Of a stretch of 64,000 bases of DNA, positions 1 to 64,000 are shown in pieces; position 1 is the first letter of the stretch, and each line of letters begins with the position of its first letter. The stretch spans positions 2,536,651 through 2,600,650 of the forward strand of contig OY970061.1 of NCBI GenBank assembly GCA_963705255.1, read 5' to 3'. Source of the stretch: an uncultured Methanoregulaceae archaeon. GTDB taxonomy: Archaea > Halobacteriota > Methanomicrobia > Methanomicrobiales > Methanospirillaceae. Below the pieces are notes generated by a model. The model worked only from the letters and a program-made list of their open reading frames with translations, was not told where the DNA came from and did no database searches. The position numbers and the translations under genes were made by a program.

Positions 1-584
1 TCAGTCCCTTCAATTGACGTTGTTCTGGTATCTGCCATGTCAGATTCAGGATTCGGGAGGTGATCGCGGGTATCGGTCTCTTCACTCCGGGTTTTGAGGA
101 TGGTTTTTGCCGCTTCGCCGACACTCCTCATTACCTTGGTAATGCGATCTTCAATATCGATCTCTTCATCGATGTCCAGTGTTGTCCCCTCTACTTCAAG
201 GAGGAATCGCGCCACTTCGCTCGCTTCAAAAAGCAGATCGTCAAGTTCATCAGTGGTAAAAAATCCGCACATAGCACCATAGAAAAAGGTGGCGCTTGCT
301 TTACGAACTTTCTTTTTAAAAGAATTCCGTGCCTGATTTACAGCCTGAGGTGTATAGGTCTCTTCCATGAATGGAACAAGTTCCGGAAGATTTTTCCCGA
401 TAAATGTCATTTCTGCACCTCCGGATGTGCGAAAATCCGTACATAACCGGGCTAATGCCCACTCCCTCGCCGTGATGTACGTGCGCTTACGTAAAAACTG
501 GTTAACTTTCCGATATGTTGCACCATCCACTTTTTTAAATTTTTTATATTTGTTGAGCTCCTGCCGGATATTTGCTTCGTCCAT
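1..584 (-). CDS. DUF5806-family conserved euryarchaeal protein (runs off window start; absent from ORF track)
   Basis: Manual translation from ATG at 584: MDEANIRQELNKYKKFKKVDGATYRKVNQFLRKRTYITAREWALARLCTDFRT...YTPQAVNQARNSFKKKVRKASATFFYGAM; open to position 1; matches my recollection of DUF5806. Confidence 0.8.
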   Translation of the reverse strand, partial: MDEANIRQELNKYKKFKKVDGATYRKVNQFLRKRTYITAREWALARLCTDFRTSGGAEMTFIGKNLPELVPFMEETYTPQAVNQARNSFKKKVRKASATFFYGAMCGFFTTDELDDLLFEASEVARFLLEVEGTTLDIDEEIDIEDRITKVMRSVGEAAKTILKTRSEETDTRDHLPNPESDMADTRTTSIEGT

Positions 585-1916
585 AAATGATACTCCAGGA
601 TATCCTATTTGAGGCTCGGTTTAGAGATCAGTGGATTATTTGACTGTTTTGTATATAGCAATATGTGGTTTATTTCTTAAATAAGATCAATTATCATCCT
701 GGCAATACTTCGATTTTCACATAGTTTTCAAACATTTTATGATTCACTATGATGATCTGCCAATGATCATCCGGATTTTATTCATTCCTGAAATCAGGAA
801 GGCAAAACGCAGATGGGAAAAGTCAGGGTTACTGCTCGTTGTTCTTTATAGCAGTTTGAATTTCTCATCGTGTCAGAACTTTGATGTGGCTCGAGTGGAT
901 GTGTAAATGGGCTGATGATCCCAGGAAGTTGCCCCGGGGAAGATAGTCAGCGATCATCATGGTTTCAAACATTACACCAGGAAAGGACGGTCATGCAGCT
1001 GGGAGGGTCTCGTGCGCCTTCATCTCCTTCCGGTCAGTTTTGCGAACCTCATGTTAAGTGCCTGTTGCCGGTTTCATGGTACTGAATGGAACAGGAGTAT
1101 CCCAGAATCAAAAGAAGGCCTATTTGAGAGCTCTTTAGTGAGTGGGTCCGGTCGAGTCACGATCGCGGGATCTCCGGCAGAGTCCTGCAGTGGGATCCGG
1201 CAGTGTTTGTGTATAGCAGCCGGCAGTTTACTATGGTCTGATAAACAAAAATATCTTGAAACGGGGCTCAATTTAGCCTCCGTTTTAATACGACGACCAC
1301 ATGTTTGATCGTTTCCACCTAGAGGAATTCTACAAAATGGTCCAGTCGTTCATTTGCAACAAGGAGCATCTATATGCACAATCTTGCAGGCTGAACGGCA
1401 GGGCCTATATGCAGGATTGGAAAATCTGGAAACAGGGAAAATCAACGACGTAGAAAATAAATTGATAAATTTGGAAAACGGGAAACACAACGACAAACGA
1501 CAGATTTGAAAATTTTGAAAACTTCGAATTAAAGAAATTTATCATCTGAAAAAACGCCTATAATTTGTTGATGAATTTTCTTAAATCAAAAATTCGGATA
1601 AAGAATGGAATCTTTTTTTAAAGTAGGATCTCCATTGGGAACGTGATCATTTTTTCAAAAATTGATCTTTTTGTAAGGCGTGAAGGAGGTCCTCGTTTGC
1701 CAGGATGCCAGGGCCCTGGCCCCCTGCAGCAGCGGGGACCCGATTTTTGCATTTCATTTCCAGTGGGGCGATCGCCAGATTCACCCAATAGTGATAATAA
1801 AATCGCTCAGCAGAAGCGATATCCACAAAAAATTAACCTTACTGGGTAAATAGAATTTCATCAAAAAATCCTTAATAGTATATATCATCTGAGGGATTTA
1901 TGTTACTAAATTCAAT

Positions 1917-2681
1917 ATGGATAAAATTCGTTCTTTCGATATGGGTTTCTGGATCCTTTTATTGGGTATATTTTCTATCTTTTGGGGGTGGATTGGTTTA
2001 TTATTGGGTTTGAAGGAATTTTCAAGTTCCGGATTATATGATAGCGGGATTGGGTTAATCGGTGTTGGCGTGGGATTTGTGGCCGTAAGTCTTTCTTTAA
2101 AAACCGATAAATTGGTTAAATCAATAGCTGATTTAAATTTTGATGAAAAAATAGCAGCGATAAAAGGATATAGTAAAGAATTCAACCGTCATAAAATTGA
2201 AGACAAAAATGAAATTAAAAAAGGTTTAGATCGATTATATTGGGATTTAAAGGCAGTTTCTCATCTTAAAAAGTATGCTTCGAAAGAACAAAAGACTGAG
2301 TTAAGTGATACAGTTGAAGCAGCTATTTATCCGCCGAGAATTGATCCTGATGATGAAGACCTTTACGATATTGACGATGATATCGAAAACTTAATTGAAA
2401 ATATTAAAAAATTTATTGATCCATATGACTATAAAGCTCCTGCCATAGAATCAATTTCTATTATGGAAAAAAAAGGATCTTTAACAGATAATCAAAAAAT
2501 GATTGAATTGCAGATTGCCCAATTTGCTGTTACAATGATGATAGCGGTCGCTGCATTTTTTTATATTACATTCCCTGATGAATGGCCCTATTGGTTACGA
2601 GGGGGAATATCAATTGGTTCAGGTATAGTATTTGCAATTATTATTGCATTTATGTTTGAAAAAAAGTATATAAAGTCCTGA
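1917..2681 (+). CDS. Hypothetical membrane protein, AT-rich (possibly foreign)
   Basis: 254-aa ORF with two N-terminal and two C-terminal hydrophobic helices; much lower GC than core genes. Confidence 0.65.
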   Translation: MDKIRSFDMGFWILLLGIFSIFWGWIGLLLGLKEFSSSGLYDSGIGLIGVGVGFVAVSLSLKTDKLVKSIADLNFDEKIAAIKGYSKEFNRHKIEDKNEIKKGLDRLYWDLKAVSHLKKYASKEQKTELSDTVEAAIYPPRIDPDDEDLYDIDDDIENLIENIKKFIDPYDYKAPAIESISIMEKKGSLTDNQKMIELQIAQFAVTMMIAVAAFFYITFPDEWPYWLRGGISIGSGIVFAIIIAFMFEKKYIKS

Positions 2682-3038
2682 CAATGCGGAGAATCAGGGC
2701 CTAGTGAGGCTCATAGTTTGATTCTATTGGCTTTTCCTGGTCCAGATGATGAAAAGAAGGACAGAACTGAAAAGAAGCCTCATTTTGAAGGGTCGATATA
2801 AAGACTATAATAAAAAAATTTTCTATTTCCTTCAAGCCAATCAGCAACCGGCACAGCGCCAGGTTGATCACCTGAGGGTATTCTTTTGCCACGACCGGGG
2901 TCAAGTAAGTTGCTGTACAGTAGTCGATTGTGAGATGCTAGGATCTCTAAAATCTGCGGAGCAATTGAAAATTCGACTTTGCGCAGAATGTCTATTCTGC
3001 GCAAACCTTTATTTATTTGAGATAAGATAGAATAGAGC

Positions 3039-3959
3039 ATGGAAAGCGGGTATTTTTCGGAGTGGCTCAAAAGCTACCGGAATTACCTCCGTATGCGAAA
3101 CTACTCGACCCGCACACTTGACAGCTACGAGCAGGTTATCAAGCATTTCGCATATTACGTCTGGTTGCGTCGGCATACCGAAGTGTCAAAACTGGTGATA
3201 TACTGGAAAGATTTTGAAAAAGCCAGGCTTGATACCGATGTGGATGTAACTCCAGTTATGGTCAATGATTTTCTCTCGTTTGTATCCTCGATGCGGACCT
3301 ATAAGCCAAAAACATTCCATCGCATCATCTCGACACTCAGTTCGTTCTACCGGTTCCTTTATACCCAGGGCGCAGTTACATCAAACCCCCTGACAGGGAT
3401 TGATCGGCCACGGATTAAACAGCAGGAGATCAAGTACCTGAAACATAACCAGGTATTACGCCTGATCGAATCAATCGAGGATCCCCGCGATAAACTCATT
3501 GTGAGGACCATTTATGCTACGGGAGTACGGGTATCGGAGCTCTGCAATATGAATATCGAGGATATTGACTTCGATGAACATACCATCCGTATACGCGGAA
3601 AAGGAGACAAGATGCGGATCGTTTTTGTCGATGACGATACCCTGGCAGAGATTCTCAAATTCATTGGAAACCGTCTTGCCGGGCCCCTCTTTATCGGGCA
3701 ACAGGGAAAACATATCTCCTCCCGTGCCATCCAGCATATCTTCAAGCATTATGCTCCTTCAGGGATCACTCCCCATAAAATCCGGCACAGCTATGCAAGT
3801 GAACTCTATAAACGTTCGAAGAATCTCAGGGTCGTCCAGGAAAACCTGGGGCATACCTCTATCAAGACTACGGAGATCTATCTGCATACTGATATCGATG
3901 AGAGAAGGCAGGTATATCAGCAATATTTCCCTTTGTTCGGTTCGAATGAAAAGGCATAA
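3039..3959 (+). CDS. xerA: XerA-type tyrosine recombinase
   Basis: Catalytic motifs TGVRVSEL, GKGDK, HKIRHSYA, LGH...TTEIY; N-terminal SAM-like domain (YSTRTLDSY). Confidence 0.9.
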   Translation: MESGYFSEWLKSYRNYLRMRNYSTRTLDSYEQVIKHFAYYVWLRRHTEVSKLVIYWKDFEKARLDTDVDVTPVMVNDFLSFVSSMRTYKPKTFHRIISTLSSFYRFLYTQGAVTSNPLTGIDRPRIKQQEIKYLKHNQVLRLIESIEDPRDKLIVRTIYATGVRVSELCNMNIEDIDFDEHTIRIRGKGDKMRIVFVDDDTLAEILKFIGNRLAGPLFIGQQGKHISSRAIQHIFKHYAPSGITPHKIRHSYASELYKRSKNLRVVQENLGHTSIKTTEIYLHTDIDERRQVYQQYFPLFGSNEKA

Positions 3960-4091
3960 AAAAGGGTGATCGTGCCGTATTCTGGTGATTTTTCCGAACT
4001 GATAATCTGATAGAGATTTTAAGTGATCCTCTTTGGGCGCTGTAGAAATCCTATTATCTTGTGTGATTCGCTTACATTTTTCAACGGTTAT

Positions 4092-4239
4092 GAGAGTGAC
4101 CCCCTCTCTCACGTCGAAGAACTCTGACGAGTTCTTCTTATTCTCGAGGTACTGATGAACCTCTTCGAAAATCGAAGAACCTGCCGGTTTTTCTCCAGCC
4201 TGCTCTTCCCTTCGGGAACAGCAGTCTCCCCCACGAGCG
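4092..4239. repeat. Modular palindromic repeat, copy R1
   Basis: Hairpins GAAGAACTC-TGAC-GAGTTCTTC, GAGGT-actgatga-ACCTC and CTGCTCTTCCC-TTC-GGGAACAGCAG, shared with 40948-41231 and 31278-31569. Confidence 0.85.
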
Positions 4240-5548
4240 TCTATAATGAAAGCCGATGATTTCGACAGAACCCCGCCCCACTTTGTATAAATTTTAAGCA
4301 ATCCGCCCCATGGTTTTCTTACCTATAATTGCTCCAATAATATGATAGATCCTGTTTTGATCATGTATTGAGAGATTTTGATATTTACGCTATTTCTCGT
4401 CGTAGTTTTCCAATTAATTGGTACCAATTATTTTACTATAAACCGTATGATGCTATATCTTAAAATTACTTCGGAACTGATGAACCGCTCTTGTATAAGC
4501 AGAATGAAAATGCTGTCGATCTAAATTTTTAAAGAATTTTCACTCATTCTATTTTACCAGAAAATCATAAGAATTTGATAAAAACATAAGAATTTGAAAA
4601 AATCCGGAAATAGCACGTCTCTGACAAGTCCAGAGTGCATTACATCAGTTTCCAATTAATAAGGAAAAATTCACCGGAGATTCTGTTTTATCAGGATCTC
4701 ACCTCTATCAGAGAACATCCTTCTCTGATCAAACATAATTATCGATTGATAAAATTCAAAATTCCGATATTCCCGTCATAAAAATGGATTTCCAAATATT
4801 TGTAATTTCGTTTGTTTCATCGATAGCAATCAAATCCGATTTATCTGAATTTTTTCAGATTGCCGGATTGTGGATTATGCATTCCAATAATTCCATTTTT
4901 AAGAATTGCTTGAAAAATTGAATAAAATTTCAAATTTTTCTATTTATTCGAATAAAAATTCTATTATCAAATGTTCAGATTATCAAATTTTCGTCGATAC
5001 ATTTTCGACAATGAAATTATTCCAGATTTCACTAATCTGTAGTGACCAATTGGATTTCCAATCTTTTGGAATTAATAATTGTCCACAATAAAAATTTTTA
5101 TAGAATTAAAATATTCCATTTTTTCCAATCAAACAACGATAATATTACAATAAAATTTTTTGGATATCTCAATGTCTCATCTGAAATTTGTATCAAATCC
5201 AATGATCCAAAATTATTCTAATTCATCGTCCGGATATAAGGAAATATAATCTTTTTAAATTCAGCTTTCACTTTTCAAAACTAAAAAATTCGATTTTTTA
5301 TTCGAATTTATTGGAGAATACAGATGAATTTTTTGTTAATTCAATTCATTACTGTATATCAAGAAATTTCACGATCACTTCCGAAAAATACGTAGCTTTA
5401 TTTTCATTTGACTACGAGGTAAACTATCAAACCGTCTGAAAATATCACTCCGGACCTCCTACCGGAACAGGGTCCCCAATTCCAAAATGGATTTGTATGC
5501 AACCGCAATACTTTTTTCTTGTTCTGCCGACATATTGGAGCGATGCAT

Positions 5549-6004
5549 ATGGCAAAGATCCAGAAACGAAAATACGAAAAAACGGATGATGAGGAAATCG
5601 GCCTTGTCCTCCAGTGCAATGACAGCCATGAATTTTACGAAAAGTACCGGGAGATGTTTCCAAACCGGAAAAAAGGCATAGACAGTATCAGCAAGATCTG
5701 GAAACGCCGCAGCGAATTTTTAAAAAAGCAGCAGGCAGAAACGCAGTCTTCCGAATCAATAGATAGATCGGCACATGAATTTGAAAATCTCGTATCAGCA
5801 CAAAACAAAATACTGGCCGAATTGTCCACAGTGATGAAAGAACAGCTCAAGGTTAGCAGGGAAATCCTTGCGCGTCTGCCAAAACAGATTCAGAAACCAG
5901 AGGAGCATACCCAGAAACCTGTGGAGATACGACAGCCCGAACAAAAAGAACACGCAAAGAAACCGGGTACGGAAAGACCCAGTGATATAATGATTGGGTC
6001 CTGA
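5549..6004 (+). CDS. Hypothetical protein (helical N-terminus, coiled coil, charged tail)
   Basis: ORF with GGAG SD at 5537; heptad-like segment FENLVSAQNKILAELSTVMKEQLKVSREIL. Confidence 0.7.
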   Translation: MAKIQKRKYEKTDDEEIGLVLQCNDSHEFYEKYREMFPNRKKGIDSISKIWKRRSEFLKKQQAETQSSESIDRSAHEFENLVSAQNKILAELSTVMKEQLKVSREILARLPKQIQKPEEHTQKPVEIRQPEQKEHAKKPGTERPSDIMIGS

Positions 6005-6218
6005 TCCCGTATGTGCAGCCGATGAGCGTACAAACCGGAATTAAACAGAATACTGTCAAAATATTATTTATTATAAGATACTCTCCGCAAATTCCATTCG
6101 TGGACAAATTCGTCTTGAGTTATATGGTGGTGAAAGGTATTCTTATAGTTACCAAATGCAAATAAATTATGGCTCCAGGTACAGGAAGAACGCTGGAGTG
6201 ACAGACTTTTGAACCTGA

Positions 6219-6291
6219 ACCCCCGTAGTGTAGCGGTCAATCATGCAGGACTTTGGATCCGGCGACACCAGTTCGAATCTGGTCGGGGGTA
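6219..6291 (+). tRNA. tRNA-Gln (anticodon TTG)
   Basis: Acceptor stem ACCCCCG/CGGGGGT with A1-U72, anticodon loop CTTTGGA, T-arm ACCAG-TTCGAAT-CTGGT, followed by a T-tract; no encoded CCA. Confidence 0.95.
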
Positions 6292-6615
6292 TTTTTTGTT
6301 CCCGATTGTTATCATAGCCATATGTTACTATTCATGCCATCACCATCGGGAATTCATGACATCTGCTCTTATATTCTGTGAGCGGGGATCCCGGATTGAT
6401 GACTCTCGAAAATTTTTCTCCTCATAGTGTCCTTTATTGGACCGATGCAACTATTTCAACGGCTGGGTAGGGAGATATGAAATATCTGAAACAGAACTAT
6501 CCTTACCTCTTCATTTTTCCAAGCGGAACACTCTATTCGACGGAAATGTATCTCATCTTCTTCCCTGTTTGTAATTCCTGAAGATTCCGGGTAATCTGTA
6601 TAAAAAAATGCGGGT

Positions 6616-7368
6616 TTATTCCAGGATAGCAAGGAGATTATCACAGCAGGAACTATCAATGATCCCGGGCGCAGAAAAAACCGGGTCGGTCTGAACCCTT
6701 GCCAGTCTCCGCATCTCTTTTTTCGAAAGGCGGAAGCCTTCTTTTTCCCTCATGGAAGTACGGTCCAGGATTGCATTTCGCAGGGATGTGGCAGCGATGT
6801 TGAATGCCGCGTTCACATCTGCATGTGCCACGAACCCGCAGTGCGGGCATTCAAAACGCTTGCGCATCCTCCGCCCGAAACTCCCGCAGCGGCTGCAGCG
6901 TTTCGATGTATATTCCGGATTGATGTAGATTACCGGAATGCCTCTTTCTTTCGCCCGTTTCTCAACCTGGCGTTGGAGCGAGAAGAACGATCCATTTTCA
7001 AAAGAGAACATGAACGGATCGGAGATATTTTTTTGATTCGAGTAACGTGCCGAGAAGAGTCTCTCGAATTTTATACCGGAACCGAGCGATTCCGCAAAGG
7101 AAACGATCTGTCTGCAGATGGCATGAAGGGCTGACTTGAATCTTTTCCGTTCGCGACTTTTGAATTTTTTAAGTTTCCAGAGTTTGCCTTCCCTGTAGAA
7201 TTTCGTACAGTTTTTCAAAGAATGGCTGTGGACATAGTGGATATTTTTCCCCAGTTTCATTACTTTCCCGCTGTATGGGTCGGCAGCGACGGCCACATGG
7301 CCGGTCGTGTTCAAATCAACACCGATCCAGCGGGTCATGAAGAGTGTGGCTTGATGAAATCTGATCAC
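6616..7368 (-). CDS. TnpB-related protein (IS200/IS605), RuvC plus zinc ribbon only
   Basis: RuvC-I IGVDLN, RuvC-II KFERL, NPEYTSKRCSRCG...CPHCG, RuvC-III ADVNAAFNIA; no N-terminal REC/WED region. Confidence 0.85.
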   Translation of the reverse strand: MIRFHQATLFMTRWIGVDLNTTGHVAVAADPYSGKVMKLGKNIHYVHSHSLKNCTKFYREGKLWKLKKFKSRERKRFKSALHAICRQIVSFAESLGSGIKFERLFSARYSNQKNISDPFMFSFENGSFFSLQRQVEKRAKERGIPVIYINPEYTSKRCSRCGSFGRRMRKRFECPHCGFVAHADVNAAFNIAATSLRNAILDRTSMREKEGFRLSKKEMRRLARVQTDPVFSAPGIIDSSCCDNLLAILE

Positions 7369-7552
7369 CTTTCCCCTCGTGATAATTCAACCGCTGTACG
7401 AAATGCCTGAACTGGTGAGCGCGTCCCGGTGTCTGATCATCCCCTGCTACATGAGAATACACTCCTGACTACGGATATATCTTCTGGTCAAAAAACCCGG
7501 ATTAAAAAAGGGATGACGAATCGCGCAGATTCTTCTGGAAAACTGGCGGCAC

Positions 7553-9361
7553 CTATCCCATTACTGCATAGGCGACGAGGGAGAGGAGGAATGCCAGGAG
7601 CAGCATGGCGAGCGAAAGGGGGGCAACGAATACCAGCATTGCATTCACCGTGCTTGCCAGCTGGGAGATCCGGTTGGAACCGAAGACAACGATATGCTCG
7701 CAGTGTGCCGTGCTGGCAGCAGATTCCGCAGGTGCAAGATCATCAATCGCCGCCTGGACCGCCTGCATGACATAGGGAATAAGATCAGAAACAGGGATAT
7801 GCATACCAACCGGGTTCTTTCCGGTGATGGTGTTCACGACATGGGAATCGGTGGTCATCACTTCAGCATGATCGACGAGCGTAAGGACTTGTCCAAGGAG
7901 GGCTTCCCGTACCCCGGCCGCCATATTGTTCCCGTCAATCAGGACGTATGCAGTGCACTGTCCTTCCACATCGATGACCATGACCTGGATCCCGAGATCC
8001 CCGAACCCCTGCTCCCTGCTGTAGGGCAGGGTCAGGTGGGAAACCCCTGCGCGGAATGGCAGGAGCGGAGTGGTCCGGCAGACCTCCATGGCATCGACAG
8101 ATCCACGCTGGTATTCCGTCGCCGTCAGGGTCGCGAGAAGGACGGGGGACGAGAGGTCAGTCATGCAGTTATGCGCATCAACCACCGCGACCTGGGGGAA
8201 CCAGCGGTGTCCTTCCGCCATGATCGTGGACCCGATCGAGAAATCCAGATCCTCGGTCTTCAGGGGCGACCGGGTAGTGACGAGAAGGACTGAGTCCCCG
8301 AACCTCTGGTAGAGAAGCTGTACCGATCCAATCGAGAGACGGCCCGACTTTCCTGCCCCGGCAGTATATACGAGATCCCGCCGGGATTTATTGAGTGCAT
8401 CGATGACCTTGTTGCTCTCGGATTCGGAAACGAGGTTGAAATCATGGGTTGCGCACCCGTGCGCGACCAGGGTCTCGTCATCAAAACTGTCGTGCAGGAT
8501 CTTGGGGAGGTTGCCGCCACCGATCTCCCCCATGGGCCCGGGATGCAGGTTCGGGACCGTGAAGATGAGCGGTTTTCCCTTATCCCTCCGGAAGAAAAAG
8601 CTCACCTGGGGCACAAAGATCTCTTCCCCTATTTCACGGAAGAAATCCTCCATCCCCTTCGAACCATCGGTCATGTGGGCGATGAACGCGTTGACGAATG
8701 CAAGCCCCCGGATCTTGAATGCCCTCCGGAGCGGGCGTTCTATCATCCAGATCAGGATTGCAAAACCGAGCCCGAAGACGATATGGAGCACCAGGGCAAA
8801 GATGCCGAAGTACGGCGAGAAGAGGAGCATGCCGGCAAGAATGCCGACCCCGCTCTGGGTGAGTGCAGGCAGGATCATCCGTGGGATCCGGTAATCCGCA
8901 ATAGCGACCAGCACAAACAACCTGAGCCCAAAGATAAAACCCAGGGAGATCGCGTAAAAAAGAGGGATCAGTTTCACCGAGATTGCCAGCGCCGCGAGGG
9001 TGATAATGACCCCGAAGACCGTGCAGGAAAGCGCCAGAAGCCCGGAACGGTTCCAGGTCATGGTCTTCCCGCTGGACTCGATCATCGGTTTTGTCAGTGC
9101 GAGCGCGGCGATGGCAGGGATCGTGAAGGCGATGGTCCCGGAGAACAGGAATTTTTCCGGTAGTGCCAGGTAACTGCTCAGGACCACCGGCAGGGTGAAT
9201 GCGACATTACCCGAAACGGGGAGGCTCAGCCATGCCCGGGCGTTTGCCCCGTCGATGATCAGGCCGAGGAGAACGATGAGTACAAGGGACTGCTTCCAGT
9301 TCGGGGCAGTGAAAATGTACCGGGTGAGCTGCCCGAGTTTCACATCACTGCCCTGGGCCAT
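7553..9361 (-). CDS. DUF2070-family membrane protein
   Basis: Multi-TM N-terminus; HPGP, HGCATHDFN, DAHN, DGNN and TTDSH motifs. Confidence 0.85.
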   Translation of the reverse strand: MAQGSDVKLGQLTRYIFTAPNWKQSLVLIVLLGLIIDGANARAWLSLPVSGNVAFTLPVVLSSYLALPEKFLFSGTIAFTIPAIAALALTKPMIESSGKTMTWNRSGLLALSCTVFGVIITLAALAISVKLIPLFYAISLGFIFGLRLFVLVAIADYRIPRMILPALTQSGVGILAGMLLFSPYFGIFALVLHIVFGLGFAILIWMIERPLRRAFKIRGLAFVNAFIAHMTDGSKGMEDFFREIGEEIFVPQVSFFFRRDKGKPLIFTVPNLHPGPMGEIGGGNLPKILHDSFDDETLVAHGCATHDFNLVSESESNKVIDALNKSRRDLVYTAGAGKSGRLSIGSVQLLYQRFGDSVLLVTTRSPLKTEDLDFSIGSTIMAEGHRWFPQVAVVDAHNCMTDLSSPVLLATLTATEYQRGSVDAMEVCRTTPLLPFRAGVSHLTLPYSREQGFGDLGIQVMVIDVEGQCTAYVLIDGNNMAAGVREALLGQVLTLVDHAEVMTTDSHVVNTITGKNPVGMHIPVSDLIPYVMQAVQAAIDDLAPAESAASTAHCEHIVVFGSNRISQLASTVNAMLVFVAPLSLAMLLLAFLLSLVAYAVMG

Positions 9362-10019
9362 TATGTAAATCCTCCAAGGACCAGTTCATGGCGGTCGGGT
9401 GTCGAATGTATCGCTGCTGTAGAGTATGTTACCGGGCGCGAGTAAAACGGGGCGTCGAGCGTGATACTCTCATACTCGCCGCCCTCTCCTGCGAGGTTAA
9501 TACGGCGGGTTGCGGCAACGCGCTTGAGCCGCTGGATCAGGTTCTCATCGATGCGGGCTCCAAGATAACTCGCGTCGAGTCCCTCTGCCGCCGTGACGAT
9601 TATCCTTGCATCCATCCTCACCGCCACTTCCCGCAGCAGGAGTTCAGTATCCATGTGCCAGAGCGGGGTGAAGAGCTCCAGACCGAGGCGGTCCGTGATC
9701 GCCTTCACACGCTCCGCCTGGTATTCCGAAGCGACAGCACCTGCGATTACGCCTTCAATGTCCAGTGAACCGAGCCCCTCTTCGAGGTCGGCAAGCTCTT
9801 CTTCCTTTCTGCCCTGCGTTTCTATCTCAACATACTCCATTCCTGAGACCCGGGCAATGACCGGAACGACATCGAGATTTGCGGAATGGAACATATAGGA
9901 ATCCCGGTTCTTCGGGCGTGCGGTGACCAGGTACCGCACGTTTTTCCCGCTTTCAATTGCTTTCTGGCACGACAGGTACCCGAGTCCTTTCCCCCGGAAG
10001 TGAGTGCAGCCCAGGTCAT
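9361..10019 (-). CDS. Diphthamide synthase-like PP-loop ATPase (Dph6 family); frameshift near 9975
   Basis: SGGKDS in ORF 9822..10019 continues into SYMFH...GEGGEYES of ORF 9361..9939. Confidence 0.85.
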
Positions 10020-10921
10020 GGGAACGGTCTCCTCTGTTCCGGGACGCTTATGGTGCCAAAATGCTGCCGGTAGCGTGAAAGCATCGCATCCCAGTCAGGC
10101 AGGTGTGTCTGGCAGCCAACATGTTCCACGATATAGGATGCGGTTACCGTGCCGACCTTACAGCAGGTCAACGGGTCATGACCCTTTACGAATGCTGAAA
10201 GGAACCCGGCACGGTATGAGTCGCCGGCACCGGTCGGATCGGAAAGCGTGACCGGAACAGCCGGAATGAACTGCTCGTTTCCGCCGGAATAGAGCGTACT
10301 TCCGTCCCCGCTCATGGTGAAGATCGCCATATCAACCTGGCCGATGAGTGCCTCCCTTGTAATCCCCAGCGTTGTGCACATCTGTTTTGCCTCATGCTGG
10401 TTGGCAAAGAGGATGTCGGTATATGCTATGATCGATCCGAGCTGCTCCTTTGTGTACCAGAAGACATCCTGCCCGGGATCGAACGATGTGAACTCGCTTC
10501 TCTCCGCAACCCTGCAGTTGAACTCCGGATCCGCCGTTGCCATGTGCACGAACGGGAGGGACGGGGCTTCCGAGGTTGCGAACGCCCTGGATGCTCCCCA
10601 TTCAAAGAAGGTCATCTGGTCGCCGTGATCGTCCGTGAACATGAACGCCGTCGGCGTATGTGCATCGGGGACCGTGAAGAACTGCTGGTGGATCCCGAGC
10701 TTGTTCATCCAGTGGTCATAATCCCCACCGGCAAAATCCCCTCCGGTACAGGAATGCAGGGTCACCTGTTCGCCCAGCATCGCGATCCCTGCCGCAATGT
10801 TTGCAGCGCCGCCGCCAAAATAGATCTGCCTGTCGGTAATGTGGGTCGAACAGTTCTTTTCCGGGAGGTGGGGCACCCGGGAGATATGATCGATGGCAGT
10901 ATGCCCGACGATATGGATCAT
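10016..10921 (-). CDS. PfkB-family carbohydrate/nucleoside kinase
   Basis: GGGAANIA and [13 protein letters not shown] signatures. Confidence 0.9.
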
Positions 10922-11256
10922 TGTTCCTGCACATCCACAAGTTTGAGGGGGACATCCCGCAGTGCTTTGCCGATAACCGATTTGGCAATCCGACCGGCAT
11001 GCTCTTCAGATTCAGCCCGGAACACTTTCATCTCAAGGACAAGACCCACGAGCGCGGTATCTGCCACCACGATAGCGCTCGAGAGAGTCTCCTCGCAATA
11101 AGGACAGGTGAGGAACCCGGCATCGACTTCCACGTACTTTGCGGCCGGGTTGAGGCGTTTTCCGGCCTCGCTGACAGCAATCCCGATCGCGTCGTCAAGG
11201 GACTTGACATCGCGAACGATCCATGCAGACTCCAGGGTCACTACGTAATCCGGCAT
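10918..11256 (-). CDS. DUF555 (UPF0212) protein
   Basis: [17 protein letters not shown]...[32 protein letters not shown]. Confidence 0.85.
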
Positions 11257-11266
11257 CTTCTCACCA

Positions 11267-11794
11267 TCACCATGTTTCCCGGTGGACATGCTCCCCGACT
11301 TCCATGCGCCCGGTCAGGTGTGCCGGGGGATTGCTCCTCCCTACCGCGAGCAGAGCGATGGGTCGGATATGCTGCGGGAGATCGAGGACTTCCCGTACTC
11401 CGTCATCATCAAAAGCACCCGTCCAGCAGGAGTGGATATCCATCGCATGGGCTGCAAGCATCATGTAGGTACAGGCAATTGTGGCGTCTTCCAGTGCATA
11501 GAGAATCCCCCGTTCGCCATATCTCGACATCGAGCGGACATAGTTGGAGCAGACCACAAAGATTACCGGGGCCTGCTCCAGGTGCTGCTGCCCGTATGCA
11601 CCTTCTGCAAGCGCAAGACGTGTGTCCTCCCCGGTGACAACAATGACATCCCACGCCTCGAGATTGCCGGCACTTGGTGCAGTACTGGCACATTTCAGGA
11701 TGTACGTGATCTCTTCGTCAGTCAGCGGTCTGCCGTCGTACTCGCGGACCGATGATCGCCTTGTCAGGAACCCGAGAAAATCAGAGGAGTCCAT
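11267..11794 (-). CDS. Nitroreductase-family protein
   Basis: [14 protein letters not shown] and SCWTGAF motifs. Confidence 0.9.
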
Positions 11795-12146
11795 GTTCCG
11801 AGAGTACCTGCCATGCTTCCTGTGCCGGGGTTGTGGACAAGCTGATCGCCGAAGCAATCTTCTGGGAAGCTTGTTCCGGCTGGTTGCTTTCTGCAAGGGA
11901 AATGGCTTCGTTCAGGGAATTGATCGCTTTCTGGAACTCAGGCCTGCCGGTGCTCTTTGCCGCAAACTGGATCTCATTCCGTATCGACTCCATCATCATG
12001 AGAAGCATGCGGCGTCCTCCGGCGCGCTCCTGCTCGGCAAATCCCGTAAGTGCGAGACAGAGCTGGGATGCAATGATCAGCTCCGACTTTGCCCGTTCTC
12101 CGAACTGGTAACTTTTTACTGCGGTTGGAAGATCCATACTCACCAT
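11781..12146 (-). CDS. Hypothetical helical protein
   Basis: 121-aa ORF overlapping the next gene of the same-strand operon. Confidence 0.7.
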   Translation of the reverse strand: MVSMDLPTAVKSYQFGERAKSELIIASQLCLALTGFAEQERAGGRRMLLMMMESIRNEIQFAAKSTGRPEFQKAINSLNEAISLAESNQPEQASQKIASAISLSTTPAQEAWQVLSEHGLL

Positions 12147-12275
12147 AGTTGTTGGGATAAAAGATAGTTATCCCTGACGCATTATTTCTGAAAAACAAAA
12201 CACACCGCAGTGTGAAAAACTAAAGAGGTTCATTGAACCTCTCAACCCATCACGGGCCCGGACGCGTTTTGGTAC

Positions 12276-12602
12276 TTACCGCGATGACTTCGCTTTGGCG
12301 CCGAGCGCCGAGACTTTTGCGCGGCGCATGCGGCGGCGGATCATCGGGTTTGCTGTCGATTCGTTCATACCGGATCCTCCCGAGCGGTCTCCGCCACGCC
12401 TGCCCCCGCCACGACGCCCGCCGCGTCCACCGCGTCCGCCCATCGCTTCTGCGGCCTGGTCAATCTGCTTGACATTTGCACCGGCTTTGAACCGCTGGTT
12501 GGGACCGGGGGTCTTCGCCTCTCCTTCTTTTTTGGGGACGAGACGGATCTGTCCTTTGACACCTTTTACCTGCGCCCAGAGGGTTGTACCTGTTTTGCCC
12601 AT
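12276..12602 (-). CDS. DUF5350-family small basic protein with RGG-rich insert
   Basis: MGKTGTTLWAQVKGVKGQIRLVP...PGPNQRFK; AGGAG SD upstream. Confidence 0.75.
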   Translation of the reverse strand: MGKTGTTLWAQVKGVKGQIRLVPKKEGEAKTPGPNQRFKAGANVKQIDQAAEAMGGRGGRGGRRGGGRRGGDRSGGSGMNESTANPMIRRRMRRAKVSALGAKAKSSR

Positions 12603-12794
12603 AATGAAACTCCTTATCTAATTCTGCCGCCCCACTCATAAATGTTAGGGAGGGTTCCCACGGTATCTCTTGTGGAGTACGGGAAACAACACCTCGGTGA
12701 ACAACACCAGCCTTGGGTTCTTTCATTTCGAGACATCGCAGGAGATGATGTCGATCAGGAGGCATGGAACCCCCCACTCAGTTTCCCGTTGGCT

Positions 12795-14645
12795 TTACCC
12801 CGGCTTCGCAGCAAGGGCCCGGTCGATCTCCCGTCTCAGGATCTCGCTCACCACTTTTCCGTCAACGGATCCCCGTACTTCCGCCATGACCACACCCATG
12901 AGAGGGCCGAGTGCTGCTTTACCTTTTTCGGCGACAAAGTCCGGGCGATCGGCGATGATCTTTCGTACAATCGATTCGAGATCGTCACGCGATACGGCGG
13001 GGGCGAGCCTGGAAAGTGCAGCATCCACGGTGCTGCCCGAAGCTACGCCACGGAGGAGATCTGGGATCGCTTCTTTTGCAGCCCGCCCCTGTTCGACAGC
13101 GTGCCAGATAGAGAGATATGCATCATCCGGTATGGTATGTATTGCCACTCCTCCCCGCCTGAGCTCTGTGGAGGTCGACAGGATAGTGAACACGGCGAGC
13201 TTGGGTTTTATCCCTTCCTGTATCGCGCGTTCGAACAAGGGGAGTTTGTCTGATGATACCAGCTGAACTGCATAATTCTTTTCGATCGCATACTTCTGTG
13301 CATAGCGCTCGGCCTTTGCAGTCAGCAGTTCGGGTACGGTGACCGAGGCCCACCGGGGATCATCGATGAATACCGGCAGCACGTCCGTCTCCGGGTACAT
13401 GCGTTCGGCCCCCGGCAGCGGGCGCATATATGCCGTGCTCCCGCTCTCGAGCATCTTGCGCGTCTCCTCCGGTACGGGTTTGTCTGAAAACGCGATCCGG
13501 GCCCGCATGATGACCTGCGCGATCGCGCACATGGCTTGTTTCTCGTTTGCTCCTGAAACGAGAATTACACAGTCATGCTTCCCGGCGCCGATATGCGAAC
13601 GCAGGCTGGCTACTTCTTCCGCGGTAACCCCGTACGCCGGGAGTTCGTCCGTATGGAAGATACCCCCAACCCCGCACTTCTTCGCATAATCTGACATCTC
13701 GCTACCCAGACGGCGCTCCGGCTGGATCTCCCGGCCTACGAGATCTGCAAACCCCTTCAGGGTAAGCGCACGGATCTTCTTTGCTTTTTTCAGCACCGCC
13801 GATCTGGTATCCCTGAAGAGATCGGTGACGTCCTTATCGCGTGAAACGGAAGCCCCCCTGGAACGGAGCTCGTCGCGTATCTCCAGGAGGTTCTGCTGCC
13901 GCTGCACCTCGCGCCTGACAACTTCGGCTATGAGATCGAGCTCCTGCACACCTTTGATCTCGACCCGTGCACCCCTGGCGATCGAGATGTTCACATCCTG
14001 CCGGATGGTACCCAGGCCGCGTTTCACGTTGCCGGTAGAACGGAGCACCATGCCGATATACTCGGCGACCTTCTGTACCTCCTCCGGCGTGTGCATACAT
14101 GGAGAGGTCGTTATCTCCACCAGAGGGATCCCGAGCCGGTCCAGCGAGAAGACCTCGTCTTTCACCCGCTGCGCCGCTTCCTCCTCGAGACAGATCGTCT
14201 CTATCCGCCCCCCGTCCGGGAGCACACCGTTGAATGCCACAAGTGCCGTGCGCTGGAACCCGCTGGTGTTCGACCCGTCGATCACGAGCTTGCGCATGGT
14301 ATGCACCTGCGGGACCGGTGTCATCCCGAACATCTTGCCGATCGTCAGGCAGATAGTAAGCGCTTCGTCATTGATCGGCGCCGGGGGTTCCTCATCGTTC
14401 TCGACAAGGCAGGTCGTGTCGTAGGTGTAGTACTGGAATTTGCGGTGGTGTTTCATCTCTTCCAGCGCCGCGCGATCGATCCCTCCCATCTCGCTGACCG
14501 TTGCCCGGAGATACCGGGAAAATTCACCACTATGCTCAGAAATCTCACGGAGTGCGGTCGGGCAGTGGCAGAACAGTTTCTCCTTCGTGTCCAGCTGCTG
14601 GTGGATCTCGATACCGGCAACCAGTCCGAGGGCCTTATAATCCAT
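12795..14645 (-). CDS. gatE: Glu-tRNA(Gln) amidotransferase subunit E
   Basis: GIEIHQQL, DGSNTSGFQRT, LDRLGIPLVEI, RPLPGAERMYPETD, C-terminal YqeY-like domain. Confidence 0.97.
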   Translation of the reverse strand: MDYKALGLVAGIEIHQQLDTKEKLFCHCPTALREISEHSGEFSRYLRATVSEMGGIDRAALEEMKHHRKFQYYTYDTTCLVENDEEPPAPINDEALTICLTIGKMFGMTPVPQVHTMRKLVIDGSNTSGFQRTALVAFNGVLPDGGRIETICLEEEAAQRVKDEVFSLDRLGIPLVEITTSPCMHTPEEVQKVAEYIGMVLRSTGNVKRGLGTIRQDVNISIARGARVEIKGVQELDLIAEVVRREVQRQQNLLEIRDELRSRGASVSRDKDVTDLFRDTRSAVLKKAKKIRALTLKGFADLVGREIQPERRLGSEMSDYAKKCGVGGIFHTDELPAYGVTAEEVASLRSHIGAGKHDCVILVSGANEKQAMCAIAQVIMRARIAFSDKPVPEETRKMLESGSTAYMRPLPGAERMYPETDVLPVFIDDPRWASVTVPELLTAKAERYAQKYAIEKNYAVQLVSSDKLPLFERAIQEGIKPKLAVFTILSTSTELRRGGVAIHTIPDDAYLSIWHAVEQGRAAKEAIPDLLRGVASGSTVDAALSRLAPAVSRDDLESIVRKIIADRPDFVAEKGKAALGPLMGVVMAEVRGSVDGKVVSEILRREIDRALAAKPG

Positions 14646-15873
14646 AGGCGCTCCTCCGCATGCATTCCCCTTTGAGATCCCTCTGCATGAGGGCTGCAGA
14701 TCTCTCCCGGTTCTTCTCGTTCCCAAGCACCCACATAAGCTTCACCAGCGCCGCTTCCGGCAGGGTATCCCCGGCTTCAATGACCCCTGCGGCCAGCAGA
14801 TCGCGGCCGGTATCATAGACCCGGTCGCACACCCTGCCGTTCATGCACTGGGAGGTCATGACGACCATGGTCCCCTCGTGGATGAGTCGCGCGAGACCCG
14901 GGATGAGCGCTGTGCTGACATGACCCAGGCCGGTCCCGGAGATAACGAGGCCCCTGTACCCTTTATACGCCTTCAGGACATCCGGGAACATCCCCGGGTA
15001 GAACTGGACAAGGGCGCAGTGCGGCTCCATTTTGTCCCGGAGTGCGAGGGAATTCGTACCCCGTCGTACGGCAGCATGTCCCAGCGTCACTTTCCTTGAG
15101 GGGAATTCAATCCCCCCGATGGGTGAAATACCCAGGCTCCGGAAGGCGTCCCTTCTCGAGGTGTGCATCTTCCGGACCCGGGTGCCCCGGTGGATGGAGC
15201 AGACATCATCGCTGGTCGTCGCATGCATCACAACCGCGACTTCCCCAAGATCGCTCGTTGCCGCCGCGGCAGCGCAGACCGCGTTCATCGCGTTGTCGCT
15301 GGACGGCCTGTCCGCGGAGCGCTGGGAACCAACAAATACGATCGGTACCGGGGTGTCGATCATGAAACTGAGCGCAGCGGCACTATATGCCATGGTGTCT
15401 GTCCCGTGGGTAACGATGATGCCCTGAGCGCCGCCACGGATCTCGTCATACACTGTCCGGGCAAGGTCCTGCCATATCGCCGGGGTCATGTTCTCGGAAA
15501 GGATCGTTGCGAGAGGGATGGTCCGGTAATTTGCTATCTCCGCAAGTTCGGGGATGGCGAGCAGGATATCGCTCGCATTGAACTGGCTGGTGACCGATCC
15601 GGTCCGGTAATCGATCCTGCTTGCAATGGTCCCACCGGTAGAGACAATGGAAAGGTTGGGGAGCTTGCTGTCCTGGACCACGTCAAGATTCCTTCCTGGC
15701 GCAGGTTCCGGGTGCCCGATGACCGTACAGGAGCCCGGGATAACCCCGATGTTGTAGCCTGAATCCAGCTTGACTACCGCCATGCCGTCGCGTTCGGTGA
15801 TGTAAATGCCGTTCCTGCTCATCCCGCCATGATCGCACCGGACAAGGTCCCCGGAAACTAACCGTGCCGTTAT
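14635..15873 (-). CDS. gatD: Glu-tRNA(Gln) amidotransferase subunit D (frame extends upstream to an ATA at 15873)
   Basis: STGGTIASRIDY, HGTDTM, GSQRSADRPSSD, KMHTSRRDAF; adjacent to gatE. Confidence 0.95.
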   Translation of the reverse strand: MTARLVSGDLVRCDHGGMSRNGIYITERDGMAVVKLDSGYNIGVIPGSCTVIGHPEPAPGRNLDVVQDSKLPNLSIVSTGGTIASRIDYRTGSVTSQFNASDILLAIPELAEIANYRTIPLATILSENMTPAIWQDLARTVYDEIRGGAQGIIVTHGTDTMAYSAAALSFMIDTPVPIVFVGSQRSADRPSSDNAMNAVCAAAAATSDLGEVAVVMHATTSDDVCSIHRGTRVRKMHTSRRDAFRSLGISPIGGIEFPSRKVTLGHAAVRRGTNSLALRDKMEPHCALVQFYPGMFPDVLKAYKGYRGLVISGTGLGHVSTALIPGLARLIHEGTMVVMTSQCMNGRVCDRVYDTGRDLLAAGVIEAGDTLPEAALVKLMWVLGNEKNRERSAALMQRDLKGECMRRSAYGL

Positions 15874-17352
15874 GCTACCAGCCTCCGCGCTTCAGCTATG
15901 AGGTGCTCTTCTGCAGTTGCAAGTTTTACCTGTTTTTTGCTGACTGATTCTGCATCACGGTGATGCTGTTTCCTCCGATCAGCAAGTGCAGCGCTCACTG
16001 CTTCCGGTGCCGGCCCGCCAGGAGCCTTCCGGAGCTCAAGAGAATATTTTACGTCGAGCATACTGTCAATATCCTGCTGTGTAAGGCCTTTTCCTGCAAG
16101 CGAGATTCCTCCGCCGACCTCTCCTGCGGCTTTTTCGAGCGTGGCAAGGGAGAGATCCCCTTTCCGGGCTGCCCTACCGACGATGTTGTGAGCCGTGCGG
16201 AAGGGAAGACCAAAGGACCTCACAAGGGAATCGGCAAGTTCGGTTGCCGTTGAGAACCCTTTCCCTGCCTCCTCTCTCATCCGTTCTGTATCGAACGATG
16301 CGCTGGCGAGCATATCGGCAAGGAGCCGCAGGCTCTCACCGGCATCCTCCATCCCGCGCCAGAGGTTCGGCGTGAGTTCCTGGAGATCGCGATTGTAACT
16401 CATCGGCAGGCCCTTGACCGTTACCAGTGCCCCGCTGAATGCCCCGAAGACCGATCCGGATTTTGCCCGCATGATCTCGGCAGTATCCGGGTTCTTCTTC
16501 TGGGGCATGATAGATGAAGTGGAGCAAAACGCGTCATCAAAGGTCACGAACTTCACAAACGAGGTGCTCCAGAGGATCAGTTCTTCGCAGAGCCTGCTGG
16601 TATTGGCCATCAGGATGGTGAGGTCTGCGAGGGTTTCAAGCGCAAAGTCGCGGGCAGCTACGGCGTCCATAGTGTTGGTGACAAGGCCATCGAAGCCCAG
16701 AAGTGCAGCGGTGAATTCGCGGTCTATGGGATAGCCGGTGGATGCGAACGCGGCTGCGCCAAGGGGGGACTGGTTTACCCGTGCGTATGCCTCGTTCAAC
16801 CGGTCAAAATCGCGGGAGAATGCCTGTTCGTACGCAAGGAGGTGGTGGGCAAGGGTGGTGGGCTGGGCATGCTGCAGGTGAGTGAACCCGGGCATTGCGC
16901 TCTCCGTATGGTTCTCCGCGAGAGTCAGGAGCACTTCCCGGACTTTCAGTACCGCGGCCATCTGTGCGATCAGATCTTCGCGCAGCCGGATCCTGATGCA
17001 GGTCACGACTTCATCGTTCCGCGATCGTCCCATGTGCATCCGCCCTCCTGCCTCAACCCCCAGCGATTCGATCAGGAGCGACTCGATCCCCGCATGCACA
17101 TCCTCGAACCGTTCATCGAACACCTCTTCCGGTATACCTGCGTCATGGAATCTGAGTAATGCAGGAAGGAGCTGGCGTGTCGTGGCACGATCATTGATCT
17201 TCTGCCTGTCCAGCATCAGAACATGGGCAATATCCACGAGGATATCCGCTTTGGCTATATACCGGTCTGCACGCATCGATGAGAGGAACTGCATCATCTC
17301 TTCCGTCCTCTCACCGGAAAGGCGCCCCAGACCTCACAACGTCGCTTCGCAT
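15870..17352 (-). CDS. argH: Argininosuccinate lyase; one extra base near 17331
   Basis: GRSRND, MPGFTHLQHAQP, SSIMPQKKNPD; N-terminus MRSDVVR/LGRLSGER is restored by removing one base. Confidence 0.95.
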
Positions 17353-17390
17353 CCGTTTCACCATCCGGGTTTATCTTTACCTATTGGCTG

Positions 17391-17540
17391 TCAGTTGATT
17401 AAAGCCACGCCTTGCGTGCGGCCGGTTCTATCGCCTGCTGGCTGGATGCGCTCAGGATAATCGTTGATGGCTGGGACAAATTCCTCATCTGAGATGAGAG
17501 CAGCGCGCATGAGTCGAAGGATCAGGTCAGATTGTGTCAT
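17391..17540 (-). CDS. Possible 49-aa small protein
   Basis: MTQSDLILRLMRAALISDEEFVPAINDYP...; fills the gap upstream of argH; no recognised family. Confidence 0.25.
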   Translation of the reverse strand: MTQSDLILRLMRAALISDEEFVPAINDYPERIQPAGDRTGRTQGVALIN

Positions 17541-17736
17541 ATATCTGATACACCCGTTTCAATCGAGAAATTTTTTCCCGATTGTCCGAAATAATGCCAG
17601 AAATTTACCATATTGTGAACAATTTTATTTCAGAGGCTGTTTTTTTGTCCATTTTTTTACAATAAATTATGACAAAAGGAGAGGAAAAATATTCTTATTG
17701 GTCACTTTTTTATTATTGACAGAACAACTCTCCCCC

Positions 17737-18990
17737 ATGAAAGCAATGAGGATTACGGTAATAGCATTCATCGCCATTGGCCTCGTATTGTTCACGGCAG
17801 GCTGCACCCAGCCTGCGGCGACACCGGCAGGCACGACCCCGGGTCCGGCATCAACAGCGGCACCTTCAGGAACGGTAGGGATTCTCTACACGCAGGGTGT
17901 CGGACCGATGCCGGGCCTCCTCGCCACCAGCCAGGTCGATGGCTACATCTCTTGGCAGCCGGTCGTTGAGGCCGGTGTGGAGAGCGGGATCGGACAGGTT
18001 GCCTCCTATTCAAAAGACCTCCCGCCTGCGGGAAAGTGGAGCGATCACCCCCAGAACGTCTTCGTCGTCCGCCAGGACTTCTATAACAGTAACCCTGATC
18101 TCGTGAATGCGTTCAGTGCCCTCAACCTCGCATCGAGCCAGTACATCACCGATCACCCCCGGGAATCGGCGGCGATCGTCGCCGACTGGCTGGCAGGCAA
18201 GCAGAATTTCACCTACGGCAACGTAAGTGTCTCGTCTGTCACCGCGGTCAATAACTCCCTCCCGACCATCAGGTTCACCAACGAACCTTCGGATGCATGG
18301 AAGGGCAGCATGAATGACTTTATCCAGGCAGAGATCGACCTCGGCTCCATCAACGGATACTTAAAGAACGGCACGGCCGGAGACAAGGAATCGCTGCTCT
18401 ACAACTTCACTCCGTACCAGACTGCGCAGACCATCATCGCAACAAAGAGTGTTCCTACTCTGCCTGTCGTGAAAGCGCCGGTCACGGTCGGTTACCTGAT
18501 GGCAGTGGATCACTCCGCTCTCTTTGTCGCGGTCAAGAACTACCAGTACTTCAACGACACCTATGGTATCGAACTCAAACCCCAGGATCTAACCAAATCC
18601 AAACCCGATGTGGCAGACTTCATCGTGAACGGCCAGAAAGTCGCCGAAGTGCACCTCGTGTCCGCTTCGGCCGGCCCTGCCCTGATGCAGCTCGCGGCTA
18701 CCAATGGGATCCAGATGTCCTATGTCGGTGCGCCTCCGGCTATCGCCGCAATCGACCAGGGTATACCGATCAGGATCACCTACCCGATCGATAACCTCGG
18801 TACCGGCCTCGTCGTGACCAAAGGGGCGCCTGTCCAGGACTGGCAGAGCTTCACCGCCTGGGCAAAGCAGCGATCGGAGGCCGGCAAACCGCTCGTCATC
18901 GCTGCTCCCGGCAAAGGCTCGATCCAGGACGTCATGCTCCGCTATGCCCTGCAGGACAGCGGATTTGCAACAACGGAAGTAAAAATTTAA
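17737..18990 (+). CDS. NitT/TauT-family ABC substrate-binding lipoprotein (apparently circularly permuted)
   Basis: Lipobox FTAGC; VDGYISWQP, VTVGYL..DHSALFVA and PGKGSIQDVMLR motifs. Confidence 0.85.
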   Translation: MKAMRITVIAFIAIGLVLFTAGCTQPAATPAGTTPGPASTAAPSGTVGILYTQGVGPMPGLLATSQVDGYISWQPVVEAGVESGIGQVASYSKDLPPAGKWSDHPQNVFVVRQDFYNSNPDLVNAFSALNLASSQYITDHPRESAAIVADWLAGKQNFTYGNVSVSSVTAVNNSLPTIRFTNEPSDAWKGSMNDFIQAEIDLGSINGYLKNGTAGDKESLLYNFTPYQTAQTIIATKSVPTLPVVKAPVTVGYLMAVDHSALFVAVKNYQYFNDTYGIELKPQDLTKSKPDVADFIVNGQKVAEVHLVSASAGPALMQLAATNGIQMSYVGAPPAIAAIDQGIPIRITYPIDNLGTGLVVTKGAPVQDWQSFTAWAKQRSEAGKPLVIAAPGKGSIQDVMLRYALQDSGFATTEVKI

Positions 18991-19021
18991 TCAGGACAGC
19001 GGGTCATTATCATAGAGAACG

Positions 19022-19789
19022 ATGACGCGACGCCTCGGCCTTGTATTGCCCCTCCTCATCATCCTTGGATGGGAGGCTGTGGCAATCATCATCAACAACC
19101 CTTTTTACCTGCCGAGGATCGAGTCGGTCATCCCGGTACTGCTCAACCCCTTCAGCACGGATTATACGCTCGGGACGGGGAGCCTCGTTGACAATGCCCT
19201 CGTCAGTATCGAGCGGGTGATCATCGGGTTTGGCATCGCCGCTGCCGTGGCCATCCCTCTCGGGATTGGCATGGGCAGATCGTCACGGATCAACGATTTC
19301 TTCGATACGACCATCGAGATGCTCAGGCCCGTCCCCCCCCTTGCCTGGGTCCCCCTCGCGCTCGCCTGGTTCAAACTGGGCATCGCCTCGATCGTGTTCA
19401 TCATCTTCATCGGCTCGGTCTTCCCCATCCTGCTCAACACGATTGACGGGGTCCGCGGCGTGAAGAAGACCTGGATCGAAGTAGGAACAACGCTGGGAGC
19501 GAGCGAACGGCAGGTGCTCTCCAAGATCGTCGTGCCCGGTGCCGCCCCGACCATCTGGACGGGGCTTCGCGTCGGGTTCGGGGTCGCGTGGATGTGCGTG
19601 GTCGCAGCGGAGATCCTTCCCGGGCCGACGTCCGGCCTTGGATACCTGATCATGTACGCCTACAACCAGGGACAGATGAACGTGATCATTGCCGGGATGA
19701 TAACCATCGGTCTGATCGGGCTCGCGGCAGACCAGCTCTTCAAGATCGTAGAGAGGCGCCTTTTCAGCTGGAGGGGGCTTGACCGATGA
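19022..19789 (+). CDS. NitT/TauT-family ABC permease
   Basis: LRPVPPLAWVP, EAA-like loop, GLGYLI. Confidence 0.92.
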   Translation: MTRRLGLVLPLLIILGWEAVAIIINNPFYLPRIESVIPVLLNPFSTDYTLGTGSLVDNALVSIERVIIGFGIAAAVAIPLGIGMGRSSRINDFFDTTIEMLRPVPPLAWVPLALAWFKLGIASIVFIIFIGSVFPILLNTIDGVRGVKKTWIEVGTTLGASERQVLSKIVVPGAAPTIWTGLRVGFGVAWMCVVAAEILPGPTSGLGYLIMYAYNQGQMNVIIAGMITIGLIGLAADQLFKIVERRLFSWRGLDR

Positions 19790-20556
19790 CACTCTCCCTG
19801 AGGGAAGTCTCCCGGATATTCACCACGGAAAAAGGTGAGACGATCGAGGCGCTCTCGCGCATCTCCCTTGAGATCAGGGACCAGGAATTCATCTGCATCC
19901 TCGGCCCGTCCGGGTGCGGGAAGACGACGATCCTCCGCATCATTGCCGGGCTCGAATCTGCGACCTCGGGGACCATCTCCCTCAATGGCATGGCAATAAC
20001 AAAACCGAGCCCCCTGATGGCCATGATCTTCCAGGAATATTCGTTGTACCCCTGGCGGAACGTCCAGGACAACGTCACGCTCGGGCTTGAACTTAAGGGG
20101 ATGAAAAAGGCAGAGCGGGAAGAGAACGCAGAAAAGTACATCGAGCTCGTGGGACTCAAAGGTTTCGAGCACAGTTTCCCCTACGAATTGTCCGGGGGGA
20201 TGCGGCAGCGGGTAGCCGTTGCACGGGCGCTTGCCCTCGATCCCTCGATCCTCCTGATGGACGAGCCCTTCGGGGCGCTCGATGCCCAGACCCGGAACCG
20301 GATGCAGCACGAGTTGCTGCAGATCTGGCAGAAGACGAAGAAGACGATCCTGTTCGTCACGCACAGCGTCGACGAAGCGGTCTTTCTCGCTGACCGTATC
20401 GTTGTCCTGACCCGCCGCCCCGGGACCATCCGGGAGATCGTCACCGTTCCCGGGGAGAGACCCCGTGAGCGGACCGGCGAGGAGTTTGTCCATATCCGCC
20501 GCCACCTTCTCGACATGATCAGCGAGGAGTCGGGGACCGCGTCCAGTAAGGTTTAA
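19786..20556 (+). CDS. NitT/TauT-family ABC ATP-binding protein
   Basis: GPSGCGKTT, LSGGMRQR, LLMDEPFGALD. Confidence 0.95.
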   Translation: MTLSLREVSRIFTTEKGETIEALSRISLEIRDQEFICILGPSGCGKTTILRIIAGLESATSGTISLNGMAITKPSPLMAMIFQEYSLYPWRNVQDNVTLGLELKGMKKAEREENAEKYIELVGLKGFEHSFPYELSGGMRQRVAVARALALDPSILLMDEPFGALDAQTRNRMQHELLQIWQKTKKTILFVTHSVDEAVFLADRIVVLTRRPGTIREIVTVPGERPRERTGEEFVHIRRHLLDMISEESGTASSKV

Positions 20557-20670
20557 TACGCCCCATCTCCATTTTATAAAAGCAGTTTGTGGAGCGTACC
20601 GGCATGGCTGTCCGTTCATTTCCGGACGATTATGCCCGCTTTTGACAACATACCACAGGAGTAGGACGCG

Positions 20671-21432
20671 ATGGTAAGAAAACCGGCAAAGATGTACAGG
20701 AACATCTCGAAGAAAGCCTATACACGGCGCGAATACATGGGCGGTGTCCCGGGGAGCAAGATCGTACAGTTCGAGATGGGCAACCTCTCGCAGGAGTTCC
20801 CGACCGAAGTCGACCTGATCGTTGAAGAGGCGTGCCAGATCCGGCACAGTGCACTGGAAGCTGCCCGCATCACGGTCAACCGCCGCCTGCTCAAGGAAGT
20901 CGGCAGGTCGAACTTCCACTTCAAGGTCCGTATCTTCCCCCACCACGTCCTGCGCGAGAACAAGCAGGCGACCGGTGCCGGTGCCGACCGAGTCTCTGAA
21001 GGCATGCGCCTTGCGTTCGGCAAGGCGGTCGGTACTGCCGCACGGGTCGAACCCGGCCAGAAGATCATGACGGTCTTCTCGACCCCGCAGTATCTCGAGA
21101 AGATCAAGGACGCCCTGCGCCATGGCGGCCACAAGCTCCCGACCCCCTCGCATCTCAAGCTCAGCACGATCAAGGTCAGCGGCAAGATTGTCGCGGCACC
21201 GAAGCTCGTCGGCGAGAAGGTCGTTGCAGCGCCGGTTGTCACCGAAGAGGCAGCAGCAACCGCAGCCGAGCCCGTGAAGGGAGCAGAGGCTGCAAAGGGC
21301 GGTGCGAAGGGCGGCAGGGAAGCGGCCAAGGGAGCGGCACCGGCAGCTGCAAAGGGTGGCAAGGAAGCAGCAGCACCCGCCAAGGCCGAAGAGAAGAAAG
21401 GCCCGGCCCACGCAAAGGGCGGGAAGAAGTAA
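20671..21432 (+). CDS. rpl10e: 50S ribosomal protein L10e (uL16) with Ala/Lys-rich C-terminal extension
   Basis: [43 protein letters not shown]. Confidence 0.97.
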
Positions 21433-21555
21433 TATTTTTTCTTTTTCTCTCACATTTTTTTACCCGTTTCCGGCAAATGGATATCGTATTTAATCCGGAA
21501 AACGGTTGTCTGAAATCTCAACGCAATTATATGATTAAGGAATATATTATTGATC

Positions 21556-21856
21556 ATGCCATGTGAATTGACCGACATGGAAATACAGATTTTATATATC
21601 TTATATCGTAACAAAAATTTCAAAATCAGCGCCGGATACCATAGTGAGAAACTCAAAAGAATTCTTCGGAAGAAATATGAGCAGGACTTCGATGAAGACA
21701 TCGCGAACCTGAAGAACAGGGCATATATTGCGACCGTCAAAAAAGACGATCCCAAATATTACATCGCTGACCTCGGGAAAGTGTACATCCGTCCTGAAAA
21801 ACCACGGCCTGAATGTCACTCCTCTTGGGCGAGACAGGGTCCGCCATCTCGATTGA
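21556..21856 (+). CDS. Small winged-helix-like hypothetical protein; probable extra C near 21790
   Basis: MPCELTDMEIQILYILYR...; removing one C gives ...VYIVLKNHGLNVTPLGRDRVRHLD* (stop 21854-21856); AT-rich. Confidence 0.55.
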
Positions 21857-21997
21857 TGGTACTGATTCTGTTAATTTTTTTTAACAATTCTTTTATACCT
21901 TGCTTACCAACAGGATGGTGACAAGAATCCTCCGGGTGGTACCCGGTGCCGACCCGGATGAATACGGCATGCCCCGGATAAGGAAGATGCGATTATC

Positions 21998-22507
21998 ATG
22001 AGACAACCATTCGAGGGTTTATTCGGCGACACCTGCGAGACCCGGCTCATGCAGTTCCTGCTGCCGATGTACGGCATCGAATTTGACATGGCCGATCTGA
22101 CTGACGAAGTCAGGCTCACCCGGCAGTCCATTTCAAAAGCGATGAAGAAATTTTCGGACAGGGGCATGGTGAAGATCCGGAAAGAGGGACGCACCTGGCT
22201 TTATTCCATCAACGAAGAATCTCCGCTGGTAAAACGCCTCGAGGACTTCGACAACTCCCTGATCGAAGCGATGGTCGGACCCGGCAAGTTCGCCGGAATA
22301 CAAAAAAATAACGACAATCCGGTCCAGGCTTCACCCCGCAAGGAACGAGGGCGGCGTACAGAAAATGCATCCCTGCGCTACCATGCCACCCGGGAGGAGG
22401 TCCCGTGCATTGCAAGCAGTCCCGGTACTTACCCGGATAAAAGGACCCGGGTCGGGATTCACGAGTCGGTGAAGGGAGCAGCCCCGGCAAAGGGCGGCAA
22501 GAAGTAA
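21998..22507 (+). CDS. Winged-helix (ArsR/MarR-like) DNA-binding protein ending in a copy of the rpl10e C-terminus
   Basis: MADLTDEVRLTRQSISKAMKKFSDRGMV..KEGRTWLY; ends VKGAAPAKGGKK. Confidence 0.8.
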   Translation: MRQPFEGLFGDTCETRLMQFLLPMYGIEFDMADLTDEVRLTRQSISKAMKKFSDRGMVKIRKEGRTWLYSINEESPLVKRLEDFDNSLIEAMVGPGKFAGIQKNNDNPVQASPRKERGRRTENASLRYHATREEVPCIASSPGTYPDKRTRVGIHESVKGAAPAKGGKK

Positions 22508-22594
22508 TATTTCTCAAAACTTTTTTGCAGATTTTTTTCTATCCGGCCCGGGTTTTTTGGCTACGTGCATCAATGTCATGGTGACTTTGTGCAC

Positions 22595-22804
22595 GGTTTT
22601 CTGAATTGCCAGATCAGGACCTGAGGATTTTTCTAAATTGCCACCAACTGATCCGGTAATTTTTCTAAATCGTCACATCCGGACCTGACAATTATTTTTA
22701 ATTGCCACCTCCGGATCCGGGAATTTTAAAAAATTGTCACCAACCGATCTGGCAATTATTCTAAATTGTCACCTCCGGACCCGGTAATTATTTTTTATTG
22801 GCAG
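22595..22804. repeat. Tandem array of about 6.5 imperfect 32-bp units
   Basis: Units start at 22595, 22627, 22659, 22691, 22723, 22755; approximate consensus ATTWTTYTAAATTGYCACMWCCGGAYCYGGNA; further copies near 22860-22930 and 23627-23706. Confidence 0.9.
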
Positions 22805-23809
22805 TACTGCGGGAGGGGCACTCCGCCGGAGACAGCGCGGATTTCCCGGATTTTCCCGGCAACATTGCCGCAAACCGATCCGGCAATTTTTCTTAATCGT
22901 CACCTTCCGGATCCGGAAATTTTTCAAAAAGATTCTTGTCCGCGAGCTTGCGGTTGGCGAACCCGGGTGGTGAGAACCGAACGGTTACACGAACCTGCAT
23001 GCTTGGTGAGGTGCCCCCGAAACAGGATCGCCCCTTCTTTATCACGGGGGCAACCTGCCGGACGGTAAGTCTCCCATGTTCCATTCTCCGACGGAGACTT
23101 CTCAGGCAGGATCCGGCTTTGGAAATTTCCAGTGGAAGTGGTGCCAACGCCCGGCGAAATCCCTCTTTTAAATCAGTATTTTGGCAAAATCTTCATTTTA
23201 AGCGGGAAAAAACCGTGCAATTTAGCGGCCTTATACGGACCGCGAAAAACCGGCAGTCTGCAGGCTGTCCGGGAACCCGGCACGGCCCCGGAGGGCCATT
23301 ATGGCCGAAATTAAAAGGGGGTCCTGTAAGGGGTTGGAAAAAACAGGTTTTTTCCCGAAAATGCTGAAAACTGCCCGCCGGCGTTCCCGGCCCGTTGCCG
23401 GAGGGCATCCGGATGGAGGGATACGGTTTTTTGCCTGTTTTCTCCCCCGGCCATCGGTCGAAAACCGATCCCTGAGAGAAAATGGTGCCACCGATTTCTC
23501 CGGGAAATTTTTCAGAATCCGCCTGTGATTGCCCGGCTGGGTCACCTTGCACGAAGCAGAGAAACCATCAGGCTTCTAAGGTATTGCACGTAGGAAATCG
23601 CAACAAATTCTTTTCCGGAGACCAGCAATTTTCTAAAATTCCCGCCAACCGATCTGGCAATTATTTTTTTTGGCACATCCGGATCCGGGAATTATCTTTT
23701 ATTGGCAGGACCGGTGCACGTTCCGGGAAGTTCACCAGAACCACGTGTATGATTCATCAGAATTCTTCGTACTCTTTCCAGCCCTCCCCCCTTTGGGATC
23801 GGTGGTCAA

Positions 23810-23882
23810 ATCGAAGAACGCTGATGCGTTTCATCGAAGAGCCTTCGGCTCTTCTCCTGTCTCAAGCCTGATGACTCTCGAC
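23810..23882. repeat. Modular palindromic repeat, copy R7
   Basis: TCGAAGAACGCTGATGCGTT and GAAGAGCC-TTC-GGCTCTTC modules. Confidence 0.7.
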
Positions 23883-23963
23883 ATTCTCCAGCCCGCAATT
23901 CCCGGTGGGGAATTGCAGTCTATCCCAATCTCTATATTACCCCCCGCTCACCAGTATAGATAG

Positions 23964-24800
23964 ATGCAGAAACCGGATAGCGATCCCGTCTGGTCAGCCC
24001 TTGCCGATGCCACGTTCCGGGCGTTCCGCGAAGCCGCCATCACGCTCCCCCCCGATGTAATCCGGGCGATCGATCGGGCCGCCGCTGCCGAGACCAATCC
24101 GGTCGCCCGCGGGGAGTTTGCCAATATCCTGGAGAATGTCAGGCTGGCAGCGGAGCTCGGTGTGCCTCTCTGCCAGGATACCGGTGTCCCGGTCGTTTAC
24201 CTCACGCTCCCGCCCGATGTCCCGCTTACGCAGGGACTCTATGACGCGGTGAGCGAAGGGGTCAGGCGGGCGACAAAAGAGGTACCGCTCCGCCCGAATG
24301 TCGTGGACCCCCTCACCCGCCACAATACCGGGGATAACACCGGCAACGGCATGCCGGCCATCCATATCCGGCCCGGCGAGCGGTTCACGGTGACGGTGCT
24401 TCCCAAGGGCGCCGGGGCGGAGAACAGTTCCCGGATCGCGATGCTGCTCCCTTCCCATGTCTATGGCATAGAGGGGTTCGTAGTCGAGACGATGCTCCAT
24501 GCGGAGGGCAGGCCCTGCCCGCCGGTATTCCTCGGGGTTGGGATCGGGGGCACCTTCGACCTTGCGGCATCGCTCGCGAAGGAAGCGCTGCTCCTTCCGG
24601 TCGACGAGATGACCGCATTCGAGCAGCAGATTTGCGACTCGGTCAACAAGCTCGGGATCGGCCCGATGGGGCTTGGGGGGGACACGACCGCACTCGCGGT
24701 CAGGGTGAAGACTGCCGGGTGCCATACCGCCTCCCTCCCGGTTGCCGTGAACGTCCAGTGCTGGGCACACCGGCATGCAACCGTGGAAGTGAAGCTATGA
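23964..24800 (+). CDS. Fumarate hydratase class I, alpha subunit
   Basis: PLCQDTG, KGAGAENSS, CPP, GIGPMGLGG, CHTASLPVAVN. Confidence 0.92.
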   Translation: MQKPDSDPVWSALADATFRAFREAAITLPPDVIRAIDRAAAAETNPVARGEFANILENVRLAAELGVPLCQDTGVPVVYLTLPPDVPLTQGLYDAVSEGVRRATKEVPLRPNVVDPLTRHNTGDNTGNGMPAIHIRPGERFTVTVLPKGAGAENSSRIAMLLPSHVYGIEGFVVETMLHAEGRPCPPVFLGVGIGGTFDLAASLAKEALLLPVDEMTAFEQQICDSVNKLGIGPMGLGGDTTALAVRVKTAGCHTASLPVAVNVQCWAHRHATVEVKL

Positions 24801-25381
24801 GCAGGGAGGTGGTCCGGCTGCACACCCCTCTCGGGGACGAAGTCCTCGATCTCCGTGCAGGGGATCATGTCGAGCTCTCCGGCACGGTTTACACGGCACG
24901 GGACGAGGCGCACTTCCGCATGCAGAAGGAGGGCATCCCCTTCGATCCCCGGGGGGCGGTGATCTACCACTGCGGCCCTGTCGTCCACGACAACCGCATC
25001 CTCGCCGCCGGCCCGACCACCTCTGCCCGGATGAACGATCTCTCAGGTTTTCTCATTGACCGGGGCATCCGGGGGATCATAGGCAAGGGGGGGATGGGGG
25101 CGGCCGTGCGCGGGCAGCTCAGGAACAGGGGTGTCTATTTCGCGTTCACCGGTGGCTGTGCCGCACTTGCGTCGTCCCACATGACCCTGAAGGGTGTTCT
25201 TTTCGAAGACCTCGGGATGGCGGAAGCGGTCTGGGTGATCGGGCTCGACCGGCTGCCGCTCGTGGTCGGAATCGATGCGGTCGGCAACGATATCTTCGAC
25301 GCTGCACGGATGCATGCGGCTGAAGCCTTCCGCGAGTTCTCCCGCACAAAAGGCCCGGGCAGCCCGGGTGAAAACACATAG
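24797..25381 (+). CDS. Fumarate hydratase class I, beta subunit
   Basis: TARDEAH, YHCGP, GPTTSARM, IGKGG; ATGA overlap with the alpha subunit. Confidence 0.92.
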   Translation: MSREVVRLHTPLGDEVLDLRAGDHVELSGTVYTARDEAHFRMQKEGIPFDPRGAVIYHCGPVVHDNRILAAGPTTSARMNDLSGFLIDRGIRGIIGKGGMGAAVRGQLRNRGVYFAFTGGCAALASSHMTLKGVLFEDLGMAEAVWVIGLDRLPLVVGIDAVGNDIFDAARMHAAEAFREFSRTKGPGSPGENT

Positions 25382-25429
25382 GTTTTTTTCAGCTCAGGGA
25401 AAAACTAATACGACAGGACTCGGTTTCCC

Positions 25430-25702
25430 ATGAAACTCGCTATCGACGAGACCCGGTGCAAGGGCTGCAACCTCTGTACAAAGGTCTGCCCGTATAAGAT
25501 CTTCCGGGAGGGCAAGCGGCCCAACCGCCGTGGCATCGTGGTGCCCGAACTCGACCGTCCTGAACGCTGCACGAACTGCCGGCTCCGGCACCTCTACGGC
25601 CGGCAGCTCTGCGGCGTCTGCCAGCTCACCTGTCCCGACCAGGCGATCCACTGGATCGATGAAGAACCCTACGAACCCCACAAGGTGGCGATCGAATATT
25701 GA
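25430..25702 (+). CDS. korD: 2-oxoglutarate:ferredoxin oxidoreductase delta (ferredoxin) subunit
   Basis: CKGCNLCTKVCP and CTNC...CGVCQLTCPD; first gene of the kor operon. Confidence 0.85.
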   Translation: MKLAIDETRCKGCNLCTKVCPYKIFREGKRPNRRGIVVPELDRPERCTNCRLRHLYGRQLCGVCQLTCPDQAIHWIDEEPYEPHKVAIEY

Positions 25703-26802
25703 CGTCGAGACTTGAGTTCTGGCAGGGGAATACGGCCTGTGCCGAGGGAGCGCTTGCGGCGGGCTGCCGGTTCTTCGGCGGGTACCCGATCACTCCCTCA
25801 ACGGAAATTGCCGAGCACATGGCGGTAAAACTCCCGAAGAAGAACGGGGTCTTCATCCAGATGGAGGACGAGATCGCAAGCATCGCCTCGGTAATCGGCG
25901 CCTCGTGGACCGGAGCCCGGGCGATGACGGCAACGAGCGGTCCCGGCTTCTCCCTGATGATGGAGAACATCGGGTTCGCCGCGATGACCGAGACCCCCTG
26001 CGTTATCGTCAATGTCCAGCGGGGAGGACCCTCGACCGGCCAGCCCACCATGGGAGCACAGGGTGACATGATGCAGTGCCGGTTCGGATCGCACGGCGAC
26101 TATTCCATCATCGCCCTCTGCCCGGCAAGTGTCCAGGAGATGTACGGGCTCACGGCAAAGGCATTCAACCTTGCCGACCATTACCGCGTCCCGGTATTCC
26201 TGATGGCGGACGAGATCGTGGGCCACATGCGGGAGAAGATCGTCATCCCGGATACGGTCGAACACATCCCGCGCCGGGAACTGGCGAGAGGCACTCTCCC
26301 GTTCCACCCTGACGCGGACCTCATCCCAGGTTTCCCGCAGTTCGGCAAAGGGTACGGGGTCCACGTGACCGGTCTCACCCACGATGAACGGGGATACCCG
26401 TGCGCCACCAACCCGAAACTCCACGCGGCGCTCGTCAAGCGGCTCGTGGATAAGGTCGAGTCAGCCCGTCATGAGATCGCGGACTATGATGCGATCAACC
26501 CGGATGCCGAGGACGTCTTCATCGCGTACGGGGCACCGGTCCGCACGGTCCAGCAGGTCATGCACGACCATGCCGGAAAGGATATCGGGTTCCTCCGGCT
26601 CCGTACCGTCTGGCCTTTCCCGGAGAAGGCACTGGCTGCGTTCAAAAACGCCCGGCGGTTCCTCGTCCCGGAACTGAACCTCGGCCAGATCGCCCGGGAG
26701 ATCGAACGGCACGTGGATCTCCCAGTTGTCAGCATCCCGAAACTTGGCGGGGAACTCCATACGCCTGCCGAACTTGTAGCAGCACTGGAGGCAAAACAAT
26801 GA
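25699..26802 (+). CDS. korA: 2-oxoglutarate:ferredoxin oxidoreductase alpha subunit (TTG start)
   Basis: GYPITPSTE, QMEDEIAS, TATSGPG, QRGGPSTG; context between fumarase and sucCD. Confidence 0.92.
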   Translation: MTSRLEFWQGNTACAEGALAAGCRFFGGYPITPSTEIAEHMAVKLPKKNGVFIQMEDEIASIASVIGASWTGARAMTATSGPGFSLMMENIGFAAMTETPCVIVNVQRGGPSTGQPTMGAQGDMMQCRFGSHGDYSIIALCPASVQEMYGLTAKAFNLADHYRVPVFLMADEIVGHMREKIVIPDTVEHIPRRELARGTLPFHPDADLIPGFPQFGKGYGVHVTGLTHDERGYPCATNPKLHAALVKRLVDKVESARHEIADYDAINPDAEDVFIAYGAPVRTVQQVMHDHAGKDIGFLRLRTVWPFPEKALAAFKNARRFLVPELNLGQIAREIERHVDLPVVSIPKLGGELHTPAELVAALEAKQ

Positions 26803-27587
26803 GCTTCGAAGACTGGTTCCGCCAGGACCGGCTCCCCCACATCTACTGCGCCGGCTGCGGCAACGGCACGATCATCAACTGCACGCTCGCGGCAGTCGAC
26901 CAGATGGCGTGGAAGAAGGAGGAGACGGTCTTTGTCTCGGGAATCGGCTGTTCCTCGCGGGCTCCCGGATACATTGTCACGGACTCGCTCCACACGACCC
27001 ACGGGCGGGCAATCGCGTTTGCCACCGGCGTGAAGATGGCTAACCCGGACCTCCACGTCGTCGTATTCACGGGCGACGGCGATCTGGCGGCCATCGGCGG
27101 GAACCATTTCATCCATGCCTGCAGGCGCAACATCGACCTCACGGTGGTCTGCATGAACAACCAGATCTACGGGATGACCGGAGGGCAGGGCAGCCCGACG
27201 ACCCCGCTCGGGTGCCTCTCGTCTACCACGCCCTACGGCTGCGCTGAAGCCCCGTTCGACCTCTGCGAGCTGGCGATAGCAGCTGGGGCCAACTATGTCT
27301 CGCGCTGGACATCCTACCATGTGAAGGAACTCGAGAAGGCCGTGAAGGCCGGTCTCGAGACACCCGGTTTCTCCTTCATCGAGGCGCTGGTCCAGTGCCC
27401 GACCGCGTTCGGGCGCAGGAACAAGTTCAGGCAGGTCGCGGATCACGTGGAATACCTGAAGTCGCACTCGCTCCTGAAAGCAAAACGCGACCGGATGCTG
27501 GAGCAGGGCGAACCCATCCCCGAAGATATGTTTGTCGTCGGGGAACTCACCCGCAGGAACCGCCCCGCCATGGGGGTGAAGCCATGA
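26799..27587 (+). CDS. korB: 2-oxoglutarate:ferredoxin oxidoreductase beta subunit
   Basis: YCAGCG, SGIGCS, TPP motif GDGD...NN, YGMTGGQ. Confidence 0.92.
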   Translation: MSFEDWFRQDRLPHIYCAGCGNGTIINCTLAAVDQMAWKKEETVFVSGIGCSSRAPGYIVTDSLHTTHGRAIAFATGVKMANPDLHVVVFTGDGDLAAIGGNHFIHACRRNIDLTVVCMNNQIYGMTGGQGSPTTPLGCLSSTTPYGCAEAPFDLCELAIAAGANYVSRWTSYHVKELEKAVKAGLETPGFSFIEALVQCPTAFGRRNKFRQVADHVEYLKSHSLLKAKRDRMLEQGEPIPEDMFVVGELTRRNRPAMGVKP

Positions 27588-28123
27588 GGAACGAAGTACG
27601 GTTCTCGGGCTTTGGCGGGCAGGGGATCATCCTTTCAGCGGTTATCCTCGGCAGGGCCGCCGTCATGTACGACAACAAGTATGCCGTGCAGACCCAGGTC
27701 TACGGGCCGGAAGCCCGGGGCGGGGCATCGATGAGCGCGTTGATCATTGACGACGCGCCGATCCTCTACCCGAAAGTGGCGACGCCCGATATCTACGTGA
27801 TCATGTCGCAGGAAGGGTTCGAGAAGTACGGCGGTGATGCGGTTGACCCTGCCGTGATGCTGGTCGATACCACGCTCGTCCACTCCCGCCCGAAATGCAC
27901 CTGCTTCGAGATCCCGGCCACCCGGGAGGCAAAAGAGACGCTCGGGAGGGACATTGTCGCAAACATCGTGATGCTCGGGGCGCTCGTGGCATCGACGCAC
28001 GTGGTGAGCGAAGCGGCGCTCGAAAGAGCGATCCTCGACTCCGTGCCGAAGGGCACCGAGGCGCTCAATATCAGGGCGATGAAAATAGGCTTTGAACTGG
28101 CCAAAGGGCTGAACACACCATGA
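27584..28123 (+). CDS. korC: 2-oxoglutarate:ferredoxin oxidoreductase gamma subunit
   Basis: SGFGGQG, YGPEARGG, ANIVMLGAL. Confidence 0.9.
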   Translation: MRNEVRFSGFGGQGIILSAVILGRAAVMYDNKYAVQTQVYGPEARGGASMSALIIDDAPILYPKVATPDIYVIMSQEGFEKYGGDAVDPAVMLVDTTLVHSRPKCTCFEIPATREAKETLGRDIVANIVMLGALVASTHVVSEAALERAILDSVPKGTEALNIRAMKIGFELAKGLNTP

Positions 28124-29206
28124 AGTTACGGGAATACGAGGCAAAAAAGGTCCTGCGGGAGAGCGGGATATCTGTCCCGGCAGGCTTTCTCATACGGTCT
28201 GCAGCTGAACTTGCTCCCCATCTTGACGAACTGGGCGAAGGGTTTGTACTGAAGGCGCAGGTGGATGTCGGCGGCAGGGGAAAGGCCGGGGGGATCCTGA
28301 TGGCAGACCGGAAGAACGGTGTTGCGACCGCAGGAGAGCTCTTCAGAAAAGAGATCAAGGGCCTGCCCGTGAAGGAGATCCTTGCCGAACAGCGCCTGTC
28401 CATCCAGCATGAGTATTACCTCTCGATCACGGTCGACCGGGCAGGCAAGCAACCTCTCATCCTCTTCACCGAGGCTGGTGGAGTGGACATCGAGATAACG
28501 GCCAAAGAACGGCCCGATGCGATCCGGAGCGTGCTGGTTTCTCCGCTTTTGCGGGAGATTCCGCCCTTTATGCTCCGGGACCTCGTGGGCAGCGCGCCTA
28601 AGGAGATCGGGCCGGTCATCAGCAAGCTCTACCGGATATTCCTTGACAAGGATGCCCTCCTCGCCGAGATCAACCCCCTCGTCATGACGCCGCAGGGAGT
28701 CTTTGCGGCCGACGCCAAGATCATTGTCGACGACAATGCGCTGGGCCGCCAGGGCATCAGGGTAAACCGGGACCTGACCGACCGCGAGCGCGAGGCCGGG
28801 ACGCATGGCTTCTCGTATGTCGAGGCTCGATGGTGCGATCGGCGTCATCGGGAACGGGGCAGGGCTCACGATGGCGACCCTTGACCTGATCGAATACTAT
28901 GGCGGCAAGGCGGCGAATTTCCTCGACGTCGGCGGTGGTGCCGAGAGCGATCGGGTGATGCATGCGGTCAGGCTGGTCGCAAGCCTGCCTTCGGTCAGGG
29001 TGATCGTCGTGAACCTCCTCGGCGGGATCACGAAATGCGACGAAGTGGCAAAGGGGATCATTGCCGCAGGAATCCCCCAGAAGGTGATAGTCCGGCTTGC
29101 GGGAACGAACGAGGCCGAAGGGAAGAAGCTCCTCTCGGAGAAAGGCTACGAGATGCTCGACACGATGGAACTTGTCGTAAAGAAAGCCGTTGAGGTGACC
29201 GCATGA
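28120..29206 (+). CDS. sucC: Succinyl-CoA synthetase beta subunit; extra G near 28824
   Basis: KAQVDVGGRGKAGG and EINPL in the first ORF; GNGAGLTMATLD and NFLDVGGG in the second. Confidence 0.93.
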
Positions 29207-30081
29207 TCTACGGCGACAGGAATACGGGAATCCTCGTGCAGGGCGCCACCGGGAAGCAGGGCGAGTTCCATATCGGCCTGATGAACGCCTACGCACGGCA
29301 GGTCGGGGGCAAAGGGGTCGTTGCCGGTGTGACGCCGGGAAAAGGCGGCCAGCAGGTGCACGGCGTCCCGGTCTTCAATACCGTAAAGGAAGCGATGCGC
29401 GAGTATGACATCGGTGCTGCCGTTATCTTCGTCCCCGCCGCTGCGGCAGGCGATGCCATCATGGAGGAGGCGAATGCCGGTATTCCTACCATCGTCTGCA
29501 TTACCGAGCACATCCCGGTGCACGATACGATGAAAGCGATCGCCTATGCGCGGATGGAGGGCTCCAGCGTGATCGGGCCGAACTGCCCAGGCCTGTTGTC
29601 TCCCGGCGAAGTGAAGATGGGGATCATGCCGGCGGGGCTCTTCTCCCGCGGGAACGTGGGGGTGATCTCCCGATCCGGTACACTGACCTATGAAGTAGTG
29701 GACGAGCTCACCCGGGCCGGCATCGGCCAGAGCACCGTCATCGGCATCGGTGGCGACCCGGTGATCGGCCAGACATTTGTCGATGTCCTCGCGCGCTTCG
29801 AGAACGATTCCCAGACCAAAGCCGTTGTCCTGATCGGGGAAGTGGGCGGGAACCTTGAAGAAGAGGGCGCGAAGTCAACGGACCTCCCGATCGTCTCCTA
29901 TATCGCCGGGGTTTCCGCACCGCCCGACAAGAGGATGGGCCATGCGGGCGCGATCGTCGAGGGCGGGGAAGGGGATGCCCGCTCGAAGATCGCCCGGCTC
30001 AAAAAACACGGCGTCCCGGTCGCGTCCCGGGTATCCGAGATACCGGAGATGGTGCGGGACCTGTTCCGGTGCCGGTGCTGA
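29203..30081 (+). CDS. sucD: Succinyl-CoA synthetase alpha subunit
   Basis: QGATGKQG, GPNCPG, SRSGTLTYE, RMGHAGAI (phospho-His). Confidence 0.96.
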   Translation: MIYGDRNTGILVQGATGKQGEFHIGLMNAYARQVGGKGVVAGVTPGKGGQQVHGVPVFNTVKEAMREYDIGAAVIFVPAAAAGDAIMEEANAGIPTIVCITEHIPVHDTMKAIAYARMEGSSVIGPNCPGLLSPGEVKMGIMPAGLFSRGNVGVISRSGTLTYEVVDELTRAGIGQSTVIGIGGDPVIGQTFVDVLARFENDSQTKAVVLIGEVGGNLEEEGAKSTDLPIVSYIAGVSAPPDKRMGHAGAIVEGGEGDARSKIARLKKHGVPVASRVSEIPEMVRDLFRCRC

Positions 30082-30188
30082 AATTTTTTTGAAAAAGGGG
30101 AGAGGTTATACCGGCTCCTCAGTGAAGGGGTGCCGGACCTTCGACCCGTCGGGGATGCCATGGGTTACCGGGGCCGCCTTTGCTTTGG

Positions 30189-30425
30189 TCATAAATACCC
30201 CCGGCACCCGACCCTTTCGAGATTTCGGCGTGCATGACCGAGGCCGGCCTTCATTACCCGCCTGAGATTCCGTTCTGCCCGGCCCTGCCCGGCGTCCATC
30301 ACTTTTTTAAGATTTTGCTTGGCGCGTTCCTGACCGCGAGCAAGTAATACCACCAGCTCCTTTGCCTTTTCCGTTGTATCCGCAGCACCGGAGGCCCGTG
30401 CCATATGAATGGAAATCCCCATCAT
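30189..30425 (-). CDS. Small protein with three 15-aa amphipathic repeats
   Basis: GQERAKQNLKKVMDA/GQGRAERNLRRVMKA/GLGHARRNLERV; its ATG overlaps the stop of the upstream RHH gene (ATGA). Confidence 0.55.
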   Translation of the reverse strand: MMGISIHMARASGAADTTEKAKELVVLLARGQERAKQNLKKVMDAGQGRAERNLRRVMKAGLGHARRNLERVGCRGYL

Positions 30426-30580
30426 GCCGGCACCCCGACGCCATTCTTCCGGGCGTAATGCAATACGGCCTTCCGGAGCACAGCACTCGCGCTTGTTTCA
30501 TCAGTCTTCCGTCGGATTTTCTCGACAATCCGGACATCCTTCTCTGTTGCACGATACCCAATGTAAAGGTCCTTTCCCAT
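30422..30580 (-). CDS. 52-aa ribbon-helix-helix (CopG/Arc-like) protein, below the ORF-track length cutoff
   Basis: MGKDLYIGYRATEKDVRIVEKIRRKTDETSASAVLRKAVLHYARKNGVGVPA; GAGGTGA SD. Confidence 0.75.
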   Translation of the reverse strand: MGKDLYIGYRATEKDVRIVEKIRRKTDETSASAVLRKAVLHYARKNGVGVPA

Positions 30581-30590
30581 CGGTCACCTC

Positions 30591-30700
30591 AGTTAGATTT
30601 TGTTAGACAATGATAGATGACTTCACTATAAAAAAGTTGTCTAACAACTTTTGCAAGGTGCTAACAGTAATTGGCGCAATCTAATATGGTTTTAATAATA
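30591..30700. promoter_or_regulatory. Divergent promoter region with putative RHH operators
   Basis: Inverted repeat TTGTTAGACAA (30600-30610)/TTGTCTAACAA (30637-30647); palindrome AAAAGTTGT-CTA-ACAACTTTT; CTAA at 30641, 30661, 30681; TATA-like boxes on both strands. Confidence 0.65.
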
Positions 30701-30738
30701 AAGACAAAATAGGTACAACAGGATCTATAGGTTTTAAA

Positions 30739-30987
30739 ATGGAGCCGAAGGATGGCAATACGTATATCGGCTGCCGGGTTTCCCCTGAATGGTTAAAAGT
30801 AATAGAAGAGAAATATGTCGGTCAGGGCAAAGAGTTCGAGAATATGTCCGACTTCCTCCGTTCTCTCATTCAGGATAAAATAGATCCGAAGCGCCGGCGT
30901 GAAAAGCTTAAGAGTGAGGTTTGGGAGATTCTGAATGATCCAGACTCTCGCCAGTTAATTGGTCTGCCTCCCAATCCAGGTCCATAA
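30739..30987 (+). CDS. Ribbon-helix-helix transcription regulator
   Basis: TYIGCRVSPEWLKVIEEKYV...FENMSDFLRSLIQDKI (strand-helix-helix with an SDFLR helix B). Confidence 0.75.
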   Translation: MEPKDGNTYIGCRVSPEWLKVIEEKYVGQGKEFENMSDFLRSLIQDKIDPKRRREKLKSEVWEILNDPDSRQLIGLPPNPGP

Positions 30988-31277
30988 CTAGTTCCCGTAT
31001 AATCTCAATAAGCTCATCCCTCTCTTCCTTTGAGATCGTATAAGGTCATCTCTTGATCATGGGACTGATTGTATTACCTTACGAATAATGTTTCTACGAA
31101 TCAGTATGAAAATGAAATAATCAGCCTGAGAATTTTGGCTCTTTCAGGTCATCGGCAGCTTCCTTCCTACTGCCGACCCGAGTAACCAGCGGGCATTTCC
31201 GCAATCTCTTTTGAAACCATGAGCGATAACTGGCTGATGAAAAATTTTCTGAACTGGTGATAGTGTAATTGTTTTCT

Positions 31278-31569
31278 TATGAGTTCTTCTTATTCTCGAG
31301 GTCCCGCTGAAACTTCTCCGGAAATCGGAGAGGTTTCTTAAACCTCGACGAGGAGAATCAGAGAGGTTTCTCGTAAACCTCGATGAAGAGAAGTGAGGCA
31401 ATGAGCCAAACTTCGAATGAAGGCGTGAACCTACCTTCGACCTAAACGAAGAACTCCGATGAGTTCTTCTTATCCTCGTGGTCCTGATGAATCTCTCCGG
31501 AAATCGAAGAACACTGATGCGTTCTTCTCTTGTCTCGATGACGTTGTCGTGTCGACATCCCCAAGAGCG
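31278..31569. repeat. Modular palindromic repeat, copy R2
   Basis: 31356-31569 is a close reverse complement of 35796-36010. Confidence 0.9.
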
Positions 31570-31680
31570 ACTGCATGGTTCCCTGCGAATCTCAGCAGAG
31601 CCGACGGAGCATGAAAAATGTATCAGCTCCCTTTCCGGACTCCTGCAGAAAATCCGTATGTTTAAATACGAACGGTGATA

Positions 31681-31699
31681 ACTGACTGACTAGTCAATT
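31681..31699 (+). promoter_or_regulatory. Putative TetR operator downstream of a TATA box
   Basis: TGACTAGTCA palindrome about 20 bp after TTTAAATA (31661); the operon contains a TetR gene. Confidence 0.5.
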
Positions 31700-31714
31700 T
31701 ACAGGGTGTCCCTG

Positions 31715-32938
31715 ATGCTTTACCGAACAGTTCCAAAAACCGGTGACAACCTCTCCATCCTCGGTTTCGGCTGCATGCGTCTTCCCTCAACACGGACCGG
31801 AGGAGTGGATGAAGCACGCGCCATCCGCCAGATCCGGCACGCGATCGATGGCGGTGTCAATTATGTTGACACAGCCCCTGTCTACCACCTCGGGAAGAGC
31901 GAGCAGGTGCTGGGCAGGGCGCTTGCCGGCGGCTACCGGGAGAAAGTCCGGATTGCCACGAAACTCCCCCACTGGTCCGTGTACGAACGTGCCGACATGG
32001 ACCGTATCCTTGATGCGCAGCTGAAGACCCTGCAGACCGACCACGTCGACTACTACCTGCTCCACAGTCTTGGCAAAGGCAGTTTTGAAAAACTTCTCGG
32101 TCTTGGCGTCCTCGAATTTCTCGACGCCGCAAAGAGAGACGGGAGGATCCGGAACGCCGGCTTCTCGTTCCATGACAATCTGGCGGCCTTCAAGGAGATC
32201 GTCGATTCGTATGACTGGCAGTTCTGCCAGATCCAGTACAACTATCTCGATGAGCAGAACCAGGCAGGGACCGAAGGGCTCAGGTATGCGGCAGAGAAAG
32301 GGCTGGCCGTCATCGTCATGGAACCTTTGCGGGGCGGGAACCTTGCCGGCAGGATCCCCCCGTCGATCCAGAAGATCTGGGACGAAGCACCGCTCAAACG
32401 GTCTCCGGCCGAATGGGGCCTCCGCTGGGTCTGGGACCACCCGGAAGTGACCGTTGTCCTCTCGGGCATGAACGATGAAGCACACATCGATGAAAACCTC
32501 CGGGTTGCGGGCAGTGCCCTCCCGGGCTCCCTTTCCGGCGATGAACACGCACTTATTGGCAGGGTGAGGGATGAGTACCGGCGGCTGATGAAGGTCGGAT
32601 GCACGGGCTGCGGCTACTGCATGCCATGCCCGGCCGGGGTCGATATCCCCGGTTGTTTCGCAAGCTACAACGCCCATGCACTCTTCCCCCATGACAGGAC
32701 GGCAAAGTTCCAGTATATCGGAAGACATGGCGGCCTTATCGGTGACAGGTCCCATGCCGGGTTGTGCCGGCAGTGCGGGAAGTGTGCCAAATCCTGTCCG
32801 CAGCACCTCCCGATCCCATCCCTGATGAAAGACGTCTCAAAGGAGATGGAAGGGATGATGGGCGTCGCCGTACCGGTCCTCCGGGGGTACTCTGGTGCGC
32901 GAACAGGGCCGGGAGGTACGCCGGGCAATAACCGGTGA
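31715..32938 (+). CDS. Aldo/keto reductase with C-terminal 4Fe-4S domain
   Basis: LGFGCMRLP, NYVDTA, VMEPLRGG, CTGCGYCMPCP, CRQCGKCAKSCPQ; extreme C-terminus uncertain. Confidence 0.92.
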   Translation: MLYRTVPKTGDNLSILGFGCMRLPSTRTGGVDEARAIRQIRHAIDGGVNYVDTAPVYHLGKSEQVLGRALAGGYREKVRIATKLPHWSVYERADMDRILDAQLKTLQTDHVDYYLLHSLGKGSFEKLLGLGVLEFLDAAKRDGRIRNAGFSFHDNLAAFKEIVDSYDWQFCQIQYNYLDEQNQAGTEGLRYAAEKGLAVIVMEPLRGGNLAGRIPPSIQKIWDEAPLKRSPAEWGLRWVWDHPEVTVVLSGMNDEAHIDENLRVAGSALPGSLSGDEHALIGRVRDEYRRLMKVGCTGCGYCMPCPAGVDIPGCFASYNAHALFPHDRTAKFQYIGRHGGLIGDRSHAGLCRQCGKCAKSCPQHLPIPSLMKDVSKEMEGMMGVAVPVLRGYSGARTGPGGTPGNNR

Positions 32939-32946
32939 GAACCCTC

Positions 32947-33579
32947 ATGCCTGATAAGGGGAATGACAAACAGGAGGCGATCCTGGATACGGCACTCACC
33001 CTGTTCACCGAACGGGGCTTCTTTGGCACACCAACATCCCTGATATCGAAGGAAGCAGGGGTCGCGACCGGTACCCTTTTCTTCTATTTCAGGACCAAGG
33101 AGGATCTCATCGATACCCTCTACTGCCGGATCAAGGCTGAAGCCGCGGCAGCGATGTGCCGGGGGCTTGGAGAGGAACCCGGGGTCAGGGACAAGCTCCA
33201 CCGGATCGGCAGGAACGCAGTATCGTGGGGGGCAGCATACCCGGAGAAGATGAAGTTTCTCGAACTCTTCGCGCACTCGCCGTTTGTATCCACAACTGCC
33301 CAGGAGGAGGGGATGTCCCGGTTCCTGTTCCTGAAGGATCTCGTGGCGGACGGGATCCGGGAGGGCGTGATCCGGGACCGCGATCCCCACCTCATCTTCA
33401 GCATGATGGCAACATCCCTCTCCGGACTGGGCTCCCGGATCTCCTGCACGGAAGACCCGGGCGAGCGGGAGAACCTCATCGAAGAGGGGCTTGACATCAT
33501 CTGGAACGGTCTCCGGGCAGGACCGGATGGAGTACGGAAAGGAAGCAGGAATACGGAAAAGAGGAAGATGACACCATGA
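32947..33579 (+). CDS. TetR/AcrR-family regulator
   Basis: ILDTALTLFTERGF...ISKEAGVATGTLFFYFRTKEDL. Confidence 0.92.
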   Translation: MPDKGNDKQEAILDTALTLFTERGFFGTPTSLISKEAGVATGTLFFYFRTKEDLIDTLYCRIKAEAAAAMCRGLGEEPGVRDKLHRIGRNAVSWGAAYPEKMKFLELFAHSPFVSTTAQEEGMSRFLFLKDLVADGIREGVIRDRDPHLIFSMMATSLSGLGSRISCTEDPGERENLIEEGLDIIWNGLRAGPDGVRKGSRNTEKRKMTP

Positions 33580-34301
33580 CGACAATTCTGGAGACAAAGG
33601 ACCTGTCGAAAACCTATGGCGAGGTAAAGGCAGTCGACCATGTGACCCTGGCTGTCGGGGAAGGAGCCCTGTTCGGCCTTCTCGGCCCCAACGGGTCGGG
33701 CAAGACGACGATGATCAGGATGCTGACGGGCCAGACCCGGCCGACCGGCGGCTCGGCAACGGTTCTCGGCCTTGATGTGGTAGAGAACCCGGTCAAGGTC
33801 CGGGAGAAGGTGGGGATAATCCCCGAACAGGAGACCCCGCCCAGCTTCCTGACTGCCATGGAGTACCTGGATTTCGTAGGGGCGATCCGGAACATACCGG
33901 ACGTGACGAAACGTGCAGACTGGTGGTTCGATTTCCTTGATTTCGGGGACAAGAAAGATGTGCTCTGCAAGGACCTGTCCCGGGGGACCCGGCAGAAACT
34001 GATGTTTGCCCAGGCGTTCATCCATGAACCGGCGCTCGCTCTCATCGACGAACCGCTGATCAACTTCGACCCGATCATGCAGGACGTGGTCAAGGAGTAC
34101 CTGTCGGGGTATGTCAAATCCGGCAGGACGATTTTCATCTCGACCCATATCCTCGAGGTGGCTGAGGAGATCTGCTCGGGTTTTGCGATCCTGCACAAGG
34201 GAAAACTGCTGCATACCGGGCCGGTTGCCGAGCTGACCGGGAGAAACGAGCACCTGTCCGACTTCTTCCTCTCGCTTGTCCGGAAGGATCGCGATGCCTG
34301 A
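33576..34301 (+). CDS. ABC-2-type exporter ATP-binding protein
   Basis: GPNGSGKTT, LSRGTRQK, IDEP, STH. Confidence 0.92.
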   Translation: MTTILETKDLSKTYGEVKAVDHVTLAVGEGALFGLLGPNGSGKTTMIRMLTGQTRPTGGSATVLGLDVVENPVKVREKVGIIPEQETPPSFLTAMEYLDFVGAIRNIPDVTKRADWWFDFLDFGDKKDVLCKDLSRGTRQKLMFAQAFIHEPALALIDEPLINFDPIMQDVVKEYLSGYVKSGRTIFISTHILEVAEEICSGFAILHKGKLLHTGPVAELTGRNEHLSDFFLSLVRKDRDA

Positions 34302-35699
34302 ACTGTTCATCGGCATGATGAAAGAGGAGTGGCGTATCCATTCCACCATGTTCGGGAGCTTCTCCTTTGCCATGTTCCCGGTCATGATCTTCGGGATCGC
34401 GTTCATGGGCTCGTTCCTCCTCCCCCTGATGCGGACAGCGCTTCCCGCCGGCAACCTTGCGCTGGTCATCCATGCAAACTTCCTCCTGCTCGGGTTCATG
34501 GTCGGGGCGTTCGGGCTCCTGGCGGGCGAAGTCATGAACCGGCGGTTCGGCCAGGCAAGCCTCCTCTCGTATTCCGCCCGGAGCCTGCCGCTCCCGGAGC
34601 GGTTCATCTTTCTCAATTTTGTCATCAAGGACACGGTTTACTACTTCTTCCTCTGGGTCTTCCCCTTCGGTCTCGGGTATATCGCTGCGTCCCCGTTCAC
34701 CGGTGTAACCCTGGTGCAAGCCCTCCTGCTCCTTCTTACCCTGACGCTCTCGTTCCTTTTCGGCCTGTGCGTGATATTTTTCCTTTCTGCAGTCTATGCC
34801 TATTCAAAACGTGCACTCTGGCTGCTCGTTCTCGTGCTCGGTGCAGGGTGGGGGGCCCTTGTTGCGGTGACCGGTATAAACCCGGCGCTCTTTTCCCCCC
34901 GCTCCTGCTCTATTCGTCGTTTACGCTGGTCAATCTCCTCGTTTCATGCGCGATCCTTATCGTCCTTTTCGGTGCGTCAATCATGCTTTTCAGCCCTGAA
35001 TATTCGGGGCCCGCAAAAAAATTCACCAACGCATTTGCACCTCTTGTACGAAACCTGTCATTCTTCCCCCACCCGCCCCTTGCCGCAAAGGACATGATCG
35101 ACATGTACCGGAGCGGGAGCGTGGTCGGCCAGACGCTTTTCTCGTTCCTCATCCCGCTCGGCGTGATCTGGTTCTTCCTCTCCCTGCTCGGGCGGTACCT
35201 GCCCCCTCATGGCCTGTTGTTCATGTTTGCCATTCTCACCGGCGTGATCGGGTCGACCATGTACACATGGGTCACGATGTTCGACACCTTCGGCCCGTAC
35301 GCCTGCCTGCCGGTCGCTGTCAGCACGCTGATCGAGAGCAAGATCGCCAGCTTCTCCCTGCTGCAGCTGGTGCCCGCAGTATTTATTGCGGTTGTCGCGA
35401 CCCTTTCCGGAGAACTGCTGTATCTGGTTCCTGCCGCAGTCCTCTGCCTTTCGGTCTCGTTCTATTCGGTGGCGGTTACCGTCTGGCTTACCGGGCTCTC
35501 CCCCAGTGTGCTGGTGTATGACGTGAAAGTTCTCTTCACGTATCTCGTCGGTGTCGGGATTGCCCTCACGATCCTTACCGGGTTGGCATTCGCCAGCCCG
35601 GATTACGCATTTGTGTCGGCAGTTCTATTCGTGCCGGCGTGGCTGGTCGTCAGGAAAGCAAAGGTAAAGTGGGATGCTGTCGACCCGGCGGGATTTTAA
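34294..35699 (+). CDS. Multi-TM ABC exporter permease; frameshift in a T/C run near 34893
   Basis: Hydrophobic N-half in ORF 34276..35097 joins the hydrophobic C-half of ORF 34329..35699. Confidence 0.75.
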
Positions 35700-35795
35700 T
35701 CCTTTTTTGCTTTGGAGTATTTTTCCGGTAAAATCCCGGGGAACTGCAGTCCCCGGTTTCATCTACGCTGGAGAAATTATCAGAAATTCTCTCAG

Positions 35796-36012
35796 CGCTC
35801 TTGGGGGATGTCGATATGACGGAGTCATGGAGACAAGGGAGGAACGCATCAGCGTTCTTCGATTTCCGGAGAGGTTCATCAGGACCTCGAGGATAAGAAG
35901 AACTCATCGGAGTTCTTCGACTAGGTCGAAGGTCGGCTCACGCCTCCCTTCGAAGTTTGGCTCATTGCCTCACTTCTCTTCATCGAGGTTTTTGAGAAAC
36001 CTCTCCGATTTC
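35796..36012. repeat. Modular palindromic repeat, copy R3 (inverted relative to R2)
   Basis: Same module order as R2 in reverse complement; abuts the stop codon of the PKD gene. Confidence 0.9.
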
Positions 36013-37577
36013 AGAGGTCTCCTCCCCGGTGGCGTCCGCGCTGTTCGGGTTTTTTCCTGAGCAGGTGAAGTATTCCGGCACCAATGAAGAGAATGACGAT
36101 GATGATGAGGGCCGGAAGAGCCCAGGATGAAAGATCCGGTGCGGGGGAAGCAGGACTGTTCTGGCTTGTCGTCGGTGCCGGGGCTGTTGTCGTGGTACTC
36201 ACTACAGTTGACGTCGGGGAAACCGTTGTTGTTGTTTGTTGGGCTGAGGGCGCAACAGCAGTTATATACCCGGTCTTTGTCACTGAATCGCTGCCTCCGC
36301 CATTGACCGCGATGAGCGAGACCGAATATTTTCCCGGGACGGAATACGTATGCGACGGGTTCTGCCGGGGAGATGTCGTTCCGTCACCGAATGCCCATGT
36401 CCATGCCGTCGGGTTGTTGGATGAAGTGTCCGAGAAACTCACCGTGAAAGGGGTGGGTCCGGAAGTCAGATCGGAAGTGAAGGAAGCGACAGGGCGTGCC
36501 GGGTTCACGGTAGTATAGTTATACTTGGTCACGCTCTGGTTACCGCCATAATTTGTGGCCGTAAGCGAGACCGTGAACGTTCCCGGGGTCGTGTAGGTGT
36601 ACACCGGGTTCTGGAGGGCTGACGTGCCGCCGTCACCGAATGACCAGGCCCACGCAGTGGGGGAGTTGATGGAGGTATCATTGAAGGTTACTGAAAGGGG
36701 TGCTGATCCGGAAGTTATGTTCGATGTGAATGCCGCAACCGGAGGCGGTTGTGCGGTTACTCCCACATACCCTGAACTGACCGTGGACGCACTCCCGCCA
36801 TAATTTGTTGCCGTGAGCGAGACCGTGTACGTTCCCGGGGTTGTGTAGGTGTGGACCGGGTTCTGGAGGGTCTGACGTGCCGCCGTCACCGAACGACCAG
36901 GCCCACGCAGTGGGGGAGTTGGAGGACAGATCCGTGAAACTGACTGCGAGGGGCACCGTTCCCGAGGTTGTATTCGCGCCGAACGAGACTACCGGAGCCA
37001 ATGCCTTATTTGCCGTGATGAAGTTCTGGTCAGAATAGGTGTTACTGCCACCATAATTGGTCACGGTGAGCAATACCGTGTACGTACCGGGGATCGTGTA
37101 CGTATGCGACGGGTTCTGGGAGGTATTCCACCCACCGTCACCGAACGACCAGGCCCACGCGGATGGAGAATTGGAAGAAGTATCGGTGAAATTAACCGTA
37201 AAAGGCACGGTACCGTAGGTTATGTTTGCGGTGAAGGAGGCAACCGGAAGTACCGGCTTGTTCGCCGTAATGTAATTGGATACCGTATCCGTGTTACTCC
37301 CGGCCGCATTGGTAACGGTGAGCGAAACTGTGTACGTTCCCTGCGTCAGATACGTGTGCACAGGGTTCTGGAGCGATGATGTTCCTCCATCTCCGAATGT
37401 CCATGTCCAGGAAGACGGCCCATTGCTCGATACATCGATGAACTGGACCGTCATCGGCGCCTGCCCCGTGGTGATATTTGATGCGAACGCCGCAACCGGG
37501 GGGGTCTGATCAGCTGACACAGGGAGTATGAGCAGCATGATGGCAAAGAGCACAAGCCAGATACCTGTCGTCTTCAT
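36011..37577 (-). CDS. PKD-repeat cell-surface protein (5 PKD domains, Thr-rich linker, C-terminal TM); frameshift near 36870
   Basis: Signal peptide; repeated WxWxFGDG...QNPxHTY...GTYTVSLT units; TM followed by a basic tail. Confidence 0.92.
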
Positions 37578-37973
37578 AGGTCCCCATCCAACAATCGTTT
37601 TACTCCGGATACATAACACGACAAGGTCTGCATATCTCCATCTCTCTGGAAATTAGATATTACGAATTGTTATTAAATAGTTGCCGATGGCGTTTGAGCA
37701 ATCCGGGACCGGAAACCCCGTGGGGATACAGCGTATCTGCCTTTCTCTTCCATTTTTTCATCAGAAACCCGTGCGTGATCCTGTATTGGCAGACAATCCT
37801 CAGGCATAGGCCGCAGCAGAATATAAGCGAATGAGCAGAAAAATAAGGTTTCAACAGAGCCCGCGAATTCTATTGCCTCGCAAAAGGACCCAGGGCTGAC
37901 CCGGGTCCGGCCCAGGTAATCTCTTTGTCAGGTACTTGTTCAAGGCGAATGGTTATCCTGATGGAGGTCAAAC

Positions 37974-39371
37974 GTGAGAAATACACCGAACATGACAGCG
38001 CCGCAGTTCTTCCCGATCCCACGCGACCTTCGCGCTCTTGCATGCGATGCCGTGAACAGACACGTAGCACCACTGCCATTTGAACGGGACGGAGTCCGGG
38101 TGACTGAGGAACTGGTGGGCATCACGCTTGAGTGCCTCAACGCGGAATTCTCAAAGACTCTCGCCATCGTAGCAAAAGCAATGATTGCATCCCATATGCC
38201 GGAAGGACTTGACCGGTGTCTTGAGCAGCGGCTGAACATCGACGGGCGCCCGACATCCGCGGTGATCGCTGAAATAGTGTGCCGTGCCAGCATCGCTGAA
38301 AAGACCGAGGTACTTGACCTCAGCACGCACCGGAAGGTCCGGGGGATACGGTTGCTGCCATCCTGGACCTGGCATGGGTATTCCGAACCGCTGAAGACCG
38401 TCATGACCGTTGCCGACTCCGGATCCAGTTCCCTGTCATTATCATGGATGAATCTCTGTCCGGTCTGCAGGACCGGATCACTCAGCCGTGTCTCCGGCAG
38501 GCAGTTGTTTGGTCTGCCTTATACAGAATATTTCATCGAGTGTTCATATTGCGGTGCGAAATTCGTCCCTGCCGGGGAACAGTTCCGCCTGGTATCGGTA
38601 GCCTTTGTGCGGGACCCGCTATGGAAATCCAACCTTGACAAGACATATCCGCCTGAGACCTGGTCGGCCATCGCGCGAAATACCGGCCGGGTCTCACAAA
38701 AACCAAGGAAAGATCCCGACAGGGAAGAGCTGCATGAACCGGGCAAAAAGGCCAACTTCGGGGTTTTTCTCCCCATGAAGGACGGTTCCGGTGCAGTCCA
38801 GTGCGGACAGAAAACCCTCTATTTCAGACCCGCCCGGCTGGTATTTTCCGGGGGGGCGAAGAACGATATTTTTACCTGGGCACAAAAGTCACTCCATGAA
38901 ATTCTTGAACTGCCCCCGTATCGTCACCTCAAGGAGCCTGTCCTTGCCCGGTACTCCCGGTACCTTTCTCTCAGGGTCGGTCTGTTCCTGTGGGAACGCA
39001 AGGAACGGCACGACCCCTTCTATCGTGAATTCCTCAATCCTTATGGCGATGAAAAATACGGCAGTTTCCGGATGAAGGAATGCGATGAAGCAGGAAAAAA
39101 AGGAATCTTTCTGGTAGTCGAAGACGGGAGAATTGTCCATGCAGGCTGCTGCGATGACAGCTTCCGGAAGATGATCGATGAGTATCTGGGCCGCGTATCC
39201 TCGCATGACTGTTATCGTGACGGGGACAGCATACGGTGCAGGATCAACTCCCTGCTGGTTGCCAGAAAAAAAGATGCCGGGATATTTCTCCACTGCGTAG
39301 CTGATGATCAGGAGCGTCTGCACATTGCCGAAACACTTGGAGCTGCTTCAACCGGTGCTCATGACCCTTGA
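37974..39371 (+). CDS. Hypothetical protein with zinc ribbon and degenerate GIY-YIG-like C-terminal domain
   Basis: CPVC...CSYC; KGIFLVVEDGRIVHAG...CYRDGDSIRCRINSLL. Confidence 0.65.
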   Translation: MRNTPNMTAPQFFPIPRDLRALACDAVNRHVAPLPFERDGVRVTEELVGITLECLNAEFSKTLAIVAKAMIASHMPEGLDRCLEQRLNIDGRPTSAVIAEIVCRASIAEKTEVLDLSTHRKVRGIRLLPSWTWHGYSEPLKTVMTVADSGSSSLSLSWMNLCPVCRTGSLSRVSGRQLFGLPYTEYFIECSYCGAKFVPAGEQFRLVSVAFVRDPLWKSNLDKTYPPETWSAIARNTGRVSQKPRKDPDREELHEPGKKANFGVFLPMKDGSGAVQCGQKTLYFRPARLVFSGGAKNDIFTWAQKSLHEILELPPYRHLKEPVLARYSRYLSLRVGLFLWERKERHDPFYREFLNPYGDEKYGSFRMKECDEAGKKGIFLVVEDGRIVHAGCCDDSFRKMIDEYLGRVSSHDCYRDGDSIRCRINSLLVARKKDAGIFLHCVADDQERLHIAETLGAASTGAHDP

Positions 39372-39472
39372 AAAAATGGCAGAACACTCAGGAGTACCGA
39401 TCAGAGAATTTTTCTTATCCAATGAGAACATTATAGTTATCCAGTCCGGATACCGTGGATCGGAGCTCACTG

Positions 39473-40882
39473 ATGAAATGCCCATATTGCGGGATGAATG
39501 TACGGGATAATATCGTGGAATGCGGCTATTGCGGCAATAAAATACCCGGTCATCCGGGGAAATCTGCAGCTGCAGGGAGTAAACCGCCCGTCTCCGAAGG
39601 CACTCCGGGCCGTAAAGGGGGGGAGCATATACAACAACATGCAGATGAGCCCGGAAATGAGGATGAAGAGGGAGGTGGCCTTTCTGCATACCTTCAGCCT
39701 GGCGAACAGATCCGTATCGGTTCCCTCAATGTATCAGTCAAAAAATTTTTCTTCCACGCATACCTGACCGACAAGCGCATCTTCCTGATCGATACCCAGG
39801 AAAAGAAACTCAAGGTTACCGCCAAGGATGTCGCGCTCGATACGATAGCAGGAAGCATCGTCGAGCTCTCTGAAAACTCAGACCCTGTCCTCGTCCTGTC
39901 CATCCGGTCGCCGGATGACGAGATCAAGACAATGAAACTTGTCTTTGTCCAGAACGGTATGGATCGTTCGGCCGAGATTGACGAATGGATCTCCCTGCTC
40001 CAGGACAGCCACCCCCCCGGTAAACCTGCAAGGAAGACTTCAGCTGAGCCCGCAATGCCAGCGGAAGAACCGATATCTGACCGTCCTTTTGAAAGACCGG
40101 CGCGTAAGCAGGAACTCCAACCGACAAGGAAGCCGGTGAAGGATCACGAAAAGCAGCCCCCGGTCAAACGGCTCCTTTCGCTGTATAAAGTCCCCCAGGC
40201 AGAACCGGAATCCGGGCCCGGGCAGGAACCTGAACCGGAACCTGAGCCTGAAATTGTGACGCCTCCAAGACGGATGCAGGTGCGGCAGGTGGCTGAACCT
40301 GTGAAGAAAGTCGTTGCCACGGGATACACTAGGGAGGTCCCTCCGGTCAAGGGTTCAGAGGTCAAACCGGTAAGAAAGCCCGAAGTCCAGTCTGCCATGA
40401 AAGTCGCAATGAAAGGGGCTGTCAAGCCATTCCCGCAGCAGACTCCGCAACCGGTGAAACGTTCTGTTGTTGAACCTGTGCGGCGACAACTGGAGGACAC
40501 CGAGCCCGGGTACGAACCCGTCCCTCCCCGTCGTCCTGTTGTGGAGGAAACGTATCAGGAAAAGCCTGCACAGGAAGAGGGAGGAGATACGCCCCAGTTC
40601 TGCCATAACTGTGGAAAAAAGCTCCCCCATGCAGCAAATTTCTGCCCGGGGTGCGGCACAAAACTGAACCAGGGAAGGACGTTGCCGCATACCAGCCATT
40701 CGGTGACGACCCCTGAAAAGCGAGCGACAAGAACAAATCCGCCCCCCCATGAACACCGGCAGGCCCGGGAAGAGGAATCCGACGAAGATGAACCCGGGGA
40801 GGAGAGAGCGGTGAGGTCTCCCGTCAGGAAGGCGCCAAAAGGCAGCGAGATGACAATCCTCCACAAATTTTTAAGAAGATGA
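39473..40882 (+). CDS. Zinc-ribbon / PH-like domain protein with Pro-rich linker
   Basis: N-terminal CPYC..CGYC; AYLTDKRIFLID...EIDEWISLL; C-terminal CHNC..FCPGCG. Confidence 0.75.
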   Translation: MKCPYCGMNVRDNIVECGYCGNKIPGHPGKSAAAGSKPPVSEGTPGRKGGEHIQQHADEPGNEDEEGGGLSAYLQPGEQIRIGSLNVSVKKFFFHAYLTDKRIFLIDTQEKKLKVTAKDVALDTIAGSIVELSENSDPVLVLSIRSPDDEIKTMKLVFVQNGMDRSAEIDEWISLLQDSHPPGKPARKTSAEPAMPAEEPISDRPFERPARKQELQPTRKPVKDHEKQPPVKRLLSLYKVPQAEPESGPGQEPEPEPEPEIVTPPRRMQVRQVAEPVKKVVATGYTREVPPVKGSEVKPVRKPEVQSAMKVAMKGAVKPFPQQTPQPVKRSVVEPVRRQLEDTEPGYEPVPPRRPVVEETYQEKPAQEEGGDTPQFCHNCGKKLPHAANFCPGCGTKLNQGRTLPHTSHSVTTPEKRATRTNPPPHEHRQAREEESDEDEPGEERAVRSPVRKAPKGSEMTILHKFLRR

Positions 40883-40947
40883 GGGGGATTTTCGCTCTGT
40901 TGAAACCCTATTTTTCTAAATCATTTTCTTATACTCTGCTGCGGTCA

Positions 40948-41231
40948 GGAGGGTGACCCCCTCTCTCAGATCGAAGAACTCTGACGAGTTCTTCTCCAGC
41001 CTGCTCTTCCCTTGGAGAACAGCAGTCTCCCCGGAGGGGGAGGCATCCCAAGGGGGCACCCCCTTGAATCTCTGAGAGGTCTTCAGACCTCGAAGAGGAG
41101 AAGATTTACAAAGTAAATCTTCGATCCCATTGTCGGCGGGATTTTCATCAACCTTCTGAGGGACTATCGCTCTATGGGGGATGCCACAGTGGCGGGGGCG
41201 TAGGCATTATATGCCGTAGCCCCCAAGAGCG
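40948..41231. repeat. Modular palindromic repeat, copy R5, plus a short element with inverted ends
   Basis: Shares GTGACCCCCTCTCTCA, GAAGAACTCTGACGAGTTCTTC and CTGCTCTTCCC..AACAGCAG with R1; 41168-41231 is bounded by CGCTCTATGGGGG/CCCCCAAGAGCG. Confidence 0.85.
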
Positions 41232-41511
41232 TCGTAGTATATCTTTGAGCATTTCTCCAAAGCCGAATTCTCTTCTTGTTCTGCAGATTTATTCCGGAAA
41301 AATAAATTCATGTGAGTAAAATGTTTTCAGTTATTCCTGTCTCGTTAATTCAGATCTTATTTTTTACTGACCGTGGCCGATGGCAAATCCATACCTGAAC
41401 AGAGAAAAAAAATTACTCACAATAATAAAAATAAGGCAACAATTGTATTTTTAGAAATTGTTATATGAACTCCAGTCCCTTGTACTATTACGAAGTTCCA
41501 CGAGGAAATCA

Positions 41512-42714
41512 ATGAAGAGAAATATCAGGATCGAAGCACTGGACCAGATACCCCTGGAAAAGCAGCGTATTGAACTCGTTGAGAGAAAATGTCTCGGGCA
41601 TCCCGACAGTATCGCCGATGGTGTTGCAGAGGCGATCAGCCGGGCCCTCTGCAGGGAATATCTCGACGAATTCGGGGTAGTCCTGCATCACAATACGGAT
41701 CAGGGAGAAATTGTTGCCGGCGAATCCGTGCCAAAATTCGGCGGCGGGAAAGTTATCCGGCCCATCTTTATCCTGATTGACGGGCGTGCAACAAAACGTT
41801 TCAACGATATTTCGATCCCGACGGATGCTATTGCAGTTGAAGCAACACGGGACTATCTTCGTACTCATTTCAAGACCCTGAACCTCGAACGCGATGTCAT
41901 TATGGACTGCCGGCTCGGGACCGGCTCGACCGACCTCCGCGACGTATTCAAGCCCAAGAACGGGAGAGTACCCCGGGCGAATGATACGTCATTCGGTGTC
42001 GGGCATGCCCCGTTCTCCGATGTCGAAAATATCGTGAAAGGTGTCAGCGATTTTATCGATGAAAAACTGCGCCCGAAGTATCCTGCCATCGGACAGGACA
42101 TCAAGATCATGGGTCTCCGGGACGGCGAGACCATAACCCTGACGGTTGCCTGTGCCGTTGTGGATAAATACTGTGCCGATATCCACCAGTACAAGGAATA
42201 TATGGAGATCCTCAAAGAGCAGATTGGCAAGATCTCAAAGAAGTTCACCAGACGAAAAGTTGTCGTCCACCTCAATACCGGCGATGACATCAAGAACAAC
42301 AGCATCTATCTCACCGTCACCGGCACCTCGGCTGAAATGGGTGACGACGGATCGGTTGGGCGGGGCAACCGCTGCAACGGGCTCATCACCCCGAACCGGC
42401 CGATGAGCATGGAAGCGACGAGCGGCAAGAACCCCATCAACCATATCGGCAAGATCTACAACCTGCTCTCAACCCAGATCGCCACAGACTGCGTATCGAA
42501 GGTGGACGGGATTGAAGAGATGTACATCCGTCTCCTCTCCCAGATAGGCCAGCCTATCGACCGCCCGCTCGTAGCCAGTATCCAGGTACTCCCGGCCTGC
42601 GGTGTCATGATGGAGAAGATCCAGGATGAGATTGACGGGATTGTTGACGAATGGCTCGAGAACGTAACTGACATTACCGAGAAAGTAATCCGTGGCGAGC
42701 TCAAGACATTCTGA
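41512..42714 (+). CDS. mat: Archaeal-type methionine adenosyltransferase
   Basis: [41 protein letters not shown]. Confidence 0.96.
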
Positions 42715-42721
42715 TAGAACA

Positions 42722-43636
42722 ATGACAAAATCTGCAAAATCTCCAAAGAAACCCCGTGACACCCCTTCTTTTTCTGATGTCGTACGGCTCGCGATCCCCA
42801 ATAAGGGGAGGATTGCAACTCCCATCATGGACATCGTGGAGAAAAGCGGGCTCCACCTTGCAGAGAACGGTGAACGACGTCTCATAACGCGGACGCTCGA
42901 TCCCCATGTGGAGATCTTGTTCGCCCGCCCTGTTGATATCCCGGAATATGTTGCCACGGGGGCTGCAGATCTCGGGATCACCGGTCATGATATGGTTGTT
43001 GAACGGCAGGCAGATGTTGAAGAACTTCTTGACCTCGAGTCCGGGAAAGCAAAGCTTGTGCTAGCCGTTCATGAGGATTCTGATATCACCTCAGTGAAAC
43101 AGCTTCACGGCCTCAAGGTCGCCACCGAGTTCCCGGTTATTGCCCGCGCATATTTCGAAAAACACGACGTGGATGTAACTATTGTCCTCGTTGGCGGTGC
43201 ATGCGAAGCGACGCCCCACCTGGGAATTGCCGATGCCATAATCGATCTTTCAAGTTCGGGAACTACCCTCAGGACAAACCGTCTCCGCGTGATCGACGAG
43301 GTACCTGGAACCTCAACCTGCCTGATAGCGAACAGGGCGTCTCTCCGGAATAAAAAAGAGAAGATCGATGAGATCCACCTTGCGCTGGAGAGCGTGATCC
43401 GGGCTCGCGGCCAGTGCTACCTCATGATGAACGTAAAACGCTCGTCACTCGATGCGGTGAAACGCGTCCTGCCGGGGCTGTCCGGTCCGACCGTGATGGA
43501 AGTCGCATCGAACGAGAACCTGGTCGCGGTTCATGCGGTGGTAAACGAGGAACGGGTTTACTCCCTTATCAACGCCCTGAAGCGTGCAGGTGCAAAAGAT
43601 ATCCTCGTCATGGCGATCCAACGGATGGTCCGCTGA
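42722..43636 (+). CDS. hisG: ATP phosphoribosyltransferase (long form)
   Basis: [31 protein letters not shown]. Confidence 0.96.
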
Positions 43637-43640
43637 TAGC

Positions 43641-44351
43641 ATGAGAATTTTTCCTGCAGTCGATATCCTCGGAGGTCGATGTGTCCAGCTGGTCCAGGGA
43701 AAACGGGAGAGCGCCACCACCTATGGCGATCCGCTTGCCTGTGCAACACGCTGGCTCGACCAGGGGGCGGATGCCCTCCATATCGTCAATCTTGACGGGG
43801 CATTTGGCAGTTCTTCAAAAAATGCCGGGCTGATCGTCGATCTTGTAAAAAAGACCGGTGTCGAGATCGAGCTGGGCGGCGGGATCCGCTCGGTGGACGA
43901 CGCTTCCCGCTGGCTGAATACCGGTGTTTCACGGGTTATCATCTCAACGCTTGCAACAGAGGACCCGGGTTCCATCGGGGCCCTTGCGGATGAGTTCGGC
44001 AGCGAGCGGGTGATGGCAGGAGTTGATGCTAAAGGCGGGCAGATTGCCGTGCACGGATGGCAGGACTCTGCGGGAGATTACCTTGACTGGGCGAAACGGT
44101 TCGAAAGCTCCGGGGCAGGATCGCTCCTTTACACCAATGTGGATATCGAAGGCCTGCAGCAGGGTGTCCGGTTCGGGCCGGTGAAGCGGCTGATAAACCA
44201 GGTACACATCCCTGTCGTGGTCGCCGGCGGAGTTTCTTCCCGGTCGGATGTCGCAGGCCTGCGGGACGCCGGGGCCTGGGGTGCAGTTCTTGGCTCTGCG
44301 CTGTACAGCGGGAAGATAGCATTGAAAGATGCACTGGAGGAATGTACATGA
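43641..44351 (+). CDS. hisA: ProFAR isomerase
   Basis: [31 protein letters not shown]. Confidence 0.95.
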
Positions 44352-44930
44352 GAGCGGTGAATGTGAAGCGGGAAACAAAGGAAACGAAGATCGCGATTCG
44401 GTTGAATCCTGACGGAGCGGGGAACGTTTCAGTCGACAGCGGCGTGCCATTCTTTGACCACATGCTCACAGCGATGGCAAAACATGGCGGATTCGATCTT
44501 ACCTGTACAGGTACAGGGAGATCTCGGCGTGGACAGTCACCACACTATCGAGGATATCGGTATTGTTATGGGAGATGCCATTAAAGAGGCAATCGGCGAC
44601 GGCCGCGGGATATGCCGTTTTGCGCATGCTGTTATTCCGATGGACGAGTCCCTTGCACAGGTCGCACTGGACTGTGGCGGCAGGGGATACCTTGTATTCA
44701 GCGGTACTTTCGGCAACAAAATCGTAGGCAGCATTCCGGCAGATCTCTTCGAGCATTACTTTTACACGCTCTGTTCGAGAGCCGGTATCACCGCCCATAT
44801 CGCCTTCTCCGGCAAAAATGACCATCATCAGTGCGAGGCGGTCTTCAAGGCGTTCGGCATTGCGCTCGGCGAGGCGCTCTCACGGAGCGGAGACACGAGA
44901 GCGGTCCGGAGTACGAAGGGGAAGTTCTGA
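44348..44930 (+). CDS. hisB: Imidazoleglycerol-phosphate dehydratase; extra G near 44516
   Basis: RETKET and FFDHML, then [29 protein letters not shown]. Confidence 0.95.
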
Positions 44931-44985
44931 GTGCCGGTTTGGAACACTGAAAAACGGCAGCAAATTTTTCGGCTGTTTCGGGATT

Positions 44986-45135
44986 GGAGAGGTCGGAGAC
45001 CTCGACAACCTGAAGGGAGGCGTAGCCGACCTTCAGATCTGATGACCCTCAAGAGAAACGAGTTGGCGCGAATTTTTCGAATGATGTCGAAGAACCTTTC
45101 AGGTTCTTCTCCTGTTTCGGGTCTGATGACCCTCA
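44986..45135. repeat. Modular palindromic repeat, copy R4, between convergent genes
   Basis: GAGGTC-GGA-GACCTC, GAAGGGAGGCGTAGCCGACCTTC, GAAGAACCT-TTC-AGGTTCTTC. Confidence 0.85.
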
Positions 45136-45152
45136 ACAGAAAAAAGAGTTGA

Positions 45153-45359
45153 TCAGTTGGACTTTGCTGCTAGGTCAACGTCTTCTTTCTTGATCGTCTT
45201 TCTGCCTGCGTGTTCGGCAAGCTTGTTGGCTTCCTTGGTGAGCTGGGCGATGTATTTCTCTGCTTTTGCAACAAGTGCCTCAGCAGCATCGCTTCCCACT
45301 CTTTCGGCTCCGTTTTTCTTTGCAATCCGTACAACTGCGGCAATAGGTAAATCTGCCAT
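45153..45359 (-). CDS. Archaeal histone (HMf-like)
   Basis: MADLPIAAVVRIAKKNGAERVG...HAGRKTIKKEDV, 68 aa; GAGG SD. Confidence 0.96.
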   Translation of the reverse strand: MADLPIAAVVRIAKKNGAERVGSDAAEALVAKAEKYIAQLTKEANKLAEHAGRKTIKKEDVDLAAKSN

Positions 45360-45555
45360 GTTTCTTACCTCAAAAAGAAATCCTCTTGGTATATATAAAT
45401 ACTTTTTGGGAAAATGCTGTAATTTATCCTGCAATACGATATTGGGGGACGCACTGCAAAGCAAGTGAAAAACGGAGTTCAAAATTTCGCAGAATATTTT
45501 TTTATTCGATTATATCGTTTTTTAAGGAAAAATAAGGATTTTTAGAAGTTTTAAA

Positions 45556-46320
45556 TTATTCCAACAAAGATGCTGCGAGCAATAGCGCATTCGCATAATT
45601 TGGTGAGGCGCGCGAAGTATCCACGAAAATTCTGCTGATATTTACCACAGGCGCGCCATGACCATGGCCGCCTCCCAGAAATGTGAGGGTACGGAAGACA
45701 AGGTTGCCGGAAATGCCGTCCGGTGCGATGATGAGTCCGCAGGTCTCTACGGCATCCTCGATCAGGATCTCACAGTGTGTCGCACCCGAAAGCCGTGCTA
45801 CCAGTTCCGCTTCCGCCATGCTCCTGTCAACCTGCTCGTGACGACCGATATCTCCGAGCCGCCCCCCGGAAAGGATGCCGACCTTTTCCGGTAATCCGAA
45901 TCTCCTTGCGATAGCCCGCCCTTTGTCGATCAACTCGAGTTTTTCGGCAACGGTCCAGCCCTCGTCAACACCAACCGGAGTGAGCAGGAATTTTTTGCCG
46001 TTGACTGTTTCAAGCAGTGCGATGCGTTCAAGATGGTCCACCCCCTCTGCTTTTTTCAAAGCTTTCAGGGTGGCATGTGCAGGGAGGGTCCCCCTCACGG
46101 CAGCATCGATTCTTCCTGCAGACAGGTCGTCGACGATCGCCTGTTCCGGGTGTGCGTGCTCGGCAATATCGACTGCATTTTCCGAAATACGCGTGGTGAT
46201 GGTCCCGGGCCTGCAGTAGCAGATGATCCTGAATTTTCCGCCAATACTCAGGACGCTTTCAACGACTTTTTCCGCATCGCCGTCGATACCGATCCCGATT
46301 CGCTTCAACGCCCCATGCAT
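45556..46320 (-). CDS. mtxX: Methanogenesis marker protein 4 / MtxX
   Basis: DAAVRGTL, PVGVDEG, LSGGR, APDGISGNLVFR, FVDTSR. Confidence 0.88.
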   Translation of the reverse strand: MHGALKRIGIGIDGDAEKVVESVLSIGGKFRIICYCRPGTITTRISENAVDIAEHAHPEQAIVDDLSAGRIDAAVRGTLPAHATLKALKKAEGVDHLERIALLETVNGKKFLLTPVGVDEGWTVAEKLELIDKGRAIARRFGLPEKVGILSGGRLGDIGRHEQVDRSMAEAELVARLSGATHCEILIEDAVETCGLIIAPDGISGNLVFRTLTFLGGGHGHGAPVVNISRIFVDTSRASPNYANALLLAASLLE

Positions 46321-47318
46321 GCAATGTCCTCGTCAGTCAGGTGCATGATCCCGTTCTTGATGAAATCGAAGACCTGCGTCTCATCCCCGTCATAGGTGAT
46401 GCGCAGGGATTTTACACCGTCAACCACCCCGATGACCTTTGCAGTCATGCCGACGCCGGAAAAAAGGCTGACGAGTTCTTCCACGTCCGCCCTTTTTGCA
46501 GTCAGGATGAAACCCATCCCGGGATACATCCTGACCCACTGCTCGAAGGTCATGCCGTGCTCCGCAAGGGCGGGTTTCGGTATCAGGCCAAGATCGATCT
46601 CGGCCCCTTTCCCGCTCACTTCGAGCAGCATGCCCAGTGTTCCGATAAGGCCGGGATTGCTGATGTCTTTGCCAGCGGTTACGAGATGTCTCCTGCCGAT
46701 AGTCTCGAGGACCGCTATCTGTGCCCTGACCTCCGCGGCAGACTTCATAGTGACAGAATCCCAGTTAAGGGCGCAGGAGGGGTGAACCCGGCCGTTCAGG
46801 TCGATTGCAGCAACAACGCAGTCCCCCTCCTGTGCAGTATGGCTGTAGATTATTGAGTCGAGTTGTGCCGATCCCAGGATCGAGACGTCGATAACGCTGT
46901 AGGGGGCATCCGGGTGGAGGTGGCCTCCGACGATAGGTACGCCGAACTGGGCCGATGCATCATGCATGCCTCGAACGACCTGTTCCTGTATGGTTGTCTT
47001 GGCAATGGAAAAGATGTCTACCATCGCGATGGGCCGCCCGCCCATGGCAGCGATATCGTGGATATTGACGAGAACCGAGCAGTAGCCGGCCCAGTACGGA
47101 TCTGCTTCCATGAGCCTGCTCCATATGCCGTCGGCTGCAAGGAGAAGCGCCTCGCCGTTGTGTTCTATCACCGCTGCATCCTCGCCGAATGAAGCGACAA
47201 CATGCGGAGCATCGATCTTCAGCGCTTTGACCATCTCGCCGATAGCATGCTTCCTTTTGACGCCTTCATATTCCCGGACTACTTTTGCGATCGTCTCTGT
47301 GGAGCAGCTGTGGACCAC
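46305..47318 (-). CDS. Methanogenesis marker protein 2 (AIR synthase-like)
   Basis: GEDAAVI, AADGIW, VNIHDIAAMGG, GGHLHPD, KDISNPG; start codon uncertain. Confidence 0.88.
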   Translation of the reverse strand: MVHSCSTETIAKVVREYEGVKRKHAIGEMVKALKIDAPHVVASFGEDAAVIEHNGEALLLAADGIWSRLMEADPYWAGYCSVLVNIHDIAAMGGRPIAMVDIFSIAKTTIQEQVVRGMHDASAQFGVPIVGGHLHPDAPYSVIDVSILGSAQLDSIIYSHTAQEGDCVVAAIDLNGRVHPSCALNWDSVTMKSAAEVRAQIAVLETIGRRHLVTAGKDISNPGLIGTLGMLLEVSGKGAEIDLGLIPKPALAEHGMTFEQWVRMYPGMGFILTAKRADVEELVSLFSGVGMTAKVIGVVDGVKSLRITYDGDETQVFDFIKNGIMHLTDEDIACMGR

Positions 47319-47411
47319 GGCATCACCTGAATGAACACTCAAAATTATTGCGTGTATGCTAGTTTCGTTTCATCAGAGATAATTTATTTGATATACGGTC
47401 AACGTGTTGGT

Positions 47412-48812
47412 ATGGACTGGGCAGAGAAGTACCGCCCCGCACACCTTGCGGATATCGTCGGAAATACGACTGCGGTACGGCAGATAGCGGAGTGGGCCAG
47501 GACATGGACGAGAAGATCGCGGCCCGTGCTCATCTACGGCAAGCCCGGTATCGGCAAGACCTCCTGCGCATACGCTCTGGCGAATGACATGAACTGGGAG
47601 GTCATCGAGCTGAACGCCAGCGACCAGAGGACTGCAGCGGTGATCGAACGTATCGCGGGCGAGGGGAGCACGACGGCGAGCCTGACCGGATCATCCCGGA
47701 AGCTGATCGTGCTCGATGAAGCAGATAACCTGCAGGGCACTGCAGATCGTGGCGGTGCCAGGGCAATCATCGAATGCATCAGGGGGGCGCGGCAGCCGAT
47801 GATCCTGATTGCAAATGACCTGTACGGGCTTTCCCCGGAAATACGCGCACGCTGCGAGCCTGTCCAGTTCAAAGCGATACCGGCACGCTCTATTGCCCCC
47901 AGGCTCAAATATCTCTGTTCCGCTGAAAAGGTTGCCTGCAGCGAAGCTGCCGTGCATGCAATAGCAGAGAGCGCAGAGGGGGACATCCGGTCCGCGGTGA
48001 ATATGCTCTATGCTTCTGCGATTGGAAGGGACAGTCTTGACGATTCAGAGGTCCACACTTCGCAGAAGGACGTACGCGTCTCCATTTTTTCCCTGATCGC
48101 GGCAATTTTTGGCAAAACCCCGGATGATGAGCTGATCCGTCTTTCCTACGAAGTCGAGGATACTCCAGAGACGGTTGAGCAGTGGGTCGAAGGGAATGTA
48201 CACCTCATCCCTGATATGTCAGCGGTGGAATCGGCGTACCGGTACCTTTCCCGGGCTGATGAATACCTCGGCTATACGTACCGCAGGCAGTATTATACCC
48301 TCTGGAGGTATGCCACCGCGGTAATGTTGCTGGGGGTGGCCGATGCGGCAGGGGGGAGAGGGATCCACGCCCGTATTATGCCACCGGAGCGGTGGCAGAA
48401 GATGTCGACAGCGAAAAAACAGAAAGCGATCCGGGTTGCGACCCTGAACAGGGTTGCAGGGTTGATTCACGTCCCGCAGAGCACCCTGAGGGAGGAGTAT
48501 CTTGGTACTATTTCCATGCTCATCGAGCATGACCCCGCAGGCTACTCAAAGGAGATGTCGTTTGATTACGACCAGCTCAATTTTTTCCTGAACGACCGGG
48601 CGCGGTCAGCAGAAATTATCAGGATGATTGTCCAGGAAGAGAAAGGGAAAGAAAAGGAGCTGCAGAAAGAGCAGCAGAAAAAACCGAAGAAAGAAAAAAT
48701 TCCCGGAGAAGAGATCCCACGCGGGTTACCCGCAGAACATGCGGACCCCGAAGAACCGGCCGAAAAAAAGGCCCCCGCAAAGACCCAGTCAACCCTCTTC
48801 GACGGGTTCTGA
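47412..48812 (+). CDS. rfcL: Replication factor C large subunit
   Basis: [24 protein letters not shown]-terminal PIP box QSTLFDGF. Confidence 0.96.
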
Positions 48813-49208
48813 TCCCCGGTAATACCGGTGGAGGATCACTCCGCAGTCAATCCTCTCCCCGCCACCCCCATACGATTCGAATCCCAGGTGGTAGACGAGG
48901 AGATCGCAATCGATCTTTTTTGCAAGGGCAATGAGTGGCGGGATCATCTCTTCAGCCGGACGGATTGCGTAGATCACGTCGGTTCCGGAGTAAACCGTGA
49001 GATCGGGATCGAATATATCATCGACGGTAAAAACAATCTCCGGCAATACTTCTTTCCGGTGAATGTCGGTACATCTGACAGGAATCCCTGCCTTGTGAAT
49101 CCGGAGCGCTGCGCCCGGGTTGTCGCCGATACCGACCTCGACGGCGCTTTTGTAATGCTCCGAGATGAACCTGCCCACGCACGTCTCAATATGTTTATAG
49201 GAGCCCAT
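48789..49208 (-). CDS. UPF0146-family protein
   Basis: [23 protein letters not shown]. Confidence 0.85.
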
Positions 49209-49225
49209 TCCAACAGAATATAGCG

Positions 49226-49765
49226 ATGCATATCCATATCTTTTGGGATGCCCTCTCCCCGGCCGGCCTCCAGACGCCGGTCAGGCGCATGATCTCTGCC
49301 GTTCTCGGCGTTCAGTCTACGGTCTCCGAGAACCAGATCAGGATGATGGGATATGTGGTCAGCAGGAAACAGATAGACGCCCAGGCGCTGCTCGACAGCA
49401 TCCAGAATTATAAACACAGCCACGGTATCACGGAACCAGTCCTCCTCGTCGTACATCAGGATCTCTTCCGGAACGGCAGCAGTTTTGTCTTCGGCCTTGC
49501 CCGCCAGCAGGTGGGTGCAGCGGTTGTCTCTACCGCCCGTCTCGGCAACGAATATTACGGGAGACAGAACAACGATGACGACCTGATCGACCGGATCACG
49601 AAAGAAGGTGCCCACGAGATAGGGCATCTCCTCGGCCTCGATCACTGCGGGAACAGGGAATGCATCATGTTCAGACCCGATACCCTCGACGAACTTGACC
49701 GCAAGAAGAAGATGCTCTGCCCCGTCTGCCGCGAACATCTTGCAGCAATTCTTTCAGCGTGCTGA
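49226..49765 (+). CDS. Archaemetzincin (peptidase M54)
   Basis: HEIGHLLGLDHC..ECIM...CPVC, FVFGLA. Confidence 0.9.
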   Translation: MHIHIFWDALSPAGLQTPVRRMISAVLGVQSTVSENQIRMMGYVVSRKQIDAQALLDSIQNYKHSHGITEPVLLVVHQDLFRNGSSFVFGLARQQVGAAVVSTARLGNEYYGRQNNDDDLIDRITKEGAHEIGHLLGLDHCGNRECIMFRPDTLDELDRKKKMLCPVCREHLAAILSAC

Positions 49766-49991
49766 CGTGACCCGGTATTCTCCATTCTCCCTGAATTCCC
49801 GGTCTCCACTCCTCTGTTCTTTTCCGGGCCTGTTCAGCATCCGGAAATGGTTCCGGAGGGCCGGCACGGTCCTGTCATCCCTATCTTCTGGAATACCGGG
49901 TGGTGAAGAACGCCGGATACACAAAACGGATTAACCGGGACCGGCAATTGTCCCGTATCCGATCCGTATGATCCCCGGTGGAGGGGGAGCA

Positions 49992-50984
49992 ATGGGAAAC
50001 TGCTGCATTATCGTCAGCCCGGCCAGTGCGGGACACGATCTTCCGGGACATCCCGAATGTAATGCCCGCATGGTGAATGTCCTCGCCGGTGTTCCCCCGG
50101 ATATTCCCCGCAGAATCGCAGGGCCTGCAGCGGATGAATCTGTGCACCGGGTGCATACCCCGTACTATACCGCATGGCTCCGGCAGCGGTCTTGTGCGGC
50201 GGCAATTCCCGGTTTTCTCGATGCCGACACCTATGTGACCCGGGGCACTTTTATTGCCGCCCGGTATGCGGCCGGCGCCGCGATCATGGCCCTCGATCGC
50301 ACGCTTGACGGCGAGCACGCATTCGCCCTCGTCAGGCCGCCCGGCCACCATGCCGAGCATGACCGGGCAATGGGTTTCTGTTTTTTCAACAATGCTGCGA
50401 TCGCCGCTGCTCACGCCCTTGACGCTGTTGACCGGGTTGCCATTGTTGACTGGGATGTCCACCACGGTAACGGGACCGAACACGCATTTTACGGCACGGA
50501 TACGGTACTGTACTGCTCAGTGCACCAGGAACATCTGTTCCCCTATAGTGGCAGAATCGAAGAATCGGGTACCGGAGCGGGTGCAGGGTATACGATCAAT
50601 GCCCCCCTTGCGGCCGGCGGAGGACGGGCAGAATATGTGGCGGTATTCTCAGAACTGTTTGCCCCGGCCCTCGAACGGTTCCGGCCCGGTGCGGTGATAA
50701 TCTCGGCGGGACAGGACAACCTGTCCGATGACCCTCTCGGGAATATGAACCTGCGGCCGGATGATCTTCTCCACCTGACCGGAATTCTTCTGGACGCGAT
50801 CGAATGCCCCCTTGCCCTGGTGCTGGAAGGCGGTTACGGACCTTCTCATGGCGCTGCGATCTCCTGTATTCTTTCAGCACTATCCTCCCCGGTATCATGC
50901 GATCAGGAGGAAAAAAATAAACCCCTCCCCGGTACGGAACAGATGATTGCCCGGGTAAAAAAACACATCCGCCTGTTCAGGTAA
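49992..50984 (+). CDS. Histone deacetylase-family amidohydrolase
   Basis: [28 protein letters not shown]. Confidence 0.93.
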
Positions 50985-50993
50985 GGAACGGAT

Positions 50994-51557
50994 TCAGGTT
51001 GCGGGAAGGATTTCAATTTCCATCCTGCTGATCTTCTCATACGTTGCTTTCAGCTGGAGGATAGGCCAGAGCTCGTAGAGAAGGACGGTAACCGGCTCCC
51101 ACATGGCTGCCCACCCGATGACAAGGAGTGCATTCGCGAAGAGCTGGGGCAGGAGGGCATTCCCGAGCGATGCAAAGAACTGCCTGGCGAGCAGCGAGAG
51201 GGTAAGGAAAGGAAGGCCGATCAGGAGGGTTGCCCTTCCGTGACGGATGCGGGCCCGGTATTTCCTGTCCGCCACCAGCATCTTGTACTGGAAATGGTTG
51301 TGGATTGCCGGGGCGATCTTCGCCGCCTGTTCCCCGTGGGCAAGATCTTTTGGGAGGTAGATGATTATCTTGAATGCAGTTTTGGCGGGAAAGTCCTTGA
51401 CCGTCTCGACGATATACTGCTCTGCTGCAGGATCAAGCTCTTTCTCGTGGAATGGTGCCGGATCGAACGAGTTGAAGAGCTGGATTATGGACGTGAGTTT
51501 GATCTCGAGCAGGATCTTCCCGTCAACCTTCCGATACAGGGATTCGATATCCTCCAT
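50994..51557 (-). CDS. Hypothetical membrane protein
   Basis: QLFNSFDPAPF..KELD, two C-terminal TMs, GWAAMWEP. Confidence 0.75.
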   Translation of the reverse strand: MEDIESLYRKVDGKILLEIKLTSIIQLFNSFDPAPFHEKELDPAAEQYIVETVKDFPAKTAFKIIIYLPKDLAHGEQAAKIAPAIHNHFQYKMLVADRKYRARIRHGRATLLIGLPFLTLSLLARQFFASLGNALLPQLFANALLVIGWAAMWEPVTVLLYELWPILQLKATYEKISRMEIEILPAT

Positions 51558-51613
51558 GGTGCCGTTCCATTGTCCTATAGCCCGTGGAAGCGGATAAACT
51601 TCACGCGGGAACC

Positions 51614-51985
51614 TTATCCCATCGATCTCCGGCGGTTGATCGCATCGAGTGCTTCCCTGATGATCTCCTGTGCCCCTTCATTCTCCATCCGGTACAGCCG
51701 CTGGAGCGGGTGAATCGCCCGGGCATCCCCGATCTGCCCGAGAGCCCAGGCCGCTTTCAGCCTCACGCGGGCATCGTCATCCCAGAGCGTGCCGATCAGC
51801 TCCTCAACCGCATCGTCATCCCCGATCCGGCCCAGCATCTCCGCGGCCTTCCACCGGGTACCTTCGTCGTCGTCCGAGAGCAGCGCTATGAAATGGGCGA
51901 GCCTCTCCTCATATTTCCGGGAGTCATCCGGGGATTCTGTCCCCTCCTCGGGCTCGATACGTTCCCCGGGTTCCTGGTCATCCAT
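51614..51985 (-). CDS. HEAT-repeat (PBS lyase-like) protein
   Basis: RWKAAEMLGRIGD / RLKAAWALGQIGD repeats. Confidence 0.9.
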   Translation of the reverse strand: MDDQEPGERIEPEEGTESPDDSRKYEERLAHFIALLSDDDEGTRWKAAEMLGRIGDDDAVEELIGTLWDDDARVRLKAAWALGQIGDARAIHPLQRLYRMENEGAQEIIREALDAINRRRSMG

Positions 51986-52019
51986 GATGTACCGGAATGT
52001 GCGCAGCTACAAAAATATT

Positions 52020-52295
52020 GTGAATCCGAGAGGTCTTCAGATCTCGAGGAGGAGAAGATTTTATCAAAAATCTTCGACTTTATTCCGAGAGGTCTTCAGA
52101 TGTCGAAGGTCGGCTTTTGCCTCCCTTCGAAGTTCGCTGTGGTTCTTCAGAACCACGAGGACGAGAAGAACCTGTCAGGGTTCTTCGCTGTCGATGTTCG
52201 GCTTTCAGCCTCACTTCTCTTCGTCGAGGTTCGCAAGAAACCTCTCCGATTCTCCTTCCCGGGGTTTGATAACCCCTCGAACCTCGAAGACAAGG
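52020..52295. repeat. Modular palindromic repeat, copy R6
   Basis: Mosaic of R5-type modules (GAGGTCTTCAGA, GAAGATTTT..AAAATCTTC) and R3-type modules (GTCGAAGGTCGGCT..GCCTCCCTTCGAAG, GCCTCACTTCTCTTC). Confidence 0.88.
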
Positions 52296-52314
52296 AAAAA
52301 ATCCGGTAGGGGAA

Positions 52315-52890
52315 TTACTCCTTATCCTTGACGTAGATGATCCCGGCCGGCTCCCGGTAATCGGACCTGATCACTATCGTATGCGAGATCCGGTTGAACA
52401 CCCTCAGCTTGGTATCCGGCATGGCCAGCCACCCGATGAGGCAGTCGAGCGGCAGGAGGAACGCTTTGCCGAAACTCTCGATTGCGGCAGTACTATAGGT
52501 GATCTTCGACCCGTCCCGGTTGACAACTTTCAGATTAAAGCACATTTTACCTATGGACTGGCCGCGGAACCCCTCCATGACCGTCCAGTAGGCAAAGAAT
52601 AAAATTGTCTGGAACCAGAACCCGATGGGTTCCCAGTGCCAGAGGTCCCAGTACGGGGGGATCGACCAGAATGGATTGAAAATGCCGCGGACGATAGCCA
52701 GGAAGAGGATGATGAGGATAAAATCGATGAGCCATGCCCAGAACCGGGCACTCCACGCGGCAAGGTACAGGGTCTGGCCGCGATCCTGAGTAATGGGTGA
52801 AGGAGAGGGTATATCAGGTAGGACTGCTGTGGGTCCCGGATCCTGTGCCGGACCAGTGTGGGATGCGGATTCTGAAGGTTCTTCTGCCAT
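52315..52890 (-). CDS. RDD-family membrane protein
   Basis: RFWAWLIDF, GQSIGKM..LKVV. Confidence 0.85.
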   Translation of the reverse strand: MAEEPSESASHTGPAQDPGPTAVLPDIPSPSPITQDRGQTLYLAAWSARFWAWLIDFILIILFLAIVRGIFNPFWSIPPYWDLWHWEPIGFWFQTILFFAYWTVMEGFRGQSIGKMCFNLKVVNRDGSKITYSTAAIESFGKAFLLPLDCLIGWLAMPDTKLRVFNRISHTIVIRSDYREPAGIIYVKDKE

Positions 52891-53060
52891 TTCAGGATCT
52901 CTGTTGTCTGCCGTAATGAATGAAGGTTACTCTTGTATAGAGTGCATATCATCCGCATGGTCAAAGATATCCTGTGGAAAAACTATTTCCCGCCGTAATT
53001 GATAACGTTAAAAACAATCCTGAAACGGATTACCTTGATCCTATGGAGTGATCGGTTGCA

Positions 53061-54115
53061 ATGACAGATGCAGTCATAACCGAATTTGCGGGCACGCGCA
53101 AGGGGACCATCGCCCGGTTCTACCAGTATGGAAACGGGGGCGTGCGGGTGCTGGATGCCAAGAAGAACCTGAAGAGACTCTACCTGTTCGATCCATCCAC
53201 GAACATAATGACGGAACGGGATCCGGCGAGACAGGATACGATCATCCGGAGGTTCGTCTTCGATCCGTACGGAATGCTGGAAGAGACGTTTGCATTCGGG
53301 CAGCGGCCACGGACATTCCGCTACGAGGACGGTGCCCGGAGGATCGCGGTGCGGGAAGGCGGGGAGTACGGGGCAGTGGGGAAGCTCTTCACCTTCGAGG
53401 ATACCGGGATTACGGAGACCAGCTGGGGCCGGAACGGCGAGATCGAACGGGTGTACGTCTTCGAATCCGGTGATGAGGTGATCACGGAACGCGCAGGAGG
53501 GTGGTATGGCGATGTGGACCGGACGATCGTCTTCGGGGGGATTCGCGCCTCGGTCTTCCGCGAGCCCGAATCGTTCCTCCAGTTCCTGATGTTCACGGAA
53601 TGGAGTGCCAGCGACCGGGAAGAGGCGGTAAACGAGCAGGTGGCACAGGTCCGGGGGGAAAGGGAGCTTCAGGCCGGAGCCGGTACGCGTATACCGGAGC
53701 ACCGCATCCATCAGCGGACACCGGTGCACCCGGACGCGACCAGCGGCCCCGTATGCCTCCCCGCTCTTCCGATGATGCCGGTATCGATTTTATTCCGAGT
53801 GCCGATTCACCCGGGTCGGTAGTCCCGCGGGGGCCGGCAGCCTCAGCCCGCCCCAGCCGCGAGATCTCCTTTGATGAACGCAGGCCGCGTGGCCGGAACG
53901 AGAACGAGCGGATGCCTCCGGGAAGGAGTGCCGAGATCCCGATTGCGGAACGGTTCGAAGGTGCCCGGGAGAAGGAACAGTTATCCCGCGGGGGTAGTGT
54001 TGATATCCCTCTTGAAGACCGGTTCGAGAGTGCCCGGCGCGAACGGGAGAAGCTGTCCCGGGGGAAGAGTGCGGATATACCCTATGAAGAACGCAAGGGC
54101 GGCGGGGACCGGTAA
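53061..54115 (+). CDS. Hypothetical protein with beta-rich N-domain and repetitive C-terminal tail; frameshift in a G-run near 53655
   Basis: ORF 53061..53822 N-half joins ORF 53501..54115, which carries S(A/V)(D/E)IPxxER repeats. Confidence 0.65.
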
Positions 54116-54164
54116 AAAATTCCAACGATTTTTTTATTACCAGCTTATCAAAAAAAAAAAGAAT

Positions 54165-54350
54165 TTACTCGTCGCACCGGAGTCTTCCGCCCTTCGCAAT
54201 ATCCTCGAGCTCCTTCTCTTCGAAGAAGATCGTGACGAGTTCCTTTTTTGCGCCCAGGGTGCTGACAAGGGTCTCGGTAAATTCCCTGGCGATCCTTCGC
54301 TTCTGTTCGATCGAGATGCCTCTGCGGCTTTTCAGAATAATGACGGGCAT
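54165..54350 (-). CDS. 4-oxalocrotonate tautomerase-family protein
   Basis: Pro after the initiator Met, EQKRRIA, 61 aa, GAGGT SD. Confidence 0.88.
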   Translation of the reverse strand: MPVIILKSRRGISIEQKRRIAREFTETLVSTLGAKKELVTIFFEEKELEDIAKGGRLRCDE

Positions 54351-54543
54351 GGTGGTACCTCACATCAGTTTTTGCCGCAGATCGTTAAACGGGCTTCGGT
54401 TCTGTGTTTCCGGGACCGGCAGGCACCCCCCCACCCTATTTCCTACCCTACTCTCACCAAACCCGGGAAGTTCCAGGATCCCGGACAATTTCAAACCAGT
54501 TTAATTTTTTTTGATCGACCCCACTACCCCCGCTTGAAAATGT

Positions 54544-54590
54544 CTGAAACTACCGTGTAGTTTCAGCAGCCGCTCGGGAGCGGCTTTTTT
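54544..54590 (+). terminator. Two tandem hairpins plus T-tract (terminator or small RNA 3' end)
   Basis: CTGAAACTAC-CGT-GTAGTTTCAG then AGCCGCT-CGGG-AGCGGCT-TTTTT. Confidence 0.5.
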
Positions 54591-54796
54591 CATCGACCCT
54601 GCTTACCGTGATCGGAAATCACCCTATCTCTTTTCCGGTCGGCTTTATCCGGGTCGACCAAACTCTTCCATATCTGCCGCGTGTGGAACGGACCCGGAAC
54701 CGGATCGGTACGGAGGTCGTCGTCGCATCTCTGGTAATGAGGGCACTGAGGATTTCACGGTACCGGACAGGACGTACGCTGGTAAAAAAGTTCTGG

Positions 54797-55159
54797 TTAT
54801 TCATCACACTTGAACTCGATCTCGTCTCCCATATGTTCGGATCCCCAGTCGCAGAGATCGTCGAGTATCGGCATCAGGGACCATCCCTTCTCCGTGAGCG
54901 TGTACTCTACCTTCGGCGGGACCTGCGGGTAGACCTTCCGGATTACGAGGCCGTCTTTCTCGAGTTCCCGGAGTTCCTTCGTGAGCATCCGCTGGGTGAT
55001 CCTGGGCTGTACTTTATCCATGATCTGGCTGAACCGGAGCGTCCCGTCCTTGAGCATGTACATGATCAGCGGTTTCCACTTGCCTCCGATAACGTCCAGC
55101 GTCGCCTCGATCGGCCAACTGTATCTGTATTTTTTCGGCGGAGTTTCCATTGGTATCAA
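54797..55159 (-). CDS. HxlR-family winged-helix regulator
   Basis: TLDVIGGKWKPLI, ITQRMLTKELRELE, VPPKVEYTLT. Confidence 0.93.
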   Translation of the reverse strand: MIPMETPPKKYRYSWPIEATLDVIGGKWKPLIMYMLKDGTLRFSQIMDKVQPRITQRMLTKELRELEKDGLVIRKVYPQVPPKVEYTLTEKGWSLMPILDDLCDWGSEHMGDEIEFKCDE

Positions 55160-55268
55160 ACCTGTCAGTATGTCACACGTTTGTTTGTATGCGCTATTTA
55201 TGCCATACCTATTTTACGTATACTATAATCGTTCCACGAACCTGAGCACCGTTCGGGGAGATGCGCAC

Positions 55269-55820
55269 ATGACGAAGAGGAATGAAAATAATTCAAAGTA
55301 CCTGGTTGCGTTTTTTTCGCGCCCGGGGAATAACTATGTCAACGGGACGATCGTCGACCTGCCGGTCGGCAACACGGAAGTCCTGGCAAAGATGATCCAC
55401 GGGATGGCGGGAGGTGACCTCTTCCGCATCGAGGCGGTGAAGCCATATCCCCGGGATTATACCGATACCACCGAAGTGGCACGGGAAGAACTCCGCAGGA
55501 ATGCCCGGCCGAAACTGAGCGGCCGGGTGGAAAACATAACGTCCTATGGTACGATCTTCCTCGGCTACCCCAACTGGTGGGGAACGATGCCGATGCCGGT
55601 CTTCACCTTCCTGGAGGAATCCGATCTCTCCGGAAAGACCATTGCCCCGTTCTGCACGCACGAGGGGAGCGGTCTCGGCCGGAGCGTTTCCGATATCCGG
55701 AAGATCTGCCCGCGGTCGACCGTCCTGGACGGCCTTGCCATCCGGGGCGGGGACGTGAGGAATGCGAAGGACGCGGTGGCCGGGTGGCTGCGCGGACCGG
55801 GGATGAAGAAGGAGACGTGA
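55269..55820 (+). CDS. Flavodoxin-like protein
   Basis: AFFSR..GNTE, LGYPNWWGTMP, PFCTHEGSG. Confidence 0.92.
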   Translation: MTKRNENNSKYLVAFFSRPGNNYVNGTIVDLPVGNTEVLAKMIHGMAGGDLFRIEAVKPYPRDYTDTTEVAREELRRNARPKLSGRVENITSYGTIFLGYPNWWGTMPMPVFTFLEESDLSGKTIAPFCTHEGSGLGRSVSDIRKICPRSTVLDGLAIRGGDVRNAKDAVAGWLRGPGMKKET

Positions 55821-55855
55821 CCGCGAGGTCCCGCCTGAAAGATCTGGTGAAAAAA

Positions 55856-57056
55856 ATGCTGTACAGGAAAATGCCGAAGAACGGCGATGAACTCTCCGTT
55901 CTCGGGTTCGGCTGCATGCGTCTGGCATCAAGGGAGGACGGCTCGATCGATGAAGCGAGGGCGGCAAAACAGCTGCGCTCCGCGATCGACCAGGGTGTGA
56001 ACTATGTCGATACTGCCTGGCCTTATCACATGGGGCAGAGCGAGCCGTTCGTGGGGCGTGCCCTTGCGGACGGGTACCGTGCGAAAGTAAAACTCGCGAC
56101 AAAACTCCCGTCCTGGCTCATCGAAAAGCGGGAGGACATGGACCGGTTCTTGAATGCCCAGCTGGAGAAACTCAAAACCGACCACATCGACTATTATCTC
56201 GTCCACGCTCTCGTTGGGGACCTGTGGGACTCGGTCGGGAAGCTGGGTGTGGCGGATTTCCTCGACCGGGCGAAGGCCGACGGCCGCATCCGGAACGCGG
56301 GCTTCTCGTTCCATGGTGCATCGGAGGACTTCAGCCGGATCGTGGACGCGTACGACTGGGGCTTCTGCCAGATCCAGTACAACTTCCTGGATGAAAAGAA
56401 CCAGGCCGGCACCGCAGGGCTTGAATACGCGGCCTCAAAAGGTCTTGGCGTCATCATCATGGAGCCCCTCCGGGGAGGGAACCTCACGAGGACCGTGCCC
56501 CCCGCGGTGAGAGAGATCTGGGACGAGGCGCCGGTAAAGAGGACTCCCGCCGAATGGGCCCTCCGCTGGATATGGAACCATCCCGAGGTCACGGTCGTCC
56601 TCTCCGGGATGAATGACGAGGCGCATATCCGGGAGAATCTCAGCATTGCGGACCAGGCGTACCCCAACTCGCTGACGAACGCGGAACTGCAGCTGGTAAA
56701 ACGGGTGGAGAAGAAGTACCGCGAACTGATGAAAGTGGCCTGTACCGGCTGCCAGTACCTGCATGCCCTGTCCTTCCGGGGTAAATATCCCGCTCTGTTT
56801 CGAGCATTACAACAACCTGACCCTCGCCGACAATCCCGACGGGGAAAAATTCATGTACGCAGCCCGGCTCGGCGGCGCTGTCGCCCTCGGGACGCCCGAG
56901 TTTGCATCCCTGTGCGTGCAGTGCGGGCAGTGTGCCGAGAAGTGCCCCCAGCACATCGATATACCCACGGTCCTCGAATCCGTTGTGGAGGAACTCGAGG
57001 GACCTGATCTAAAAGAGAGGGCTGCCATGGCAAAGAAGATGTTCAAGCAGGTGTAA
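55856..57056 (+). CDS. Aldo/keto reductase with 4Fe-4S domain (paralog of 31715); extra C near 56759
   Basis: LGFGCMRL; CTGCQY/CMPCP split by the frameshift; CVQCGQCAEKCPQ. Confidence 0.92.
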
Positions 57057-57090
57057 AAGCGGAACGGTTCATAAGAGGAGGTTCGATATC

Positions 57091-58071
57091 ATGGACTATG
57101 TGAAACTGGGAAATACCGGGATGGATGTGTCCCGGATCTGTCTGGGCTGCATGAGTTTTGGCGGGGAAGGAAAGGGATTATTTCCCTGGGCACTTGACGA
57201 GAAGAGCAGCCGCCCGATAATCAAAAAAGCCCTTGACTACGGTATCAATTTTTTTGATACGGCCAATATGTACTCTGACGGAAGGAGCGAAGAGATCGTT
57301 GGCCGGGTGTTAAAGGATTATGCAGACCGGGATGAAATTGTCCTCGCGTCGAAGGTTTTTTTCCCGACGCGAAAAGGCCCGAATAGTGCCGGGCTCTCCC
57401 GGAAGGCGATCCTGAGCGAGATCGACAGGAGCCTCAGGAGACTGGGAACCGACTACGTGGATCTCTACTACATCCACCGATGGGATCACCATACTCCCAT
57501 CGAAGTGACGATGGAAGCACTGCACGATGTCGTGAAGTCCGGGAAGGCACGGTATATCGGTGCCTCTTCCATGTACGCATGGCAGTTCCTCAAGGCAAAC
57601 CAGGTAGCGGAGAAGAACGGGTGGACGAAGTTTGTGGCGATGCAGGATCACTACAGTCTGATGTACCGCGAGGAGGAAAGGGAGATGCTTCCGCTCTGCA
57701 GGGAGGAAAAGATAGCCGTCGTTCCATGGGCCGCGCTCGCATCGGGAAGACTGGCACGCGAATGGGGGGCATCAACCCCCCGTTCGAAGATCGATGAGAT
57801 CGGCAACCATCTCTTCGCCGCAACATCCGGGACGGACAGGAAGGTTGTTGATCGACTGGGGGAGGTAGCGAAAAAACGAGGGGTGCCACGGGCCCAGGTC
57901 GCGCTCGCCTGGCTGCTGAAAGACCCGGTCATCACTCCCATTGTCGGTCCCACGAAAATCTCTCATGTTGAGGATGCGGTAGCTGCACTTTCGATAACGC
58001 TGACACCGGAAGAGATTGCGTTGCTGGAAGAACCGTACGTGCCGCACCCGGTGATTGGGATAGATGTATAG
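57091..58071 (+). CDS. Aldo/keto reductase (aryl-alcohol dehydrogenase-like)
   Basis: GINFFDTANMY, LGTDYVDLYYIHRWD, YIGASSM. Confidence 0.93.
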   Translation: MDYVKLGNTGMDVSRICLGCMSFGGEGKGLFPWALDEKSSRPIIKKALDYGINFFDTANMYSDGRSEEIVGRVLKDYADRDEIVLASKVFFPTRKGPNSAGLSRKAILSEIDRSLRRLGTDYVDLYYIHRWDHHTPIEVTMEALHDVVKSGKARYIGASSMYAWQFLKANQVAEKNGWTKFVAMQDHYSLMYREEEREMLPLCREEKIAVVPWAALASGRLAREWGASTPRSKIDEIGNHLFAATSGTDRKVVDRLGEVAKKRGVPRAQVALAWLLKDPVITPIVGPTKISHVEDAVAALSITLTPEEIALLEEPYVPHPVIGIDV

Positions 58072-58131
58072 ACTCGTTTACCCAGAACGGAAATGACCAC
58101 CAGAGTCTCGCGAAAAACGAAAGAACAGATT

Positions 58132-58548
58132 ATGAACAAACCGGACGATGGATGTGAAAGGGTAATCTTCCCGAAAGGCGGGAAGGTTTCGAACGACCAT
58201 TTTATCGGGGATGTATGGCTGGAAATGCTGATCCCGGACGACCGCATGTTCAACTGCCCCATAGGGAACGTAACGTTTGCACCCGGTGCGAGGAACAGCT
58301 GGCATACCCATCCCGGGGGCCAGATCCTGCTCGTTACCGGGGGCAAAGGATTTTCGCAGGAAGAGGGAAGGAAGGCACAGGTAATCCGGGGAGGGGATGT
58401 TGTGAAGGTACCGCCGGGCGTGAAACACTGGCACGGTGCCGCGCCCGACAGCTGGCATACCCACCTCGCGATCATGCCCGATTCCCGGAAGGGAGACGCC
58501 GAATGGTTCGAGCCGGTAACTGATGAAGAGTACCGGAAATTACTATAA
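58132..58548 (+). CDS. Cupin-domain protein
   Basis: WHTHPGGQIL, KHWHGA. Confidence 0.92.
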   Translation: MNKPDDGCERVIFPKGGKVSNDHFIGDVWLEMLIPDDRMFNCPIGNVTFAPGARNSWHTHPGGQILLVTGGKGFSQEEGRKAQVIRGGDVVKVPPGVKHWHGAAPDSWHTHLAIMPDSRKGDAEWFEPVTDEEYRKLL

Positions 58549-58693
58549 CCTGTTTTTTTATCCCTTCCCAAATACGTTCTTCAAAAAAGGCCCCCAACGA
58601 AATCCCCACCTACACGGACTTTTGCCCTCCAAACGTGGCTAAACATGTCCTCAATTTTTCCCGTCGACAAACTTCTGCAATTTCCGGGCCCTG

Positions 58694-59935
58694 TTCCGCC
58701 TTTTTGCGAATTATGACCTCTAATCCGGGCGATTTTTGGAAAAGAAGTACAACCGGCAACGTCGCGGGTTCCATTGTACCAGAATTCCCTCAGGGAGTCC
58801 CATGCCCATATGGGTCTCCTGTAAGAGGTCCTGACAACGGAGCCTCAGGGAAGATATGGGAACAGGTCCGTGACTGATTCATGTGCCGGCAGAATCCCGG
58901 CCGGGAAAAAAGATTGGATGAGAATTTTCCGGTGAATCACGTTGACGGAAAATCCTGAACGGTCAAAAATAGTACCAGGAAATTTTCCCGGCACTCACCC
59001 TGCCAACACCATGGCCGCGAGCGGCCTCCCATCCCGGTCGATCTCGATGAGCCCGGCCGCTGTGACGAGGAAGAACCGCCAGGTCCCATGCTTCGACCGG
59101 AGCCAGAGCTCGGCCGAGACTGCCGCGTTCCGGGCGATGATCCGGAGCTGTGCGATCTCGTCTTTGAAGTCGTCTGCAATCTCGCTCGCCGCCCCGAGGA
59201 TCCGGGCCGCGAACATCACCCGGATGAACGCGATCGGGAGCTTCGAGACGATCGAGATGTCGTAGATCCGCTCGGGGCTGAGGCCCGCGAGCTGGACGAC
59301 GCCACGCAGCTGTGCGATGGGTATCGCCTCAGCGAGCGCCCGGTGCGGACGCGGTCCGCGGCTCACCGGCAGCACCTCCAGGTGGTTTCTGAGTTGGTTG
59401 CCGGATTTTGTACCGGCGGGGTTTTGGATTCTCTCATGCGTTGTTACCTCCTTTCTGTTGTAGTGTCGCGGGGCCCTTTGACAGAACAGGATTAGCTCTG
59501 GGTATATAAGCGCTTGTATGAATAAATTGGAAAACGCGAAAACGGAGGATTTTGGTGGCGATTGGGAGCGAACGGAGCGTAATGGGATGAGATTGATGTG
59601 CGCAAAAATGGGAACCGGATACAGGTTCACCGGCGAGACCCTCTTACGGGGCCTTGTCCGTAAATCCTCAATCCGGCCATCCCGACCCACGGTACCCTGA
59701 CCGGTCCGGAGTCCGGGCCCTGAAACACTGCTAATTATTACCTCCATTATTCCCGTGGGAGAACGCCCGGGAATTCCGGTCTCCATTCCGCGTTTTCCGG
59801 AATTATGACCTCCCGAACCGGGAGATCCAGGGAATAGCGGTACAACCGGCACCGTTCCGGGCCCCGTTGTACCGGAATTGCCTCTGGCACTCCCTGACCT
59901 CACCGGGTCTCCCGGGAAGGGGCATTACGACGGAG
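58694..59935. repeat. Two imperfect ~150-bp direct repeats (58694-58851 and 59786-59935)
   Basis: Shared blocks GAATTATGACCTC, GTACAACCGGCA, TTGTACC.GAATT.CCTC and GGGTCTCC in the same order and similar spacing. Confidence 0.75.
58995..59366 (-). CDS. 123-aa hypothetical protein, possibly restriction-endonuclease-like fold (GTG start)
   Basis: GGAGGTG SD before GTG; (M)SRGPRPHRALAEAIPIAQLRG...YDISI...AFIRV...ELWLRSKHGTWRFF. Confidence 0.7.
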   Translation of the reverse strand: MSRGPRPHRALAEAIPIAQLRGVVQLAGLSPERIYDISIVSKLPIAFIRVMFAARILGAASEIADDFKDEIAQLRIIARNAAVSAELWLRSKHGTWRFFLVTAAGLIEIDRDGRPLAAMVLAG

Positions 59936-60436
59936 GCGTCCTTCGAGAACCCGTGCCGGGGCAGGGGTGCGACCGGTCTGTGTTGAGCCCGGATCAATAC
60001 GGAAAATATTTTTTGCCGGCACCAGATCCGGCTGGAAAAATTCCGGCACGAAGAGAGTTCAGAGCCCGGGAAATTTTTTACTTGGGACTCTTGTGCCGGC
60101 AAAAAATTTCCGATTCGTCCGGTTCTGCCGGGAAAATTTTTCACCGCGAACGCGTCTGGCGGCCGGACATTTTCCGGTCGGGGGAACATATCCACTGAGT
60201 TGGCTGGGCCAGATTTTCCAGTGGCCGGCCGCAATTGCTGCTCCGGTGTCGGCCGCATGGGTGGTGCAGGCCCGGCCTCTCTTTTGATTGACGGACCCGG
60301 AACCGGGTTGGTACTGAGGCCGTCGTTCTTCTCCGGAACCGAGGGCACTGATAAGCGCCGTACTATCTGGTCAGAGCGAGAAGGTTCAGACCATGCATTT
60401 TTTACCGTCAGAAGACTATCATCTTTTATCGGAACC

Positions 60437-60728
60437 ATGACATCGGCTGGGGAGATACGGGAAATCCTGAGGAAGTGCCTGCCGGAGATCCGTGAAAAAT
60501 ACGGCGTGACATCCATCGGTATCTTCGGATCCTACGCACGCGGAGAAGCAGCCCCGGCCAGTGATATCGATATTATTGTAGAATTCGACCGGCCGATCGG
60601 GTGGGAACTTGTCGACCTCGCCGATTATCTCGAATCTATTCTCCATCACAAAGTAGACCTGGTCATACGGAGATCCCTCCATCCTCTTATCCGGGATACC
60701 ATCCTCGCCGAGGTACAGGTACGCATGA
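60437..60728 (+). CDS. Minimal nucleotidyltransferase antitoxin (MNT); fused to the next gene by a probable extra G
   Basis: IFGSYARGE...SDIDI; removing one G gives EVQYA* with an ATGA overlap. Confidence 0.88.
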
Positions 60729-61072
60729 CCGCCCGGTCTCCCGCGTTGTACCTTTCAGAAATCCTCTCCTCGATGGATAAGATCGAACGTTACGTTGCCG
60801 GATTATCCTACGATGAATTCATCTTTAGCGAGCAGACCGTCGACGCAGTTGAACGAAACATTGAGAAGATCGGTGAAGCTGCGGCGGCGATCCCGGATGA
60901 TGTCAGGGAACGGCATCCGGAAGTGCCCTGGAAAACGATCGTGGGCCTGAGAAACAAAGTTATTCATCATTATTTTGCCGTAGATCACGAAGTCATCTGG
61001 CAGATTGTCACGAAGAATATCCCGGCGACCAAGGGAAAAATTGCTAAGATCCTCCGGGAATATTCCCGGTAA
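60725..61072 (+). CDS. HepT-like (DUF86) HEPN RNase toxin
   Basis: IGEAA, VPW, RNKVIHHY (Rx4HxY). Confidence 0.9.
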   Translation: MTARSPALYLSEILSSMDKIERYVAGLSYDEFIFSEQTVDAVERNIEKIGEAAAAIPDDVRERHPEVPWKTIVGLRNKVIHHYFAVDHEVIWQIVTKNIPATKGKIAKILREYSR

Positions 61073-61300
61073 CCGGCGGGTCATCCGCTTCCATACCGGC
61101 CGCGTGCGTGTGGGGCGGGGCCGGGCTGGTACTGATTGGGCGGACCCGGCGCCGGATCGGGTTGAGGCCGTCTTCAATCTCCGGGACCGAGGGCACTGAG
61201 AATTTGCTGGTACCGATGATGTCGTTGAGTGCAGGATGAAACAATATATTCATCTGACAACATACGCGAGATAGAGAACAGCAGGAGGTTTTCCCAAACA

Positions 61301-61690
61301 ATGGCTCCCGACTCTGGCGAATGATTCCGGCAGGCTCAATACGATCTCGGTACTGCCGAATCTCTCATCTCCGCCGGGCGCTATCCTCCGGTGATCTTCT
61401 TCTGTCACCTTGCACTCGAAAAAGCATTGAAAGCGTTGTACGTCGAGAAATTCAAGGATAATCCGGATAAGACTCACAGCCTGATCTTTCTCGTTGAAAT
61501 CCTCGAACTCGAAGTGCCTCAGCAGTATATGGACTCTTTGTTTGTCATTAATCGTATCGGAATTACCGGACGATATCCGCATAACCTTGATGTGGTTCTT
61601 GAACAATATACCAAAGAGAAGATGGAAAAAATCCTCAGCGAGTCAAAGGAGATTCTCACATGGTTGACGCACAAATCCTCGAAGCGGTAA
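61301..61690 (+). pseudogene. HEPN-domain protein with in-frame TGA at codon 8
   Basis: GGAGG SD; MAPDSGE*FRQAQYDL...FFCHLALEKALKA...KTHSL...RYP. Confidence 0.8.
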
Positions 61691-62001
61691 ATTTTTTCAG
61701 CGCTGTCGTGAGAAAGAACGGCGTTCATATTCACGATATTATCCTGTTCGGGTCTTCGAGTACCGGAACATCATCACCAAATAGTGATATCGATGTCGCG
61801 ATCATTTCCAGCGATTTTGCTGGCAGGGATATTTTTGAGCGGGCTCTCATGACGAAAGATGCAGAGATCCAGACCGTCAGGAAGTTCAAGATTGCCCTTG
61901 ATGTGCTCACCCTGACCCCGGAAGAATACCAGGATCCGACGTCCCTGATTGCTGGTACACTCAGAAAGGGAATCGTTGTGCCGATCACTTCATCTGCCTG
62001 A
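61660..62001 (+). CDS. Nucleotidyltransferase-domain protein (MNT)
   Basis: ILFGSS...SDIDVAIISSDF; paired with the HEPN gene. Confidence 0.88.
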   Translation: MVDAQILEAVNFFSAVVRKNGVHIHDIILFGSSSTGTSSPNSDIDVAIISSDFAGRDIFERALMTKDAEIQTVRKFKIALDVLTLTPEEYQDPTSLIAGTLRKGIVVPITSSA

Positions 62002-62524
62002 GATAATCCGACACGTGCGTTCAGTCCCGGATCTCTTTCCAGCGGGGCCGCGTGCGGGGGGGCGGGGGCCGGATGCGGAGGGGGGCTGCCGTCAAGTGCC
62101 GCGACCGGAAATAACCCCCTCGACTTTTTGAAAAACCCTCGTTCACAATCCCCAGTCCTGGCCAACAACCCAGACCACGTCCCGACCCGACTTTTCCACC
62201 TGTAATTGATTTATAGCGGCATATTTTTTGGACGAGAATTATGGGAATTCTGCCAATACGAGCCCAAAATCGCCTCCTCTGAAAACAAGCGACAGATGTT
62301 TTTACGTTATCGGCCGAAAAAGTGTACCGGATCAGGCCATCGGAGGCCAGAATAAGCCCCGATGGCTTTACCCCTCCGGACACCGACGTTTCCGCCGGAG
62401 ACCCCACTCCGGCGATCGCGAGGGTAGCAACCCTGAGTAATCCACGACGACAGCAGATACGGGGATATTTTAAATTGGAAAAGAACCAATGAGAACCAGC
62501 CAAAGAAGCAAGCGAGGTGACAAT

Positions 62525-62662
62525 ATGCCAACGAGTAAGAAACAATTGGTGAAGCTGAACCAGGCGAAGAAGGCCAAGGCAGAAGAGCTCTCGAAGCAGG
62601 CGGCTGGTGGCAGCAAAGAGGCCCAGAAAAAGCTCAAGAAGCTTGAGAAAAAGCTCAAGTGA
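62525..62662 (+). CDS. 45-aa Lys-rich small protein (below ORF-track cutoff)
   Basis: MPTSKKQLVKLNQAKKAKAEELSKQAAGGSKEAQKKLKKLEKKLK; GAGGTGA SD; T-tract after the stop. Confidence 0.75.
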   Translation: MPTSKKQLVKLNQAKKAKAEELSKQAAGGSKEAQKKLKKLEKKLK

Positions 62663-62970
62663 GCCGCCGGCGCCTTGCTCATCTTTTTTATGGTTTTTCA
62701 ATGCGTATACCGGGGGCACTAAGCAGCGCCGGTACTGACGGGTCGTGCCGCGTGCGGTGGGGCGGAGCCGGGCTTGTCGTGGTTGGGCGGACCCGGGACC
62801 GGATTTAGTACCGACCCGTCGTCAATCTCCGGAACCGAGGGCAATAAGGAGCGCCGGTACTGATGTATTACCATGAAACGTGGGTTAAAGAACGAATAAG
62901 ATTTGAGCACATTTTCCTTCAATTCGGAAATAAGGAGTATATAAGACGAGTTAAAAGCGAGGATTCATTT

Positions 62971-63998
62971 TAGGGGCTGTACTAGATTAGAGTTTTATAT
63001 ATCCCCCCACAGCCTCAACATTTCGAGTTGTTGCATGGGTGTTCTGTAATTAAACATGAACTCACACTTTGACGAGCCGCCGAGTGTAGCTCAGCTGCCC
63101 CAGCCGTTGACAATCCGCCGAATATCCCAGCTGCCTCACATCACCGCGCCATCAGCGCGAACACACCCCATCCAAGATATTCACGCGTGTACGCGGCGTA
63201 GCGTTTTGGTTCCAAAGTCAGTTTGGTTCTAACCTCTTTCGCGAAGTCGTCGTCGGGATTCGCTTCGAGCCATTGGCGCATGGTGAGCCACTTGGCCGCT
63301 TCGTACCTGTCCCAGCCTTCCTGGTCAGCCAGAACCATTTCCACAACATCGTAGTCGAGGTCGCTAAAAGACGCGAGAAGTTCTGGAAGCATGAGAAAGT
63401 CGGAGATAGAATTGGCAAAGCATTCCCTGGCAACGTCTTCCGTCGGGGGTAACCGCACCCAGTAGGGCTCGCCGATGAGGATGATTCCTTCGTGGCGGAG
63501 ACTCTTCGCCAGAAGCTCGATGGTGCCGGCGACGCCCCCACCGATCCACGTGGCACCGAGACAGGCTGCCACACCGACCTTTTCGTCGGCGACGTAGCCG
63601 GCAGCATTGCCCTGGATGAACTCGACTCGATCGGCAACTCCGAGTTCTTCAGCGCGGTGTTTCGCCTGCCCGGTGAACAACGGGCTCATGTCGATGCCGA
63701 CGCCGGTGATTCCGTAATCGCGTGCCCAGGTGCACAGCATCTCGCCCGAACCGCTGCCGAGGTCGAGCACACGAGCCCCCGGTTCCAGGCGCAACGCTGC
63801 GCCGAGAGTGGCGAGATTTTCTGGTGTGAACGGGTTATGGATGCGGTGAGCACTTTCGGTGATGTTGAAGATACGTGGGATGTCCAATGCACAACCTCCT
63901 TGTACTAATCTGTGTAATAACTGGAATATACCCTTAGTGACTGTTGTGGATAAGGGTTTTAAATATCACACAACAGCCTCAACGTTTCGAGTTGTTGC
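62971..63998. repeat. 64-bp direct repeats at 62971-63034 and 63935-63998
   Basis: Ungapped alignment 52/64 identical by manual count; 3' core ACAGCCTCAAC(A/G)TTTCGAGTTGTTGC. Confidence 0.85.
63141..63887 (-). CDS. Class I SAM-dependent methyltransferase, YjhP-like (bacterial type, TTG start)
   Basis: DIPRIF..ESAHRIHNPFT, VLDLGSGSGEMLCTWA, WDRYEAAKW; GGAGG SD. Confidence 0.9.
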   Translation of the reverse strand: MDIPRIFNITESAHRIHNPFTPENLATLGAALRLEPGARVLDLGSGSGEMLCTWARDYGITGVGIDMSPLFTGQAKHRAEELGVADRVEFIQGNAAGYVADEKVGVAACLGATWIGGGVAGTIELLAKSLRHEGIILIGEPYWVRLPPTEDVARECFANSISDFLMLPELLASFSDLDYDVVEMVLADQEGWDRYEAAKWLTMRQWLEANPDDDFAKEVRTKLTLEPKRYAAYTREYLGWGVFALMAR

Positions 63999-64000
63999 TT

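Follow-up and report, generated by a model that had tools for sequence, protein, structure and literature searches.

How are single genes and gene pairs stored and reordered at one site of an archaeal chromosome that encodes no integron integrase? The question is raised by the last part of the window (the whole stretch of DNA analysed, 64,000 nt, the end of which is the end of the contig record), where toxin-antitoxin (TA) pairs and a small gene alternate with copies of a GC-rich direct repeat, hereafter R. A sequence-only reading had described a non-integron gene-capture array with its own recombination site, and the repeats, the MNT/HepT and HEPN/MNT pairs and the 45-aa gene on which it was based were all found in their places by covariance model, Pfam and open reading frame (ORF) analysis. 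The array is larger than that reading had it. Indeed, it extends from position 54682 past the record end to base 568 of the same contig, adding one copy at its start and two beyond the window. R is about 124-135 nt long and is present in seven to nine copies, all on one strand, in the window and the rest of the contig. A sequence-only covariance model built from 69 full copies (R1) gives seven matches in this genome, all seven within this single locus and on the same strand, and there is no copy of R elsewhere in the 2.6 Mb genome, which is that of a Methanoregula. The copies are:

54682..54774, plus strand: first copy of the array (c0), a short variant with an internal deletion (R1, E 3.6e-13, model positions 44-133)
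60246..60382, plus strand: full copy (c1), the 5' half of a rarer subtype (R1, E 1.5e-24, and alignments)
61094..61219, plus strand: full copy (c2; R1, E 1.4e-27)
62041..62108, plus strand: degenerate copy (c3) with a deletion between short internal repeats (R1, E 7e-4, and alignment)
62708..62748, plus strand: 3' end of a copy only (c4; R1, E 1.8e-4)
62750..62870, plus strand: full copy (c5) near the family consensus (R1, E 1.4e-29)
contig bases 113-241, plus strand: full copy, beyond the end of the window and record
contig bases 515-568, plus strand: 5' half of a copy, beyond the end of the window and record

The gap between a stop codon and the next R is about 25, 42 and 30-85 nt. c4 abuts c5 in a fixed register with nothing between the pair, and a stretch of about 25 nt is present twice (62714-62738 and 62841-62865), as had been reported for the two ends of the last copy in the window. 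An internal deletion of the c3 type also occurs in other genomes. The truncated last copy is abutted by a low-GC island of 2.7 kb.

The cargo between these copies is as follows:

54797..55159, minus strand: HxlR/MarR-like redox regulator (NCBIfam NF047364/NF047367, E about 1e-25, below the curated cut-offs)
55577-57007, plus strand: ORF of an aldo/keto reductase with a 4Fe-4S region (PF00248; the true start is probably later)
57091-58071, plus strand: second aldo/keto reductase (PF00248)
58093-58548, plus strand: cupin (PF07883, E 7.1e-10)
58606-58795 and 59723-59882, no strand assigned: two copies of a repeated element of about 180 nt (blastn)
58962-59879, no strand assigned: element of about 900 nt flanked by the copies of the 180-nt element (blastn)
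60440..61072, plus strand: MNT antitoxin and HepT toxin (type VII TA), in one reading frame in the assembly (PF01909, E 1.1e-18; PF01934, E 4.5e-28)
61391-61690, plus strand: HEPN protein (PF05168, E 8.1e-16), in a frame that extends upstream as far as 61325 and is preceded by an in-frame TGA (61322-61324)
61660-62001, plus strand: MNT protein, partner of HEPN (PF01909, E 1.1e-9)
62132-62416, plus strand: non-coding-looking element of about 280 nt, also present in relatives (blastn)
62489-62662, plus strand: lysine-rich ORF of 57 aa, or 45 aa from the internal ATG at 62525, with no Pfam family
62970-63034 and 63934-63998: 65-nt direct repeat bracketing the methyltransferase (repeat search)
63141-63887, minus strand: SAM-dependent methyltransferase (PF13847/PF13649)

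Arrays of this kind carry TA pairs, genes for defence, redox, detoxification and transport, small ORFs and non-coding elements. In brief, the modules of the present array include: redox genes, with an aldo/keto reductase domain matched at E 2.2e-77 (PF00248) and a homologue in G085 that has PF00248 plus Fer4; the elements of about 180 and 900 nt, which recur within relatives' arrays and near 828 kb in this genome, and whose stretch (58606..59882) contains a minus-strand ORF of 302 aa with no Pfam family; an MNT/HepT module that recurs in 6 of 16 related arrays and, with nucleotide identities of at least 83.5%, at 17 further metagenome loci; a HEPN/MNT module (61301..62001) shared with G147, G078, G171 and G161; a module (62132..62662) that is 90% identical to G092; and a methyltransferase module that spans 62871 past the record end to base ~43 of the contig start and is 92.8-93.4% identical to G147 and G092. 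The two TA modules show the pairs expected of type VII systems (PF01909, PF01934, PF05168), although their proteins score below the NCBIfam equivalog cut-offs, and they are cargo, not mechanism. The apparent MNT-HepT fusion is probably an assembly indel, because one base is missing at 60718 from the metagenome contigs of X1 and X2 (two runs); with this probable indel and the in-frame TGA at 61322, the local TA copies may be damaged. All genes had been said to share the orientation of the repeats: the R copies are indeed co-oriented, but the methyltransferase and the HxlR/MarR-like gene lie on the minus strand, and the orientation of R tracks the array, not the neighbouring gene.

The array is confined to a single locus, which in nine genomes is found upstream of uvrA (the present one, G171, G085, G144, G092, G078, G160, G161 and G200). 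In the complete congeners, R1 matches occur at one locus and on one strand in G171 (9/9), G085 (11/11), G131 (8/8) and G078 (8/8), that is 36/36, and for Methanoregula the five complete genomes together give 43/43. Furthermore, all 123 R copies of 17 loci are co-oriented inside their own locus. Four repeat-poor congeners lack an array at the same site, where synteny of the left flank reaches to 1.2-3 kb from uvrA, and one of these four retains a single degenerate copy upstream of uvrA. In G004, which belongs to a different genus, R copies occur in at least five loci, on both strands, beside ordinary accessory genes. The present array belongs to a lineage-specific type of chromosomal cassette array, seen in Methanoregula and a few related genera, with a hotspot upstream of uvrA in most genomes examined.

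The sequence-only reading had set its proposal against a randomly dispersed MITE and against a gene order fixed across strains, and neither was found, as to dispersal in this genus and as to gene order between relatives. A selfish element of MITE type, inserted at random without regard to gene boundaries, would be short, non-coding and multi-copy, as R is, and dispersed, as R is in G004. It is contradicted for Methanoregula by the 43 matches at one locus and strand per genome, by the position of copies at module boundaries and by the lack of terminal inverted repeats in R, and is extremely improbable.

Gene order varies between relatives: 37 of 84 pairs of shared blocks are in discordant order and 17 of 37 genome pairs are colinear, whereas the orientation of shared blocks (at least 350 nt) relative to R is kept in 151/151 cases between arrays. 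The arrays are also modular. Among 151 inter-genome pairs of R copies with a flank in common, the cargo in common is upstream only in 77, downstream only in 72 and on both sides in two, these pairs not being independent since genomes are related and cassettes shared. For MNT/HepT homologues located outside arrays, the similarity begins about 52 nt before the ATG and ends with the stop codon, and, in a species-level comparison, pairs with cargo 90-95% identical lose colinearity within 190 nt on the left and 281 nt on the right. On these alignments, module boundaries are tight and reshuffling is fast. Of the 'gene capture' previously put forward, the reshuffling of order stood up. The intake of new genes, as against circulation of an existing pool, gained no support: of 29 shared blocks, just 8 have a higher identity than uvrA has in the same pair of genomes, and recent horizontal transfer was rejected on that count.

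Does an integron underlie this behaviour? In Ghaly et al. (2022, PMC9668308), a cluster is defined by two or more sites separated by under 4 kb, and two or more R sites here lie that close, in one orientation, with compact cassettes whose order varies between relatives. The likeness to integron cassette arrays, including CALINs and the archaeal integrons of that paper, goes further: (i) the modules are in one orientation, mostly of one or two genes, with a repeat of about 60-140 nt just past the stop codon, (ii) the arrays are TA-rich, differ in order between relatives and keep orientation, and (iii) many arrays are without an adjacent integrase, as is the case for CALINs. However, the hallmarks of integrons are absent. 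None of the 123 copies has RYYYAAC and GTTRRRY in order, those of the window having no RYYYAAC and two stray GTTRRRY, as had been noticed at the outset; there is no attC-type hairpin or covariation, and no IntI in the genome, as the reading had noted for the window, the sole PF00589 protein being XerA. Unlike integron cassettes, the modules carry their own putative promoter region. Furthermore, an attC site travels with the upstream gene and is conserved in structure, whereas the body of R is linked to neither neighbour and R is conserved in sequence. Indeed, the repeat-body identity is 0.697 for pairs with orthologous upstream cargo, 0.698 for those with orthologous downstream cargo and 0.693 for background, and likelihood change points are dispersed through R with no single peak indicating a fixed crossover, both from pairs that are not independent for the reasons given above. 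As to structure, the fold z-scores of three copies on both strands range from -1.23 to +1.00, RNAalifold gives no base pair for 69 copies, the column pairs highest in mutual information are not Watson-Crick, and in the best scripted consensus fold 80.0% of cells are paired, as against 80.2% when shuffled, with a covariation score of 0.140 against 0.148. Rfam 15 returned only a tRNA (6219-6291) for the whole window at gathering level and, for 60200-62900 at E up to 1, only PAGEV (14.9 bits against a gathering score of 61.1).

R could also derive from serial integration of plasmids or viruses near uvrA, its copies being att scars left by integrases whose genes have since been lost. Additive islands (tRNA-proximal, tycheposon-type and SCC composite islands) occupy a fixed hotspot by a core gene, vary in content and have direct repeats between their units. 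They resemble the present array in the core-gene hotspot, in presence and content that vary between close relatives and in the direct repeats, and differ in that here R does not appear to duplicate the adjacent core gene's end, units are single genes, there is no integrase and order is permuted, not just extended at one end. The fixed place by uvrA, the empty or near-empty sites in congeners and the low-GC island abutting the truncated last copy would fit such accretion. So would the partly duplicated uvrA 5' ends of relatives, which show that other elements do insert at this place with target duplication. On the other side, no integrase or remnant occurs among the 149 ORFs of five arrays or near ten arrays, modules are single genes or pairs with tight boundaries and not decayed elements, a pattern search turned up no true copy of R on viral contigs, and accretion alone is insufficient where order is permuted between genomes; such an origin is very unlikely. 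The six pattern matches found on viral contigs were rejected as chance, none being confirmed by R1. In this genome, the uvrA 5' region is single-copy and gave no match to the R copies.

The conservation of R itself looks like recognition by a protein. In 69 copies from two genera, about 20 columns reach 90% conservation or more, and the copies diverge from the consensus in a star-like manner. R is built of sub-repeats of about 25 nt (column similarity at offset 25 of 0.383, against 0.281 expected) and is not palindromic. Six tandem pairs without cargo stand 123-125 nt apart from start to start, in one register, the projected distance of c4/c5 being 125 nt. The identity of copies is 0.702 within genomes and 0.693 between genomes, and 0.708 for adjacent against 0.700 for distant copies; as neighbouring copies show no greater similarity than those farther apart, growth of R in the manner of CRISPR or target-site duplications was rejected. 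R could alternatively have a primarily cellular role with no relation to gene mobility, being an iteron-like binding array for a host protein (for example an insulator, terminator, chromosome-organisation or fork-barrier element) or a satellite-like tandem unit, with the cassette pattern a by-product of occasional recombination between copies. The conserved columns and sub-repeats, the ability to stand in tandem with a period of 123-125 nt, the solitary degenerate copy upstream of uvrA in an array-less genome and the scattered copies of G004, in at least five loci on both strands near ordinary accessory genes, are consistent with it. A site serving the host would, however, not be expected to be absent from congeners or reduced to one relic, nor to be placed at module boundaries about 25 nt past stop codons. 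Furthermore, the orientation of R follows the array and not the adjacent gene, R has no promoter-like AT-rich box, and no Cdc6/Orc1 gene adjoins the array (those for Cdc6 are at 1.97 and 2.50 Mb); GC skew is flat. A cellular role is accordingly thought quite improbable.

A dedicated site-specific system that is not an integron would have R, or sub-sites at both of its ends, recognised by a XerA encoded in trans or by an unrecognised family, with modules moving as circles. Several observations are in its favour: orientation kept in all 151 blocks with random order, near-invariant columns with no homogenisation within genomes, sub-repeats like an array of binding sites, cargo-less tandem pairs in fixed register, a single array per genome at a single site, and a XerA in every genome checked except G168 (85% complete). 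The only tyrosine recombinase found in this genome is:

3039..3959, plus strand: XerA-type tyrosine recombinase, 57 kb from the array (NF040815, 287.5 bits, cut-off 220)

This is the single PF00589 match in the genome, and it scores 96.6 bits against the integron integrase model TIGR02249 (cut-off 265). Homologues of 307 aa (305 in G155) are present in eight of the nine other genomes with hits; PF00589 genes lie outside the arrays in nine genomes, G168 being without a match. As an enzyme acting in trans, XerA is no more than a candidate. In Xer-dependent module arrays such as IMEX elements and the pdif modules of Acinetobacter, TA and other modules bounded by short sites are moved by a host recombinase, without an integrase of their own. 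The present array is similar in its short-site-bounded modules, TA pairs included, in having no integrase of its own and in having XerA as the only tyrosine recombinase of the genome. It differs from these arrays in that the R sites are all direct and not alternating, and in that R is four times the length of dif. A dif site consists of two 11-nt inverted arms and a 6-nt spacer, as described in PMC8371274 and PMC2958812, and R contains no conserved site of that form.

The evidence against such a system is as follows. A single crossover predicts that the body of R travels with one neighbour, yet neither neighbour is linked to it, and the change points are scattered. R has no hairpin or covariation and no inverted-repeat core of dif or att type: in a scan with arms of 9-11 and spacers of 4-10, the inverted repeat that is best conserved has a mean complementarity of 0.56-0.60, where shuffled columns average 0.46 and reach at most 0.53. 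The motif GC(A/G)TGC marks the 5' end of R in 68 of 129 heads, and occurs in 8 of 121 post-tail windows and 3 of 181 control windows; because it is rare past the tail, a duplicated core flanking each cargo is not general. No linked recombinase, which the sequence-only reading had suggested looking for beyond the 64 kb, was found. Indeed, there is no recombinase gene in or beside ten arrays, no recombinase family among the 149 ORFs of five arrays, no recurrent candidate after clustering 405 array ORFs, and no serine recombinase (PF00239) in this genome, G171 or G131, which leaves the present genome with XerA only. Putative circle junctions in the assembled contigs (63986 to 61097 and 61146 to 61112) were discarded, as they come from one 887-nt contig running past the window end into the R copies of the contig start, and so was a joint from 58795 to 62759 skipping 3963 nt, which has just 22 nt on one side. 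A dedicated system is possible, but on the unlikely side. If R were the site of an unrecognised archaeal cassette platform, analogous to integrons in function, an iteron-built site in double-stranded form would be combined with a recombinase whose gene lies elsewhere (a moonlighting XerA or a new enzyme family), and promoter-bearing modules would be moved at a fixed hotspot; this is likewise considered unlikely. Thus, of the array first proposed, the cassette-like, non-integron character was borne out and the dedicated site was not, no crossover point, core or linked recombinase having been found.

Repeat-guided host recombination is tentatively favoured over a dedicated site-specific recombinase, at somewhat less than even confidence. 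Compact gene modules, separated by directly oriented copies of the R unit of about 124 nt, would be excised and re-inserted by recombination between copies, which would scramble order between species and keep orientation. The exchange would be guided by homology and carried out by the host recombination machinery inside the conserved blocks of R, perhaps aided by a repeat-binding protein, with no integrase acting at one fixed point. A homology-guided step is suggested because breakpoints are spread through R, its body is unlinked to either neighbour, and no core, hairpin or linked recombinase is present. Several considerations count against it. Copies only about 70% identical are poor substrates for ordinary homologous recombination, and recombination or gene conversion should homogenise copies, which are scarcely more alike within than between genomes. 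The conserved columns and star-like diversity look like protein recognition rather than mere homology. The tandem pairs at 123-125 nt suggest that cargo is removed or inserted precisely at the boundary of a unit. Finally, neither excision nor circles nor polymorphism between strains were seen directly.

No description of this repeat or array was found in the literature outside subscription journals. To our knowledge, the storing and reshuffling of single-gene cassettes is well understood for integrons only, and those reported so far in archaea have canonical attC sites. The present locus shows integron-like population behaviour (one site, one orientation, scrambled order, TA-rich content) in globally important wetland methanogens without the parts of an integron. 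If a dedicated enzyme were responsible, the recombination system would be a new one and might become a tool for a group in which genetic tools are few. Should host recombination be enough, a short and diverged repeat would turn a chromosomal hotspot into a modular store of accessory genes, which would be relevant to the circulation of defence and stress genes among archaea. Under either reading, the locus is concrete and testable by PCR.

The gene-repeat layout proposed in the sequence-only reading was borne out when positions 59800-64000 of the window were read, scanned for ORFs and repeats, and aligned, and the gene names given there are backed by Pfam. A sequence-only covariance model of the repeat, built from 69 full copies, scored copies c1, c2 and c5 at E-values of 1e-24 to 1e-29 and detected one extra copy; over the whole genome, it gave seven matches, all at the array locus and all on the plus strand. 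The window ends exactly where the single contig of 2,600,650 nt ends, and the array resumes at the contig start. The repeat copies and the genes that follow them are:

54682-54774: extra copy detected by the model
60246-60382: c1, followed by the toxin-antitoxin (TA) module MNT/HepT
61094-61219: c2, followed by the TA module HEPN/MNT
62041-62108: c3, degenerate, followed by a small lysine-rich ORF
62708-62748: c4, 3' end only
62750-62870: c5, full, followed by a methyltransferase gene on the minus strand
contig bases 113-241: full copy
contig bases 515-568: 5' half of a copy

The junction of the contig ends is spanned by an 887-nt metagenome contig, which may come from the same sample as the genome assembly. 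Between the truncated last copy and uvrA (at 3348 of the contig start) lies a 2.7 kb island of 24-40% GC (600-3240), encoding an AbrB/MazE-like protein, an apparently frameshifted ORF and two ORFs of 185 and 403 aa belonging to no family; this island looks like recently acquired foreign DNA. Just upstream of c1 (59980-60160), short CCGG...AAAATTT-type motifs are clustered and include a 19-nt inverted repeat, 95% complementary (60008-60026 and 60089-60107). Three further repeat families, which may be small genes, non-coding RNAs or mobile elements, measure about 180, 900 and 280 nt (58606-58795, 59723-59882, 58962-59879, 62132-62416); they are found again within arrays in relatives and, in the window genome itself, near 828 kb, 2.13 Mb and 1.31 Mb.

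Homology between arrays occurs in blocks whose starts or ends fall at repeats. Of 151 inter-genome repeat pairs with a common flank, 77 share the upstream cargo only, 72 the downstream cargo only and 2 both. Shared blocks of at least 350 nt have the same orientation relative to the repeat in 151 of 151 cases, and their order is near random (37 of 84 block pairs discordant); colinearity is seen in 17 of 37 genome pairs, the majority of which have two blocks only. In metagenome contigs, the MNT/HepT module was found at 83.5% nucleotide identity or more at 18 loci (window genome included), 17 of which have a repeat upstream, mostly 32-36 nt away, and no repeat at all was found at the 22 loci with 82.5% identity or less. 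In MNT/HepT homologues outside arrays, the shared sequence begins about 52 nt before the ATG and goes no further than the stop codon. Cargo pairs that are 90-95% identical remain colinear over at most 190 nt on the left and 281 nt on the right, and no strain-level intermediates were found among the MNT/HepT loci, the next step being 100% identity with identical flanks. Similarity exceeds that of uvrA from the same two genomes in just 8 of 29 shared blocks, and therefore, of the gene capture initially proposed, the data show the reordering of a shared pool, while recent horizontal capture is not proven by this comparison.

A Pfam scan of cargo, covering 149 ORFs of five arrays and the ORFs of the window genome, revealed genes on both strands for (i) TA and defence functions (MNT/HepT, HEPN/MNT, ParE, HicA, AbiEii, ApeA, Fic and a YhcG-type nuclease), (ii) hydrolases and redox enzymes (alpha/beta hydrolases, aldo/keto reductases, cupin, PNPOx, RibD_C and DJ-1/PfpI), (iii) methyltransferases and GNAT transferases, (iv) TetR, HxlR and PAS-HTH regulators and (v) transporters (MFS, LysE, CDF and one P-type ATPase). 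Neither integrases nor transposases nor resolvases were seen among these ORFs. MNT and HepT form one 210-aa frame at 60440-61072 in the window and separate overlapping ORFs in relatives; at 60718, contigs from two metagenome runs (X1 and X2) are one base shorter, and an assembly indel is the probable cause of the fusion. The completeness score of this genome, only 89.5% although it is a single contig, fits with scattered base errors of this kind. In the HEPN region (61301-61690), the frame opened by the ATG at 61301 runs into an in-frame TGA (61322-61324) that is due either to a nonsense mutation or to an erroneous base. The minus-strand methyltransferase gene is flanked by a 65-nt direct repeat, 82% identical (62970-63034 and 63934-63998), that includes an AT-rich box resembling a TATA box; the two copies fall within the methyltransferase module, which is about 93% identical in two relatives (G092 and G147). 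The region of the small lysine-rich ORF (62364-62731) reaches a depth of 45-870 in run X5, presumably a soil metagenome, against 0-3 for the rest of the stretch; a near-identical sequence is thus very abundant in that run, perhaps carried by another replicon or present as RNA.

The repeat is not an attC site. As the first reading had noted, attC cores are missing: none of 123 copies carries both. Single copies on either strand fold no better than shuffles (z -1.23 to +1.00), RNAalifold predicted no pairs on 69 copies, and the top mutual-information pairs are non-complementary and mirror two subtypes of the 5' half. A scripted nested fold of the gap-stripped alignment paired 80.0% of cells versus 80.2% in shuffles, with covariation under shuffle level; it beats slid controls (25-44%), as expected because the structure was derived from the same consensus. 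A coding sequence was rejected on the basis of 1-3 nt indels between copies, and no dif-like core was found, with dif as defined in PMC8371274 and PMC2958812. The repeat scan found no terminal inverted repeats, and that the repeat is a MITE is barely credible. It matches no Rfam family. About 20 columns are conserved at 90% or more. Column similarity at an offset of 25 nt (0.383 versus 0.281 expected) indicates an internal periodicity of about 25 nt, the best single window pair being merely borderline (0.65 versus a shuffle maximum of 0.61). Copies can also sit in tandem at 123-125 nt, in 6 of 11 adjacent pairs among 195 copies, including c4-c5.

A single fixed, integron-like crossover predicts that the repeat body moves with one neighbour, which was not observed: identity of the body (profile positions 41-130) was 0.697 for upstream-orthologous, 0.698 for downstream-orthologous and 0.693 for random pairs. 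The flanks of orthologous-cargo copies show a clear excess of identity, upstream (0.49-0.67 versus 0.28-0.48) and downstream (0.60-0.89 versus 0.31-0.48), in comparisons whose repeat pairs are not independent. Linkage to upstream cargo stops near position 40, linkage to downstream cargo climbs gradually from about position 120, and per-pair change points are dispersed. Such dispersed breakpoints fit homology-guided exchange, and repeat-guided host recombination may well move the cassettes, with a chance somewhat short of even. However, inter-copy identity is low, columns are conserved, tandems keep a fixed register and homogenisation is missing: copies are hardly more alike within a genome (0.702, attained in 15 of 1000 permutations), adjacent copies barely so (0.708), and the pairs with the highest similarity are just the ones closest to the consensus.

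It is improbable that the repeat has some other primary role, and very improbable that its copies are integration scars. A dedicated site-specific recombinase acting on the repeat in trans is rather unlikely. The window genome encodes one PF00589 protein, a XerA equivalog 57 kb from the array, and no PF00239 protein. In nine other array genomes, PF00589 genes all lie outside arrays, with the XerA homologue at 12.7-320 kb where both are on one contig; the 85% complete genome G168 gave no PF00589 match. Clustering of 405 array ORFs gave no recurrent unknown protein that might act as a hidden recombinase; the families that recur are MNT, small minus-strand proteins near uvrA duplicates, uvrA and flank genes.

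The array lies upstream of uvrA in nine genomes. Four congeners that gave no BLAST match lack the array, and in them the conserved left flank reaches within 1.2-3 kb of uvrA. In one of these (G005), a lone degenerate copy remains upstream of uvrA, at a distance of about 670 nt, and the sequence after it is homologous to a module of another relative (G120). In several relatives, the first ~300 nt of uvrA, with the region upstream of it, are partly duplicated:

G085, 31724-32104 (oriented)
G092, 15244-15479 and 16171-16411
G200, 12786-13084

Genes such as one for a YhcG-type nuclease lie between duplicate and intact uvrA, the signature of a second, separate insertion process targeting the uvrA 5' end.

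An exact two-block pattern of the repeat occurs at 16 places in 185,579 species genomes, all of them Methanoregula, Methanoregulaceae or unclassified Methanomicrobiales MAGs. BLAST with c2 found it in 51 of 201 family genomes (window genome counted): 44 of 80 in the genus of the window (window genome left out), 1 of 2, 2 of 14 and 3 of 13 in three other genera, and none in the remaining 15 genera, absences that are soft since many of these genomes are fragmented. An iterated nhmmer profile collected 123 copies at 17 loci (2-12 per locus), in one orientation within each locus. In four complete or near-complete congeners, all model matches (9/9, 11/11, 8/8 and 8/8) lie in one locus on one strand; a genome of a different genus (G004) has eight matches over at least five loci on both strands. 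A full-text literature search found no description of the repeat or the array.

In summary, the cassette-like, non-integron array first proposed was upheld and extended: it is a real cassette array, integron-like in behaviour with none of the defining parts of an integron, and it is confined to Methanoregula and near relatives.
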